Assembly (NCBI RefSeq): GCF_000142905.1
Contig: NW_013657647.1
Span: 303,828 to 367,827, forward strand
Reading direction: 5' to 3'
Origin: Thecamonas trahens ATCC 50062
Taxonomy: Eukaryota > Protista > Apusomonadida
Length of the DNA: 64,000 nucleotides
Within the stretch, counting starts at the first letter, position 1. Each line of letters opens with the position of its first letter. Shown in pieces: positions 1-64,000 of the stretch. The notes below the pieces were generated by a model that did no database searches, had not been told where the DNA came from, and saw nothing but the letters and a program-made list of their open reading frames with translations. The translations under genes were made by a program, and so were the position numbers.

Positions 1-979
1 ACGCCCGTGCCGTCGACCCATACCTCACCCCGATGGTCCTTGGCGTGGCACGTGACGTTCCAGCGGTTGCTGCTGCCAAGGCAGAGTTTGATGCCCGTGT
101 CGACGAGCTCCGCAAGGCCTCGATCGCCCGCAAGGAGTGGCTCTCTGCCGAAATGGTGCATGCCGAGGGCGCCAGCGACCGATTGCAGCTGCTAATGGAG
201 GCCGTCCACGCCGACCAGATGGCCGACAACGCCATGCTTTCCAAGCTCGGACACGAGATTGATGCGCTTATGCCGTCTGAGGCCTCGGGCGATGCCGCTA
301 ACGCCCCGCTCCGCGCCTTTCGCAACGTTCACAGCTCGACCACATGGGCCCGCGCCAAGGCTGCCTCTCACGCCCGTGCTCGCCCGGCTCACCTTGGCTA
401 CGACGTCCTCGCGCCAGCGCAAGTCATCCCGAGCACGCTCGGCGCTCCCACTACCGGTGAGTCTGACATTGTGCTCACGGCCTCGGCCCGCCTGGTCAAC
501 GCTGCCTCTGGCGCGCTTGTCCCGGCTTTGGCTGACGGGACGCTGCTCCTTGCGCCGGACACCGGCCTGCAGCTCGACTGGGAGGTAGTGCTGGCCGGCG
601 ATGGTGCGCTCCGGCACGTTATGGGCGGTTTTGTCTGCCGCGGACCCGTCCGCGTGCAAACGCGCTCAACACCCTCCTCGCCTCCTCGCTCAGCACAGCC
701 GATGGCGGTCGTAAGCTCAGCTGCGCGCTCGAGTGGGGCGCTGACGTGGCGGCCATGGTTGGCTCTGGCTCGACGCCTCTGGCACTAGTGCTTGACGTTG
801 CAGCAACTGCGACGCCCGATGCTGTCGTTCCGGTCTTTGTTCGGCTACATGTGGCGGTGGCTGCCGCACTGGCGCCGGACGATGGCGCCAACAGTAGCAG
901 CTCGCAGAGCAAGCCGGCGACGTGCCGGGTAGTGGTGCGGACCACCGCCAGCGGCAAGGTCCATGTATACAACGGCTAG
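1..979 (+). CDS. 3' part of a hypothetical protein entering from upstream; apparent net -1 frameshift near 630-660 joins ORF 33..788 to the frame of ORF 746..979
   Basis: Frame of ORF 33 is open from the window start; coding-like codon usage moves to the NALNTLLASSL...GKVHVYNG* frame around 656. No family recognised. Confidence 0.5.
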
Positions 980-1000
980 TTGGTGCGATGCTGGTGGCCT

Positions 1001-3121
1001 CTAGGAGGTATTGTTGGGCGCAGCCGCGTTGGCCGGCGGCGAGCCGGAGAGATTCTCTTTGGCAGCGTCGTTGGCCGCCGCCGGCTGCGCCGCCTTTTTG
1101 CGCAGGCCGGCCTTGAAGGCGCGCATGCGGGCGCGGGCCTTACCGGCGGCCGACGGTGCGGTGCGGGAACGGGTGCCGCGGGCGAGCAAATACCCGATGG
1201 GATCGCCGGGCGAGGGGTCGGCAGCGTTGCCAATCCGCCACATGTTGACCGTCGCCGACGCCTTGCCCGACTTTGAGCGGCGCTTGGCCGGTGGCGGCGC
1301 GACGTCGACAAAAAACGCCGACGATGAGACCGACGATGACGACGACGCCGCCGAGGATGCGGCCGGCGGGGGCTTGGCCTTGGTCGATCGCGCCTTGGCC
1401 GTGGCAAGCGCGTTGCGCTTGCGAAGCCAGGCAGCAGCCGACGAGCGCGCACCGGCCAACGAGCCGTACGCAGAAAGCTCGAGCCTGTTAAACGGGTTGG
1501 TGGCAGCAAGATCGAGGGCGGCAATGGCAATCGTCTTGCCAATGTGCCGCCAGATCTCAGGTGTGTAGCGGGCGGCCGAGCGCTGCGGGCGCGGCGGGGT
1601 GAGCGAGCGGCGCGACGACGACGCGGCTTGCGGAAAGGCGTCGGCGTTGGCGGCGGGCGCGAGGCCGTTGGCTAGGTTGCCCGAATGGTAGTTGGATTCG
1701 AGGGTGTAGCAGTGCCGAATGCCTGTGGCGGCATGGATGCCGACCCGGCCCGAGCCGGCCTTGGACATGCCGTCGCGCTTGTCGACCGCGGCCATGCCGG
1801 CCGATGAAAAGTCGCAGGCGTCGAGCTCAAAGTGTGGCGAGTTGACCTCGAGGAGCTTGGCGTAGAGGACGTTGGCAAGCATGGCGTCGGGCGCGTCAAG
1901 CGCGTTGCCGAAAACAAAGATGCCCTTGCGCGAGGCGTGCGAATGGAGGTCGATGTAAAAGTCGACCGGCGGGCCGGCGCCCGAGCTGGCGTCCGATGTC
2001 AGGGCGACGAGATAGGTGCGGATAGCGGCGACAGTCGGGTGGAGATGGACCGACGGGGCGTCGTAGACCCGGTTGAGGTTGACGCCATGCGGGTCGGTCC
2101 GATAGTGGCCGCGGGCCACGCCATCGGGATTGACGGCTGGCACCAGGCAAAAGACATACAGGCCGCGGAGAAGCTTTGCGCGCGGATCGTCGGAGACCAG
2201 GAACTTGAGCAGGCCGTCCATCATGTGCGACGCCGGCGTCTCACCTGGATGGACCCGGGCCGAGACGAAAAAGTACTTTTTGGCTGGGAACAGTGGTGGG
2301 CGGAGGGCGAGCGGCGCCGCCGAGCCGAACGATCCACCTTCAGCAGGAAAGATGGTCCGAGTCTTGGCAAGCGACGTAAAGTAGGTGCCGAGCTGACGCG
2401 CGCCCGACGGGTCTGCTCCGTCTGCCGACGTCACTGTGACCAGCTCGACCGGCCGGCCGTCGAGCGAGTAGGCCAGGATCTCACGGGCAAAGAAGACATC
2501 GTCCGAGACGTTTCCCGCCACGCCGTCGAGTACCCGCCCAAGGGTGGTGAGCGAGTGAGGGACGCAAAAGGCAAAGAAGACGGTGTCGCACTCTGGCTCG
2601 GCACAGTTGGCCGGGACGCGGTGGACGTACTCGAAGCGGAGGGCGAAGCGCTTCTCTGCCTGCTGGTCGTCGCCGTCTCGGCCTGCGGCCCGATCGGAAC
2701 GATGCGGACCGTCCGGAAAGGGCGGGCGCGGGTCCTTGGCCGAGGTGGAGTAAAAGGCCGGCGGCGAGGGGATGGGCAGCCAGCGGGCGCCTGGCCCGTG
2801 CTCTGCATGCGGATCCGAGCCGACGCGGTAGAAGGGCCGATAGCCGGCCGAGTACAGCTTGGCCTGGCCGTTGAGGTCGCGGATGGTGATGCGGAGGACG
2901 TTGGTGGCACCGGGATCGTGCTGGAGGTTCGAGATGGAGAAGAAAAACCACGAGCGGTTCGGCGAGGCGTAGACTGAGCCGGCGCCGTCGCGGGCTGTCC
3001 ACACATGGATGTCGTTCTCGCCGAGCGGGCCGGCGGCGGCCCCGGACGCATTTCCGCTCTCAAAAGCCGATGAAATGGTGTACCTCCCCACAGTCGTGGC
3101 CATCTGTCCAAGACTCCCCAT
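1001..3121 (-). CDS. AGBL5: Cytosolic carboxypeptidase 5-like (M14 zinc carboxypeptidase, tubulin deglutamylase)
   Basis: FESGN, NRSWFFF, SARVHPGETPAS, NPDGVARGHYRTD, NLNR, YIDLHSH, GSGRV and YTLESNY motifs. Start at MGSLGQM (3121) or MATT (3103); the longer ORF runs through a repeat and the gap. Confidence 0.9.
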   Translation of the reverse strand: MGSLGQMATTVGRYTISSAFESGNASGAAAGPLGENDIHVWTARDGAGSVYASPNRSWFFFSISNLQHDPGATNVLRITIRDLNGQAKLYSAGYRPFYRVGSDPHAEHGPGARWLPIPSPPAFYSTSAKDPRPPFPDGPHRSDRAAGRDGDDQQAEKRFALRFEYVHRVPANCAEPECDTVFFAFCVPHSLTTLGRVLDGVAGNVSDDVFFAREILAYSLDGRPVELVTVTSADGADPSGARQLGTYFTSLAKTRTIFPAEGGSFGSAAPLALRPPLFPAKKYFFVSARVHPGETPASHMMDGLLKFLVSDDPRAKLLRGLYVFCLVPAVNPDGVARGHYRTDPHGVNLNRVYDAPSVHLHPTVAAIRTYLVALTSDASSGAGPPVDFYIDLHSHASRKGIFVFGNALDAPDAMLANVLYAKLLEVNSPHFELDACDFSSAGMAAVDKRDGMSKAGSGRVGIHAATGIRHCYTLESNYHSGNLANGLAPAANADAFPQAASSSRRSLTPPRPQRSAARYTPEIWRHIGKTIAIAALDLAATNPFNRLELSAYGSLAGARSSAAAWLRKRNALATAKARSTKAKPPPAASSAASSSSSVSSSAFFVDVAPPPAKRRSKSGKASATVNMWRIGNAADPSPGDPIGYLLARGTRSRTAPSAAGKARARMRAFKAGLRKKAAQPAAANDAAKENLSGSPPANAAAPNNTS

Positions 3122-3266
3122 GCTACCTGCCTGTCGTCTCTCGCCCTCGTCTGTCTGCTCCTTCGTCGCTGCTGGTCCAAGCTGCGAGAGGTCTTGCCGC
3201 CGCCGTCGGCCCAATGGCGCCAAAGCCGAAAACGGGCGCAGCCGCTCGATTTGCCCCTCCACGCCA

Positions 3267-4330
3267 CGATCCCCATCCCCATCATACCCATACCCATCAT
3301 ACCCATCCCCATCATCCCCATCCCCATCATACCCATACCCATCATCCCCATACCCATCATCCCCATACCCATCATCCCCATACCCATCATCCCCATCCCC
3401 ATCATACCCATCCCCATCATACCCATCCCCATCATCCCCATANNNNNNNNNNNNNNNNNNNNNNNNNNNNNNNNNNNNNNNNNNNNNNNNNNNNNNNNNN
3501 NNNNNNNNNNNNNNNNNNNNNNNNNNNNNNNNNNNNNNNNNNNNNNNNNNNNNNNNNNNNNNNNNNNNNNNNNNNNNNNNNNNNNNNNNNNNNNNNNNNN
3601 NNNNNNNNNNNNNNNNNNNNNNNNNNNNNNNNNNNNNNNNNNNNNNNNNNNNNNNNNNNNNNNNNNNNNNNNNNNNNNNNNNNNNNNNNNNNNNNNNNNN
3701 NNNNNNNNNNNNNNNNNNNNNNNNNNNNNNNNNNNNNNNNNNNNNNNNNNNNNNNNNNNNNNNNNNNNNNNNNNNNNNNNNNNNNNNNNNNNNNNNNNNN
3801 NNNNNNNNNNNNNNNNNNNNNNNNNNNNNNNNNNNNNNNNNNNNNNNNNNNNNNNNNNNNNNNNNNNNNNNNNNNNNNNNNNNNNNNNNNNNNNNNNNNN
3901 NNNNNNNNNNNNNNNNNNNNNNNNNNNNNNNNNNNNNNNNNNNNNNNNNNNNNNNNNNNNNNNNNNNNNNNNNNNNNNNNNNNNNNNNNNNNNNNNNNNN
4001 NNNNNNNNNNNNNNNNNNNNNNNNNNNNNNNNNNNNNNNNNNNNNNNNNNNNNNNNNNNNNNNNNNNNNNNNNNNNNNNNNNNNNNNNNNNNNNNNNNNN
4101 NNNNNNNNNNNNNNNNNNNNNNNNNNNNNNNNNNNNNNNNNNNNNNNNNNNNNNNNNNNNNNNNNNNNNNNNNNNNNNNNNNNNNNNNNNNNNNNNNNNN
4201 NNNNNNNNNNNNNNNNNNNNNNNNNNNNNATACCCATCCCACTCATACCCATACCCACTCATCCCCATCCCCACTCATCCCCATCCCCACTCATCCCCAT
4301 CCCCACTCATACCCATCCCCACTCCCTATC
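3267..4330. repeat. Simple/minisatellite repeat (CCCATC/CCCATA/CATC units) flanking an assembly gap
   Basis: Repeat visible at 3267-3442 and 4230-4330 on both sides of the N run. Confidence 0.9.
3443..4229. other. Assembly gap (N run)
   Basis: Run of N. Confidence 1.
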
Positions 4331-4439
4331 CCCCCCCCCCCCCACGCCGCCACCCCCCCTCCCCTCCCCTCCCCTCTCCCCCCCCCACCCACTGCAGCAC
4401 TTGTCTGAGGGAGGCACGAGTGTGAGAGGCAGACGAGCG

Positions 4440-4673
4440 ATGGGGCTGACGAGCGCACTGGGGGTGCTTGCGGACGACTCTCACGTGTGCTACAACAAGT
4501 ACAAGGTGCTCAAGAGGTTGTCGGAGAGGGAGCCGACCAATGCCAAGGCCAACATGCTGAAGGACCCTCTCCGCAATGCCTCCAAGGACGTCCACAAGGT
4601 GGCCAAGGAGGCCAAGGCGAACCCTGCTGCCTTTGCCACAGCCCATGTACAGGTACGTCCTCATCTCATTCCC

Positions 4674-4710
<37 letters not shown>

Positions 4711-7700
4711 CCCTCCCCCTCCCCCCTCCCCCCATCCCCATACCCTCCCCCCGTTTCGCCTAAAAAAGGCCACCTACCACCGCTACATGACCTGCACGCC
4801 ACGGGCTGGTATACAGAACACACTGCCACAAGCTGCCTACAAACCACACTACCTCCTGTCGCATGCTCTTGACTACACCCTATCCCAGCATCATCCGCAC
4901 ACATCTGACTCACATCGCCCCCCTCCCCCCCTCCCCCCCCCCCTCCCTCCTCCTCCTCCTCCCCCTGGCCCGGCTGCAGGCCTGTGTCGAGGTCCTCACC
5001 ACTTACGTCGAGGCGCTGGAGAGGTACGCCAAGCACCCGACAGCGACTCGGCTGCATGCTGACAATGCAGCTGCTCTTCGTAAGGCTATGGCAAGGTTCG
5101 AGTCGGACGGTCTTGCCTTTGTCGCCGCCAGATCGCCGCCCACTGAAGCCGCCTTTGACATGGCTGTCGGCCTCCTCACAAAGGTCTGGATCGCCGCCGC
5201 AGACGAGGTTGCCATCTCGCAAGACGTGGCTGCTCTCCTCTATCCCCACACACAGCACAGCCCATTGCCGGCTGCCGCTGCCGGCTTTGAGCTCTCAGAG
5301 AGCGACGGTGGCGCACCGACCAACGTCGCTGCCGCTGGTGACTTTGAGCTGTCTGAGAGTGACGGCGGCGCGCCGACCAACGTCGCTGCCGCTGGTGGCT
5401 TTGAGCTGTCTGAGAGCGACGGTGGGCCGCCGGCTGCTGCTGCCGGCTTTGAGCTCTCAGAGAGCGACGGCGGCGCACCGACCAACGTCGCTGCAGCTGG
5501 TGGCTTTGAGCTGTCTGAGAGTGACGGCGGCGCGCCGACCAACGTCGCTGCGGCTGGCGGCTTTGAGCTCTCGTCCGACGGCGGCGGCTATGGCGCTGGG
5601 TTCACCGCCGCGGGTGGTGGCGCCGGCGCCGCTGGCGGCACCTTTGATCTCTCCGAGTCGGACGCCGGCGACATGCCGACGCCATCGCCGGCGCCGGTGC
5701 CGACGCCCAAGGGCAGCATGCCGCAGTTTATGCTGACCGACGACGACGAGGTCGGAGCAGGTCCCGACGGGTTTGAGCTCTCCGAGAGCGACGGCGGGCC
5801 GGCAGCGCCGGCGGCAGGCGGCGGGTTTGTGCTCTCCGAGAGCGACGGCGACGCGTACGTGCCGCCGCCGCGGCCGCTGGACATGAACGAGCTCAACTTG
5901 TCGACCGACGAAGACGTGGTTCTGCCAGAGGTGTCTGGATTCGAGCTCTCGCCGCCAGCCGATGTGCACGCCGGGCGCGGGCTGGTTGCGGCCGGAGTCG
6001 GGTGCTCGCTGGTGGGCATCAACTCCGCGACGCGGGTCCGGGCCAACGAGCCGAGCTCTTTCAAGATCTTTGCCGGCGACTCGAAGGGCTTTCCCATGGT
6101 TAAGGGCGGCGACGAGTTCTTTGTCAAGTTTGACGGGCCGGGCGAGTACGAGGTGGCTGTGGAGGACCTTGACGATGGGACGTATGAGGTCAAGTTTACC
6201 ATCTTCCGCGGCGGCAACTACACCCTCCACGTTCGTCTCGGCTCCAAGTACGGCGCCGCCGTCGGTGGAACGCCGCTGCCGTTTATGGTGGACGGCGAGG
6301 AGAAGGACGCAGCGGCAGCGGCAGACGATGTCATCCCCGACGAGGCCTACGCCATTCTCGAGGGTCGCGAGCCTGTTGCAAGCGCCAAGAGCGAGTCGGC
6401 AGACATGCCGCCGTCGCGCGGGCCGGACACGTTTGCGGACGAACTGGGGCGAGTGCTGGAGATGCAGCCCGAGACCTCGCTCATCGACGTCGACACGTAC
6501 GACAAGACAGTGATGATGAACGCGCTGCTGAACACGCAGCACACGCTTTCGACGCTGCAGATGCAGGCCGGCGACCTGTCGGCCGTGGCCAAGGGCGTGC
6601 TGGCGCAGGTGGCCGAGCTTGAGACCAAGCAGACGGCGCTGGTGACCGAGTGGAAGCGGTCCGAGATGAAGCGGTCCAAGCTGACGTCGGACATGCACGA
6701 GCTGGTGGCCAAGTGCTCGGCAGCTGGGGTGCCGGTCAACACAGCGAGCCTTGAGGCGCCCGAGCCGTTTGACTCGATTGCCCGCCGGATTCACGCCATG
6801 CTCGACGGCCGCCGGGCTGGCCCAGGCCATGCGCTCTCGGACTTTGGCGACGACGAGCGCCTCGCGCTGCGCGAGTGCCTCTTGCGCGAGGTCGACGAGA
6901 TTGTGGAGCAGACCCAGTCCGGGCACACGCTCATCAAGGATGTTCTCACGGCCAAGCTCAATTACGTGGCCAAGCCGGCGCTTGGCGCCGGCGAGGAGGA
7001 GTATGTGCCGTCTACCGGAGCGCCTGGCCCGTCGGCCGGCTCGCCGGCCCGCCGCCGGAGCGGCGACCCGTTCTCAGACGCCGGCTCACCGTACCGCGAC
7101 TCGGACGACGAGTACTCGGACGCCGGCTACCGGAGCGCCCGCCGCAGCGGGCGGCGTGGCTCGTCGTCGCGCCGCCCGTCGTCGCTCGCCGCAGAGGGTC
7201 CGGCCGTCGAGCGGGCGTACGACGTTGCCCGCTCGGAGATCCGCACCATGAAGGAGACCGCCAAAAAGACCGCCATGCGCCACAGGCTCATGCAAGCTCG
7301 AGTCAAGCAGCTCGAGAATGCTCGCTTCGAGAACCTCGAGAAGGGCCTCACCCGCGGCGGCGCCAAGAACGCCTCGGGTGCCGCAGTCCGCCGCCAGCGG
7401 ACAGGTGGCGCCTCTGCCCGCCGCGGCGGCTTTGGCCCCGCGCCGGACGACGAGCAGCTGCGCTACGGCGAGCAGCTCAACAAGCTCTCGCTCGAGCACG
7501 AGACCCTCCGCGACAAGTTCCACAAACTCGAGGAGGAGCACAACCTGCTCAAGAAGAAGATGCGCGACTTCTCCAAGGCCGCAGACACCCGCGTCAAGAA
7601 ACTGGCCAACGACCATCTCGCCGCCATGACCGAGGCTAAGCGCCAGTTCGACAACGAGCTCAAGCTCAAGCACGCCGAGGTCATCAAGCTTCAGGATGAG

Positions 7701-7895
7701 AAGCGCTTGCAGGTCGTCGAGATGCGCACCGCCCTCGAGCATGCTCACCGCAAGGATCTCCGCGCACTTCAACGCGAGCACGCCCTCAAGGCCGCCGCTC
7801 TCCGCGAGGAGCTCTCCGACCTCAAGCAGCTTATCGAAGCCGATGCCGACGCTCTCTTGCCACGCCCGGCATTGTCTCCCTCTCGGCGGCGATAA
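4440..7895 (+). CDS. Multidomain protein join(4440..4652,4980..7895): SPX-like N-terminus, FELSESDGG repeats, filamin/ABP280 Ig repeat, long coiled coils
   Basis: GTACGT donor at 4653, CTGCAG acceptor ending 4979, phase 0. Filamin signature GGDEFFVKFDGP...VEDLDDGTYEVKFT...GNYTLHV...GTP. Heptad-rich C-terminus. Confidence 0.75.
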
Positions 7896-8037
7896 ACGCC
7901 CTTTCTCCTCCTCTCCCCCCCCTCCCCGCTCCCGTCCTGGCGTTGAACACCCCATGTCATGCCCACCGTCCCCTCCGAGTCGGCAACCAGTGATCAGCGG
8001 CCATCCCTCCTCTCCTCCTCTCCCGCACGCGCCCTCC

Positions 8038-8862
8038 ATGTCTGGGCTGGTGGGCCGACGGAAGAGCAAACGCGGCGACCAGCGCGGAGGGCTGACAACT
8101 GAACGATGCAACTACCTCCTCTCCCTTGCAGCTGCTATAGCTCCTGTGGCGCCCGACCTTGCCCGGCGGCATGTGGCTGGCATGGTGGCCACCGCCCGGA
8201 ACGGCGACATTGTCCTCGGCGACTCGATCCAGGCCCTCTACTGCCCGGCCTGCTTCACCCTGTACTCGCCGGAGACGACCACAACCCGCGTGACCTCCAC
8301 ATCGGCCCGCGTCAGCCAGAGGGCACGCAGATCACTGCGTCACATGCGGTGCCATGGCGAGGCCCATTCACAAACACTCGTGCATCTCCGCGAGATCAGC
8401 GCCATCGTCGTCCGCAAGTGCAAGCACTGTGGCTTTGCCGCCCACGCCCCCGGGAGCTACCATCCACACCGGGCGAACGAGGACCCGAACGACTCGCTCA
8501 CGGCACGCTCCAGAGGCTCCGAATCCAAGGCCGGATCCAAGGCGCCTGCGCTGCCGATGGCCGGGGAGGCGCTCACTGGGAGCCTGGCACGGGTCCGATC
8601 GTCGGAGACCACTCCGTGTGGCTCGCCGGCATCATCGGCGGCAAGCTCGCCGCGAACGCCGCGGACGCCAGCTCAGGGTGCGGCGGTGGTGGCCAAAGCG
8701 AGGGCGCTCATGGCCGGCGGATCCGGCCGCGGATCGGGTGGAGGGAAGAAGCGCAAGCGGTCGATGCAGGCGCTGAAGAAGAAGATGGCCGGCGGCGGCG
8801 GTGGTGGGTCGGGGACCAAGAAGAAGAAGAACAACCTCAATGACTTTTTGGCGTTGCTGTGA
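8038..8862 (+). CDS. Rpr2/Rpp21/Snm1-family RNase P/MRP subunit
   Basis: RCNYLLSLA helix, LARRHV, CPAC...CKHCG zinc ribbon, basic tail ending LNDFLALL. Confidence 0.7.
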   Translation: MSGLVGRRKSKRGDQRGGLTTERCNYLLSLAAAIAPVAPDLARRHVAGMVATARNGDIVLGDSIQALYCPACFTLYSPETTTTRVTSTSARVSQRARRSLRHMRCHGEAHSQTLVHLREISAIVVRKCKHCGFAAHAPGSYHPHRANEDPNDSLTARSRGSESKAGSKAPALPMAGEALTGSLARVRSSETTPCGSPASSAASSPRTPRTPAQGAAVVAKARALMAGGSGRGSGGGKKRKRSMQALKKKMAGGGGGGSGTKKKKNNLNDFLALL

Positions 8863-8902
8863 CTAGGCGATGGCCTCTCGTTGTCTGTGCACACCATCCC
8901 TT

Positions 8903-10977
8903 TTACCAGTCGTCCCACGAGTCGCCCGAGCCGGTGCCACGAGCTTCATCGTCGTCGGGCTTGTCGTCGTCAGAGGCAGTGCCATCGTCGCCCGACTCGG
9001 CGCTGGACGGTGAGCGCAGCGGCGTCTCGGATGCCATCTCCGAGGTCGTGGCGGTCGGTGTCATGTACGCAACAGGATCGTCCGACGATACGTCGGTGTA
9101 GGTGTACCCGCTGTCGTCGGACGCGTCGTCGAGAAAGTCGGACGCGTCCGAGTCAAACGACGAGAGGTCACACTCAAAGTCGACCGAGGCCGATCGGGGA
9201 GCGAGGCCGAGTCCGAGGCGTCATCGACGCAGGTAGCTGACGACACGTCGTGGACGTCTGAGGTGTCAAAGAGCAAGTCCTGCAGATCGGCAGACGCCAG
9301 GGCGGCGGTGGCCGGCGCCGACACCGGCGTCCCGGTCCCGCCACTCGCCGTGGGCGAGTCGAGCTCGGCACTGTCGATGCGCCACAGGCCGATGTTGGCC
9401 GAGCCGACCGGGCTGGCGGCCGAGTCGGTAAAACCGGCCTTGAGCATGCGCTGGAAGCGCTGTGCCAGGCTTTCGGACGGGAGCTTGGCAAGGAACTTGG
9501 TGCGGATGCACTCTTCGGCCTGGGTCGGGCGGCGGACGGAGGCAAAGAGCTTGTGACGGAGCAGGTCCTTGGCCGACTTGCGCTCAGCCGGGTTGATGCG
9601 GAGGCACGAGTGGACAAACGAGCGGAGAGCGCCCGAGAACTTGCGGCCCTTGACCTTGCGCCGGGTTAGCGTCGACTTGAGGTCCGGAGGGCCCTTTGTG
9701 TGCTCGGCCATGATTTGCAGAATGGACGCGCTGTAGTAAGGCGGCTGCCCGGTGGCGAGCTCGATGGCCATGATGCCGAGCGACCAGATGTCGGCCTTGG
9801 TGTCGTACCCAGTCGAGCCTTCGAGAACAACCTGCAGGACCTCAGGCGCCATAAAGCACGGCGAGCCGGCTAGGGTTCGGGAGCGCGAGTACGCTCCCCA
9901 TGAGAGCCGGGCTGCGCCAAGATCCGCCACCAGGACCCGGCCGTCGGCGGCCAGCAGCAGGTTCGACGACTTGATGTCACGGTGGATGAGGTCCGATGCG
10001 TGGAGATAGGCTAGCCCGGAGAGCGCCTGATACAGGACCGCGGCAATGACAGACTCGTCGAGAATGCCCGATGGCGCAACGGAGACCAAGACGTCGCGAA
10101 TGGAGCCCATGTCTGCGCGATCGGTGACAATCCACAGCTCCGAGCCGACTACAAACGATGTGTGTTGCTCGAGTAGGTTGTGGTGGTGCATGATGGACGC
10201 CGAGCGGAGCGACTCGGAGACCCTCGCCAGGTCGATATCCAGCGAGTCGAGCTGGATGACCTTGATGGCCACGGGAATCGCTTGCTTGGGCACTAGCGAC
10301 TGGCCGTCAGCGTCAGCCAGCCGCACCACTTGGTTGGTAGACTCGGGCGGCGTGTAAGTTGCCCAGTAGACCTTGGAAGACGCGCCCGATCCGATCTGCT
10401 CCTCCAGCTCGTAGTCTTCTGGCTCCGACGAGAACTTGATCAGCCCGCGGGCACTTGCCGATCCGAGCCCAACATCCACCAACCGCGGCCGACTGACCAA
10501 CATCGGCCCGCTCGAGCCACCAGGCCCAGCCACCGATGCCGCCCGCCGCTTCACCCGCCGCCGCCGCCTCCGCTTCCCAGCGGTGCCATTTGCCGAGTTG
10601 GTGGCTGATGCTTCAGCCGGTGCTCCCGCTGCTGAACCCTCACCCCTTTGCGAGCTTGCTGACGATGGCTGTGGTCCTTCTCCGGGCGCCTGTGGCGACG
10701 TTGCCGAGACGGACGTCGACGCCATTGTCGGCGACTGGGATGGCTCCTCGCCACCTGCGGACCAAGAACCATCACCACCATCACTGTTGTGGAGAGTGGT
10801 CGGAGATGATGGTGTTGCTCCTACTGCGGCAGCTGCTGATGCCACGGCGTCGGCCATGATAGCCGCAGGCGCAGTGGCCACATGATCCTTGCCCGCCATG
10901 CTCTCCCGCTGACTAGGACTCGCCATGTTCGCTGCCGTCCTTGCTTGCTCTCTACCTCTGTACCTCGCCGTGTCCAA
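8903..10977 (-). CDS. STE20-family (OSR1/SPAK/Fray-like) Ser/Thr kinase; -1 frameshift near 9192 extends an acidic tail to SWDDW*
   Basis: YELEEQIGSGASSKV, VAIK, SFVVGSELWIV, HRDIKSSN, DLG, GSPCFMAPE, GYDTKADIWSLGI. Alternative frame DFECDLSSFDSD...GDSWDDW ends at TAA 8903. Confidence 0.85.
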
Positions 10978-11202
10978 GTATATCGTCCTCGCTCACCTCT
11001 TGCTCTCTCCGCCACCCTTCCTCTGCTTCTCCCCTGGTGTGCGGTGTCGTGCCCTGTCGCCAGTTCGCCCTGTCCCCCCTCTCTCTCCCTCCCCCCCCCC
11101 CCTGCTACTCCTGGCTCAGTGGTTCGGCCGTCGTTGCTGTTTCGTCCGGCAACACTCCTCGGATTGTTCGCTGGCACTGTTTGGCGCAGTCATTGTCGTT
11201 TA

Positions 11203-11440
11203 TCGCCAGCATCGTCCATGGCTATCGCCAACATTGTTCATGGTAAGCGCCAGCATTGTCCATGGTAAGCGCCAGCATTGTCCATGGTAAGCGCCAGCAT
11301 CGTTCATGGCTATCGCCAACATTGTCCATGGCCATCGCCAACATTGTCCAGCGCCAGCATTTTTCACAACCATCGCCAGCGCTATTCACAACCATCCCCA
11401 GCATCATCCATGGTAAGCGCCAGCATCGTCCATGGCCATG
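11203..11440. repeat. Imperfect ~22-bp minisatellite (CATGGTAAGCGCCAGCATTGTC-like)
   Basis: About 10 degenerate copies upstream of the kinase start. Confidence 0.85.
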
Positions 11441-11508
11441 GCCCTCGTCACCTACCGCCGCCACAGTGGGATTCATTCGGCTGGATCACATCACAGTACA
11501 GGGATAGC

Positions 11509-13200
11509 TTAGCTGGTAAAGAACGAGGTCGAGTCGGCAAGGGTGGCCGGACCGAGGAAGCCGAGGTCCTTCTGGATGAGCGGCTCGTAGCCGCCGGAGA
11601 AGGTCTTCGCGTGGTGCGCGGCGAGCGAGCGCTTGGTAGCACGGAACGGTGCAAAGCCGTAGGCCGAGAGTGAGTGAGTGAGGACGGTGACCGAAGCCTC
11701 GGGCGAGTCAAAGTTGAGACTGGAGAAGCCGCCTGGAAGAGACTCGATGGCGGCGGTCGGTGAGTGCTCGTCAATGGCCTGGACGTCAAAGTAGCGGTAG
11801 ATGACGACGCCGACAACAAGGACAACGAGGGCGACGATGGCCAGCGAGTGCAGCTCCTCGGTGTTGCCGCCGGTAAGAAAAGGCGAGGAAAAGGCGAAGA
11901 ACGAAAGCGGGGTGACAACGGTGGCCACAATAAACGAAAACGTGGCGTTGCCGTACTTGACGACACCGAGCTGTGCGTAGTTGGTCAGGATATAGTTGAG
12001 GGTAAAGAGCATGACAAACGAGACGGCGAGCGAGCAGTCGCATTCGGGGCACGAGCTCGGGTTCTTGCCGGTGGCAAAGCAAAGGAATGCGTCCGACTGG
12101 TGTGACCAAAAGTCGCGCGGCGCAGAGTTGCCAAAGCCCGGGATGATCGACAGCGGCGCGCCCACAACAAAGATGGTGATGAGCTGATAGAGCGTCGACC
12201 ACGCCATGAGGTGCGCCATGTGGATCGGCTGCTCGGCAAAAGCCTTCTCCTCATATACCGCCATAAATGCCGATGGCGACGAGCCGAGCGTCCACAAAAG
12301 GTCCCACCAGATCGATCCCTTAGGCCCCGAGCTCGACTGGCCCTTGCCGGTCAGCTTGGGCAGGAGCGCTACCACGATGCCAGCGAGAATGACGAAAACG
12401 CCGAACATCTGCCCGTATGAGTATCGCTGCCCAAGGTACAGGTACGACGCAATCATGCACATCGGCACAATGACCACCGTCGGGCCGAGAAGCGCCTGCT
12501 CCTGGCCGGGAATGTGCGGGCCGGCAAAGAGCAGGCACGCCCCGTTGATAGCGGTGAGAAACCCGATAGTCGCCCACTTCATGTGCGAGACCGACCGCAT
12601 CGACCGCGTGATCTGGGTGGTGAAGAGCTGGAAGCCGGCGAGAACAACCGCAAAGACTGCCAGAAAGATGATGGCCGTGGTCCAGAAGACCCAGAACGGA
12701 TACTGCGGCATGGCCACTCCGAGCGAGAGGGCCAGATACAAGGTCTGGCCCACGCCAGAGACAATGGCCAGCGTTGCCCAGAAGACCAGCAGCAGGCCTC
12801 TCTTGGAGACGTACTTACGCCAGCCGATCTTGGCCGGGTTCTCCACCACACCAAAGGTGGCATTCGGCCCGATGCTAGCCCGATCAGACCTCGAGGTGTG
12901 CGACGAGGCCGACGACGCCTTGCGCCGCGCTGGGCTTCCACCGTTCCCACCGCTCCCACCGCCGAGCGCAGGCGACATGCCTCCGTCCGGAGATTGAATG
13001 CTACCACCGAGAGGGTGCCGACCCGCTCCATTCGGACCAGGACCATGTCGTCCCGATGCCGCCAGAGACAACGTCGCCGCAGACGACATGCCTGGTCCAC
13101 GGCCACCACCGCCACCGCCGCCCGCCGCCAGTTGAGCCAACAACGACGAGCTGTCGCCAGCCTCACGCTCATGTGTTCCCGAGCGCACACGCACAGACAT
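11509..13200 (-). CDS. CRT-like (chloroquine-resistance-transporter/CLT family, DMT superfamily) transporter
   Basis: About 10 TM helices; VYEEKAF, WSTLYQL, Cys loop CFATG..CPECDC, VKYGNAT..IVATVVTPL. Confidence 0.8.
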   Translation of the reverse strand: MSVRVRSGTHEREAGDSSSLLAQLAAGGGGGGGRGPGMSSAATLSLAASGRHGPGPNGAGRHPLGGSIQSPDGGMSPALGGGSGGNGGSPARRKASSASSHTSRSDRASIGPNATFGVVENPAKIGWRKYVSKRGLLLVFWATLAIVSGVGQTLYLALSLGVAMPQYPFWVFWTTAIIFLAVFAVVLAGFQLFTTQITRSMRSVSHMKWATIGFLTAINGACLLFAGPHIPGQEQALLGPTVVIVPMCMIASYLYLGQRYSYGQMFGVFVILAGIVVALLPKLTGKGQSSSGPKGSIWWDLLWTLGSSPSAFMAVYEEKAFAEQPIHMAHLMAWSTLYQLITIFVVGAPLSIIPGFGNSAPRDFWSHQSDAFLCFATGKNPSSCPECDCSLAVSFVMLFTLNYILTNYAQLGVVKYGNATFSFIVATVVTPLSFFAFSSPFLTGGNTEELHSLAIVALVVLVVGVVIYRYFDVQAIDEHSPTAAIESLPGGFSSLNFDSPEASVTVLTHSLSAYGFAPFRATKRSLAAHHAKTFSGGYEPLIQKDLGFLGPATLADSTSFFTS

Positions 13201-14092
13201 GCTCTCCCTCCTCTACGTCACGTGTATGGTCTTCTTGAAAAGTCGCTTGCGCGAGGGGGAGGGGGGGAGCGCAGTGAGCGCCGAATGACGCCACCAGTGG
13301 GATCGAGCTCGTGCCGTCTTTTTTCACCCACATGTTTTTCCCCCCTCCGCTCCATTCCCGCCCGCAAGTGTGGCTGTTTGTGGCCATTGCGGCTCGGCAT
13401 GTGCTTGATTGGGGTGTGTGGCTGGTATGGGGGTTGTAGAAGGGGTCAGTCATGAGAAATGGTACATTGATCGGCGTTGGGAACTGGCTTGTGTGTAGAG
13501 AGTGACGGCGGCGGCTTGGTCACGTGACTGCTGCAGTGATGAGCGTCGCGAGCGCGTGGTCCCACGGCTGTAGTTGCACTGATCATAGTTGAGCAGATCA
13601 TGCGAAAAGGTTACATGCTGGCGAGCTTGTGGCACAGCAGTCCTGGTGCGCACTGCGGTCGTGAAACTGTTCCTGTACCGAGCTCAATGCTCTTGGCAAG
13701 GTTGCCCGCTGACCAGGTCCCATGGTTTCCAACGCCGCAACTTGGCCTTCCCTTCCACCCCCCCCCCACCCCCCCCCCCCACCCCCCCAAACAAACCCAA
13801 CATCCCCTCCCCCCCCAGGTCCTTCCCCCCCATCCCCAAACTCGATCGAGTGTGCCACAGTTCGAGAGCTAACCCTCCACAGCGAGTTGATATGAAAAAT
13901 TTTCTTCCAGTCACGCTTTCCGCAACCTGCCTTGATAAACGAAGCGGCAGAGCGGCGAGAAGAGGGCGGCGAGTCGGTCGGTTGTTGGGCGGGAATTTTT
14001 GCGCGAGCGACGAGCGGTGGACGTGGTGGGGAGGGGGGGGAAGGGAATGGAGAGGCTACCACTGCTCGCTGTGCAGGAGAGTAATCGTGGAT

Positions 14093-15475
14093 ATGTACAC
14101 TTCGTATTCTTCATACTCTGACGATGACGAGTTTGAAGAGGAGGGGACTGTAGTGCTGGGAAGTGAGCCAGCAACGGGTGTTCCCGCCCATGGGAGTGGT
14201 GGGCGTGGCGGCGCGTCGTCAGCTGCGCGTTTGAGCGGTCGCAAGCGACGTGCGACACCAAAGGCTGCAGCTGCAGCAGCTTCTGGAGAAGAGCGCGACG
14301 TCAAGCGGAAGGAGTTGCTCGACACTAGTGTGGTCACTATGGGCGCTGCGCTGGCACCTGGTGACAACTATGCTGCCGTGGTCCAGGCCTTGCGTCATGG
14401 CGCCTCGGATGAGCATGCCAACGATTTGCTGGCGGCCATGAAGGCTATGGTGGCTGATGAGATCCGCGACGAGGTGATAGCTCAGGTGAGGGCCGAGGTG
14501 GAGGCAAGCTGCAAGACAAAGATGACGCAGATGAGCAGGAAGATGAAGAAGTTGAAGACGCGGTACAAGAGCCTCAAAGACGAGGTCGCCCAGATGCGTC
14601 CGGTCTACTCGGCTTCGCTCACCTTTGCCGACCAGATCCGCCGCGCTGTCAACCTCGACTGGAGCTCGGTCGGTGGAAGTGGAGACGGCTACGAGGCGAG
14701 CGGTGGGAGTGGTGACCGGGGCGGCGCAGGAGCTGCTACCAAGCCGCGGGCCTCGTCGGGCTCTGCTGCTCCTCAGCAGCAAGCCGAGGCGCACGGGACT
14801 CCGATGGCAATGACAGCGCCGGCGGTGACGGCTGACGACGCGGTCCAGGTCATGAGTAGCGAATCTCGTGCCGCCAAGCCGGTCGTCCTCCCTTCGGGCT
14901 TTGGCAACACAGCGGCACTGCTGACGCAGACATGGGCTGGCGACGGCTTTACCCACGAGGACAAGACTCGCCGCATCTTTGTCTCGGGCGTCATTGCCGC
15001 CTCGCTCCGCTGGGCTGTTGCCCGTATTGCGCACCGCAACAACGGTGACCTCTACGACTACATCTGCGCGGCCGAGGGCGGCTGGAAGCTCCGCAACCGC
15101 AAGCCGAGCATGAAGGACGCCCGTGACCTGCTCGACGCCGCTGGCATCCGCGACGACGTCATTGCCGAGCTTGGCCTCTATGGCGGCTTTCCGGAGCAGA
15201 CCGAGGTCCTCGCCGCCATCGGTGCCAGCGTGGTGTACGGTACTAACCCGGTCCGCACGGTCAGCCCCGTTGGCCCGTGGGCAGAGTGCGGCGCCTACAC
15301 CCGTCTCGTCGGCCTTGTCCGCGCTGTGATCAACAAGGCTCTGGGCCGGACGACCATCAACTGGTACACCGTTCTCTACAACAACGGCCTCCCCGTAGAT
15401 ATGGTCATTGCCACCTCGTGCAACCCCGACTGGGGCGTCGCGCTCACGCCCTCAGTGACCTCGTACACAGCCTAG
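14093..15475 (+). CDS. Hypothetical protein (~460 aa) with NLS-like motif, coiled coil and an unrecognised globular C-terminal domain
   Basis: Long ORF with coding-like codon bias from MYTSYSS; RKRR motif; heptads KMKKLKTRYKSLKDEV. Confidence 0.7.
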   Translation: MYTSYSSYSDDDEFEEEGTVVLGSEPATGVPAHGSGGRGGASSAARLSGRKRRATPKAAAAAASGEERDVKRKELLDTSVVTMGAALAPGDNYAAVVQALRHGASDEHANDLLAAMKAMVADEIRDEVIAQVRAEVEASCKTKMTQMSRKMKKLKTRYKSLKDEVAQMRPVYSASLTFADQIRRAVNLDWSSVGGSGDGYEASGGSGDRGGAGAATKPRASSGSAAPQQQAEAHGTPMAMTAPAVTADDAVQVMSSESRAAKPVVLPSGFGNTAALLTQTWAGDGFTHEDKTRRIFVSGVIAASLRWAVARIAHRNNGDLYDYICAAEGGWKLRNRKPSMKDARDLLDAAGIRDDVIAELGLYGGFPEQTEVLAAIGASVVYGTNPVRTVSPVGPWAECGAYTRLVGLVRAVINKALGRTTINWYTVLYNNGLPVDMVIATSCNPDWGVALTPSVTSYTA

Positions 15476-15523
15476 AACCTGGCGTCGATGTAAAGTATTG
15501 GCTTGCCGTTGGCCCCACATCGG

Positions 15524-15602
15524 TTGGCAGCCGTAGTTGTGATCGGCAGCCGTAGTTGTGATCGGCAGCCGTAGCTGTGATCGGCAGCCGTAGTTGTGAT
15601 CG
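15524..15602. repeat. 19-bp tandem repeat CGGCAGCCGTAGTTGTGAT x4
   Basis: Directly visible. Confidence 0.9.
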
Positions 15603-15672
15603 ACTGCGCCCGTCCATCGTCGTGTCATTTGCCGACTCGAGTGACCGCTGCCGCATGTCACGCTTGCTCAAC

Positions 15673-15889
15673 CAGCAGCAGCAGCAGCAGCACCAGCAAC
15701 AGCAGCAGCACCAGCACCAGCACCAGCACCAGCAGCACCACCACCTGACCCAGCCACCCTTCGAAGCTCTTCTATTCGTATGGACTGGTTCCGAAGCCGA
15801 CTGCGTAGTTGGGGCACTCACGAGACCGGGAGCGGGGAGAAGGACAAGGCAAGACATGGCGAGGCTCGGGTGGTGGAAGCACAGCAAGC

Positions 15890-15933
<44 letters not shown>

Positions 15934-15948
15934 ATGGTGGTGGTGGTG
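15673..15948. repeat. Trinucleotide microsatellites: (CAG/CAC)n at 15673-15745 and (CTG)n(GTG)n at 15891-15948
   Basis: Directly visible. Confidence 0.9.
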
Positions 15949-16667
15949 GGGACGGACAAAAGGCGCCTGGTCCACGCGGGATTGGCGCTGATGGCATGGT
16001 GGTGCCCGAGTCGGAACGAGTGGCCGAGGTGGCATTCTGGGCTGCGTATGGACCGGCCAATGGCAATCCCTTTGTCCATCTGCGCACGGATGAGCCGTGT
16101 GTTCCTCGCAAGAACGATCTCTGGCTCAAGATGACCACCTTTTCTTCTTCAAGACGTCGCAAGCGCCGTAAGAGGCATCACGGCGTCGCTTCAAAGCGAG
16201 GTGAGTTTGTCAAGGATGTCACGAAGAAGAAGAACAAGAAGAGCAAGTCAGCCCATGGCGCTGGCAAGCCGGCTGTCCGATCAGGCTCGGGCTGGCTCGC
16301 TGGCCCGCCCATCTTTCGCAGGCAGGCTCTGTCGTCGCCTATTCGCCACGAGGAGGCCGTCGAGTCAGCAGAGCTAGTTGCTGCGGCAGATGCGAGCGAT
16401 GGCGGTGGTGACGGTGGTGGCCGCAACGACAATGACGCCAACAACAGCAGTGCCAGCACCGACGCCTGGCTCCCGCATCCGGTCCCTAGCACGCGAAGAC
16501 GAACAGGAACTGCGCGATCGGCGCGCGAGGCGGCGAGTCTGATCCTGGAGCGGCAGGGCGTGGCGTCGAGCGATGGAACCGGCGTGGCGTCGAGCGATGG
16601 AACCGGCGTGGCGTCGGGCGATGGAGCCGACGAGGCGTCAGTCCATGAGGGAAAGGGTAAAATGTGA
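15780..16667 (+). CDS. Hypothetical basic low-complexity protein
   Basis: 295-aa ORF with poly-Ala, NLS-like tracts and 3x GVASSDGT; no family recognised. Confidence 0.45.
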
Positions 16668-16726
16668 CAAGAGAGGGAGAGAACGAGAGGCTGTGTGTGT
16701 GTGTGCACATGTGTGTGTGTCTTCAA

Positions 16727-17524
16727 TCAGCGGCGGCGCTTGGAGGAGACGTTGATCCAGTGCGAGGCGCGGGCAACAGCGTAGAGAAGGGCGATGGAGA
16801 AGGCAAAGCAAGTGGTGACCGAGACGCCATGAACAGTACCAGCGATGACGATAGCAGCAAAGAGAGAGATGGCAGCCTCAGCCCAAGAAGCCTCATGCGA
16901 GGAGCCCAAGACGATGACGGCGACGTTGCCCAGGACGAGGAAGCCGAGGACTGTGAGAATAGCGCAGATAAGACCAGCAAGAATGGTCAGCGGAGGAGAG
17001 GCAGCCAGTGTCTCGGCATAGATCTGGAGGAAGGAGAAGAGAATGCCATAGATCAGCGATCCCAGCACCACTGTCGACTGAGGTGTTTGCGCTGTATTGC
17101 CATGGCGATGGCGATCAAGATCGCCATCGTGATCGCGATCGTGATCAACGAGGGTGGTAACGAGGGTCAGTGAGAAAAGTGGAGATGGGGTTGAGGGCCG
17201 AAGACATGGGATAGAAGATGAATATGTGAGTATGTGCATGTGTGTGTGTGTGGGTGGTATGTATCTTGCTCCATGGCTTGCCCATGCCCACAACTCCCTC
17301 CCAGGTCACTCGGACAGAACCCGCCGCCGTCGGTGACATGAATTTGTAGCAGGCGACGAGCAGCAGCGCGGGAACCACTAGGGCTGAGGTGGGGTCAGAG
17401 CCAGGACCAGGGCCAGGGCGGGCTAGCAGCAGCCAGCAAGAGGCAGCAGAGGTACAGGCAGAGATGGGAGCATGCAGCACTGGAGGGACTAAGGGGTATG
17501 TGGGGAGATTGCTGACTTACCCAT
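16727..17524 (-). CDS. KRTCAP2: Keratinocyte-associated protein 2 (OST subunit KCP2), complement(join(16727..17091,17521..17524))
   Basis: LFSFLQIY..LAAS..LTILAG and VHGVSVTTCFAFS match the family. ATGG|GTAAGT micro-exon and TACAG acceptor give 122 aa in frame. Confidence 0.85.
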
Positions 17525-18416
17525 GACCACTCGTGTCTTGGAAACAAGTACTGCCGCCGCTCGCACAGACGGGTTCACACTCGCCGTCGCCCACTACCGC
17601 CTTGCCCGCTACAGCTTGATCGGGCGCGGAGTTGATGAGATAGGGATGGGGATGAGTGATCGGAGGCAAAGTGAGGGTGCGGACGGCGTGTGGAGGAGGG
17701 CAGACTGGTGGGGATAGAGTCGAGGGAGGTGCTCTCTGTGGCATCTGGCGAGGTGCGATCGGCGGCTGTGTTGATGGGATGGGGATGGGGAAGGGGGACA
17801 GAACTCGACCTGCAGCATTGTCACCGGCACCGTAGACTAGGCAGCAGCTCTGCTGACAGGCAATGGCATCATCGCCATGTTCTTTCTCTGAACATCGTTT
17901 CACATGCCGCCCCGCATCGCATTCCAAGAACCGCCCGCCTGGCCGGGTAGCGCCAGCTGACAGCGAGCGAGAGAGTAGAGAGGACGATCAGCGCTCTCAA
18001 CGCGCATCCTACGCTTCCTAGACCAATCCAAGCCATGCATTGTCCCACCAAAGTCTTAAACCAAGTGTTCAACACGCTACGCAGTGGCTCCCATCTGGCG
18101 ATAGTCCAGACGAGAGCGAGAGCTGCAAGCTCTACCTCACGGCTCTTGCCACTGCCAGCTGTCGATGTGTGAGACAAGGATCACGGCAGCCTGGACCCGA
18201 CATCGCCGGCACGCCCGAGCCGATCACATCGATTGGATGACGGCGATATAAGCCAAGTACCACCATGGCTGTTTGGGCAAAGATGTGGCTGATGGGCGTG
18301 ACGGACTGTCGGCGACTGCTCCAAGGCGGAGCAATGATTGCGAGTGGCTGGCCGAGTAACCTTAACCGGACACACTCAGCTCTCGGCACGCCTCGCACCT
18401 TTAGACTCTAAAAAGG

Positions 18417-21400
18417 ATGGAGGATCATGAGTATGTGTACGAGTATACTGAGGAGAGCGGATCATCATGGGGATCCTCATGGGACCTTGAAGAACGTCCT
18501 TCTTTCCGCGAGCGTCAGCCAGGAAGTCCCTCGGCTGTGCCCTCGGTAGCTTTGCTTGAGGCTTCCAACGACAACTCGGCCTCGGACAACATGCCAGCTA
18601 CCTCGCACCAACCTCTGGCTGGCAGCCCGAGGAGAAGAAAGCTCAGCTAGGTATGTGTCATGTCTCTTCTCCCTTCTCTTCTCTTCCCCACATACCATTG
18701 CCCATCACTAACTCTCCCTCTCCCTCTCTCCTGCCTCTCCTGTATACCTGCCGTCCCACCCCTCACCCCCTCCCCCGTGTGATCTTGATCTTGATCATGA
18801 TCATGATCAACGACTTGTTGTTGTCTCGACTCGACTGGCTCGGTCTCATTCCGACCATCACCGCCACCAATCCGCCTTTCCAACTCTCGACCTCTCTGGA
18901 TTTTTGCTCTGCGGTGGTTGGTATGGCTATGGATATGGCTATGGCGTCGCTGGTGGCGATGGCTCCTCCTCTTGCTACTGATTGTCGCATAACTGTTGCT
19001 GGTCGTGGCGGATGTGGTGGATGTGGTTTTCTTTCCCCCTCCCTCCTCTCTCTCTCCTCGTCCTGTCGCCATGCACTTTCATGGATTGCTGCATTTGCCT
19101 ACGTCTGCTGTCTGCTGTTGACATAGCTCCGGCTGCGTCGCCCAACGTGTGGTCAATCTACGACACGCTCGAGGCGCCACCCAAGTTTGATGCTTACCGC
19201 ACTGGCGGCCGTCGCCGCAAGCCGCTCTCCGAGTTTAAGAACATGTCGACGATGCAGAAGAAAGAGGCTGCGTCGTTGGCGTCGCAGCTCAAGGCTGCAC
19301 TCGAAGGCGAGGGCGTGAACGAGGTGCCCGAGGACGAGAATGTGCCCATCATCGACGTCGGCGACGCCGGCGCCGATCCCTTGGATTCGAGCTCTAAGCT
19401 TGGTTGGGCCAAGGGCGTGCTCATCCCGTGCCTGCTCAACATTTGGGGCGTGATCATGTTCCTCCGGCTCGGTTGGTGTGTCGGCTTTGCTGGCGCGGGG
19501 CAGATGACCGTCATCATCCTCCTCGCCGGCGTAGTGACGACGCTCACAACGCTCTCGCTTTCGGCCATTGCCACCAACGGCGAGGTTAAGGCCGGTGGCG
19601 CATACTTTCTCATTTCGCGCAACCTCGGCCCGGCGTGGGGCGGCTCCATCGGCGTCATTTTCTCATTTGCCAACGCCGTCGCCGTTGCCATGTACATTGT
19701 CGGCTTTGCTGAGACCCTCACCGACATCTGGGGCTGGAAGGACCATCCGTTTGGCTCGAACGCGCTCCGGGTCGTCGGCTTTGTCACCCTCATCATCCTC
19801 TTTGCCATGTGCCTCTACGGCGTGGGCTGGATCGCCAAGCTTCAGGTTGGCTTGCTTGTTGTCCTCGTTGCTGCCATGGGCTCGATGATTCTCGGCGCGC
19901 TCATTTCGGGCGCGTGGGGCGCCAAGCCGTCGTCTGGTTTTGTTGGCATCGACAAGGCCAAGCTTGTCGCCGGAGCCGACTATGGCTCCGAGTCGTTCTT
20001 CTCCATTTTTGCCATTTTCTTCCCGGCCGCGACCGGCATCATGGCTGGCGCCAACATCTCGGGTGATCTCAAGCGGCCATCGGCCGCCATCCCCAAGGGC
20101 ACCCTCCTCGCCATTGGCATTTCGACGGTGGTGTACATCGGGATGGTGTGGATCATTGCCGCCGTTTCGACCCGCGAGAAGCTCAAGACCAACACGCTCA
20201 TCATGATGGACATATCTGTGGCGGGCCCGGTCATTGTGGCCGGCATCTTTGCGGCCACGCTCTCGTCTGCGCTGGCTTCGCTTGTTGGCGCGCCGCGGGT
20301 GCTGCAGGCGGTTTGCCGCGACCAGCTCATTCCCGCGCTCAACATGTTTGGCAAAGGCCGGCGGTCAGACGACGAGCCGATTCACGGGTACATCCTTGTC
20401 TTCTTTGTGGCGGTGGCGTGCATCTCGATCGGCGACCTCAACGCCATTGCCTCGCTCATCTCGCAGCTCTTCCTCCTCTCGTATGGCTTTGTCAACTACG
20501 CCACCTTTGCCATGGCGTACTCCAAGCCTCTGGGATGGCGGCCGGGCTTTGTGTACTACCACTGGAGCACGGCGGCGTTTGGCGGCATCCTCTGTCTCGG
20601 CGTGATGTTCCTTGTCGACTGGACCTTTGCTCTTGTTGCCTTTGTCATCTGTGGCCTGCTCTACGCGTACATCTCGTACCGCGACCCGGACGTCAACTGG
20701 GGCTCGGTCAACCTCGCGCGGGTGTACTCGCGGGCGGTCCGAGCCAACATTGCGCTGCAGGCCCAGGAGCCGCATGTCAAGAACTGGCGCCCGCAGGTCC
20801 TGCTCCTCACTGGGGACTTTGCCGCCCGCCTCGCTCTCGTCAAGCTCACTGCGTTCTTCACCGAGCAGGGCGTGCTCTTCCTGGGCAACATCATCATTGA
20901 CGACGCCATCAACGACGCCCACAACGACGAGATCGAGGCCGCGGCGGACTGGGTCGTTGCCCACAACGTCCGCGCCTTCTCAGACGTCACCATTGCGCGC
21001 TCCTTCCGCCGTGGTGTCCGTCACTTTATGCTTGTCTCGGGCCTCGGCCGCGCACTCCGGCCCAACACCCTCGCCATGGGTTTCCGCCACACCTGGCATG
21101 ACGACGCTGCGGCGTCGCTCGAGTACGTTAACGCCATCCGCGACGCCATGGACAAGAAGCTCGGCCTCATGATCATCCGCAATGCCAACCTCGTCGACTT
21201 TACTGTTCCCACCTCGGACCCCATCGATGTGTACTGGCTCGAGGACGACGGCGGCTTCACGGCCATGATGCCGTACATTCTCTCGCGGTCGCACCTCTTC
21301 TCCAACGCGCCCATCCGTCTCTTCTCCAAGATCATCTCGCCCGACGCCACCGACGCCGACGACGAGAAGGAGCAGCTCGCCCTGCTCATGCGCAAGCTCC

Positions 21401-21795
21401 GGATCACCACCTCGGAAATCAACCTGCTCACCACGCTCGGCGCGACGCCCAACCCGGCAACGACCGAGTGGTATGCCCGCTACGAGCTGCTGACCAGGGC
21501 GCGGGCCCAGTCCTTCCTCGACGCCCGCGTCTGGGCCGAGGGCGACGAGCCGCTCACCGTGGAGGAGCTCGAGCAGTACCAGCAGTCTTGGACCGACTAC
21601 TACCTCCGGCTCGGCGAGCTCATCCACCAGAACTCGGCCAACGCGTCGGCCGTCTTTGTCTCGCTCCGCATTCCCGACAACAACGACTCGGCGCTGATGT
21701 ACATGTCGTGGCTGGAAGCCATCTCGCACGGCATGGAGTGCCCGTTCTTCTTTGTTCGCGGCTCGCACGAGAACGTTGTCACTCTCGAAGCGTAA
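18417..21795 (+). CDS. SLC12 cation-chloride cotransporter (NKCC/NCC-like); probable exon 1 18417..18650, exon 2 19127..21795
   Basis: LGWAKGVLIPCLLNIWGVIMFLRL, GGAYFLISRNLG, FFPAATGIMAGANISGDL, HVKNWRPQ, RGSHENVVT. Joining exon 1 needs a -1 shift near 18620. Confidence 0.93.
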
Positions 21796-21824
21796 ACGCG
21801 GCGCTGTTCCGCATCTGCTGCGCT

Positions 21825-24148
21825 TTACTTTGCCCGCTGCTGGTTCTTAAACCGGACAACGAGCGAGCCGGTGCCGGTCGACCACCCGTTGAGCGCTGCA
21901 ATAGCCATCTGCGAGGCCGGCTGCGGCGGCTCGTACCGCACAAAGCCGTAGCCCTTGGAGACACCGGTCTTAAAGTCGATGATGAGTCGGCAGTGCACAA
22001 TGTTGCCGTACGGCGCAAAGAGGGCGCGGAGGTCAGCCTCGCTCACCGCCGGCGGGAGGTGGGCGACGTAGAGCGAGTCGCGCTCGCGCGTCTTGTCGGC
22101 GGCGCCCTTGCCTCCGCGGGCGTTGTGCTGCGGGCGCCCGTGCTGTTGCTGCGGCGCCCACGCCATGCCCTGGGGCTGTTGCGGCGGCGGCGCGGCATAG
22201 CCGCCTCCCGGAGGCATCATGTGTTGCTGGCCGTGCGGCGGCATGGCGATACCCGGCGGCGGCGGAGCGAACGCCATGGGCGGCTGCGGCTGCTGCGGGG
22301 CGGGGTAGCCCATTGGGCCGGGCGGGAGCGGATGCGGCGGCGGGTGCGGTGGCGCCTGCATGCCCATGTGATGCGGCGGGCCGGGCGGTCCTGGCGGGCC
22401 GGGCGGTGGCATGTTCGGGCGGCCCATGTGATGATGTGGCATGGCTGGCGGTGGCATGTAGCCCGGCGGGGGCATGGCCATGTGCGGCGGACCGTGAAGT
22501 GGCGGACCGCCCATGGGCGGGCGGAGGTGCGGCGGTGGTGGGCCGTGGAACCCGGCGTGGCCGGCGCCGGGGCGGGCGTACGGGTGGGCCCGCGCGTTGC
22601 CTGGCGCGCGCATCTTGCCGCCGCCGCGCTTGCGGCGGGCCGACCGGCTCGCCCGCTCTTGGCGCTCGGCCTCCTTGGCGCGCGCCTTTTCGCGCTTGGC
22701 GGCCTCGGCCTGGGCGAGCTTGAACTCGCCGTAGTTGACGGCTTGCGCCACCGCAATCGGCGGGGACGTCTCCAGCTCGACCTTGCCGGCGACCAGGCCG
22801 GCCAGCGCGGCGGCGGCGTGCTCGGCCGTGGCAAATGTGACAAGAAGGTGGCGGACGACTCCGCGGCTCATACCTGGCTTGTCGTCATCAAAGGTAATGC
22901 TGAGCACCGGTGCATGCGGCGCGATGACAGCCTCAAGCGCCTTGATCACCGCTTCGTTGTCCGGTATCGCCTCCACCACCACCATGTCAGCCTGTGATTC
23001 TCCAGCGGTGGACTCGGGCTCGGGTTCGGTAGCGGGCTCGGGCTCGGGCTCGGTGGCGGGCTCGGACTCGGGCTCGGGCTCGGTAGCGGGCTTGGGCTCG
23101 GGCTCAGTGGCGGGCTCGGACGCGGGCTCGGGCTCGACAGCGGGCGCCGGGGCGTCTGCCGCAGGGACGGGCAGAGCAGCGGACACGTCGTCGTCGACAG
23201 CCTCGGCCATCGGCGCAATCTTGCTCTCGCTGTCGTTTTCGGCAGCGGTGTCGGCAGTGGTGGAAGTGGCGTTGCTGTCCGCGGTGGCGGTTTTGTCCGA
23301 GTTGGCAGCCGTGGAGCGGTTGGCGGGCGGGACTGGGATGACCAGCGAGAGTCTCAGGACAGAGCGGGCGGCGAGCACATCCAAGCGAGTCTTTTCTCCA
23401 GACGCATACTCGATGACCATATCTCCAGTTGTGCACGGAATGGTGGTACCTGCGAGAGCATCGATGGCCATATCGGCCTTGTCGACCGACTCGAGCCACA
23501 CAAATGCGGATCCTGTGCGTCAATGAGATGTGCAGATGTGTTCACGTCGCATCGGCCCAGCGAGTTAGCCCCGCGAGTCGACCCAGCGAGTTGACCCAGC
23601 AAGTCGCGTTGATTGGTCGAGTCGGCCGAGTCATGAGCGAGTCGCATTGATGTGTTCGCGTCGGTCGTGTTGGTGGTATTGGTGGTGTTGGTGGTATTGG
23701 TGGTGTTGGTGGTGTTGGTGGTGTTGGTGGTGTTGATCGTGTTGGTGGTGTTGGTGGTGTTGGTGGTGTTGTCCGGGTAGTTGACGGTCATCGGTTGGGA
23801 GACGGACGGAGGGAGGAGGGGGAGGGGGGAGGGAAACAGGGTGAGTATATGAGGAATACGAAGAGTATGCAAGATAAAGACAGAGGGCATGTAGAGGAAA
23901 GACATAAGTAGCTACGCATGTAGTTTGTATGGAAATAGAGTCGGTATTGAGTACGTACCCGAGAGATTGCCAGGAGTCTGGTTCCGTGACGGCCGCTGTC
24001 GGCGAAGGAGCTCAACCTTGAGGCAACCATAGTCATTCAAGGCATGGCTAATGCCGGTCACAAGCTCTTCCTCACTCTGCGTAGCAATGGCAAGCGGTTT
24101 GATAAATAGCTTGACGGCACTCTCGCTCACTTTCTCAGACTCGTCCAT
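21825..24148 (-). CDS. Multi-RRM RNA-binding protein with Pro/His/Met-rich low-complexity region, complement(join(21825..23512,23959..24148))
   Basis: C-terminal RRM LYVAHLP...SKGYGFVRY. N-terminal RRM (KLFIKPL...GSAFVWL) is split by a phase-1 GTACGT..CAG intron. A further 5' micro-exon near 24265 is possible. Confidence 0.8.
23666..23771. repeat. (GTTGGTGGT)n intronic 9-bp repeat
   Basis: Directly visible. Confidence 0.9.
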
Positions 24149-24337
24149 CTAGCCCCCGCCACGAGTCACGTCTGTCTGTCTGTCCCCCCTCCCTCTCTGT
24201 CTTGCCGCCTTGCCGTCTTGCCGCCACCCTCCGCCGCCCTCCCGCCATGCTCACACAACATCCATTCCGGATATCTCCCTGTTGTTGTCTCTTAGCAAGC
24301 GTGTTGGCCAGTTAGCTAGCCAGAAGATCGGTTGGTC

Positions 24338-24900
24338 TGTCTGGTGATCGGTCTGTGTCTCTGTCTGGTGATCGGTTTGTGTCTGGTGATCAGTCTCTGT
24401 CTGGTGATCAGTCTCTGTCTGGTGATCAGTCTGTGTGTGGTGATCGGTCTCTGTCTGGTGATCAGTCTCTGTCTGGTGATCAGTCTGTGTCTGGTGATCA
24501 GTCTCTGTCTGGTGATCAGTCTGTGTCTGGTGATCGGTCTCTGTCTGGTGATCGGTCTGTGTCTCTGTCTGGTGATCGGTTTGTGTCTGGTGATCAGTCT
24601 CTGTCTGGTGATCAGTCTCTGTCTGGTGATCAGTCTGTGTGTGGTGATCGGTCTCTGTCTGGTGATCAGTCTCTGTCTGGTGATCAGTCTGTGTCTGGTG
24701 ATCAGTCTCTGTCTGGTGATCAGTCTGTGTCTGGTGATCGGTCTCTGTCTGGTGATCGGTCTGTGTCTGGTGATCAGTCTCTGTCTGGTGATCAGTCTCT
24801 GTCTGGTGATCAGTCTGTGTCTGGTGATCGGTCTCTGTCTGGTGATCAGTCTCTGTCTGGTGATCGGTCTGTGTCTGGTGATCGGTCTGTATCTGGTGAT
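24338..24900. repeat. 18-bp minisatellite GTCTGGTGATC(A/G)GTCT(C/G)T, ~31 copies, in a divergent intergenic region
   Basis: Directly visible; variant units recur with a 204-bp period. Confidence 0.97.
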
Positions 24901-25011
24901 TGGCCAGCCAACCAGCCGCCCTCCCTCCCCCCCCTCCCCCTCCCCTCCCCCCCCCTCCCCCTCCCCTCCCCCCCGCCCACCCCCCACACGTGACTCTACA
25001 AGGAAAACAGG

Positions 25012-26090
25012 ATGAGCAGGGTACTTCCTGAAGACAGCCATGGCCTTGTGCTGTACACGTATGGAGGAGCATGGGGACTGCCTACCTTCTCCCCGCACTG
25101 CATGCATGTCCTTGCTTACGTCCGCTTTGCCGGTCTGGAGGAGAACGAGCTCAAGGTGATGACCTGTGGCAATCCGGCTCTGTCCCCCTCGGGCAACTTG
25201 CCTTTTCTGAGAGATGGTGAAGTGCTGGTGGCTGGTGCAGACAACATCATTGCTTATCTTAAGCGTCGTGGTCACAATCTCGACTTTAAGCTCGCTCCGG
25301 AAGAGATGGCTGATGTCCTCGCCTACTCTGCCATGGTCAAGAACGAGCTCTTTACAGCAATGATGCACTCGTGGTGGAACGAGGAGGAGAACTACCAGGT
25401 CGTCAAGTCCTTGTATGCCTCTTCCCTTCCTTTCCCGCTCTCTTGGATCTTGCCCAAGCAGATGCAGGATGCTGTTCAGGCTGGTCTTGGCGCCATCGTC
25501 CATGCTGAGGATCTCTCCACTGCTCGTCTCTCTGAAGTGCCAGACGTTGATGCCGATGCCCTCTACGCTCGTGCAAACGCCATCTACATTGCCCTCGCTG
25601 CCCGCCTCGGTGACTCGGAGTACTTTTTCGGGCCCACACCGTGCTCGCTCGACACCATCATCTTCTCGCATCTGCTGCTCCAGTACCTGGCTCCGCTGCC
25701 AAACGCCCGCCTCTCGAGCATGATCCGCACACACCCGAATCTCGTCTCCTACCTCACCCGCCTCGCCTCCGAGTACCTCGGCATGGACATGATGGCATCT
25801 CCTGCCTTTGCCATGCCTTCTCCCGTCCGCGTCCGCATGGCGTCCTCGCCCTCGCCGCAGAAGCGCCGCCGTGCTGCCGACCCGCCCAAGCCCGAGCGCG
25901 CCGGTGCAGCGGCCGGCGACAACGACGACGACGAGGAGGAAGACTCGGCTGCTGCCTTTTCTCCTCGCCCGAGTTTAAGCGCCGCTCCCGCCTCTACATC
26001 GGCCTCGGCCTCACCGCCGTCGTCGGCTACGTCACCTTTTACCTCGGCGGCGGTGTCCTCACCTCGTTCCGTGGCCCGCGGCGTCGCTAA
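25012..26090 (+). CDS. Metaxin/Sam37-like mitochondrial outer-membrane protein; -1 frameshift at the T-run ~25960 restores the C-terminal TM anchor
   Basis: WGLPTFSPHC..VLAYVRF, NPALSPSGNLPFL, YFFGPTPCSLD. Shifted frame gives KRRSRLYIGLGLTAVVGYVTFYL..RRR*. Confidence 0.85.
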
Positions 26091-26279
26091 ACCCATCATC
26101 AATCACCATCTCCCTCCCTGCAACCGTCCTTCTCACCTACCACCCGTCATTCCTCCCTCCTCCCCCTTCCCCCGGATCTCCCGTTGCACGCCTCATTCCT
26201 CCCTCGCCGCCAGCCGCCCACCGCCCACCGCCCGCCAGTGCAGCGAGACATACTTGACCCCCCCCCCCCCCCGAGCAGC

Positions 26280-27662
26280 ATGTCGAGCGAGAACAACAAC
26301 GCAGCGAGTGCCGCAGCAGCCGACGAGATCGAGAGGAAGAATGCCAAGCCTGGGACAGAGGCTCAAGTTGCTTTGGCGTTGTTTGCCGCTGTGACGGGCA
26401 TGAATCTCTCTGCCGTCGACCAGTCCGAGAACATCTCGTTGGCAGTGACCGAGTTGGATTCGTATGACGATCGCAACTTTAAGATCACCATCACCACCAA
26501 GTCCGAGACAACATCCACTACGACAGCGACGACGACGGCATCCGAGTCGGGATCAGGTTCCATGTTGCCAGGGCTGGGTTCTCTCGTCTCTGAGGGTTGC
26601 TACGTGCTCAAGGTCCACAATGGCGTCGAGTCGTCGCCCAAGGGCCTTCCGCTGCTTCATGCTCAGAACGCAGTGCTGGATCATCTGGCAAGCTCTGGGT
26701 TTGCTGTCCCGGTTCCGATCCGCCTCGCCGAGGTGGACACGGCGAGCAGGGCTGGATGGCCGGTCGGCGACGCCGATGCCGCTGCTCGCCGGGCGGCGTT
26801 TGACGTCGGCGCTGCGCGGGCGGCGTACGACGACGGCGCCGAGGACGGCGGCAAGCTTCGGCTGGTGCCGCTGGAGAGCAAGGATGGGCGCGTGCGGCTG
26901 CACGCCGTCCGGGTTCTCACCTGGGTTGATGGCGTCCTGCTCGCGGACAAGGTTGATGCTGGATCGCCGGGCTTTCTGGCGCTGCTCAACAAGGTGGGTG
27001 CGACGCTTGGCCGGATGGATGTTGCGCTGGCATCGTTCTCGCATTCGGGCGCAGTGCGGACGCATCTGTGGGACCTGGCTTCGCTGCCGCAGCTTGAGGT
27101 CTTTGTCGACCACATCAGCGACGCGGACAATGCTGCCCTGGCCCGGCGAGTCTACGCTGACTTTGCGGCGCAAGTGCTCCCGGTCGCCGACTCGCTCTCG
27201 AGCCTCACACTCCACAACGACGCCAACGATCAGAATGTGCTGGTCAACACCGAGGGGACCGAGGTTGTGGGCGTCATCGACTTTGGCGACATGGTCTACT
27301 CGAAGCGGGTCTACGAGCTCGCCATTCTCATGGCCTACACCATGCTCCCATCGCGGGCGCTCCTCGATGATGCGAGCCACACCGATGAGGCAGAGTCGGC
27401 GCGGCTAGTTGCTGCTGCGCACGCCGTGTACACCGGGTACGCCGACGCTGTCGCGGACTCGGCGCCCATCACCGATCTCGAGCGCTCGCTCCTCTTTACC
27501 CTTGTCCGCTCGCGACTGGCCCAGTCGGTCACCATGTCTGCCTACTCCTTTTCCAAGGATCCCACCAACGAGTACCTGCTCGTCACCGCGCGTCCCGGCT
27601 GGAACACTCTCCGCCTCCTCGAGGCTCTTGGTGCCGAGCCGTTTACCGCCGCCCTCCAGTGA
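26280..27662 (+). CDS. Hydroxylysine kinase-like / APH-family phosphotransferase
   Basis: LDSYDDRNF, YVLKVHN, LHNDANDQNVLV, GVIDFGD. Confidence 0.85.
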   Translation: MSSENNNAASAAAADEIERKNAKPGTEAQVALALFAAVTGMNLSAVDQSENISLAVTELDSYDDRNFKITITTKSETTSTTTATTTASESGSGSMLPGLGSLVSEGCYVLKVHNGVESSPKGLPLLHAQNAVLDHLASSGFAVPVPIRLAEVDTASRAGWPVGDADAAARRAAFDVGAARAAYDDGAEDGGKLRLVPLESKDGRVRLHAVRVLTWVDGVLLADKVDAGSPGFLALLNKVGATLGRMDVALASFSHSGAVRTHLWDLASLPQLEVFVDHISDADNAALARRVYADFAAQVLPVADSLSSLTLHNDANDQNVLVNTEGTEVVGVIDFGDMVYSKRVYELAILMAYTMLPSRALLDDASHTDEAESARLVAAAHAVYTGYADAVADSAPITDLERSLLFTLVRSRLAQSVTMSAYSFSKDPTNEYLLVTARPGWNTLRLLEALGAEPFTAALQ

Positions 27663-28035
27663 TGTGCCGCCGCCCTTTCAATGATCACGCCGACCATGAT
27701 CTCGCCGACCATGATTGATCACCACGTCAACCACCACCACCATCACGCCAACCACTACCACCATTGGCAATATCATCAAAACCCATCTCCCTTCCCCTGG
27801 TACCCCTCGTAGCCCTCGCCCATGGCTCACGCTTCAAAAATTCGGAACAATCCAGCTCTTGACGATGGCGATCATGATCACGATCACGATCATGATCACC
27901 CCCCACTCCCGCCACCACCTCACTCACCCCCCCCCCCACCCCACCCCCGACCCCATCCCACGTACACCCTACTCAACCACACAAGTGTGTCTGGGTCCCC
28001 TTCCTCGCTCGATTTTGTCAGAAGAGCTCTGAAGG

Positions 28036-30402
28036 ATGAGCCAGAGACGGCCGTTCATGACGGCCAACATCCCGCAACGAACGCCGCTGGAAGAGACGCT
28101 TGTGGTCCATCCGACGGCTGAAGAGTTTGCTGATCCGCTGGCGTACATTGCATCGATTGCTCATGTGGGAAGAGAGTATGGCATTGTTCGCGTCGTTCCG
28201 CCGGATTCCTTCAAGCCGCCCTTTTGTTTCCCTCCGGATGCCGTCTTTCCTACTCGCTCGCAACAACTGGGTCAACTCCAGCGTCGCTCGGGTCCCTCGA
28301 CCGTCTTTCTGGACAAGATTCGTGTCTTTCATGCCGCCCGTGGTCGCTCGCTGCCTACCACTACAGAGCATGGCAAAACTCGTCTGACACTGCCCATTGT
28401 TGATGGTTCGGAACTGGATCTGTTCTCCCTCTTTCGCACCGTCGTCGCCGCTGGCGGGCCAGCTGCTCTCGATGCTGATCCGGCCGGCTGGCGCAAGCTC
28501 GCGGATACCATGGCGCTGCACTCGACGTCGGCGGCGGTAGAAATTCGCCACTGGTACGGGATCTACCTCGCTGAGTATGTCAGGGCCTACTGCACTGTGA
28601 TTGCCGCTGACAAGGCGGCGGCCCAGGAGCGGCGACGCAACAAGCGCGACCGGTCCGGCTCGGCATCCGGCTCGGCCTCTCCGCCTGGAGTCGAACCGGG
28701 CGCCAAGCGAGCCAAGGGCCTTGGCGGCGAGGTGCTGGTCAACGCACCCGCAACGGCGGCGCTGGCATCGGCCGACGGCGACGCCGGGAACGCGTGGATC
28801 AAGCTGCCGCGCGACGCCAGCGGCGCTGTGGCGCTCGACGAGCGCGCCTTTGAGCTCGAGTCTGCCAACTGCTCGGTGGCCGAGACCAAGGCTGCTGCCA
28901 AGTTTGCGTTCCGGACCGGCGGTGACTACACGCTTACCTCATTCCGGGCCATGGACGTGGAGCGGCGCGAGCGGCTGTTTGGCCGCTCGCGGTCGCTCTC
29001 GATTCCCGAGCTGGAGAGCATGTTCTGGAAGGTCATCGAGGACGGGACGATGATGATCGACGCCGAGTACGGCGCCGACCTCGACGTGCGCCAGTACGGC
29101 TCCGGGTTTCCCAAGCACGGGCCGTACGGCTCGTCGGGCTGGAACCTCAACGTCATGCCGACGCTCCCGGGCTCGCTCCTCTCGCTGCTGGAGGACGACA
29201 TTGTGGGCGTCACTATTCCGTGGTTCTACGTCGGCTCGACGCTCTCCACCTTTTGCTGGCATACCGAAGACAACTACCTGTACTCGATCAACTACCTTCA
29301 CCTCGGCATGCCCAAGATCTGGTACGGCATCCCATCGTCGGGCGCAAGCGCGTTTGAAAACGCCATCCGCACCCGCCTCTCACACGAGTTTGAGGCCGCG
29401 CCCGAGCTCATCCACCACCTCACCACCCAGATGTCGCCGTTTGAGCTCCGCGACGCCGGCGTCCCGGTCTACCGCACCACCCACCATCCGGGCCAGTTTG
29501 TCATCACCTTTCCGCAGGCCTACCACGCCGGCTTCAACGCTGGCTTCAACGCCGCCGAAGCCGTCAACTTTGCCCTCCCTGACTGGCTCCCGTTTGGCTA
29601 CTCGGCCATTCTCAAGTACGCGCCCATCAAACGCGAGCCGATCTTTGCCTTTGAGCATGTCGCCCTCAAGGTCGCCGTTCGCCATGGCCGCGCCCTCTCG
29701 CTCAAGCAGCGGGCCATGCTCGCCGAAATCCTCGACGACGCTGTCTCTCGCGAGGAGCGGCTGCGAGAGGCCGTTGTCGCCGAGCTCGATACTGACTTTG
29801 TTCTCGACTACGGCCCGACCAACGTCCTTTTCACCTCGCCGGCCCTCGCCTCGCGCTCCAAGCCGGCCCAGGATCCCGACGACGAGGAGTTTTGCTCTAT
29901 CTGCAAGCGCTTTGTCCCGTTCTCGCTCGTTTACTGCGGCACAAACTCGCGGGTCATCTGCCCCGAGCACCACTCGTTCTCCAGCCACCCGTTCAAGCAG
30001 CCGGTCGCCCGCTATGCCATTGCTGACCTCAAGCGCGTCGTCGCCTCGCTCCGCGACACGCCTGCTGATGCTGCTCATCGCGCCGCCGTGGCTGCCGAGG
30101 CCGAGGTTGACGCTAATGCTGTTGCTGTGGCTGCAACCAGTGACGGGCTCAAGCCCATGGCTGGCGTCAAGCCCGAGCCAGAGGCCAAGACTGCTTTGCC
30201 GGAGCACACTGCTACAGGCAGTCTGGCGCCGATGGACCTCGCTCTGGCGTCGGCTCGCTCTCCTCCTTCGCCGCCCCTCCAGTCCCAGCCGGCACCTGCG
30301 CCGACGTCTCCACCTGCACCTGCGCAAGCGCCAGCGGTCATGCAGGCGCCCAAGGCCTCTGGGCATCCCACGCTTGTACCAAGCATCATCGACATCAAAT
30401 AA
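28036..30402 (+). CDS. KDM5/JARID1-like histone demethylase (JmjN-ARID-JmjC-C5HC2-like; no PHD seen)
   Basis: PTAEEFADPLAYI..YGIVRVVPP; LDLFSLFRTV..GG..W; EYGADL; FCWHTEDN; FPQAYHAGFNAGFN. Confidence 0.92.
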   Translation: MSQRRPFMTANIPQRTPLEETLVVHPTAEEFADPLAYIASIAHVGREYGIVRVVPPDSFKPPFCFPPDAVFPTRSQQLGQLQRRSGPSTVFLDKIRVFHAARGRSLPTTTEHGKTRLTLPIVDGSELDLFSLFRTVVAAGGPAALDADPAGWRKLADTMALHSTSAAVEIRHWYGIYLAEYVRAYCTVIAADKAAAQERRRNKRDRSGSASGSASPPGVEPGAKRAKGLGGEVLVNAPATAALASADGDAGNAWIKLPRDASGAVALDERAFELESANCSVAETKAAAKFAFRTGGDYTLTSFRAMDVERRERLFGRSRSLSIPELESMFWKVIEDGTMMIDAEYGADLDVRQYGSGFPKHGPYGSSGWNLNVMPTLPGSLLSLLEDDIVGVTIPWFYVGSTLSTFCWHTEDNYLYSINYLHLGMPKIWYGIPSSGASAFENAIRTRLSHEFEAAPELIHHLTTQMSPFELRDAGVPVYRTTHHPGQFVITFPQAYHAGFNAGFNAAEAVNFALPDWLPFGYSAILKYAPIKREPIFAFEHVALKVAVRHGRALSLKQRAMLAEILDDAVSREERLREAVVAELDTDFVLDYGPTNVLFTSPALASRSKPAQDPDDEEFCSICKRFVPFSLVYCGTNSRVICPEHHSFSSHPFKQPVARYAIADLKRVVASLRDTPADAAHRAAVAAEAEVDANAVAVAATSDGLKPMAGVKPEPEAKTALPEHTATGSLAPMDLALASARSPPSPPLQSQPAPAPTSPPAPAQAPAVMQAPKASGHPTLVPSIIDIK

Positions 30403-31114
30403 GCACCCCCCCCCACCCTCCTTCCGCCCCCCCCTTGCTGCCCGCTCGCTTTCAGCCCGCTTTTAGCCTGTTTCTTCTCCCGAAACTCTGTCGTGCGCGT
30501 GCCGAGACCGAGACGGGCACGAGTGCCACGGGAACAACGTTTTGCTTCGCCAAAGACGACCTCTGTCTTGGCCCCCTCCTCCCCCCCCTCTCCACACCCA
30601 CCACTCCTTAGACATCTTCACTTCTCTCTCTCGCTTTCTCCACCGTATGTATCTCTTTCATTACCCCTCTTCCTTCTACCCTTTCCCTCTGCACCCCCTA
30701 CCACCACCGTCCTTGCTACCGTGTCCCTTCCTTGCCTCCTGCCCTGCTGCCTGATCCTGATCAAGGCCACTGGCTAAAAAAGTGCCTGTTGTGCTGTCGA
30801 TGGAGCGGAGCGAGTGAAGCAGTTACGTATGGGGCAGAGGTTGGTTGGTTGGTTGGTTGGGGGGGGATGCGGGTGGTGAACGCATGGGTTGTAGCGAGGG
30901 AGGTGGTGGGGAGGGGGGGGAGAAGAAGGTAGACCACGTCAGGGGATGTTGGGTGCTCCCTTGTGATCAAGGCCGTGATCAAGGTCATGATCAAAGCCTT
31001 GATCACCCACCCTGTTCTTGTTCTCCCCTCTCTGCCTTCTCCCTCCCTCTCCTTTCCCTCCTCCCCTCCCTCCCCCCTCCCTCCCCCTCCCCCCCTCCTC
31101 CTCCCACTTCTACT

Positions 31115-31214
31115 NNNNNNNNNNNNNNNNNNNNNNNNNNNNNNNNNNNNNNNNNNNNNNNNNNNNNNNNNNNNNNNNNNNNNNNNNNNNNNNNNNNNNN
31201 NNNNNNNNNNNNNN
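31115..31214. other. Assembly gap (100 N), within a probable 5' intron (GTATGT 30645 .. CAG 31533)
   Basis: N run; CTAAT branch-like motif at ~31502 before CAG|ATG. Confidence 0.9.
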
Positions 31215-31533
31215 ACCTGATCCCTCCCGTCTCCTTCCTTCTCCCACCTCCTACATCCCCCCCCCCCCCCCCACCCCCCCACCCCCTCCTCCTCCTCCTC
31301 CTCCTCCCAAAAGGCCGCAAACGACAGATTCTCCCGAATTGTGGCCAGTGAACAATTTTCGGTCACTCCCTTTTTCTTTCTCTACGATTATCTGTTGTAT
31401 CGTTTATGCATGGCCCGTCAATCGGCTCTTCACCAAGCCGCTCCGCACCTCTCACCTCCCCCTTCCCCTTGTCTCGTCTCGCCTCTGTTCTTCCTCGTGG
31501 ACTAATACTACACTTTGCCAAACCCACGAACAG

Positions 31534-34500
31534 ATGGAGCAGGTTATTGAGTCGCTGGCCGAGTCCATCTCGCAGCTTACGTCGTATGTGCTCTCGCTTG
31601 CCGAGGCTAATGCGGAGCCGCCGCCGAACCTGCCGGAGAACGGGTCGAACGTGACCAAGGTGGCGAACATTCTGGTGCAGGTCGCGCACCAGACGGCAAC
31701 GGCGTTTAAGGACTACCCGGACGTGCAGGCTGAGATCGACTCGGAGGCTGACAAGGTCGGGCAGTTTGTGACGAACCTCGGTGACGCGCTCAACAACATT
31801 GTGGTTGCCGCCGATCGTGCTGGGGCGTACAAGACGCTACTGGGCGCGTGCAAGGCTATTGCCACGGGCACGTGCTACCTGCTCATTCTGGTGTACGGTG
31901 CGCGGACCAAGGCGATTCTCATCAAGGCGCAGCAGGCCAAGTCGTCGCTCGCCGACTACCGCACGCACGTAGTCAAGGACGCGCCATCCAACGAGCTGGT
32001 CACCGGCGTGCAGGACATCACCAACGAGATGGGCTATCTCGCAGCACTGGTTGCTGCTGCTGCAAAGGAGGCGACTGACGAGGACCAGAAGGCTATGCTG
32101 GCGGGTCACACCCAGAAGATTGCCGGCTCGCGGCAGAACTCGATCAACGTGGCCAACGGGTGGCTGCAGGCGCCGGCTGACGAGGCCGCGCATGCTGCGC
32201 TTAAGCAGGACTGCGACGACCTCGAGGCTCTCATCGACGCGCTCATTGCGGACCTGACACCCGATTCGGAGACGGATGCCAACGCGCAGCTGCTGGCGGT
32301 TTTCCAGGGCGCGCAGGCGAACCAGAACGAGCGCGACCGGGCCGCCAAGGCCAACGAGGCTGCCGCCCGCGACCTCAACGCGACCGGCAACCAGGGCCTT
32401 GCTGCGGGCAACCGCGTGTCGGAGAACGAGAAGCCACTGATGACTGCTGCCGGCGAGCTCGGCAAGTCGGCTGCCAAGCTCGTCAACGAGCTCAAGTCGA
32501 ACCCGGACGCGTTTGGGCCCAACGCCGAGGACTTTAAGGCCAAGCGCGATCAGTTCCGTGACGCCGGTGCGACGGCCATTGCCGGCGAGGACGACGACGC
32601 AAACCGAGCGGCCATCGAGTCTGGTGTCGGTGCCGTCGAGGCTGCAGGCGCGCGCCTCGAGGCCGCCACTGCGGCGTCGAATGCCGACCCGACGTCCGAG
32701 GCCGCCAACACCGAGGTCACCGAGGCCTCCAAGGAGCTTCAGGACGCACTCGACGCGCTCATCCGCGACGCCATCAAGCGTGAGGAAGATGCGGAGCGCC
32801 AGCGTCGCGAGGCCGCGGCTGCGGCCGAGGCTGCGGCTGCTGCCGCCCGCGCCGAGCAAGAGGCTGACGCCCATGCGGCGATCGGTCCGGCTGCAGCTGC
32901 TGCCCGCGACGCCGCCAACATGCAGGGCGCCAACTCTGCGGCGGCCGACCTTCTCAACGCAGCGGCCAAGCTCCTTGCCGACGCCGACCAGTCGGTTGCG
33001 GACGCGCACCACAACCCGGCGGCCGTCCCGCAGGATGTTGCCACCATGGAGGCCGACACGGCCGACTTTAACGACAAGGGCGCGCTGGCTGCTGCCGGCG
33101 CGACCAAGGTCAACCCTGCCGACGGTGACGCGCTGTCGGCTGCGGTGGCTGCGGTGGCTGCGGCGGCCGACGCGCACAACGCGGCGGCTTCGGCGGCGGC
33201 GGCCGACCCCAAGTCGACCGACGCGTCGAACGAGCTGACCAACGCGACTCAGTCGCTTACCGATGCTGTCGACTCGCTCGGCGCGGAGATGGAGAAGCAG
33301 CGCGCGGCTGCGGCTAAGCGTGGGCTTGACGCAGCGGCGTCAGCGGCCGAGGCCGAGGCCAGCTCGGAGCCCGAGGGCTCGGCGCTCAAGGACTTCCTCG
33401 ACGCCGGCGCGGCGCTGGGCAACACGGCGCCGTCGGCGATCGACGCTGCGCAGGCTGGCGACGCCAGCGCGGCAGCCGACGCTGCTGCAGGCGTGCAGAA
33501 CGGTGTCCAGGCCATTGTCGCCGCGGCCAAGGCTGCGGCGGCTGATGCCGACTCGCCCGAAGAGCGACGCCAGGTGGTGGCGGCGTCGGCGACGGTCTCG
33601 AACGCCGGCTCCAAGCTTGCGGACGCGACCAAGGCTGCCGGCAACACGGCACCGGGCACGGCTGAGCATACCAAGGCGCTCGCGGCGGTCAACGAGGCGG
33701 CCGAGGAGCTTGCGGCGGGCATCAACGAGCTCGCGGCGGCCGGCGCCGACAAGCACTACCGCGAGGCGCGCGATGCGCTTGAGCACGCGGCCAAGCGTGC
33801 TCAGGCTGCGGCGGACGACGCGACGCAGCACCACGAGCGTTCGCTGCTCAACGGGGCGGCGACGATTGCGTCGGACTCGGGTTCAATCCTGGACGCGTCG
33901 CACGGTGAGTCGTCGCCCGAGGCGGCGGCGCAGCTTGACGCGGACACCAAGGCGCTCAACAAGGAGGTTGTGGCGTTTGTCAACGCCGGCAAGGCTGCGG
34001 CGTCCGAGGTGACTGACCCGGACGAGGCTGCCAAGCTCAAGCACAACGTCAAGAGCGTGGCCAAGGACGCGGCGCTGGTGCTCAAGGCCCAGGGTGCGGC
34101 GGTGGCGGCGGCGGCGACTGCGGCCAACGCGCCGGGTACCGAGGGCGACGCCGCGGCGCTTGCGGCCAAGAACGAGGTCAACCAGAAGATGAAGGACCTC
34201 GCGCAGGCGATCGAGGACATGGCCGCCGACGCCGAGGCCAAGCGCCAGGCCGAGGCCATTCGCCGCGCCACCAAGGCGCGGACCCAGGGCCACGGCGAGG
34301 AGCTGCTCGGCCTCCGTGAGGCTATCCAGGCTGCCGGCGCGGCGGGCGACTCGGCTAACGCTGCCGACTCGTCGTCCAAGATGCGCGAGGCCATCGAGGA
34401 GCTTGCGGACATCTCGCCCGACTACCAGCGCAAGGCTGCACTCCGCGACGCGGCGGCCAAGCTTGGCGAGGCTGGCGCATCGGGCGACGCGGCGGCGATG

Positions 34501-37500
34501 GCAACCGCGGCCAACACGGCGCTTGCCACGGCGGCGACCGACGCGGCGGCGGCGGATCTCGGCGACGAGGCGGCCAAGGCTGGCAACGCGGCTGACGCTG
34601 CGGGCGCTAGCACGCCAATCGGCAAGCTGCTGGATGCGGCCAAGAACGTGGCCAAGTCGGGCGCAAACCTTGCGTCAGACGCCAAGTCGCACCCGGAGAA
34701 CGTGCCTGCTGACGTGGCGGCGCTGGAGAACGCCAACGGCGTGCTCGACGCGGCGGCCGAGGTCGCACGCGACGCACTCGCCGCCGGCGAAGTCGACGCG
34801 GCGGTTGTGGCCGAGGACCTTGCGGCCGTCCACGCGGCGTCGGACGCGCTTGCGGCTGCGGCCACGGCGCTGGCCAACGGCGCCACGGACGACCCGGCGC
34901 TCAACGAGGACGTGCTCCGCAAGGGCATTGCGCTTCAGGAGGCGGTGGACAAGCTCGTTGACGACGTGCGGCCGAAGAAGTCTGCGCTCGAGGAGCTCAA
35001 CGACAACGCTGACAACCTGCTCGCGGCGCTCGACAAGCTCGAGGGCTGCGTCGACCGCAAGGACGGTGCCGGCGCCGACCCGGCGACGAGCGCGGTGGTG
35101 GAGGCTGCCAAGGCGCTGGGCGTGAACCTCGACGATCTCGGGCTGACGGATGCGGCGGCGGCAGTGAACGACGGCTCTGCAGCGGTTCTCGCGTCGTCGC
35201 TCCCGTGGCAGGCCGACGTCAACGATGCGGCCAAGACCGATGCGGTCAAGGCGGCGATCGACCAGCTGCGCAAGGCGGCGAACGACGGGCGCCGCGCCGG
35301 GATGGGCGAGGCTGCCGGGCGCGACCTTGACAGCACTGGCGCACACGCCGACGAGCTCGCGGCCGATGCTGCGGGCGCGCTGCCCGCCGAGGAGTCGCGG
35401 CTGCTCGACGCCATCAAGGCGACGGCGGCGTCGGCCAAGACCTTGGTCAACGACGTGTCGGCGAACCCGGGGAGTGTCGACGCCGACGCGGCCGACCTCG
35501 ACTCGAAGGTCGACACGCTCGGCGGCGCAGTCGACGATGTGCTGGCCATCCTGGACAACCAGGGCGACAAGTCGCGGCTGCAGCAGTCGATGCCGGTGGT
35601 TCGCTCGGCGGCGGCTGGGCTCAACGAGGCGGCCAAGGCGTCTGCGGCAAACCCAGACGACGCCGAGGCGGCGAAGCAGACGGCGGCCATGGCCAAGGCG
35701 CTCAACGACGCGCTGGAGAACATGATCCGCGACGCGCGCGACCGCGCGCTGCACGCTGCCGACGCCGCCAACGCGCAGGCGCAGGACACGCTTGGTGCGC
35801 TCGGCCCGGCGGCGGACACGCTCAAGGACGGCGCGACGCCGGAGCAGATTGCGCTCCTCGACGCGACGGCTGCAGCGGCCGACCAGGCTGCAGGCCTGGT
35901 CGCCGACCACGCTGCGGGCGGTGCTGGCCTCGACGGAGCGGTCGCTGAGCTGGAGGCTGCCGCGGGCCCTGCGGCGGGTGCGGCTGATTCGGCTGCGGCG
36001 ACCGAGGTTCCGCGGGTGGTCGGCGGCGCCAAGGATGCGGCGACGAGCCTGGCGACGACGGCGGCGGCGGCCGAGGCGGCGCCAACGTCGGTGGCTGCAG
36101 CTGCAGCTGCGGCGGGCGCGGCGGGCGAGACTGCCGATGCGCTCCGCGACGTTCTGGGCGAGGTTGTGCGCCAGCAGCGTGCTGCGGCCGAGGCCGCGCT
36201 CCGCGACGAGGCTGCGGCATCGGGCGCTGCGGCGAGCTCGGTTTCGGAAGCGGACGCACCGCTGATGGAGGCCAACTCGGAGGTGGCGACCAAGGCTGCG
36301 GACCTGCTTGCGGAGATCACGTCGAACCCGAGTGGTGTGGAGGAGGCAGCCAAGGCTGTGTCCAAGGCGCTTGCGGCGTCAAACGCGGCCAACAACGAGC
36401 CGAACGACGCGGTCGACGACGCCGCGTCCGAGCTGTTGACGGCGGCCAAGAAGGTGGCTATGTCGCCGAACAACGTCGAAGCCGCAGCTGGAGTGGTCAA
36501 GTCGGGCAAGGCGCTGGCGGAGGCGCTGGCAGCGAGCCGCGAGTCCAAGCTTGCGGCCGCGGCTGCGGCGTCGGCTGCTGCGCTGGAGGACATCAAGAAG
36601 CGGCTGGACGACGCGGCGGCAGCGATCGGGACCGAGCCTGCGGGCGCGGTGGCCGCGGCTGGTGGCGCGGCGCTGGGCGGAGCCGGCGGCGACGGCGCGG
36701 TGGCCGCAGCTGCGGCTGCGCTTGGCGCGGACCTCCGGGCTTCTGGCGATAACCCGGCACTGGTCAACCTGCTTGGTGAGCTCGACTCTGCCGCGGGCGC
36801 GCTTGACAGTGCGAGCAACAACGCCGAGCGCGAGGAGGCCGGGTCGCGGCTTGCGGCTGCGATGGAGGGCCTCGCCGGGTGGAACACGCAGCGCGAGTCG
36901 GACGCGGCGCGTGACGCCCTCAACGCGGCGCTCTTTGACCTCGCTGGGTTTGACATCGACGGGCTTGGCGACCTGCTGGGCCTGGCCGGCGACCTCGGGC
37001 GTGCGCTCGGCGACCTGGTGGGCAACCTGCCCGGGATGAACCTCGCGGATGCGCAGGCCGGCGCTGATGGCATCGACGGCCTGGCCGGCGACCTCAAGGC
37101 CGAGTCGCGGGTGGTGCAGCTGGAGAAGATCAAGGACAAGGACCTCAAGAACATTGTGGCCGACGCGGTGCGGGCGATGGTCAAGGCGGCGTCAGCTGAG
37201 TCGTCGGCGGCGCGCGAGCAGGACGTACCGCAGTCTGCGGCGGCCGGGCATAAGATGGCCAAGGCCATGGCCAAGTTTGCCGAGGATCTCAAGGCGTGGC
37301 GCGAGGCCAACGCTGGCGGCGGCGAGGCCGACGCAGCTGGCGCCATCCAGGACATGGCAGCGAACCTCAAGTCGCACGCGCAGGAGTTTACCGGCGAGCA
37401 GGCGTCGGACCCGGCGGTGCTCGCAGGGCTCGAGCTGGCCGATCTCATGGCAAAGCTCGCCAAGGCTGCCAAGGAGGGCAAGGGCTCGGAGATCATTGCC

Positions 37501-37806
37501 GTGGCCAAGGCCATCTGCGTCCTCGCCAAGAAGATCGCCAAGGACGCCATCGGCATCGGCAAGACGTGCAAGGGCAACGCCCAGCGCGGCATTCAGGAGA
37601 TGGGCTCGACCATCTGTGGCGCCGCCACCGCTCTCGACACCTTCTCTACCCAGCTCAAGATCATCTCCATCTCCAAGGCTGCCATCGCCGCCTCAAACGA
37701 GGTGGATGACGCTGCCGAGTCGCAGCTCATTGCCGTGTGCATGGGCATCCAGCGCTCAGTCATGACCGCCATGGATGGTGTCGTCTCGGCCCGTCTTGTC
37801 AAGTAG
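31534..37806 (+). CDS. Giant vinculin/alpha-catenin family protein (2090 aa)
   Basis: N-terminus MEQVIESLAESISQL...ACKAIATGTCYLLIL resembles vinculin D1. C-terminus IIAVAKAI..KTC..STQLKIISISKA..SQLI matches the vinculin tail STQLKILS motif. Confidence 0.85.
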   Translation: MEQVIESLAESISQLTSYVLSLAEANAEPPPNLPENGSNVTKVANILVQVAHQTATAFKDYPDVQAEIDSEADKVGQFVTNLGDALNNIVVAADRAGAYKTLLGACKAIATGTCYLLILVYGARTKAILIKAQQAKSSLADYRTHVVKDAPSNELVTGVQDITNEMGYLAALVAAAAKEATDEDQKAMLAGHTQKIAGSRQNSINVANGWLQAPADEAAHAALKQDCDDLEALIDALIADLTPDSETDANAQLLAVFQGAQANQNERDRAAKANEAAARDLNATGNQGLAAGNRVSENEKPLMTAAGELGKSAAKLVNELKSNPDAFGPNAEDFKAKRDQFRDAGATAIAGEDDDANRAAIESGVGAVEAAGARLEAATAASNADPTSEAANTEVTEASKELQDALDALIRDAIKREEDAERQRREAAAAAEAAAAAARAEQEADAHAAIGPAAAAARDAANMQGANSAAADLLNAAAKLLADADQSVADAHHNPAAVPQDVATMEADTADFNDKGALAAAGATKVNPADGDALSAAVAAVAAAADAHNAAASAAAADPKSTDASNELTNATQSLTDAVDSLGAEMEKQRAAAAKRGLDAAASAAEAEASSEPEGSALKDFLDAGAALGNTAPSAIDAAQAGDASAAADAAAGVQNGVQAIVAAAKAAAADADSPEERRQVVAASATVSNAGSKLADATKAAGNTAPGTAEHTKALAAVNEAAEELAAGINELAAAGADKHYREARDALEHAAKRAQAAADDATQHHERSLLNGAATIASDSGSILDASHGESSPEAAAQLDADTKALNKEVVAFVNAGKAAASEVTDPDEAAKLKHNVKSVAKDAALVLKAQGAAVAAAATAANAPGTEGDAAALAAKNEVNQKMKDLAQAIEDMAADAEAKRQAEAIRRATKARTQGHGEELLGLREAIQAAGAAGDSANAADSSSKMREAIEELADISPDYQRKAALRDAAAKLGEAGASGDAAAMATAANTALATAATDAAAADLGDEAAKAGNAADAAGASTPIGKLLDAAKNVAKSGANLASDAKSHPENVPADVAALENANGVLDAAAEVARDALAAGEVDAAVVAEDLAAVHAASDALAAAATALANGATDDPALNEDVLRKGIALQEAVDKLVDDVRPKKSALEELNDNADNLLAALDKLEGCVDRKDGAGADPATSAVVEAAKALGVNLDDLGLTDAAAAVNDGSAAVLASSLPWQADVNDAAKTDAVKAAIDQLRKAANDGRRAGMGEAAGRDLDSTGAHADELAADAAGALPAEESRLLDAIKATAASAKTLVNDVSANPGSVDADAADLDSKVDTLGGAVDDVLAILDNQGDKSRLQQSMPVVRSAAAGLNEAAKASAANPDDAEAAKQTAAMAKALNDALENMIRDARDRALHAADAANAQAQDTLGALGPAADTLKDGATPEQIALLDATAAAADQAAGLVADHAAGGAGLDGAVAELEAAAGPAAGAADSAAATEVPRVVGGAKDAATSLATTAAAAEAAPTSVAAAAAAAGAAGETADALRDVLGEVVRQQRAAAEAALRDEAAASGAAASSVSEADAPLMEANSEVATKAADLLAEITSNPSGVEEAAKAVSKALAASNAANNEPNDAVDDAASELLTAAKKVAMSPNNVEAAAGVVKSGKALAEALAASRESKLAAAAAASAAALEDIKKRLDDAAAAIGTEPAGAVAAAGGAALGGAGGDGAVAAAAAALGADLRASGDNPALVNLLGELDSAAGALDSASNNAEREEAGSRLAAAMEGLAGWNTQRESDAARDALNAALFDLAGFDIDGLGDLLGLAGDLGRALGDLVGNLPGMNLADAQAGADGIDGLAGDLKAESRVVQLEKIKDKDLKNIVADAVRAMVKAASAESSAAREQDVPQSAAAGHKMAKAMAKFAEDLKAWREANAGGGEADAAGAIQDMAANLKSHAQEFTGEQASDPAVLAGLELADLMAKLAKAAKEGKGSEIIAVAKAICVLAKKIAKDAIGIGKTCKGNAQRGIQEMGSTICGAATALDTFSTQLKIISISKAAIAASNEVDDAAESQLIAVCMGIQRSVMTAMDGVVSARLVK

Positions 37807-37874
37807 ACGAGAAGCCAGGCACGATGCTGTTGTGTGAGATTAACACAAGTTTACAAACTCGTCGGCCACTGCGG

Positions 37875-40800
37875 TCACGAAGACGCCGATGATGACGAGG
37901 ACGATGACGAGGACGATGACGATGGCGATGACGACGAGGAGGAGGCGTCTGCGTATCGGTCGTGAGCGGTAAAGGTGACGCTGGTGTTGGCGCTGGTGTT
38001 GAGATAGTGGTCGGCGTAGTCGGCGGGCGGAGCGGCAAACATGGCCGATTGGGTCTTGGTACGCGAGAGGCCTGAGACGGAGAGGGTGAGGCTGCGGGTG
38101 AGGCCGGCGTCAAGGGCGCCGAGGCGTTCAGCAGCCTTGCGGGCGCGCCAGGCCCAGGCAATGCCAGCGATGCCCATGACTAGGCCTGCAATGACGCCGA
38201 GGGCGACGACGATGGAGCCGTTGCGGCGGGAACCGTGCTCGATGAGCATGATGACGCCGGCCGAGGCTGCAAAGATGGCAAAGTGGAGGCCGAGCTCGAG
38301 CAGGTTCCACACCTTTGCGCGGTACGGATGGCAGAAAGTGGCGCCGGTGAGCGAGATGGCGTAGACGATGAGAACGACGATGACCTGTGAGTAGGCAGAT
38401 CGCGAGGCAAACATGACGGCAACAACGACACAGGCCTTGCGGATGAGAACAAGGAACTCCCAGCCACGGGCGCCGAGACGGTAGGGCCTGACGAGCGAGG
38501 ACCAGATCGAGCCGGCGACGCCGACGCCGGAGCGGGTGAGATGGCGGACGCGCGAGGAGGCGTAGAGCGGAAAGATGATGCCGTAGGTGAGGGCGACGAT
38601 GGAGCCAACAACAGCGAGGGTCATCCATGCGTTGCCTTCGCTCCGGGACCAGCACTCGGTCCTAGGATCGGCGTCCATGATGGGCTTGGTCGACCCGTCG
38701 CCAGCCTTCATCCACGAGCAGTCAAAGGCCTCGAGCGATCGCGAGACAACCGGGATGTACAGGAGCGACCAGGCCTTGATGGCAAGGCGACCGATGGACT
38801 TGGCCTTGCACATGACCTTGAGGAGGAGTAGCCAGGCGAGGAGGACGATCGGAATGGCGAGGCAGAGGAGCCACTTGGTCTCGTAGGTGATGTCGGTGGC
38901 GCATTCGGGCGGCGTGGCGTCGACGTCAAAGTTGGCCGTCGCGGCAAAGGTGAGCATCTGGCGGGTTCCGCGCGAGAACTGGACGCCCTGCATGCGGCGA
39001 AAGAGACCGATGATCTGCAAGAATGACCAGAGCATGACCAAGCCCGTCCGCGGATCAGGCACAAATGCGCGGCGACGGGTGCGGCCGCTGGCGACGTCGC
39101 CGTCGATCGACTCGCTGCCCGAAGCCTGGTCATCGGACGCATGCTCCGAGCCGTGGCGGATGCGGGTCTTTTCGGAGTGCTCGATGTGGACCGAGATGGC
39201 GAGGACGATGTGTGCGATGAGGAAGATGGAGATGAGGACGATGAAGACGACAAAGACCGAGGCGATGGCGCCGGCTGAGGGGCAGGCCTTGCAGATGGAG
39301 TCGCTTGGGTAAAATGACGGGGCGCAGTCTCCGCATCCGTCGCCTTGGTAGCCCTGAGCACACGTCGAGTTGCCCGGGCAGATGTCAGGGGTCCGGCAGG
39401 CGATAAAGGCATTGGCGGTGGCAGGATCGGGCGCAAAACCCGGCAGCGAGACGCACGACGTGGCGCCGACGGCGTTGGTTGTCCCGCCGAACGGGCAGTT
39501 CAAGCAGGTGGGATCATCGATGATGCCATAGGTTCCGATGGTGCACGGCGAGCACTCGAGAGAGCCTGTTGCAGTGGTGCCGGTGGAGCCTGCGGGGCAG
39601 GTGATGCAGCGTCCGTCGGCGCCCGGCAGAGACATCCATCCACTGCCGCACACTGAGTGGATGACGAGGGTGTAAGCGTGAAAGTCCGAGTTGAACTCGA
39701 CAGTGAACGGGAGGATGACGGCTGATGACGAGCCTGGCGAGTCGGATGGTGCGTAGAGGGCCTCGGCCTCGGGCTGGAAGTTGGGGACGGTGTGGGCACC
39801 GATGGCGACGAGGGCGACGGGCGAGGCGCGAAGGGCTTCGGTGTCGATGAAGGCGCCAAAGCTATCGGTAGGTCTCGCGCGGAAGACAGCGTCAGAGATG
39901 GAGATATCGCTGGATTTGCAGGCAGCCGAGGAGGTGTCGATGGGGCAGAAGGTGTGGTCGAGGGTGTACGACGGATCGTTGTCGTAGAGAGCGAGGGTGA
40001 CGAGAGCAGCGGCGGCGTAGTCGATCGAGGCGGCAAGGAGAGTGACCTGGCCGGGCAACGACCGGGATGTCATCCAGTTTGGCACTGGGCTTGGGAGCTT
40101 GGTGGTGGGGTAGAAGCCAATGATGTGCCACTCGGTCTGCCCGTTGAGGTTGCGGGTGAGGATGAGGTCGATGACGCCGGCGTGGTCGGGATTGGCCGAG
40201 ACACCTACGACGGTGGCATCGGCGGCCGGGTAGTGGAACAGGTCTGTGACGAGGTAGTTTGCGTCGGACGAGCCATCGAGAGCAAAGGTGATGACGCGCG
40301 GAGCAGGCATCGATTGCGAGATGACGACGATACGATCGGCGGTGGCGTTGCCGACAAAGTGGATGGGCGCGCCGTCCTGCGGCCACCACAGGTTCCTGGT
40401 GCTACAGGCGGCGAGCGAGCGCGGGCACGAGACAAGAGTGAGGCCAGCAGCAGCATTGGGGTAGACGACGACGATGCGATCGCCGATGGGTGTGATGACC
40501 GGCTTGGCAGCAGGATCGGCGTGAAGCGCGTCGGGAACAACGACGGTGGCAGGCTTGGTGGCGGAGAGATCGATAAAGTTGGAGCAGACAATGCTCAGGC
40601 TAGATGGGCCAAACATGCGTGGAATAGCGAGCATGCACAGATCGACATTGTCGTTGAGCGATGTTTCAGAGCGGGCATCGGCCCAGATGGCTAGGCCCTC
40701 GTCTTGGCTTGGAACGAGGTCGGCGACGGGATTACAGACCCACACGGTCTCGAGGCTATCCGAGGGCACGCCTGGGTTGGCGCAAGTGCGATCATCGGGG

Positions 40801-41087
40801 CTGCTTGTGGTCTTGAGGACGCACACTTGATAGGTGCCGGATGCAGCGACGGCGAGGACCTGGCTCGAGTTGCGGGCGAGGGCGATGGCGGAGGGAACAT
40901 TGCCGCCGGGGAGCGGGTCGGCGCCGTCGTGGTTGATGAGCGCCTTGAGTGAGACACGGGTCGTCGTCTTGACTGGAGCAGAGGCCGGCGGCACAAAGTC
41001 CTGCAGCCAGCAAGCCTGCTGAGCCGTGGAGGAGGCGATGATGGTGGCGAGCGCGATGGCGACGGCCAGGGGGAGGAGCAGGTGCAT
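37875..41087 (-). CDS. Cell-surface multipass receptor-like protein: signal peptide, beta-rich ectodomain, Cys-rich (CPAG/ephrin-receptor-like) repeats, ~7-9 TM helices
   Basis: MHLLLPLAVAIAL signal; CITCPAGS, CSPCTIGTY, CAQGYQGDGCGDC; FLQI, PYR..WEF..LIRK and PYR..WNLLE motifs typical of protist 7TM-like families. Confidence 0.8.
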   Translation of the reverse strand: MHLLLPLAVAIALATIIASSTAQQACWLQDFVPPASAPVKTTTRVSLKALINHDGADPLPGGNVPSAIALARNSSQVLAVAASGTYQVCVLKTTSSPDDRTCANPGVPSDSLETVWVCNPVADLVPSQDEGLAIWADARSETSLNDNVDLCMLAIPRMFGPSSLSIVCSNFIDLSATKPATVVVPDALHADPAAKPVITPIGDRIVVVYPNAAAGLTLVSCPRSLAACSTRNLWWPQDGAPIHFVGNATADRIVVISQSMPAPRVITFALDGSSDANYLVTDLFHYPAADATVVGVSANPDHAGVIDLILTRNLNGQTEWHIIGFYPTTKLPSPVPNWMTSRSLPGQVTLLAASIDYAAAALVTLALYDNDPSYTLDHTFCPIDTSSAACKSSDISISDAVFRARPTDSFGAFIDTEALRASPVALVAIGAHTVPNFQPEAEALYAPSDSPGSSSAVILPFTVEFNSDFHAYTLVIHSVCGSGWMSLPGADGRCITCPAGSTGTTATGSLECSPCTIGTYGIIDDPTCLNCPFGGTTNAVGATSCVSLPGFAPDPATANAFIACRTPDICPGNSTCAQGYQGDGCGDCAPSFYPSDSICKACPSAGAIASVFVVFIVLISIFLIAHIVLAISVHIEHSEKTRIRHGSEHASDDQASGSESIDGDVASGRTRRRAFVPDPRTGLVMLWSFLQIIGLFRRMQGVQFSRGTRQMLTFAATANFDVDATPPECATDITYETKWLLCLAIPIVLLAWLLLLKVMCKAKSIGRLAIKAWSLLYIPVVSRSLEAFDCSWMKAGDGSTKPIMDADPRTECWSRSEGNAWMTLAVVGSIVALTYGIIFPLYASSRVRHLTRSGVGVAGSIWSSLVRPYRLGARGWEFLVLIRKACVVVAVMFASRSAYSQVIVVLIVYAISLTGATFCHPYRAKVWNLLELGLHFAIFAASAGVIMLIEHGSRRNGSIVVALGVIAGLVMGIAGIAWAWRARKAAERLGALDAGLTRSLTLSVSGLSRTKTQSAMFAAPPADYADHYLNTSANTSVTFTAHDRYADASSSSSSPSSSSSSSSSSSSASS

Positions 41088-41501
41088 GTTCTGCGGTTGC
41101 GTTTGACCGATACCGAACCTTTAATCAGATGCGGGAAAAATATGAGTGAGGTGATTGCGAATACGATCACGGGCGGAGGAGCGAGCGCTGGGGATAGGGG
41201 TGAGATGATGTGTGTTGTAAGTGTGTAGGTGAGTGAGTGAGTGAGTGTTGCGAGAGAGAGAGAGAGAGAGAGAGGAAGTGTGTGTGTGTGTGGTGCGGGT
41301 GGTGGGTGTGGGGGGTGGGTTGGCCGGTGTTGAAAATTTTTATTGATGTGTGCGGGTGGGGGGTGGCGGTTGGCGGTTGGACGAGTCGGGCGGAACGAGT
41401 TGGTAGGTGGCGAGGTGGAGGCCGAGGTGGGGGCCGAGGTGGGGGCGGGGCAGTTGGACGGTAGAGGTAACAGCTGACAACGTGAGCTTGGGCGGACGGG
41501 C

Positions 41502-42401
41502 ATGGGCTGCGGGCCGTCATCCGAGGGCCGTGTGGACGACGTTCAGCGAGAGAGCAAGCGCGGCGGAGGTCGGCAAGGAGGCGATGATGATGCTAGTCGG
41601 AGGGCAGCTAGCAGCGACGATGGCGGCAGTGATGCGGCGAGAGCCGAGGCAGAGGCGCGGCAGGCGGCGATGGATGCGGCGGCGCTGCGGGCACAAGTCC
41701 GGCGAGAGCGAGCGGATCAAGAGGCAGCGGAGAAGCGGGTAGCGGAGGAGGCAGAGGCAGCGTCGCAAGCGAGGCACAGGCGCAGGAAGGACGGCGGCAA
41801 GGACGACGAGCCGCTGTCGGACAACGTGCTGATCCGGAGGCGGCAGGTGGCGGCACGAGCGGCGGAGCGGCGGAAGCAAGCTGAAGAGGCCGAGCTGAAG
41901 GCCAAGTGCACGTTCAAGCCAAAGATCAACGCGACTTCGGCAGTGGTGGCGGCGGCAGCCAAGGACGGCGGCAGCGGCGGGAGTGGCGGGCAGTCGAAGG
42001 GATCGGTGTATGCGGCGCTGACGCCGGCGCCGGTCCCGGTGCGGTCGAAGAACCTGCAGCGGATGGCGGCCGACTACGCGACAGGCTCGCCGTTTGCCTT
42101 TACCGACTACGTCGAGGCGCGCGGCGCATATGCTACGGCCTTGATCGAGGCCGAGACCGCGACGGAGCAGGCCGAGGAGGTGCCGGCAGACCACTTTGTG
42201 GTTCCATCGCCGCGGACGACGCTCCCGCATCGCAAGCAGCAGCTTGACCGTGCCAAGAAGGCGGTGATGCTTGACTTTAAGGCGTGGTACGGCAGGCAAG
42301 AAGCAGCCGGTAAGCCTGTGGAGCCGTTTCCGGACAAGGCCTCGGCTTTTCGCATCATTGATCGGCTCGCGGCGTCGCGGCAGCGGGCGCGGCTGTATTG
42401 A
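41502..42401 (+). CDS. Hypothetical coiled-coil protein with a CTFKPKIN motif
   Basis: 299-aa ORF; CTF.P.IN motif recurs in protist microtubule/cilia-associated proteins. Confidence 0.6.
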   Translation: MGCGPSSEGRVDDVQRESKRGGGRQGGDDDASRRAASSDDGGSDAARAEAEARQAAMDAAALRAQVRRERADQEAAEKRVAEEAEAASQARHRRRKDGGKDDEPLSDNVLIRRRQVAARAAERRKQAEEAELKAKCTFKPKINATSAVVAAAAKDGGSGGSGGQSKGSVYAALTPAPVPVRSKNLQRMAADYATGSPFAFTDYVEARGAYATALIEAETATEQAEEVPADHFVVPSPRTTLPHRKQQLDRAKKAVMLDFKAWYGRQEAAGKPVEPFPDKASAFRIIDRLAASRQRARLY

Positions 42402-42591
42402 GTGGCAGGGGGGTGGAGGGAGGAGGAATGGGGGGGCCTGATCCGGAACCACTCGAGTGACCACCGCATCACCATCATGACGGACCGCGGTTCCAAGCCG
42501 TCCAAGGAGCTCAGACCATTGACCGATGGGTAAAGAACCAGATCCGAGCCATTGGCCATGTGTCCCTCGTGATGAGGGGTGTGATGGGATG

Positions 42592-42900
42592 GGGATGAGT
42601 CGGGATGGGGATGAGTCGGTATGGGTCATGATGAGTCGGTATGGGTCATGATGAGTCGGTATGGGTGATGACGGGGTGTGATGAGGTGTGATGGGTCACG
42701 ATGGGTGATGACGGGGTGTGATGAGGTGTGATGGGTCACGATGGGTGATGACGGGGTGTGATGAGGTGTGATGGGTCACGATGGGTGATGACGGGGTGTG
42801 ATGAGGTGTGATGGGTCACGATGGGTGATGACGGGGTGTGATGAGGTGTGATGGGTCACGATGGGTGATGACGGGGTGTGATGAGGTGTGATGGGTCAGT
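42592..42900. repeat. Minisatellite: 20-bp units followed by six 40-bp units ATGGGTGATGACGGGGTGTGATGAGGTGTGATGGGTCACG
   Basis: Near-perfect copies at 42661-42900. Confidence 0.95.
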
Positions 42901-43031
42901 ATGAGCCAGTATGTGTCGGGATGGGGACTGGGCGGGAGGACCAGCAGGGTCACATAGTGTTACCACTGTCTCCACTCCGCCTCTGCCTCTGCCTACGGAC
43001 ACCACTTGACTAACCACTTAAGCGAGTGACT

Positions 43032-44295
43032 ATGGTCTCCCTCAAGGTTATTGGCATTGCCCTTGGTGTTCTCACTGTTCTTGCTGGCATGCTTATTGAG
43101 ACGCAGGAGGTACGTGAGGGGAGAGGGAGGGGTGACGGGGGGGGAGTGGGGGGGGGGGGGACGAGGAGGGGGGGGGGGGCGACGAGGAGTGTGTGCGGGG
43201 AATTAGAGGGAGGGACTCATGGTGGGCGGAATGATGGTCATGTGACTGGTGGTGGCGGTGGTGATGGTGATGGTGGTGGTGGTGGTGGTGGTGGTGATGG
43301 GGATGATGCTGCTGCTGCGATGGTGCTGATGCTGTGATGGTGTGCTGTTGCTGTGATGGTGTGCTGATGCTGTGATGGTGATGCTGTTGCTGTGATGGTG
43401 ATGCTGGTGGTGGTCTGGTGATACTGCTGCTGCTGCTGCTGCTGCTTCCTCTATCTCTGCTGCTGCTGCTGCTGCTGCTACCTCACTGCTGCTGCTACTG
43501 CGATGATGCTGCTTCTCTGGTGATGATGGCTGACGTTCCTGGTCATCACAGCTCGACGGCTGCATGTTTGATCCGGACCACCTTCACGAGATCGTTCAGT
43601 CGGTCATCTCTGACTATCCGGACCCGGAGGATGTGCGCGGGCGGATTGATGCTGTTGTGGAGCGCGTGGACAAGGCGTACCCGGGGTACCTGCAGGGCAA
43701 GGACCGCGAGGAGTGGCTGCTCAACTTTGCCGGCAACGCTGTGGGCCAGATGTGGCCGCTGCGGATCACGCTCTCGTCGTACCTCATCATCTTTGGCACG
43801 CCGCACGGGCCCAAGGAGAACCCGGGCATTCCCGGCATGTCGACCAACGCGGCGTTCACCGGACGCTACCCGCTGGCCACCGACTTTTTCATGCCGCTCA
43901 CCGGGATCCAGCTCGGCTACGCGCCTGGCGACATGCGCGTCACCGTCCACAAGCCCGGTGACATGCACATTCTCAAGCCCGGCGACGCCGAGGTCTACGA
44001 GTTCCCGGGCTACATTGCCGGCGAGTCGACCGGCGGCGGCTTTGCCCTCGAGTACGCCTGCGGTGGCTCAGCACTCCGCGCCGGCGAGACCGCGCCGTCG
44101 GGCAAGTCGGCTGGCGTCCGCGGCGCGTGGAAGGGCACCAAGGCCACTCTCTGGTCTCTCTTTGCCATCCCCTCGATGCTGCCGTTTGGCCTCGTCCAGA
44201 TCGCCACCTCGACCCACGACTACTACACCGCGTGGCGGACTGTTTACGTGTCGGCGTGGTACATTGTGGAGAACCTGCTCCGCGGGCAGATCTAA
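43032..44295 (+). CDS. ERG2: ERG2/sigma-1 receptor family C-8 sterol isomerase, join(43032..43109,43552..44295)
   Basis: N-terminal TM exon; FDP..LHEI, EEWLLNFAGNAVGQM, YLIIFGT, GRY, ALEY, IPSMLPFG. GTACGT donor, CTGAC branch, CAG acceptor, phase 0. Confidence 0.88.
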
Positions 44296-44311
44296 CCAGC
44301 TAAACTATGCC

Positions 44312-45111
44312 TCACACCTTTGGCCAGAGCGCGATCGAGAGCGCGCCGGCGCCGTAGGTGTACGACGGGCCGGAGACAACCTGCATGTTGGTCGTAACCA
44401 CCCCAGTGTCGTCTGCGTACGTGCCTGTCACCACGTTGATGGCGCCGGCGCCGGCGTACATGACCGCGTTGAACGGGACCTGTGCATCGATGCCATCCGC
44501 GCCCGGAATGGTGGTAAAGACCACGCCAAAGGCCGAGCCATCAGCCAACGTCGCGTTCACCACGCCCTCGAATGGCGCTGTCGTCGGCCCACTCTCCTCG
44601 TCGTGCTTGAGCGACGAGACGACGTTGAACGAGAACGTCCCCTGTCCCGTCGTGCCCGCCCGGTCTTGGAACGTGAGAGTTCCTGGAATGTCCACACATG
44701 TCTTTGATGACGACGATGAGCACGGGCCCGAGAAGGTGGCAAGGATCTGTTGTCGTCGCCCAGCCGCGCCCAGCCAGCCACCGACCCCGCCCAGTCCCCC
44801 AGCCCGCAGCCGCATCAGCCCCGCAGTCAGCCAGCCCGTAGCCGCATCAGCCCCCCTCCCTCCCGCATGCCCAGCATGAGTCTCATCGCCTCACCTTCCT
44901 CCGTACACCCTCTATCGCACCCGACCCCCCCCCCCCCCCTCCCCCCCCCTCCCGCATGCCCTCCATCACCACCGCAAGACGACCAAGCCAGAGCCCATGG
45001 ACAACATACAAAGAGCGGAACAGGTGGTGGCGGATCTGCAGCCGATGCGGCAAGAGGCATGGCGGTGAGGCAAACCGCAGCAAGAAGAACAAGGACGGTG
45101 AGTGGAGACAT
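44312..45111 (-). CDS. Small secreted beta-rich protein, complement(join(44312..44746,45010..45111)), 178 aa
   Basis: Signal peptide MSPLTVLVLLAAVCLTAMPLAASA; GTATGT..CAG intron in phase 0. Confidence 0.7.
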
Positions 45112-45265
45112 GATGACGAAAGGAATGGCGAGAAAGAGTCAGGTGTCCGTCCGCGACATACCGCTCTGCCCGGCTTTCGCTCTCTCGTTCGCCGTTCTCC
45201 TCGGCACCACCCTCACTACCTGGATGAGACACAGTGTTGTTTTGTACGGCTACACTCGCTCTCGT

Positions 45266-46532
45266 CTACGCGTAGTCCTCATCCTCCGGCGGCGGATCGT
45301 CGGCGTTGGCAGCGGCGGCACCAGAGCCAGCCCCCTCGCCGTTGCCACCACTCCCGGAAGCGCTCGAGCCCTCGCCTTCGGCCTGCTCCTTCTCGCGGAT
45401 GACCTCAAAGGCGGCAATGGCGGCAGCAACGTCGTCGCCCGAGAGGTGCTTGAGCGTGACGGCGCCGTCGACGCGGGTGAGGACGGCGAGCTCGACCTTT
45501 TCAGCATCCATCGTTGTCGCGTCCATGGCCTTGGACAGGACCCGGATGGCGAGCGTCTTGGCATCGTCGAGCGTCATCTCCTCCTCGTACTTTTGCTTCA
45601 GTGTCGACCGTGCATTCTGATAGTTGGACCCGATGGCCGTAGCCTTCCACCCGCCAAAGTTGCCCGACGGATCCGACTTGTACAGCTGGTAGCCGTGGAG
45701 CCGGTCCCAACCAGCGTAGAGGAACGAGACACCAAACGGCCGGAGGCCACCGTACTGCGTGTAGCCCTGCTTGAGGTCGCACACTTGCCGGACGAGCTGT
45801 TCCACCGGAATGTCCTTGCGGTAGGAGAAGAGGTACCGCTGGCCGACCTGCCGCGCGTAGTTGACCAGAATGTTGGCATCCGACGTCATGCCAGCCACTG
45901 CCACCGCAGTCTGCGCATCGATCCGGTACATCTTCTCCGCATTGACCGACGGCTCAAGGAGCGGCGAGGTGACCTTCTTCTCGGCCGCGAGGACAATGCC
46001 GTCCGACGTGAGGATGCCCACGCACGCACCGGCCTGGGAGATGGCCTCCATGGCATACTCCACCTGGTAAAGCCGACCTGAAATTAGAAGACATCATCCA
46101 CAACATCCCCATCACACCCCATAAGTCTAATTCCTTGCCCATGCCCCCCTCACAGCCCTTGCCCGTCCCCACGGCTTCCACCACCAAAAAAAGGTCGCCT
46201 TCGCCCACCGCCCGCGATCACCCGCCCACAGGTCGCCGTCACGCTCACCACGCTCTCTCTCTCCCTACAACTTCCCTACCCCTCCTACCCATTTCATACT
46301 AACCGCAAAACTCTCCTCTATAACCTCATCCCCATCTCCGTTCCAACACGTCGCCCCTGCTCAGCTTACCCTCCGGTGAGAAGATGGTTGTCCGCGAGTC
46401 GTACCGGCGAGCCTGTCCACCCAACACCGCCACCACACTGTGTGAGTCATAGACCTCCCTTCCCCCCCCCCTTCCCCCCTCCCTCTCCCCTCTCCTTCTC
46501 CTTCCCTCTCTCCCTCCCCTTGTCCGTACCAT
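45266..46532 (-). CDS. PSMA4: Proteasome subunit alpha type-4 (alpha3), complement(join(45266..46077,46370..46412,46530..46532))
   Basis: Spliced [59 protein letters not shown]. Confidence 0.97.
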
Positions 46533-46653
46533 GCTGCGCTGGGTTGACGAGTCGAGAGTACCGTCCTCGTCAGTCTTGGCCACTGTTGCTGGACGTCGGG
46601 GGTGAAGGCTCGCGCTTGGCTGGCCTGACCCGACTCATTCCTTCGTTTGGATG

Positions 46654-46761
46654 GTTAATCGTCACCTCTATCGATTACTGTTGTTGGACATTGTTAATCG
46701 TTACCTCCATCGATTACTGTTGTTGGACATCGTCAATCGTTCGATTGCTGTTGGTGGACAC
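46654..46761. repeat. ~39-bp imperfect repeat x3 (GTTAATCG..ATCGATTACTGTTGTTGGACAT) in a divergent promoter region
   Basis: Directly visible. Confidence 0.8.
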
Positions 46762-46869
46762 GCATGCCACCCGCATGTGCGACTTGTCGGCGAACCGCAC
46801 ACAAACACGCATGCACGCACACTCGGTGGAAGGGCAGACGACACGCAACTACGAGGAAAGAAGGCTTTG

Positions 46870-48548
46870 ATGGCGGACTACGGAGCACCACCTGCGTACT
46901 CGGCGACCGCTGAGAGTGGCAAAGGCGACGGTCGTGGAGAGCTGGCGTCTGCCTACCCGGCCATGCCCGAAACGATGCCGAGCGAGGGAGGACCGAGTCG
47001 TGACCAAGGTGGTGGCGGAGGGTATGGGACGGGATACAACCCTGCGATGGCGACGAATCAACAGGGCGGACACCAAGTTCAGTTTGCTGGTCAACCGTAT
47101 GGGGCATCGTACCAGCCTGCACCGGCATACAATCCCGTGTATGGGGAGGAGGAGCTCAAGGCGCTGGATATGGTCATGGCCAGCACGCCTACCAACCTCA
47201 TCTGCAGATGGCTCATGGTCCGCCGGCCAACATGGATCATCGGCAGATCCGTCCTCGTCGTGGGGTTTGTGGCTACCTTGGCGGCTGGCTTGCTGCCTTT
47301 CTCTGCTGTGCTGTCGCGCCGCTGGTCATCTTCTCCGTCTTCTCGGCAACGTACTCGAATGTCAACATGGGCATGTTCATCTGGATGCCGGCCACGGTCT
47401 TTGTTCTTGGCTTTCTCTCGCTCTGCGCCTTTCGCCGTCTCTCGCACGGCGTCCTTGCTCCGCCGCTTGTCGCGCTCCTCCTCCTTGCCCTCTTCACTCT
47501 CCAGTCGGCCATCTTTGTGGGTGTTGACTATCATCAGAAGTGCATCGAGTATGAGAACCTTGGTGGGCGGGCAACGCGGATGCTGTACGGGCCAGCATGC
47601 CCGTGGGGTGCAGTCATCTACTCTGGCCTGGCGGGCGTGGTTGGCTTTGTGGTCATCGGCTTTTGCATCTTTTGCTGCGGCTGGTCGTCGGGCAAGTCGC
47701 GCGAGCGCATGCTCGCCTACCGTGCGCTCTCGGGCGTCCCGGTCGGTCTCAGCTCGTTCCACACTCCATTCCCCAAGCTCAGTCTGCGGCGCAAGATCAT
47801 CAACGGCGTCCTCATCTTTGTCCTTGTCGCTGTCTTTGTTTCGGTCTTCTACTCGCTCACCTTTACCACCCACCCGTGGCTGGTCGTCGATTCCGAGGGC
47901 AACACCTTTGGCCCCGACAAGCCGCCCAAGGGCGTGACCACCTGCCCAGCCGGCGACATCTTCTACCACCAGCCGCACACCGCCGATTTGCCGTGCTGCC
48001 GCTGGCACAACAAGGCGACGTGCGTCGATGTCCACAAGCTTTACGCCTCGAACACACCGTCGGACCCCACGTGCGTGACCAATACCGGCGACAACGTGTT
48101 TATCAATGGTACTCTCGCCCCGTCGTGCAGCGTTTGCGATCTGAAGCCAGATGTCTGGCTCTTCTTTGACGATCCGCCCGGCTGCGACGGCGACGACGAC
48201 TGCACGTACCAGAACTCCAAGTGCAACAAGCTCTCGGGCCTCTACACCTGCTCGATGTTCTCAGGCGCCGCCGCAGAGTTCCTCGACTACGGCACCGCCT
48301 CGCAGCCCATCAACAAGCTCCGCATGTGCTCTTCCTTCTGCGACGAGTGGTGGACCGAGTGCCAACCGTTCATCAACAGCAACGACTACTCCTCGCCACG
48401 CGACTTTTGCACTGCCGTCGGCACCAACATCGAGATTGTGAGCAACTCGACAAAGTGCTTCTCTGCCGCCTCTACCCTTGGCTCCCCGTCGCGCCTCGCC
48501 CTCGCCGCCCTCGCCATCATCGTTGCCCTCTTTTCCATGCTCAGCTAA
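46870..48548 (+). CDS. Five-TM protein with folate-receptor-like Cys-rich domain and GPI-type C-terminus; -1 frameshift near 47290
   Basis: Pro/Tyr-rich N-terminus in ORF 46651 frame, TMs continue in ORF 47208 frame; LRMCSSFCDEWWTEC resembles FOLR LPLCKEDCEQWWEDC; hydrophobic tail. Confidence 0.7.
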
Positions 48549-48893
48549 AAATCACCACGCTTCCACACCCCTTCCCTTTCCCATCGTCAAGCTCCCTCGC
48601 ACCAGCCTCACCGCCATGCCGATGCAGCCCATCTCCAGAGCCAGCTCCACCGCCTGCGGCCACAGCTCTGCCCTCAGCGCACCGACCACCCGTTCTCCAT
48701 TTCGATCGAGTTACACATCAATCTCCCCTTTTGGTTTGATCTTCCTAAAGAGCTAACCAGGCGAGTGGAGGTTGCGATGCGGTGATGCGTAGAGTCGGCC
48801 ACTCCGCCCAGGGGATGACAGGGGAGGAGCGAGATACCGTGCGGTTGGCAGCTCTCTCCGCTTTCCTCCCCCTTGATCCAGTTTTGGGCCGAC

Positions 48894-50642
48894 ATGTCGG
48901 GCATGCGACGGCGGCGGGGGTCTGACGCCTCTGACGTTTCGTCGCTTCCAGAGACTGAAGAACAGGCCCGCTTGCGCCGTGCGCGGACGAGTGTATGTGC
49001 TCTCTATTGAGTTTGGGTGGTGTGCTGTATGTATGCCTGTCGGTAGCGGTCGAAACATGGTCTACCTCCCCCCCCCCCTCGTCCTCCTCCGCAGCTCAAA
49101 CCCAGCTCGTCCTCCTTGCGGGGGTTCGCACTCCTCCGCCATTGACTCACACGTCATCCATTGTCTGTTGATCATGGGTCTGGCCATTGCCATTTTCGGA
49201 TGGCCGGGGGAATACCTCATTCCATTGGACGAAACGAATACGGATTACACGCTCTGGTCTGTTGGTGCATCGGGCTGCTTCGCACGCGGGGGGGCGTGGG
49301 ACGACGCGGCGAACGATCGAATCGAACCTTGCGGTATGGTTGTCGTGTGGCGGGGTGGATGGAGGGAAATAGTCGGCGGTGTCCAAGGGCACGGGCGTGG
49401 TCCATACCAAGGTCATGGCATCGCCGCTGTCGTCGGACACGGCTTATGTGTACTCGTATCGTGGCTTCCGCAACTTGGCGCTCCTCATTCTGGTTGTGTC
49501 CAACCTGCGGCTGGTCATCGAGAACGTGACCAAGTACGGCCTGCTTGTGGACGTCTGGTCGATTCTTGTGGGCATTGCCACGCAGGACTTTTCGTCATGG
49601 CCGACGGCGTCGATGGCGATCGGACTCTCCGTCTTTATTGCAGCGGCATGGGTAATCGAGCTCCTTGCGTCGGGCTCGTGGCTCCCGTCGGGCGTGGCCA
49701 GCCTTGCTCATGCCGTCAACGTGGCGGCATCGCTTGCGATTCCGTGCCTGTGGATCTGGTACATTCCGTCGAACGAGGTTCTTGCGCTCATTCTTGTGCT
49801 CTCGGCCATCACGCTCTTCCTCAAGCTCTGGTCGTACGCAACGGTCAATGCGCGGGCGCGGGCACAGTTCCTGGAGCGTGGGCGCAAGCCGGTCTGTGCC
49901 ATCAGGCCAGGTTGCGTACCCGGCCAACGTCACGCCCCGCAACATAATCTGGTTTCTGGCGGCGCCGACGCTCTGCTACCAGATCAACTACCCGCAGACG
50001 GCGGGCATCCGACCAGGCTTTCTACTCCGGCGGACGGCCGAGTTTTTCTTTTTCTCGGGCCTCATCTTTATGCTCGCGCAGCAGTACATGGTGCCGACGG
50101 TGGCCAACACCATGGCGCCGCTGCAGGCGCACAACTACATCAAGGTGGCGGAGCGGCTGCTCAAGATTGCGGTGCCCAACTTTCTGATCTGGATCCTGGG
50201 CTTCTACACCTACTTTCACGTCTACCTGAACATCTGGGCTGAGGTCACGGCCTTTGGCGACCGGGTCTTCTACAAGGACTGGTGGAACTCGACAACGCTG
50301 TCGCGGTTTTGGCGGGCGTGGAACATCCCGGTCCACAACTGGCTGGTGCAGAACATCTACCTCCCGCTCCGTACCCTTGGCGCGTCCAAGCAGGTCGGCT
50401 ACGTCGCATGCTTCTTCTTCTCGGCTCTCCTCCACGAGCTCATCATCGATGTCGCCTTTCGCTCGCTCGGCTGGCTCGCCTTTGCTGGCATGATGCTCCA
50501 GATCCCATCGTGCCTCTTCACCGACCAGTTCGAGGGCACAACCCTCGGCAACGTCATCATGTGGCTCTCGCTCCTCCTCGGCCAGCCGCTCTGCATCCTC
50601 GGCTACTACGCCGCCATTGTCTCCAAGACGCAAGCATCGTAA
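48894..50642 (+). CDS. DGAT1: Diacylglycerol O-acyltransferase 1 (MBOAT), join(48894..48992,49373..50642) with +1 frameshift near 49880
   Basis: YRGFRNL..SNLRLVIEN..KYG, LKLWSY, YPANVT, APTLCYQ, ERLLK, FGDRVFYKDWWN, WNIPVH, SALLHE, GNVIMW..GQP. Confidence 0.93.
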
Positions 50643-50713
50643 CGTAAAACCGACACATTGTTGGCCCAAACCACGGCGGGCATCAGCCGTATCGGTTCGG
50701 GCCACACGCAGTC

Positions 50714-51346
50714 TCACACCTGCAACGAGTCGCCGTGCCGCGACGACATGAGCGACGGGACCGAGGCCATGTTGGGCATGGGAAGCATCCAGTTCAGGAT
50801 GTTGGACATGTGCTTGGTGATGGCCACCCGATGGGTCTCGGTTAGGAGCTCGGGCGAGAGAGAGACTCGCAGGAACTCGACCATTACCACGGCGAGCTGG
50901 TCCATGCTCTGGATGACCGAGTCGCCCAGCCCGGCATGGGTAGAGCCGATGGCCTCCAGCTCGGGCGCGATGAGACCAAACGAGGTCGCACCACGAACAG
51001 TGACATCAAAGACAACCGCAAAGGCATAGCCATGGTTCTTGGGCATCTCAGCCTCGATGGCCTCACTATCGGCAACGTACGCATCAAACGCATCCCCAAA
51101 ATGAGCAAGTGTGCCAAAGTGCAGCTTGATGATGGACCAGATCGAGTTGAGCGCCACAAGATCCGCATCCGACAGTTCCATCAAATCATTGCGGTTGTCA
51201 TTGACCACAGAGACAGAGGTCGAGAGACGGGATAGACTCCGCCGCGAGCTGTTGGCGTCATGTGTGGCCCTCCGCGACCGGTCGAACACCAGCCGTGCCG
51301 CTGTCGGCTCCTTTACCGCCCGCGACGTCGAGCCGGATGCACCCAT
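50714..51346 (-). CDS. Globin-like protein with N-myristoylation signal (210 aa)
   Basis: MGASGS; A helix LSDADLVALNSIW; E7-like His in NHG; F8 His in LEAIGSTHAGLG. Confidence 0.65.
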   Translation of the reverse strand: MGASGSTSRAVKEPTAARLVFDRSRRATHDANSSRRSLSRLSTSVSVVNDNRNDLMELSDADLVALNSIWSIIKLHFGTLAHFGDAFDAYVADSEAIEAEMPKNHGYAFAVVFDVTVRGATSFGLIAPELEAIGSTHAGLGDSVIQSMDQLAVVMVEFLRVSLSPELLTETHRVAITKHMSNILNWMLPMPNMASVPSLMSSRHGDSLQV

Positions 51347-51812
51347 TTCTCGTTTCTGTGTGAGGGAGAGCGGTGGGTGGGTGGGTGGGGTGGGTGCGGG
51401 TTGGCGGTGTTCTCGGGTGGGGTTGGGCAGGGAGCGGTGGACAAAACCCATTTGACAGGGGGACAATTTGGCAGTCAAACCAATAAAAGGCTCAGCCAAG
51501 CGCTCTATATTTGAATGCGTTCATCCTATGCTGAAAATACCCGATCCCGTCTCGCTCTCGGAAGTCAAGCAGCATGAGGCTTGGTTAGTACTGTGGTGGG
51601 GGACCACACGGGAATACCGAGTAACGCATTCTTTTTTATTTTTGCCCAAACACACACCCTCCTCGCAGCAGCCCTGGAGGCGAACGACACACGCTTCAGC
51701 CGCCCCATGGAGTGGGCCTATTCACGCTCTCTCCCTCCCACTCATCTCTTTCCCACTCATCTCTTTCGCAAGCTTGCATTTTTTGTTCCTGTTACTGAGG
51801 ATCACGCTATCG

Positions 51813-54800
51813 TCACCGCAGCGATGCGAGGAGATCGTCGGCTTCGGCCATGGCGGCGGCATCCGCAGGAGGCTTGGGCGGGCCTTGGGATGGGCGGGGC
51901 GGGGCAGGACGCAGCGGGGCAGCAGGGCGCGGTGGGGGGCCACCGGGACGCGGCGGGCCGGACGGGCGGGGAGGCGTCATAGGTCGGGTTGTGAGCGAGA
52001 TCTTGCGTGGGACGGCCGGCTTGGCAGCAGTGAGTGCCGCCAGCGACCGACCGCTGGATTTGGGCGCCGACTTGGACGGCCGCGGAGGCCCCGAGAGGTC
52101 TGCGAGCATATCATCGGCCTCAGCCAAGGTAGTAAGGCCAGGCTTGGGCGGACCAGACGATGTGGGCTTGGGTGGACCGGCGGCGCGGAGCGAGGCCATC
52201 AGGTCATCGGCCTCGGCCATGGTGGTCAAGCCTGGTGTGGGCGGACCTGCTGATGTGGGCTTGGGCGGACCGGCGGCGCGGAGCGAGGCCATCAGGTCAT
52301 CGGCCTCGGCCATGGTGGTCAGGCCTGGTGTGGGCGGACCTGCTGATGTGGGCTTGGGCGGACCGGCGCCGCGGAGCGAGGCCATCAGGTCGTCGGCCTC
52401 GGCCATGGTGGTCAGGCCTGGTGTGGGCGGACCTGCTGATGTGGGCTTGGGCGGACCGGCGCCACGGAGCGAGGCCATCAAGTCGTCGGCCTCGGCCATT
52501 GTGGTGAGGCCGGGATTCGGCGGGCCGGAGGACTTGGGCTTGGGCGGACCAGCGCCCCGGAGTGAGGCCATCAAGTTGTCGGCCTCAGCCATTGTGGTGA
52601 GGCCGGGATTCGGCGGGCCGGAAGACTTGGGCTTGGGCGGGCCAGCACCATGGAGCGATGCGAGCATATTGTCAGCTTCGGCCATAGTAGTGAGGCCGGG
52701 ATTCGGCGGGCCGGATGTCTTCCGCGGCGGCGGCGGCCCATGGGAGGCAGCTGCAGGCGGACGGGCGATTGAGGCCATGAGAGCATCAGTCTCCTCGAGG
52801 GCCTGGGCGACGACTGCACCAGGAAGTGGCGGGCCACGGGCTTCGGGACGCGGCGGGCCTACAAGGGTCTGCGACCGCGGAGGGCGGACGACGGCCGCAG
52901 CGGCCGGATCGTCTGCAGAAAACGAGGTTGGGCGGTCGATGCGCGAGCTGCCGCTTGACCCGGATGGGGTTATCATAGCAGCCTTCAGAAGCTCGTCATC
53001 TGATCCTAGAGCCGGCGGCGGACCAAGCGAGCTAAGCGCTGGCGGCGGGCCAAGTGAGCCGAGTGACGAGGGCGGGCTCGGCGTCCCTGACGCATCGCCT
53101 GTATTGAGCGCCATGCCGTTATCCGTCCGATTGACAATCGGCGGCGGCGGCTGGACCTCGGTCTTGGATGGCTTGTGCGTTGCCTTGGACTTTCTTCTCT
53201 TGGCGGTACTCGAAGACGAGGACGATGAAGACGACGAGCCCGAAGACGAGTCGGAGGACGAGTCGGAGCCCGAGGACGATGAGCTTGATCCCGATCCCGA
53301 TCCCGATACAGAGGCCGAGCTGGATGACGACGAGCCAGACGAGAGTGTACCTGACGCCGACTTGGGCTGCGACTTGGACTTGGACTTGGACTTAGACTTG
53401 GGAGAGGTAGCGGCAGCGGCGGGCGCGGCTGTGGTGCTTCGGCAGCAGTGGCGGCGGCGACTGCGGCAAGCGAGGCCTGTCGGGCAGCCTCGACCTGTGC
53501 GTGTGCGGCCTCTGCAGCGGCAGCAGCGGTGGGATCGGCCGAGTCGGAGAACGACTTGTGACGAGGGATGTGGATGACGGACGAGGGGAGGAGATGGTGG
53601 TCCGGGTCTGCGCCTGCGGTGCGAACAACGGCCCAGCCATCCTGGTTGTGAAAATGCGAATGACGTGGATGGCGGTGCCTGCAGCTAGGGAGAACGGCTT
53701 AGGAAAGGCCTTGGAGTCTTCGGAGAGGGCATAGTCAGTGGCGAGCGAGGCGTCAAAGCCAGCAGTGCGCGCAAAGGAGTGGGTGGCGGCACGCAAGGAG
53801 GTGAACGAGTCGTCCATGCTGGAGACGGCCGGGGCGAGGTAGATGCGGAGAGCGTGGAAGGTCGAGTAGACCTGGCTGGCGACCTTGACAATGTCCGAAC
53901 CAAACGAGGCGGCACGGGTGGCTTCAGCTTTGTCTGCGGCGCCGATTTGCGCAGGGTACATGGAGCGGACCTCTGCAGCGAGGGCGGCGACACGCTCTTC
54001 AGCTTCGGCCGCGGCGGTGATGTTCGACTTTGCACGGGCCTTGACAACCTTGTCATTCCATTTGACCTGGTCGCGCTGCGCCGAGCTCACGAGGGCAGAA
54101 ATGCGCTTGAGCACGGCCGTGGCCTTGCCGGTATGGCGCGAGAGCGGGCCGGAGGCGAGTTGGCCGAGCACAACCGAGGCGGCTTCGTAGTCCTCGGCAA
54201 CTTTGGCGAGGGCGGCGACGAGCTCAGCCCAGCCTCGAGAGTGCGACGAGTCCTCCTCGGTGGCGGCAAAGCCCGAGGAGTCTGCGGCGGCGGCGGCCTT
54301 GCGCAGCTTCTTCGAGTAGTCTGAAAAGTACGAGGCGAGTTTGGTGCCAATGTAGTGGAGGGCCTGCGACTCGCCGACGCCAGCTGTGAGGATGGCAATG
54401 GCGCGATCGATCTCGGTTGTCGGGTTGGCGCCGGCAGCGAGGGCGTCACGGAGCGCAGCCGGTGGAATGAGCTGTGGGGCGAGGCGAGTGAGGTCGGGGG
54501 CCTTGTTGAGAGCGGCGGCGGCCATCTCCAAGGTGGTGAGCAGCTTGCGAAAGAGCTGTAGGAGGAGTGACTTGCGCTTCATGTTCCATTTGTCAAACGA
54601 GTTGGTAATTTCTGCGCCTTCGACGACAAAGGCGTAGCGAAAGGCCATGACGTGAGCGCGGGTGGCTTCGGCGGCGGCCTCTGCGGTGGCAAGTGAGGCC
54701 TCGAGTTTGGCCTGCTTCTTGGTTGCCTTCTTCTTCTCCTTCTCTGAGCCCGATTCGACCAGCTGGCGATTGGCGAGCGCGGCGGTGGCCGACTTGCGCA

Positions 54801-55611
54801 ACGCGGCGTCGATCTTCTCCAGCGTATCCTCGAGCTTGCGCTTCTCCTTGGCTTGCTTTGCCACACGTTTGCTCAGCTGGGCGAGCTCGTCTGCCAGTTC
54901 GACCGACGAGTGGGCGAGGACAGTGACGACGTACTCTTCCATGGTACCCACTGAGCGAGCCATCTCCTCTGACGCTGCGGTCAGGTGCGACGAGAGGCCT
55001 GACCAAGCAGGTGAGACGGTGACACCGCGAACACCAGCGTTGACCAGAGCCTCTGCCCTCTCAGCTGTTCCCGCAACAGCCACTGTCGCCGCCTTTTCCA
55101 TCTTGCGATGCAGCTGCAATTGAACCTGATACACTTTGTCGAACAGGGCAGAGACGTCCGACAGCGCCTTGACTGTCTTCCGCCCGTCTGTCACCGCCAC
55201 CTCCAACTCATCCTGTGGTAGTGTTCCCCACCAGCAAGCGACATGACATGGCACATAGACATCATCATAGGCTGTACGTAAGTCGTAGCGGGAAGGGGTA
55301 CGGGGGAGGGGGGGGAGGGAGGGGGGTACGGGGGAGGGGGAAGGCGTGGCAGCGTTCGCAAAAATCAGGTTCTGCGACATGCAGCGGCAACGATAAAATG
55401 ACGTTAACATAATGGTGGTCAATTAAATGACAATAGGGTAATGGTTGGAAATGGCAAGAGAATGAGGTGGGCACGTGCGTTGGGTTGGCTGGTTGGTTGT
55501 AGGGAGTGGATGAGGGAGGGAGGGGGGAGGAGGAGGGGGAGGAGGGGGAGGAATATTGGGGCGTACCATGAGTCGGGTGCACCGACGTCTGAAGTCGATG
55601 GGCTCTTCCAT
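51813..55611 (-). CDS. Tandem F-BAR-like + SH3-like + Ser-rich + Pro/LD-like repeat protein; exon 55567..55611 then 51813..55212 with two -1 frameshifts (~53652, ~53435)
   Basis: GTACGC..CAG intron in phase 0. Two helical units each with an FCH-like start and an S..W..L motif. Restored frames give DGWAVV..LLPSSVI and link to ORF 51813..53114. Confidence 0.65.
52095..52715 (-). repeat. 93-bp coding tandem repeat x7 (GPPxPGLTTMAEADDLMASLRGAGPPKPxSx)
   Basis: Directly visible in DNA and translation. Confidence 0.95.
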
Positions 55612-55816
55612 GGTGGGGGGTGGAGTGGTGGTAGGGAGAGGTATGTGAGCGAGGGGTGGTGGCTGGTGGTGGAGTGGTGCGGCTGCAGAAGTGTTGGCCG
55701 TATTGAGAGCAACATTGGCTGGAGGGCTTCATCGTGGAGAAGCGGCTTTCGGGCCGAGAATGGTACTACAGATGATTCATTGCCAGTTGGATGTGGTTGA
55801 GGCTTGAGGTTGAATA

Positions 55817-56776
55817 CTACGGGCTTGAGGAGGTGGCTGATGAAGAGGCTGAGGGCGAGTCGGGCTCAAAGTCGGGCTCGTAGGCCGGATCAGAGCCGGT
55901 GAGGACGGCCGATTGGAAGGCCGAGTACGAGGCAAGGCGGGCTTCGAGATCCAAGGCTGTAGCGGGAGAAGCGGTCGCGGCAGCAGCGGTGGGTGATGGG
56001 GCGGAACGCTCCGGTGAGGGCGAGGGCGGGGCGCGGTTGATGGCGCATGATGTGTTCTCGGGATCGGCGAGTGCGGTGGTGTAGGAGAGTGACTGGGCGT
56101 GGAGGGCGGCGGTATTTGCGCGCGACATAAGGAGGGCGGCCTCGTTCTTGTAGTGCTCGAGAGCGGCCTTTGCCTTGCGAATCTTGCGGCGGGCGTCGGC
56201 CTTGTCGGCCATGGCGGAGCGTGGCTCCGAGTCTGCCGCCACCGATGCCTTGGCGGCGGCAGCAGCAGCGGCGGCGCGCTCCTTGCGGACCTGGGCGGCA
56301 GAGGCCTCCTGGACGCGGTCGATCTCGGCAAGGGCGGCAGTGGCCTCGAGCTGGGCACGCGTGACAACAAGGTCGTAGTCTCTGCGGAGCTTGGCGTATG
56401 CCGCCTGAGCCGCCTCCAGCTCGGCCTCGAGCGAGCGGATGCGGAGCCTGTAGGGCGTCTCGAGCTCGTCGGCGAGGCGGATGCGGAGAAGATCAAGCTC
56501 ATGCGGCGAGAGGACCTGGGCAGCAAGAGCCTCAAACTCTGTGCCCTTGGCCTCGAGCTCGGCACGGAGGCGCGAGAAGGCGGCCTGCGAGGCCAGCTCT
56601 GTCTCAAGGCCGGCGGCCTTGGCCTCGCCCAGCGCAGCGGTCAGCTTGTCGTTGGCCTCGGCGAGAGCCTCATGGGCAGCTTGCAGGTCAGCAAAGTTCC
56701 GTCGATACTCGGCATTCTCCTCGCGCAGTCGGGCGACCACAGAAATGGTCTGCTGTAGTGTGGACGCGTCGTCCAT
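55817..56776 (-). CDS. CEP83: CEP83/CCDC41-like centriole distal-appendage coiled-coil protein (short, 319 aa)
   Basis: YRRNFADLQAAH and QVLSPHELDLLRIRLADELETPYRLRIRSLEAELE..YAKLRRD resemble the conserved CEP83 N-terminal block. Confidence 0.7.
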   Translation of the reverse strand: MDDASTLQQTISVVARLREENAEYRRNFADLQAAHEALAEANDKLTAALGEAKAAGLETELASQAAFSRLRAELEAKGTEFEALAAQVLSPHELDLLRIRLADELETPYRLRIRSLEAELEAAQAAYAKLRRDYDLVVTRAQLEATAALAEIDRVQEASAAQVRKERAAAAAAAAKASVAADSEPRSAMADKADARRKIRKAKAALEHYKNEAALLMSRANTAALHAQSLSYTTALADPENTSCAINRAPPSPSPERSAPSPTAAAATASPATALDLEARLASYSAFQSAVLTGSDPAYEPDFEPDSPSASSSATSSSP

Positions 56777-57122
56777 GGTCCGGTGGAAGGAGGAGGGTGG
56801 GGGGTGGGGGGGGTGGGAGGCGTGGGTGAGGTGGAGTGGCGGTGGCGCGAAAACGGTGGTCACGAGAGAGGGGACGGGGGAATGTACGATTTGCGTGTGC
56901 GCAGAAAAGTTGGCTGGCAAGGAACAGGCTTTTGGGGTGGGGTGGACTGGCGGGCGAAATGTTGCGCAGACGCAGAATGGTGGCATCTGTGCCGCATACT
57001 CGTCGATCAACGACGGGCTCAGGGGAGGCGTGGAGGGGGCGGGGGTAGCTGGACGAGAACGAGGACGACGAGGACGACGAGGACGACGGCTGGTGTTGTG
57101 GAAGGTTGCTAGAGGGCCCGCC

Positions 57123-60100
57123 ATGGCGAGCCGTAGTCGCCAGCAAGAGCCGGCAAGGAAAGGGCCGAGCCCGAGTCGGAGCCGGGCCTCGAGACCGAGT
57201 CGTCGTCGTCGGGCGCCAAGGACGGGCGATGGCGATGGCGGCAGGAGAGTGGCAGCGAGTCCATACGACACGGGAGATTACGAGGTGAGGTGGGGCGGGG
57301 CTGAGGTCAATGGCAAGAGCAAGAGCAAGAGCAAGAGCAAGAGCAAGGGAAGGAGCCGGAAGTCGCGAGGTGATGATGGTCGGCGAGGCGGCGGAGAGCT
57401 CGCCGGCCCGCTGTTTGTAGCCGAAGTGACCGAGGCGTTCCGGGCCAAGGTGGCACGGCTGAAGGCGAAGCAGGCGAAGCAGGTGGCAGCGATGCGTGAG
57501 GTCTCGCTCGCAGCGTACCAGCGACTGCACGCGCGGTACAAGGCGAAGCAGGAGAAGATCCGCGCCGATGCCGAGCGCAACGGTGCAGTCTCACAAGCAT
57601 CCAAGGCCAAGATGGCCAAGATGCGGGCGCAGCGCGATGAGGCGCGGGAGGCAGGTGCGGCGCGAAAGAAGGCGCTGGCCAAGGCCGAGCGCGAGACCAA
57701 GCGCGAGCGGATGGCGCGAAAAGAGGCCGAGGGCAGGCTGGAGTCGGCGCTGGCGGCCCGCGACGCCTACCGCCACGAGGTCGCGGCTGTCTCGGAGCAG
57801 CTGGAGAGTGCCAAGGCTGAGTTTGACGCTCAGCTTCGACACCTGGCGTCGGGAGCGTCGTCCGATGCCACCCTGGCCGCTCGCGAGATGCAGCGGATGC
57901 GCGAGGCGCACGAAAGGCAGATCGCGCAATGGCGCGAGCGGCTGCGGCTCAAGGACGCTGAGAATGAGTCGGACAAGCTCGTAGCAGGTATGGCTGAGAT
58001 GCGGAGCTCGTACGAGGCTGAGCTAGCGGCCGTCACCGCCCAGCTGGAGGCCGCCAACGAGAGCGTGGCGCGGCTCGAGCTTGACGTCGCCCGCGCCCAC
58101 GAGGCGCTCGCCGAAGCGCGTGCCGCCAGCGACGCCCATCTGCGGCAGGCCGCACAGATTGCCGGCGCCGAGTCGAAGCTCGCGCGATACCGCGAGGTTG
58201 TGGTGCGGCTCCTCGCTGAGCCCGGGATGAGCGTGAGCGAGGCCGAGGTCGGCGAGTGGATGGCCGGCGCCGAGATCCCGCCGCCACCGCCGCCACCGCC
58301 TGTAGGGCAGGTTGTGGTGAGGGTGGAGGAGAGGGCTGTGGTGGAGAATGCCAAGATGGAGGCTAAGGTGGAGGTGGATGCTGAGGCCGAGGCGAAGGCT
58401 GAGGCTGAGGCTGAAGCGAAGGCGAGAGTCGAGGCTGAAGCAAAGTCTGAGGCTGAAGCAAAGGCAAAGGCAGATGCTAAGGCAAAGGTCGAGGCTGAAG
58501 CGAAGGCTGAGGCTGAAGCGAAGGCGAAGGCGAAGGCTGAGGCTGAAGCAAAGGCGAAGGCTGAAGCGAAGGCGATGGCCGAGGCTGAAGCAAAGGCTGA
58601 GGCTGAAGCAAAGGCGAAGGCTGAGGCTGAGGCTGAAGCAAAGGCTGAGGCTGAAGCAAAGGCGAAGGCCGAGGCTGAGGCTGAAGCAAAGGCGAAGGCT
58701 GAAGCAAAGTCTGAGGCTGAAGCAAAGGCAAAGGCAGATGCTAAGGCAAAGGTCGAGGCTGAAGCGAAGGCGAAGGCTGAGGCTGAAGCGAAGGCGAAGG
58801 CGGAGGCTGAGGCTGAAGCGAAGGCGAGGGTCGAGGCTGAAGCAAAGTCTGAGGCTGAAGCAAAGGCAAAGGCAGATGCAAAGGCGATGGCCGAGGCTGA
58901 AGCGAAGGCGAAGGCTGAAGCGAAGGCCGAGGCTGAAGCAAAGGCGATGGCCGAGGCGAAGGCGAAGGCTGAAGCGAAGGCGAAGGCTGAAGCGAAGGCG
59001 AAGGCTGAAGCGAAGGCGATGGCCGAGGCTGAAGCAAAGGCGAAGGCTGAGGCTGAAGCAAAGGCGAAGGCTGAGGCTGAGGCTGAAGCAAAGGCGAAGG
59101 CCGAGGCTGAGGCTGAAGCAAAGGCGAAGGCCGAGGCAAAGGCAAAGGCTGAAGCAAAGGCGGAGGCCGAAACTGAGACAGAGGCCGAGGCTGAAGCAAA
59201 GGCTGAAGCAAAGGCGGAGGCCGAAGCTGAGACAGAGGCCGAGTCCGATGCACCACAATCGCTGTTTGGTGCAAGTGTGGCCCGCAAGCGCCCACAAGCG
59301 CCGCCGCCTTCTTCTGATCCGGGCCGCTGCTCGGCGGACGGATGTGACTGCAGCGAGTTCACGTCCTCACCGTTTGGCTTCAAGAAATCGCAGTGCGTCA
59401 CATGTTTCCACACCAAGGACGACCACTGCGGGTCATCGCCTGCAACTGACGCTGCTCCAGCACCCGCAACTGCGGCTGCAAAGGCAGATCCCGAGCCCGC
59501 ATCCGAGCCTGGGCCCGAGCCTGAACCCAAGTCTGCTTCTCCCACAGAGACATCCGCAGACGCCGACGTGGCCGCGCTACTGGCCGGTCTCGAGGACGAC
59601 GACGATGACGACGATGATGGCGGTGACGACGGCGGCGCCGATCTCGCGGCTCTGCTGGCTGCTTCCGCTGGTGATGACGAGCCTGAAGCGAAACCCGCCC
59701 CCGCACCGAAGACCAAGCCTCCGCCACCACCAGGCCCGCCGCCGCCTGAGCCTGCTTCTCCCGCAGAAGCATCCGCAGACGCCGACGTGGCCGCGCTACT
59801 GGCCGGTCTCGAGGACGACGACGATGACGACGATGATGGCGGTGACGACGGCGGCGCCGATCTCGCGGCTCTGCTGGCTGCTTCCGCTGGTGATGACGAG
59901 CCTGAAGCGAAACCCAAGCCGCCACCGCCGCCTGGCCCTCCACCGCCGGTGCGGGCCCCGGCGCGGGTGATGATGGCAGTGACAATGACGGCGGCGACGA
60001 CCTTGCTGCTCTGCTGGCTGCCGCTGGTGATGATAAGCGCGAGGCGAAACCCAAGCCGCCGCCGCCGCCCGGCCCTCCGCCGCCAGAGCTGAAAGCCGCG

Positions 60101-60466
60101 GAAACGACTGGGGACGACAATATTGCGGCGCTCCTCGACGGTCTGGAGAACGACGATGACGATGATGACGATGGTGGTGACGATCTTGCAGCTCTCCTCG
60201 CTGCCGCTGGTGGCGACGACAATGATGACGATGACGATGGTGGTGACGATCTTGCTGCTCTCCTCGCTGCCGCTGGTAGCGACAACGACGACGACGGTGA
60301 CGATGACGACATGGCTGCCCTCCTTGCCGGCCTCGAAGACGACGCCGACGACAACGACGACGCCCATGATCTCGCCGCTCTCCTCACTGCCGCAGAGGGC
60401 AGCACGTCTGCCATCGATCCCATCGCTGCTGGCGATTCCCTTCTCGCCGAGCTTGACGACTGGTAG
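57123..60466 (+). CDS. Coiled-coil / AEAK-repeat / Zn-finger / polyproline / acidic LD-like repeat protein ending ELDDW; -1 frameshift near 59948
   Basis: ORF 56481 frame from MASRSR; the DDLAALLAA repeats continue in the -1 frame to TAG 60466. Confidence 0.75.
58383..59243 (+). repeat. Coding low-complexity repeat (A-E/K-A-E/K)n, ~285 aa
   Basis: GAGGCTGAAGCAAAGGC-type units. Confidence 0.95.
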
Positions 60467-60628
60467 TCGAGAGAATACACACAGATGAAATCCGACTGCG
60501 GCGTCAGCCGCCCCGCCCCCCTAGCGCCGAGCACCAACTGGTTCGTGTCAGTCGCGTCAAACTCTGCTCGCGGGTCGTCACAGCCGAAGGGCATTCATTG
60601 GCAAGGGCAAGGACGTCACGAGCCAACC

Positions 60629-60743
60629 ATGGCGCGCCGCAAGCGCAAACGCTCAGACAAGTCACAACTCGAGGCTCCATCTGGCGCCAACAAGCTGCCC
60701 CATGCCGGTGGCCCGGGTCGGGGTCGCGGTCGGGGTCGCGGTG

Positions 60744-60786
<43 letters not shown>

Positions 60787-61738
60787 CGGACGCGGACGCG
60801 GTCGGGGTCGGGGTCAGAGTCAGAGCAAAGCTGGCTCGAGCTCTGTCGCAGGACCAAGCGTATCAAAGTCCGAGAAGGGCAAGTCGGATGTCGAGAACTC
60901 GACAGATGGTAGCCATGGCGATGGCAACGAGGGCAATCGGATGGTCGGCAGTGATCGGCTTGCTGCGGCTGACAGAGATGGCCGTGGTGTGGAGCACTTG
61001 GTGTGCTCAATGTGCGAGGTGAAGGCGTGCGCGGATGATATCGCTGAGCACTCGCGTTGGGTCCACTCTGGCGAGAAGCGGATCACCAAGGCCGAGATCA
61101 ACCAGCTGCCGCTGTTCAGCATGCGCGAGGCACGAGGCTCCATCGTGGTCATCGAGACCGTGGCCCAGATGCGTGCAGCGTGTGCAAGCATGGCCAAGGC
61201 TGTTGCGAGCGGTTCGCTTACCGCTGTTGGCTTTGATACCGAGTGGCGGCCCAACTTTCGCAAGGGCGCCAAGCCGAACCCAGTGGCACTCGTCCAGATC
61301 ACCCGCGACGACTACGCTCTCACGTATCTGTTCCCTGTTGGCCGGTTGCGGACGCTCGGGCCGCTCATCCCGCTCTTTGAGGAACCGCGCCTCACCAAGT
61401 ACGCCGTCGGTGTCGCCTCGGATCTGCACAAGCTCCGCCAGCAGGCCCAGTTTACTCCAGCCGGCTTTGTCGACATCTCGACCATGGCCAGTGACGTCGG
61501 TTTTACCTCGGTTTCGCTCCGCGGCCTCGTTGCCCTCATCTTTGGCCTTCGCATTGGCAAGGGCGCGCAGATGTCCAACTGGGCGGCATGGCCGCTCAAG
61601 GCCAAGCAGATCTCCTACGCCGCCGCCGACTCGTTCTGCTCGCTCCATCTGGGCCGTTTCTTTGACCGCTCCTGCCTCTATCGCAGCTCCCTCTACGAAG
61701 CCAGCCACTTTGATCTCCCCGAATCGTCCTTTCCCTAA
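60629..61738 (+). CDS. DnaQ/DEDDy 3'-5' exonuclease (WRN/EXD2-like) with RG repeat and C2H2-like finger
   Basis: VGFDTEWRP, PVALVQI, SDL, GFVDI, SLRGL, SNW..PL..QISYAAAD; (GR)n; CSMC..H...VH. Confidence 0.88.
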
Positions 61739-61987
61739 CCTCGCCTCGCCTCGCCTCGCGCCCTCCTGCACCCGTTCATGTGAGGATAGCCTCATCACCG
61801 CTCGGGCACAATCATATACTCTCTCGTACAAACAATGGTACGCTTGCTTCAAAATCTTAGTGCCCTTGTTCCGTCGTTCGCTCATCGCTCAATCAATCGT
61901 TCCTCCGTTTGTTGCCGTCTTCAATTATTTGCGCACTTTGCATAATCGTCAAACGAGTCGTGAAGCAACAGCTCTCTGACCAACACA

Positions 61988-62843
61988 ATGGTACGATACC
62001 ACGACGAGGGACCAGGGCACGAAGCCCTTCCCCCCTCCCTTCCCCCCTCCCTCCCCGGCCGCCTACCACGTACACACACACACACACACACTGTCCCCCA
62101 CCAGTATCCCCCCTCTGTACCCTTCGTCAAGCTGTTCCAGCTGTGGCTTGGGTTGCGGTGGGTGTGATGAGCGAGGTCGGGCGGTGGTGGTCTGATGGGA
62201 GAGCATTGCCAGGGTACCAATCCCACCCTTAGCCATACGAGGACTACTTCCACCACCCTACGGACACACTCTGTCTACGCCATACCTATACCCTTGCTCT
62301 TAGTCCCTCCCTTGCTCTCGCTCCTTCCTCCATCCCCTTGAACTTGCCTCCCTCTACCAACCACACCCCCTCCCCGCCCACGTATTTTTACTCTTTGGTT
62401 TTGTATGACTTTGTCCCCCCACACCCACACCCACACCCACACCCACCTCCGCCAAGTCATACACACACTCCCTCCCCCCCCCCCTCCCCTCCCCCTTCAT
62501 ACCAATACTCCCTCCTCCGTCCACTCACTCTCTCTCTCCTCTTGAATCCGCGCCTCGCTTGTCCCCCTCCCCTCCTCGAACAACAACTCGGTCGCTCTCG
62601 TGTCATCGACCCTCCCGTCCGCCCTCTCTCCCCCCTTCTCCCTCTGACTTGTGTCTGTGTTTATGTTTGTATGGTTGTTACCTGGTGTAGGCTGCCCACA
62701 AGCGTCTTAAGACCAAGAAGATCCTCGCCAAGAAGGCCCGGCAGAACCGCCCGCTCCCGCAGTGGATCCGCCTCCGGACCGGCAACAAGATCCGGTACAA
62801 CGCCAAGCGCCGCCACTGGCGCCGCACCAAGCTCAACATCTAA
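61988..62843 (+). CDS. RPL39: 60S ribosomal protein L39, join(61988..61990,62691..62843)
   Basis: [50 protein letters not shown] after a TAG acceptor. ATG|GTACGA micro-exon (alternative ATG|GTACGC at 61835). Absent from the ORF track. Confidence 0.95.
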
Positions 62844-63161
62844 GTCAGCTCATGGAGTGTCCTAGATAAACAGAGCGTGCTGCCATATCCCTTGCCTCTC
62901 TAGCCTCCCCTCCCCCTACTCTCCGTCGCGGTTGTCCCTTGTCATGCTCCCACCACCGCCGTGCTGATGACCAGTCGCCCGCATCGACCCCCGATAGCGA
63001 TCATGGCATGAGTCTGAAGCCGACATCATTAGCGGCCCTGCCAGCTGGATGCGCTCTGCCAGTCCCGATGTCTCCGATGTGCGGACTCTGTCACCGCAAA
63101 TGAGCCACTGCAGCAGCAGTGGCAACAGAAGACACACACGTGACTCGCACGCAGCTGCGCC

Positions 63162-64000
63162 ATGCTCTTGCACCTTAGCTCTGCGGCGGGGACGACCATG
63201 GCTGTATTCATGATCATTGCAGCACTCGGAGTGGTGAGTGCAACCACAAGCATGGGTCAAGCCCAACTCGTACCGCCGCCAGATGATCTGCTCGCTGCTG
63301 TTGCCCATGACCAACCTCTGTGGAGCCGTGAGCGTGTCCACTCTTTTGCGGAAATTATGATTAATCGCAAAGTCCTCGATGTCGAGTACGCGGAGGAGGC
63401 TGATATGCCAAAGATGGAGTTCGAGAGTGTCAACTGTCCACGGTTGACTCAGCGCTCACCGCCGGATCATGTTGGCGTGGTCAAGCCGGTGGACATTGCT
63501 GCTATGGGCGCCATCGGCGACTCGTTCACCACGGCCTCCAACGCGCTCTCGACCTCGTGGTTCGATCTCAACTGGTTTCCCGGCGTGGCATGGTCGATGG
63601 GTGCCGACGAGGGCGTTATTTCGGCATACAACATCATGAAGGCGATCGGAAGGCCGGATGTGGTGGGCGGCTCGGTCGGTGTCGGCGACGTCGGCGCCAA
63701 CATGCACTGCAACCAGGCCGTGGCCGGCTCGCACGTCCAGGCCCTCATCAACCAGACCTACGCCCTCATCGACGCCTTCAAGGCCGAGCTCAATGAGACT
63801 GGATACGCGACCGAGTGGAAGACAGTCTCTGTCTACATCGGCGGCAACAACCTATGCGATTACTGCCGCAAGCCCGGCCCCAACACGCCCGAGGTCTACG
63901 AGCTCAATCTGCGCGCCGCCTTTGACGTCCTCGCCACCATTCCACGGGTCATTGTCTCGGTTGTACCCATTGTGGACGGCACACAGATGTGCCCGCTGAT
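63162..64000 (+). CDS. Secreted phospholipase B1-like SGNH/GDSL lipase, 3' truncated by the window end
   Basis: Signal-like N-terminus; VKPVDIAAMGAIGDSFTTA, WSMGAD, NQAVAGS, EWKTVSVYIGGNNLC, IPRVIV. Not in the ORF track because the ORF runs off the window. Confidence 0.88.
   Translation, partial: MLLHLSSAAGTTMAVFMIIAALGVVSATTSMGQAQLVPPPDDLLAAVAHDQPLWSRERVHSFAEIMINRKVLDVEYAEEADMPKMEFESVNCPRLTQRSPPDHVGVVKPVDIAAMGAIGDSFTTASNALSTSWFDLNWFPGVAWSMGADEGVISAYNIMKAIGRPDVVGGSVGVGDVGANMHCNQAVAGSHVQALINQTYALIDAFKAELNETGYATEWKTVSVYIGGNNLCDYCRKPGPNTPEVYELNLRAAFDVLATIPRVIVSVVPIVDGTQMCPL

Follow-up and report, generated by a model that had tools for sequence, protein, structure and literature searches.

We identify in the marine flagellate Thecamonas trahens a gene that probably (we put the probability at roughly 0.7) belongs to the vinculin superfamily as a divergent member, with a product made up of a D1-type head and a vinculin-type (Vt) tail, separated by some eleven rod bundles that include talin-type units. 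The complete open reading frame (31534..37806, + strand) is intronless and unbroken, encodes 2,090 aa plus a stop codon, and lies within the window, the whole 64,000-nucleotide stretch of DNA that was analyzed. In the usual view, talin and vinculin are two distinct proteins that cooperate, the former exposing helices when force unfolds it and the latter binding to them. In the Thecamonas protein, a single conserved chain appears to join the head and actin-binding tail of vinculin with a talin-type rod, and thus the two best-known force sensors of adhesion. A preliminary description of this locus spoke of a double-length vinculin, and the protein is indeed about twice as long as animal vinculin. 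The accompanying term, vinculin/talin hybrid, is fair for the architecture, given that the termini match vinculin and the repeat unit is closer to talin, but the gene is not the organism's own vinculin in lengthened form: a canonical vinculin, AMSG_10327 (1,697 aa), is encoded in the same genome, and the long gene is therefore a divergent paralog beside it.

The interval is part of one open frame with 70% GC, whose product is 29% Ala and 8.9% Asp. A Tara Oceans metagenome contig encodes an ortholog, P0001, of 2,083 aa, which is 69% identical and aligns nearly without gaps (a few short ones); its N-terminus falls three residues later, which backs the ATG at 31534 as the start codon that yields 2,090 aa. 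The dN/dS ratio relative to this ortholog is 0.24 over the whole length and 0.10 for the D1 head alone, and the protein is, as judged from this pair, conserved and under purifying selection throughout. A scan of JGI metagenomes for further orthologs produced 449 pattern matches, none of which was confirmed.

The head (residues 1-245; 31534..32268, +) is, by profile comparison, a vinculin D1 domain, as had been claimed for the N-terminus. A profile of 21 sequences from the subfamily described below matched vinculin D1 in the PDB at E 2.3e-12, with residues 5-236 on 9-240, that is, across full-length D1, and the alpha-catenin N domain at E 4.5e-5. Vinculin D1 was also the best PDB match of a two-sequence profile (E 0.025; residues 4-191 on 10-195). 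A phmmer search of the PDB with the N-terminal 300 aa returned no match, so that a profile is required to detect the relationship. Within the genome, hhalign aligned the head with that of AMSG_10327 at E 1.7e-5, and the subfamily head profile matched AMSG_10327 at 4e-16. Structure models were obtained with AF2 on two halves of the protein, from alignments of two sequences (mean pLDDT 60 and 62); head and tail were poorly modeled because the alignment held only these two. The head model has seven helices, of which the fourth, 53 residues long, is common to two four-helix bundles, and Foldseek matched it to Vh1 structures at TM 0.52–0.64. Between head and rod lies a low-confidence helical linker (residues 246-295; 32269..32418, +), with pLDDT <50 over residues 243-307 and reduced identity to the ortholog.

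The C-terminal domain (residues 1863-2090, with the PDB match at about 1937-2070; 37120..37803, +) is, on the same kind of evidence, of the Vt type. In searches against the PDB, the single sequence gave E 0.005 and the two-sequence profile of the protein and its ortholog gave E 1.1e-7, with only vinculin tails below E 0.09 and no match (E<=1) to the actin-binding domain of alpha-catenin. The STQLKII motif, from which the tail had been recognized in the preliminary description, sits within the helix aligned to vinculin tails, and both termini match the vinculin family. BLASTP aligned the tail with that of AMSG_10327 at 34% identity (E 2e-6; 1e-8 in the own-genome scan), and the tail of the ortholog reaches 37.3 bits on Pfam PF01044, compared with a cut-off of 38.1. 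The Vt fold is modeled poorly (AF2 pLDDT 30–55). The STQLKI helix is conserved, and the tail may bind F-actin; the alignment shows it to lack the C-terminal extension, or arm, of vinculin, so that it would more likely bind actin without bundling it as vinculin does or inserting into lipid. A complex prediction of the head with the tail, addressing an autoinhibitory contact, scored 0.06, which weighs neither for nor against binding. The tail is preceded by a Gly/Leu/Asp-rich linker, recognized by composition and conservation (residues 1791-1862; 36904..37119, +), at the place of the proline-rich hinge of vinculin. It contains one Pro, many of its positions are invariant between both orthologs, and its pLDDT is 30–40; the densest 40-aa window of Pro in the protein (5 Pro) lies within D1, and the composition of the whole protein reveals no proline-rich hinge ahead of the tail, in agreement with the earlier observation. 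With such a linker in place of the hinge, VASP/SH3-type partners would not be expected.

The rod, some 1,600 aa of Ala/Asp-rich repeated bundles as originally noted, comprises about eleven units of ~140 aa that are all-helical in the models. Talin-type repeats, modeled as five-helix bundles, are U1 (residues 296-455) and U2 (462-612; together 32419..33369, +), supported by hhalign, profile and superposition; U6 (1026-1148; 34609..34977, +), supported by hhalign with U8 and by its inclusion in the alignment A7; and U8–U10 (1281-1700; 35374..36633, +), supported by hhalign, A7 and the unit profile. The remainder are U3–U5 (613-1025; 33370..34608, +), divergent helical bundles recognized from AF2 helices, which again come as three short ones and a long one, and from weak hhalign matches; U7 (1149-1280; 34978..35373, +), divergent, partly modeled at low confidence and without a significant match to the unit profile; and U11 (1701-1790; 36634..36903, +), a short, divergent Gly/Ala-rich bundle delimited by the AF2 model and unit-profile comparison. 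In that comparison, five of the eleven units lack significant similarity to the talin-type unit, U4 giving a weak in-register alignment (E 0.005). Alignment of units by hhalign yielded probabilities of 97% for U1–U8, 91% for U1–U2, 82% for U6–U8 and 35% for U3–U4, the best in-register match (97%) having an E-value of 7e-11, and six units are mutually homologous and align in register in A7. The recurring LL.AA...NP pattern that had been noticed in the sequence corresponds to helix A of the unit. These repeats are visible to profile methods only and lie below the BLASTP level, where comparison of the protein with itself gave nothing at E<1.

When the six-unit profile was used as the query, the full unit matched talin-1 R6 at E 7.7e-10; full-length talin (6e-9) was hit at several places along its rod, and talin R3, R10 and R5 entries scored 9e-5 to 0.011. 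Six distinct talin entries at E <=0.011 all ranked ahead of every vinculin entry, vinculin D1 and alpha-catenin being weak matches at E 0.07–0.2 and full-length vinculin reaching 1.3; the lowest E-value for an unrelated Ala-rich protein was no better than 0.27. U1 by itself also reaches talin R6 (2l10_A), at E 4.5e-4, when the query is a profile of the whole protein. The difference between 8e-10 for talin R6 and 0.07 for vinculin makes "talin-rod-like" a statement of homology beyond appearance, and at least six rod bundles are, at the level of profiles, homologous to talin rod domains. The Ala-rich composition of the rod units could raise their talin scores. In alignments, helix A of the unit falls on the talin helix 606-636, and it resembles the vinculin-binding helices of talin; a relaxed pattern resembling vinculin-binding sites (VBS) has 5 matches where 0.4 are expected, the pattern having been composed after the helices were inspected. 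Pfam scans of the whole protein and of eight pieces detected no Vinculin domain (PF01044), and the best talin model was Talin_IBS2B at E 0.18.

The best Foldseek matches of the models are vinculin, alpha-catenin and talin. U2 superimposes on talin R6 over 127 residues (Z 15.9, rmsd 2.3, 21% identity), U2 and U3 together on talin R11R12 over 253 residues with Z 16.4, and U8 with its preceding helix on the five-helix bundles of Vt (Z 16), talin R10 (Z 14.7) and talin R6 (Z 14.6, 21% identity), values to be read with the fact that neither Foldseek nor VIA-align can separate the bundles of vinculin, alpha-catenin, talin, FAT and CCM3, which all fall at Z 14–18. Bundles of p130Cas fall within this generic range as well. 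A search of the ESM Atlas with the rod, whose best score of 0.84 is below the trusted level, led to a Discosea cluster with Vinculin and Talin_IBS2B.

The head profile finds 79 representatives, proteins with this head measure 1,065–2,051 aa, and the tail is also common to most of the long proteins that share the head; all named relatives with this head-rod-tail layout are amoebozoan. They include proteins of Vermistella (2,051 aa), Arcella (2,000 aa) and Acytostelium (1,844 aa), a 2,036-aa 'Filament-interacting protein' of Dictyostelium firmibasis and a 1,743-aa 'Vinculin' of Balamuthia. Pfam recognizes Talin_IBS2B in 11 of 21 long relatives (up to 6e-18) and Vinculin in 7, and Talin_R4 was also found; in the Vermistella relative, the rod unit profile matches a stretch that Pfam labels Talin_IBS2B. 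On these comparisons, the Thecamonas protein belongs to a head-rod-tail subfamily with variable rod length, which would constitute an ancient, hitherto undescribed lineage within the vinculin superfamily, with relatives in Amoebozoa and an apusomonad. The vinculin/talin-type architecture is accordingly not unique to Thecamonas. None of the papers searched describes a talin-type rod flanked by the head and tail of vinculin, or the long amoebozoan relatives as such a composite.

The D. firmibasis relative raises the question of whether the main role of the Thecamonas protein is that of a helical scaffold that binds filamin, in development or cortical organization and not in substrate adhesion. 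The published FIP is a binder of the filamin rod, of unknown function (PMC2211301, PMC2978108), and the D. firmibasis protein, so named in UniRef, has the same head and tail; it is, however, equated with the published FIP by database name only, and it is among the most distant relatives in the 100-sequence search (head 3e-10, tail 3e-6). We consider such a role rather improbable. It is compatible with membership in the vinculin superfamily, and the subfamily hints at the possible nature of the filamin-interacting protein of Dictyostelium, which has long gone unexplained.

The rod could also have arisen by many duplications of vinculin's own D2–D4 four-helix bundles, the likeness to talin reflecting Ala-rich helical composition. 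AMSG_10327 is likewise lengthened by internal repeats, without a talin match, vinculin and alpha-catenin rank as high as talin in Foldseek, and the unit profile does touch vinculin D1 and alpha-catenin, albeit at E 0.07–0.2. Against this stand the match to talin R6 across the full unit (7.7e-10), with six talin entries ahead of every vinculin entry, the Talin_IBS2B (up to 6e-18) and Talin_R4 domains of the relatives, and the models, which show five-helix units with a ~140-aa period instead of a 250-aa pattern of double four-helix bundles. A purely vinculin-derived rod is, on balance, unlikely.

It is very unlikely that the protein is instead of talin lineage, having lost a FERM head and I/LWEQ, and gained vinculin-like ends by exon shuffling, with the many talin-rod paralogs of Thecamonas as its nearest kin. 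The genome does contain, at no fewer than seven loci, I/LWEQ together with numerous Talin_IBS2B repeats, and the rod unit profile matches two further loci, on C6 (1.2e-8) and on C12 (6e-4). Nevertheless, Pfam scans of the protein found no remnant of the FERM family or of I/LWEQ (PF01608), the locus is also absent from the own-genome I/LWEQ scan, and the head-rod-tail layout is common to many amoebozoan proteins, which makes the combination an old one and no recent product of shuffling in Thecamonas. In a quick tree of heads, which was built without animal vinculin or alpha-catenin sequences, a branch with 99% support parts the canonical vinculin clade from the long protein, and the Thecamonas pair falls outside the main amoebozoan clade, on a long branch of its own whose placement is tentative. 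Word-index searches with the canonical vinculin for animal vinculins and alpha-catenins returned four matches and then one, few because Ala-rich words swamped the candidates. Finally, a duplication made in the assembly, or a long but spurious frame in GC-rich DNA with a disordered low-complexity product, would fit the 70% GC and 29% Ala, the long antisense frames overlapping 31534..37806, the 100-N gap 320 nt upstream and the absence of the exact protein from the public collection, but has a negligible probability and is already refuted by the independent, nearly gapless 2,083-aa metagenome ortholog (69% identity, dN/dS 0.24), which rules out both artefact and disordered filler, with the missing BLAST-level self-similarity, the specific homologs of termini and rod, and a middle region that is folded in the models and conserved all pointing the same way.

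As a vinculin-superfamily member of this architecture, we infer, the protein may function as a long, force-bearing link between adhesion and actin, and it would be mechanosensitive. The head would dock on amphipathic vinculin-binding helices, for example those of the several talins in the genome, the tail would bind F-actin, and the talin-type rod would bear the load between them, unfolding bundle by bundle under force such that tension is buffered and binding helices are exposed. A doubtful extension is a one-chain talin–vinculin system, in which tension opens the bundles and the exposed VBS-like first helices (LL.AA..VA.....L...A) bind D1 of further copies or of canonical vinculin, building a force-sensing assembly that amplifies itself and is older than the partnership of talin and vinculin as separate proteins in animals; if this were the case, load on one molecule would recruit further actin-linked molecules. 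More generally, the protein offers sequence-level support for a common ancestry of talin and vinculin bundles and a natural construct for exploring the dependence of force sensing on the length of the rod and the type of its bundles.

Compared with vinculin (PF01044; human VCL; AMSG_10327), the Thecamonas protein has the D1-type head in register, the Vt tail with its STQLKI helix, the head-rod-tail order and the all-helical bundle build; it differs in scoring below the PF01044 threshold, in having talin-type ~140-aa units in place of D2–D4, and in the lack of the proline-rich hinge and C-terminal arm. Alpha-catenin belongs to the same superfamily, yet its N domain is a weak match (4.5e-5) and vinculin D1 is far closer (2e-12). 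The long amoebozoan vinculin-like proteins resemble the Thecamonas protein in head, tail and overall length and have a long helical rod with Pfam Talin_IBS2B or Talin_R4, although their rods vary in unit number and are not alignable with its rod end to end. Unlike talin, the protein has neither a FERM head nor the I/LWEQ/THATCH end for actin binding and dimerization, and no Pfam talin model exceeds its threshold; within the talin rod (R1–R13) its units match R6 best, and also R3, R5, R10 and R11–R12, they are joined in the models by long helices as in R11–R12, and their number, about eleven in addition to D1 and Vt, is near talin's 13.

The single open frame at 31534-37806 on the + strand (2,090 aa, ATG at 31534) encodes a vinculin head, a talin-type rod and a vinculin tail in one polypeptide, an architecture of which we found no description in the literature searched. 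Among 5.8 billion proteins searched by word index, a single relative came up: P0001, a 2,083-residue ortholog from a Tara Oceans marine metagenome contig, 69% identical and alignable from end to end apart from a few short gaps. The dN/dS ratio between the two is 0.24 overall (head 0.10, rod 0.22-0.29, tail 0.32), all approximate values with dS ~1 and near saturation, and a BLASTP comparison of the protein with itself gave no match at E<1. Taken together, these data establish a real gene under constraint. The preliminary description had named a middle region that is disordered or an assembly duplication as grounds for refutation; duplication is ruled out by the empty self-comparison and the full-length ortholog, and disordered filler by the nearly gap-free alignment and the dN/dS ratio.

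Since P0001 begins three residues later, ATG 31534 is supported as the start; upstream of it the frame continues through a CT-rich leader with a gap of 100 N at 31115-31214, 320 nt from the start codon, and the window contains a second N run at 3443-4229 (787 bases). The exact product is absent from a collection of 15 billion proteins, and the public gene model may therefore be missing or different. The flanking genes encode, by Pfam, a JmjN-ARID-JmjC histone demethylase (28036-30402, +) upstream and a 1,070-residue protein with an ephrin-receptor-like cysteine repeat (37875-41087, -) downstream, neither with an adhesion link as far as Pfam shows.

Because Pfam does not recognise the protein, family membership was tested with profiles. 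The best PDB match of a two-sequence head profile is vinculin D1, in register (E 0.025), and hhalign matches the head to that of AMSG_10327, the canonical Thecamonas vinculin, at 1.7e-5. A 21-sequence subfamily head profile reaches 2.3e-12 across all of D1, compared with 4.5e-5 for the alpha-catenin N domain, and 4e-16 for the AMSG_10327 head; in the AF2 model the head has seven helices, the fourth long, which is the D1 pattern. For the tail, PDB searches pick out vinculin tails, at E 0.005 from the single sequence and at 1.1e-7 from a two-sequence profile, with nothing but vinculin tails below E 0.09 in the latter; the tail is 34% identical to that of AMSG_10327 (1e-8 in a scan of its own genome), and with 37.3 bits on PF01044 the P0001 tail narrowly misses the 38.1 cut-off. 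The proposed D1 and Vt termini are thus borne out, as is the reported lack of a proline-rich hinge, in whose place stands a conserved stretch rich in Gly, Leu and Asp that contains a single proline. In this linker (36904-37119, FDLAGFDIDGLGDLLGLAGDLGRALGDLVGNL...), which resembles a series of LD-like motifs, many positions are invariant in both orthologs despite low model confidence.

AF2 models of both halves are all-helical, much of the rod at moderate confidence (pLDDT 70-90), and in the rod three short helices and a long one recur every ~140 aa. Eleven units were delimited at the loops preceding each LL.AA helix. In hhalign comparisons U1, U2, U6, U8, U9 and U10 align mutually in register, with probabilities of up to 97% (E 7e-11), which confirms the recurring LL.AA pattern. 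A profile built from these six units in the two species finds talin-1 in the PDB: 2l10_A at 7.7e-10 along the entire unit, and three more entries for the talin rod between 9e-5 and 0.011. Vinculin entries follow only from E 0.07 and unrelated helical proteins from 0.27. Against full-length talin the profile scores 6e-9, best at 1236-1353 and more weakly elsewhere in the rod, and U1 by itself finds 2l10_A at 4.5e-4 in a whole-protein profile search. Structurally, individual units can be superposed on five-helix bundles (Vt, Z 16; talin R6, Z 14.6-15.9, 21% identity) and adjacent pairs on talin R11R12, at Z values where any helical bundle scores. The names R6 (2l10) and R10 (2kvp) follow VIA-align entry titles; the other talin domains are given their usual names. 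The talin-rod-like expansion noted earlier consequently holds for the six units, but the remaining five, though helical, do not match the unit profile significantly.

The first helix of the rod units aligns with talin helix 606-636 and fits a vinculin-binding-site pattern five times against 0.4 expected, the pattern being a relaxed form of the consensus, composed after the helices were inspected. By sequence these are candidate VBS-like helices, a lead only.

At a threshold of E<=1e-3, an exhaustive search with the head profile yielded 79 cluster representatives, many of them 1,065-2,051 aa long. Those with names are all amoebozoan: Vermistella, Arcella (one called 'Vinculin'), Pyxidicula, Clastostelium, Clydonella, Acytostelium and Dictyostelium firmibasis (2,036 aa, 'Filament-interacting protein'). 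Most long relatives match at both head and tail, and Pfam finds Talin_IBS2B in 11 of 21 relatives, Vinculin in 7 and Talin_R4 in 3; in the Vermistella protein the Thecamonas unit profile falls on the stretch named Talin_IBS2B. In a quick head tree the canonical vinculin clade is split off with 99% support. The Thecamonas pair forms a long branch lying outside 47 amoebozoan-type heads, which group together at 96% support; the placement of the pair has 54% support only. A 'Vinculin' of Balamuthia mandrillaris (P0004/P0009, 1,743 aa) falls in the canonical clade of this tree, and Talin_IBS2B is among its precomputed Pfam domains, so bundles of talin type may extend beyond the divergent subfamily.

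In the papers searched, vinculin is described as a component of the integrin adhesome in Thecamonas and Amoebozoa, and Dictyostelium FIP appears solely as a protein of unknown function that binds the filamin rod (PMC2211301, PMC2978108; 10.1101/2020.04.29.069435; PMC12686525). From the domains we infer that the Thecamonas protein would form a long force-bearing link from talin-type docking helices to actin, one that is probably also force-sensing. A predicted head-tail complex scored 0.06, a value that weighs neither way on contact between the two.

A Pfam scan of the assembly located the related loci. At least seven I/LWEQ loci carry many Talin_IBS2B repeats (C43:245942-251845 and others on contigs C60, C50, C12, C15, C45 and C7), a talin-rod protein set that is unusually large for a unicellular organism. 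A third Vt-like tail exon, in an intron-containing gene, lies on the - strand at C19:295522-296094 (locus L007:5523-6593; PF01044 positions 649-848, E 9e-14), and the same contig has a weak head-like match at 428313-428834. The canonical paralog is on a separate contig (G000:C56, locus L006:3058-8118) and is 100% identical to NCBI AMSG_10327 of T. trahens ATCC 50062 ('uncharacterized protein', 1,697 aa); its Tara ortholog, P0003, is 69% identical. AMSG_10327 matches human vinculin at E 6e-58 and is ~630 aa longer, with ~800 aa of its own ~130-aa repeats separating two Pfam vinculin-matched stretches and no talin match. Its tail has a C-terminal extension, whereas that of the 2,090-residue protein terminates directly after the last helix.
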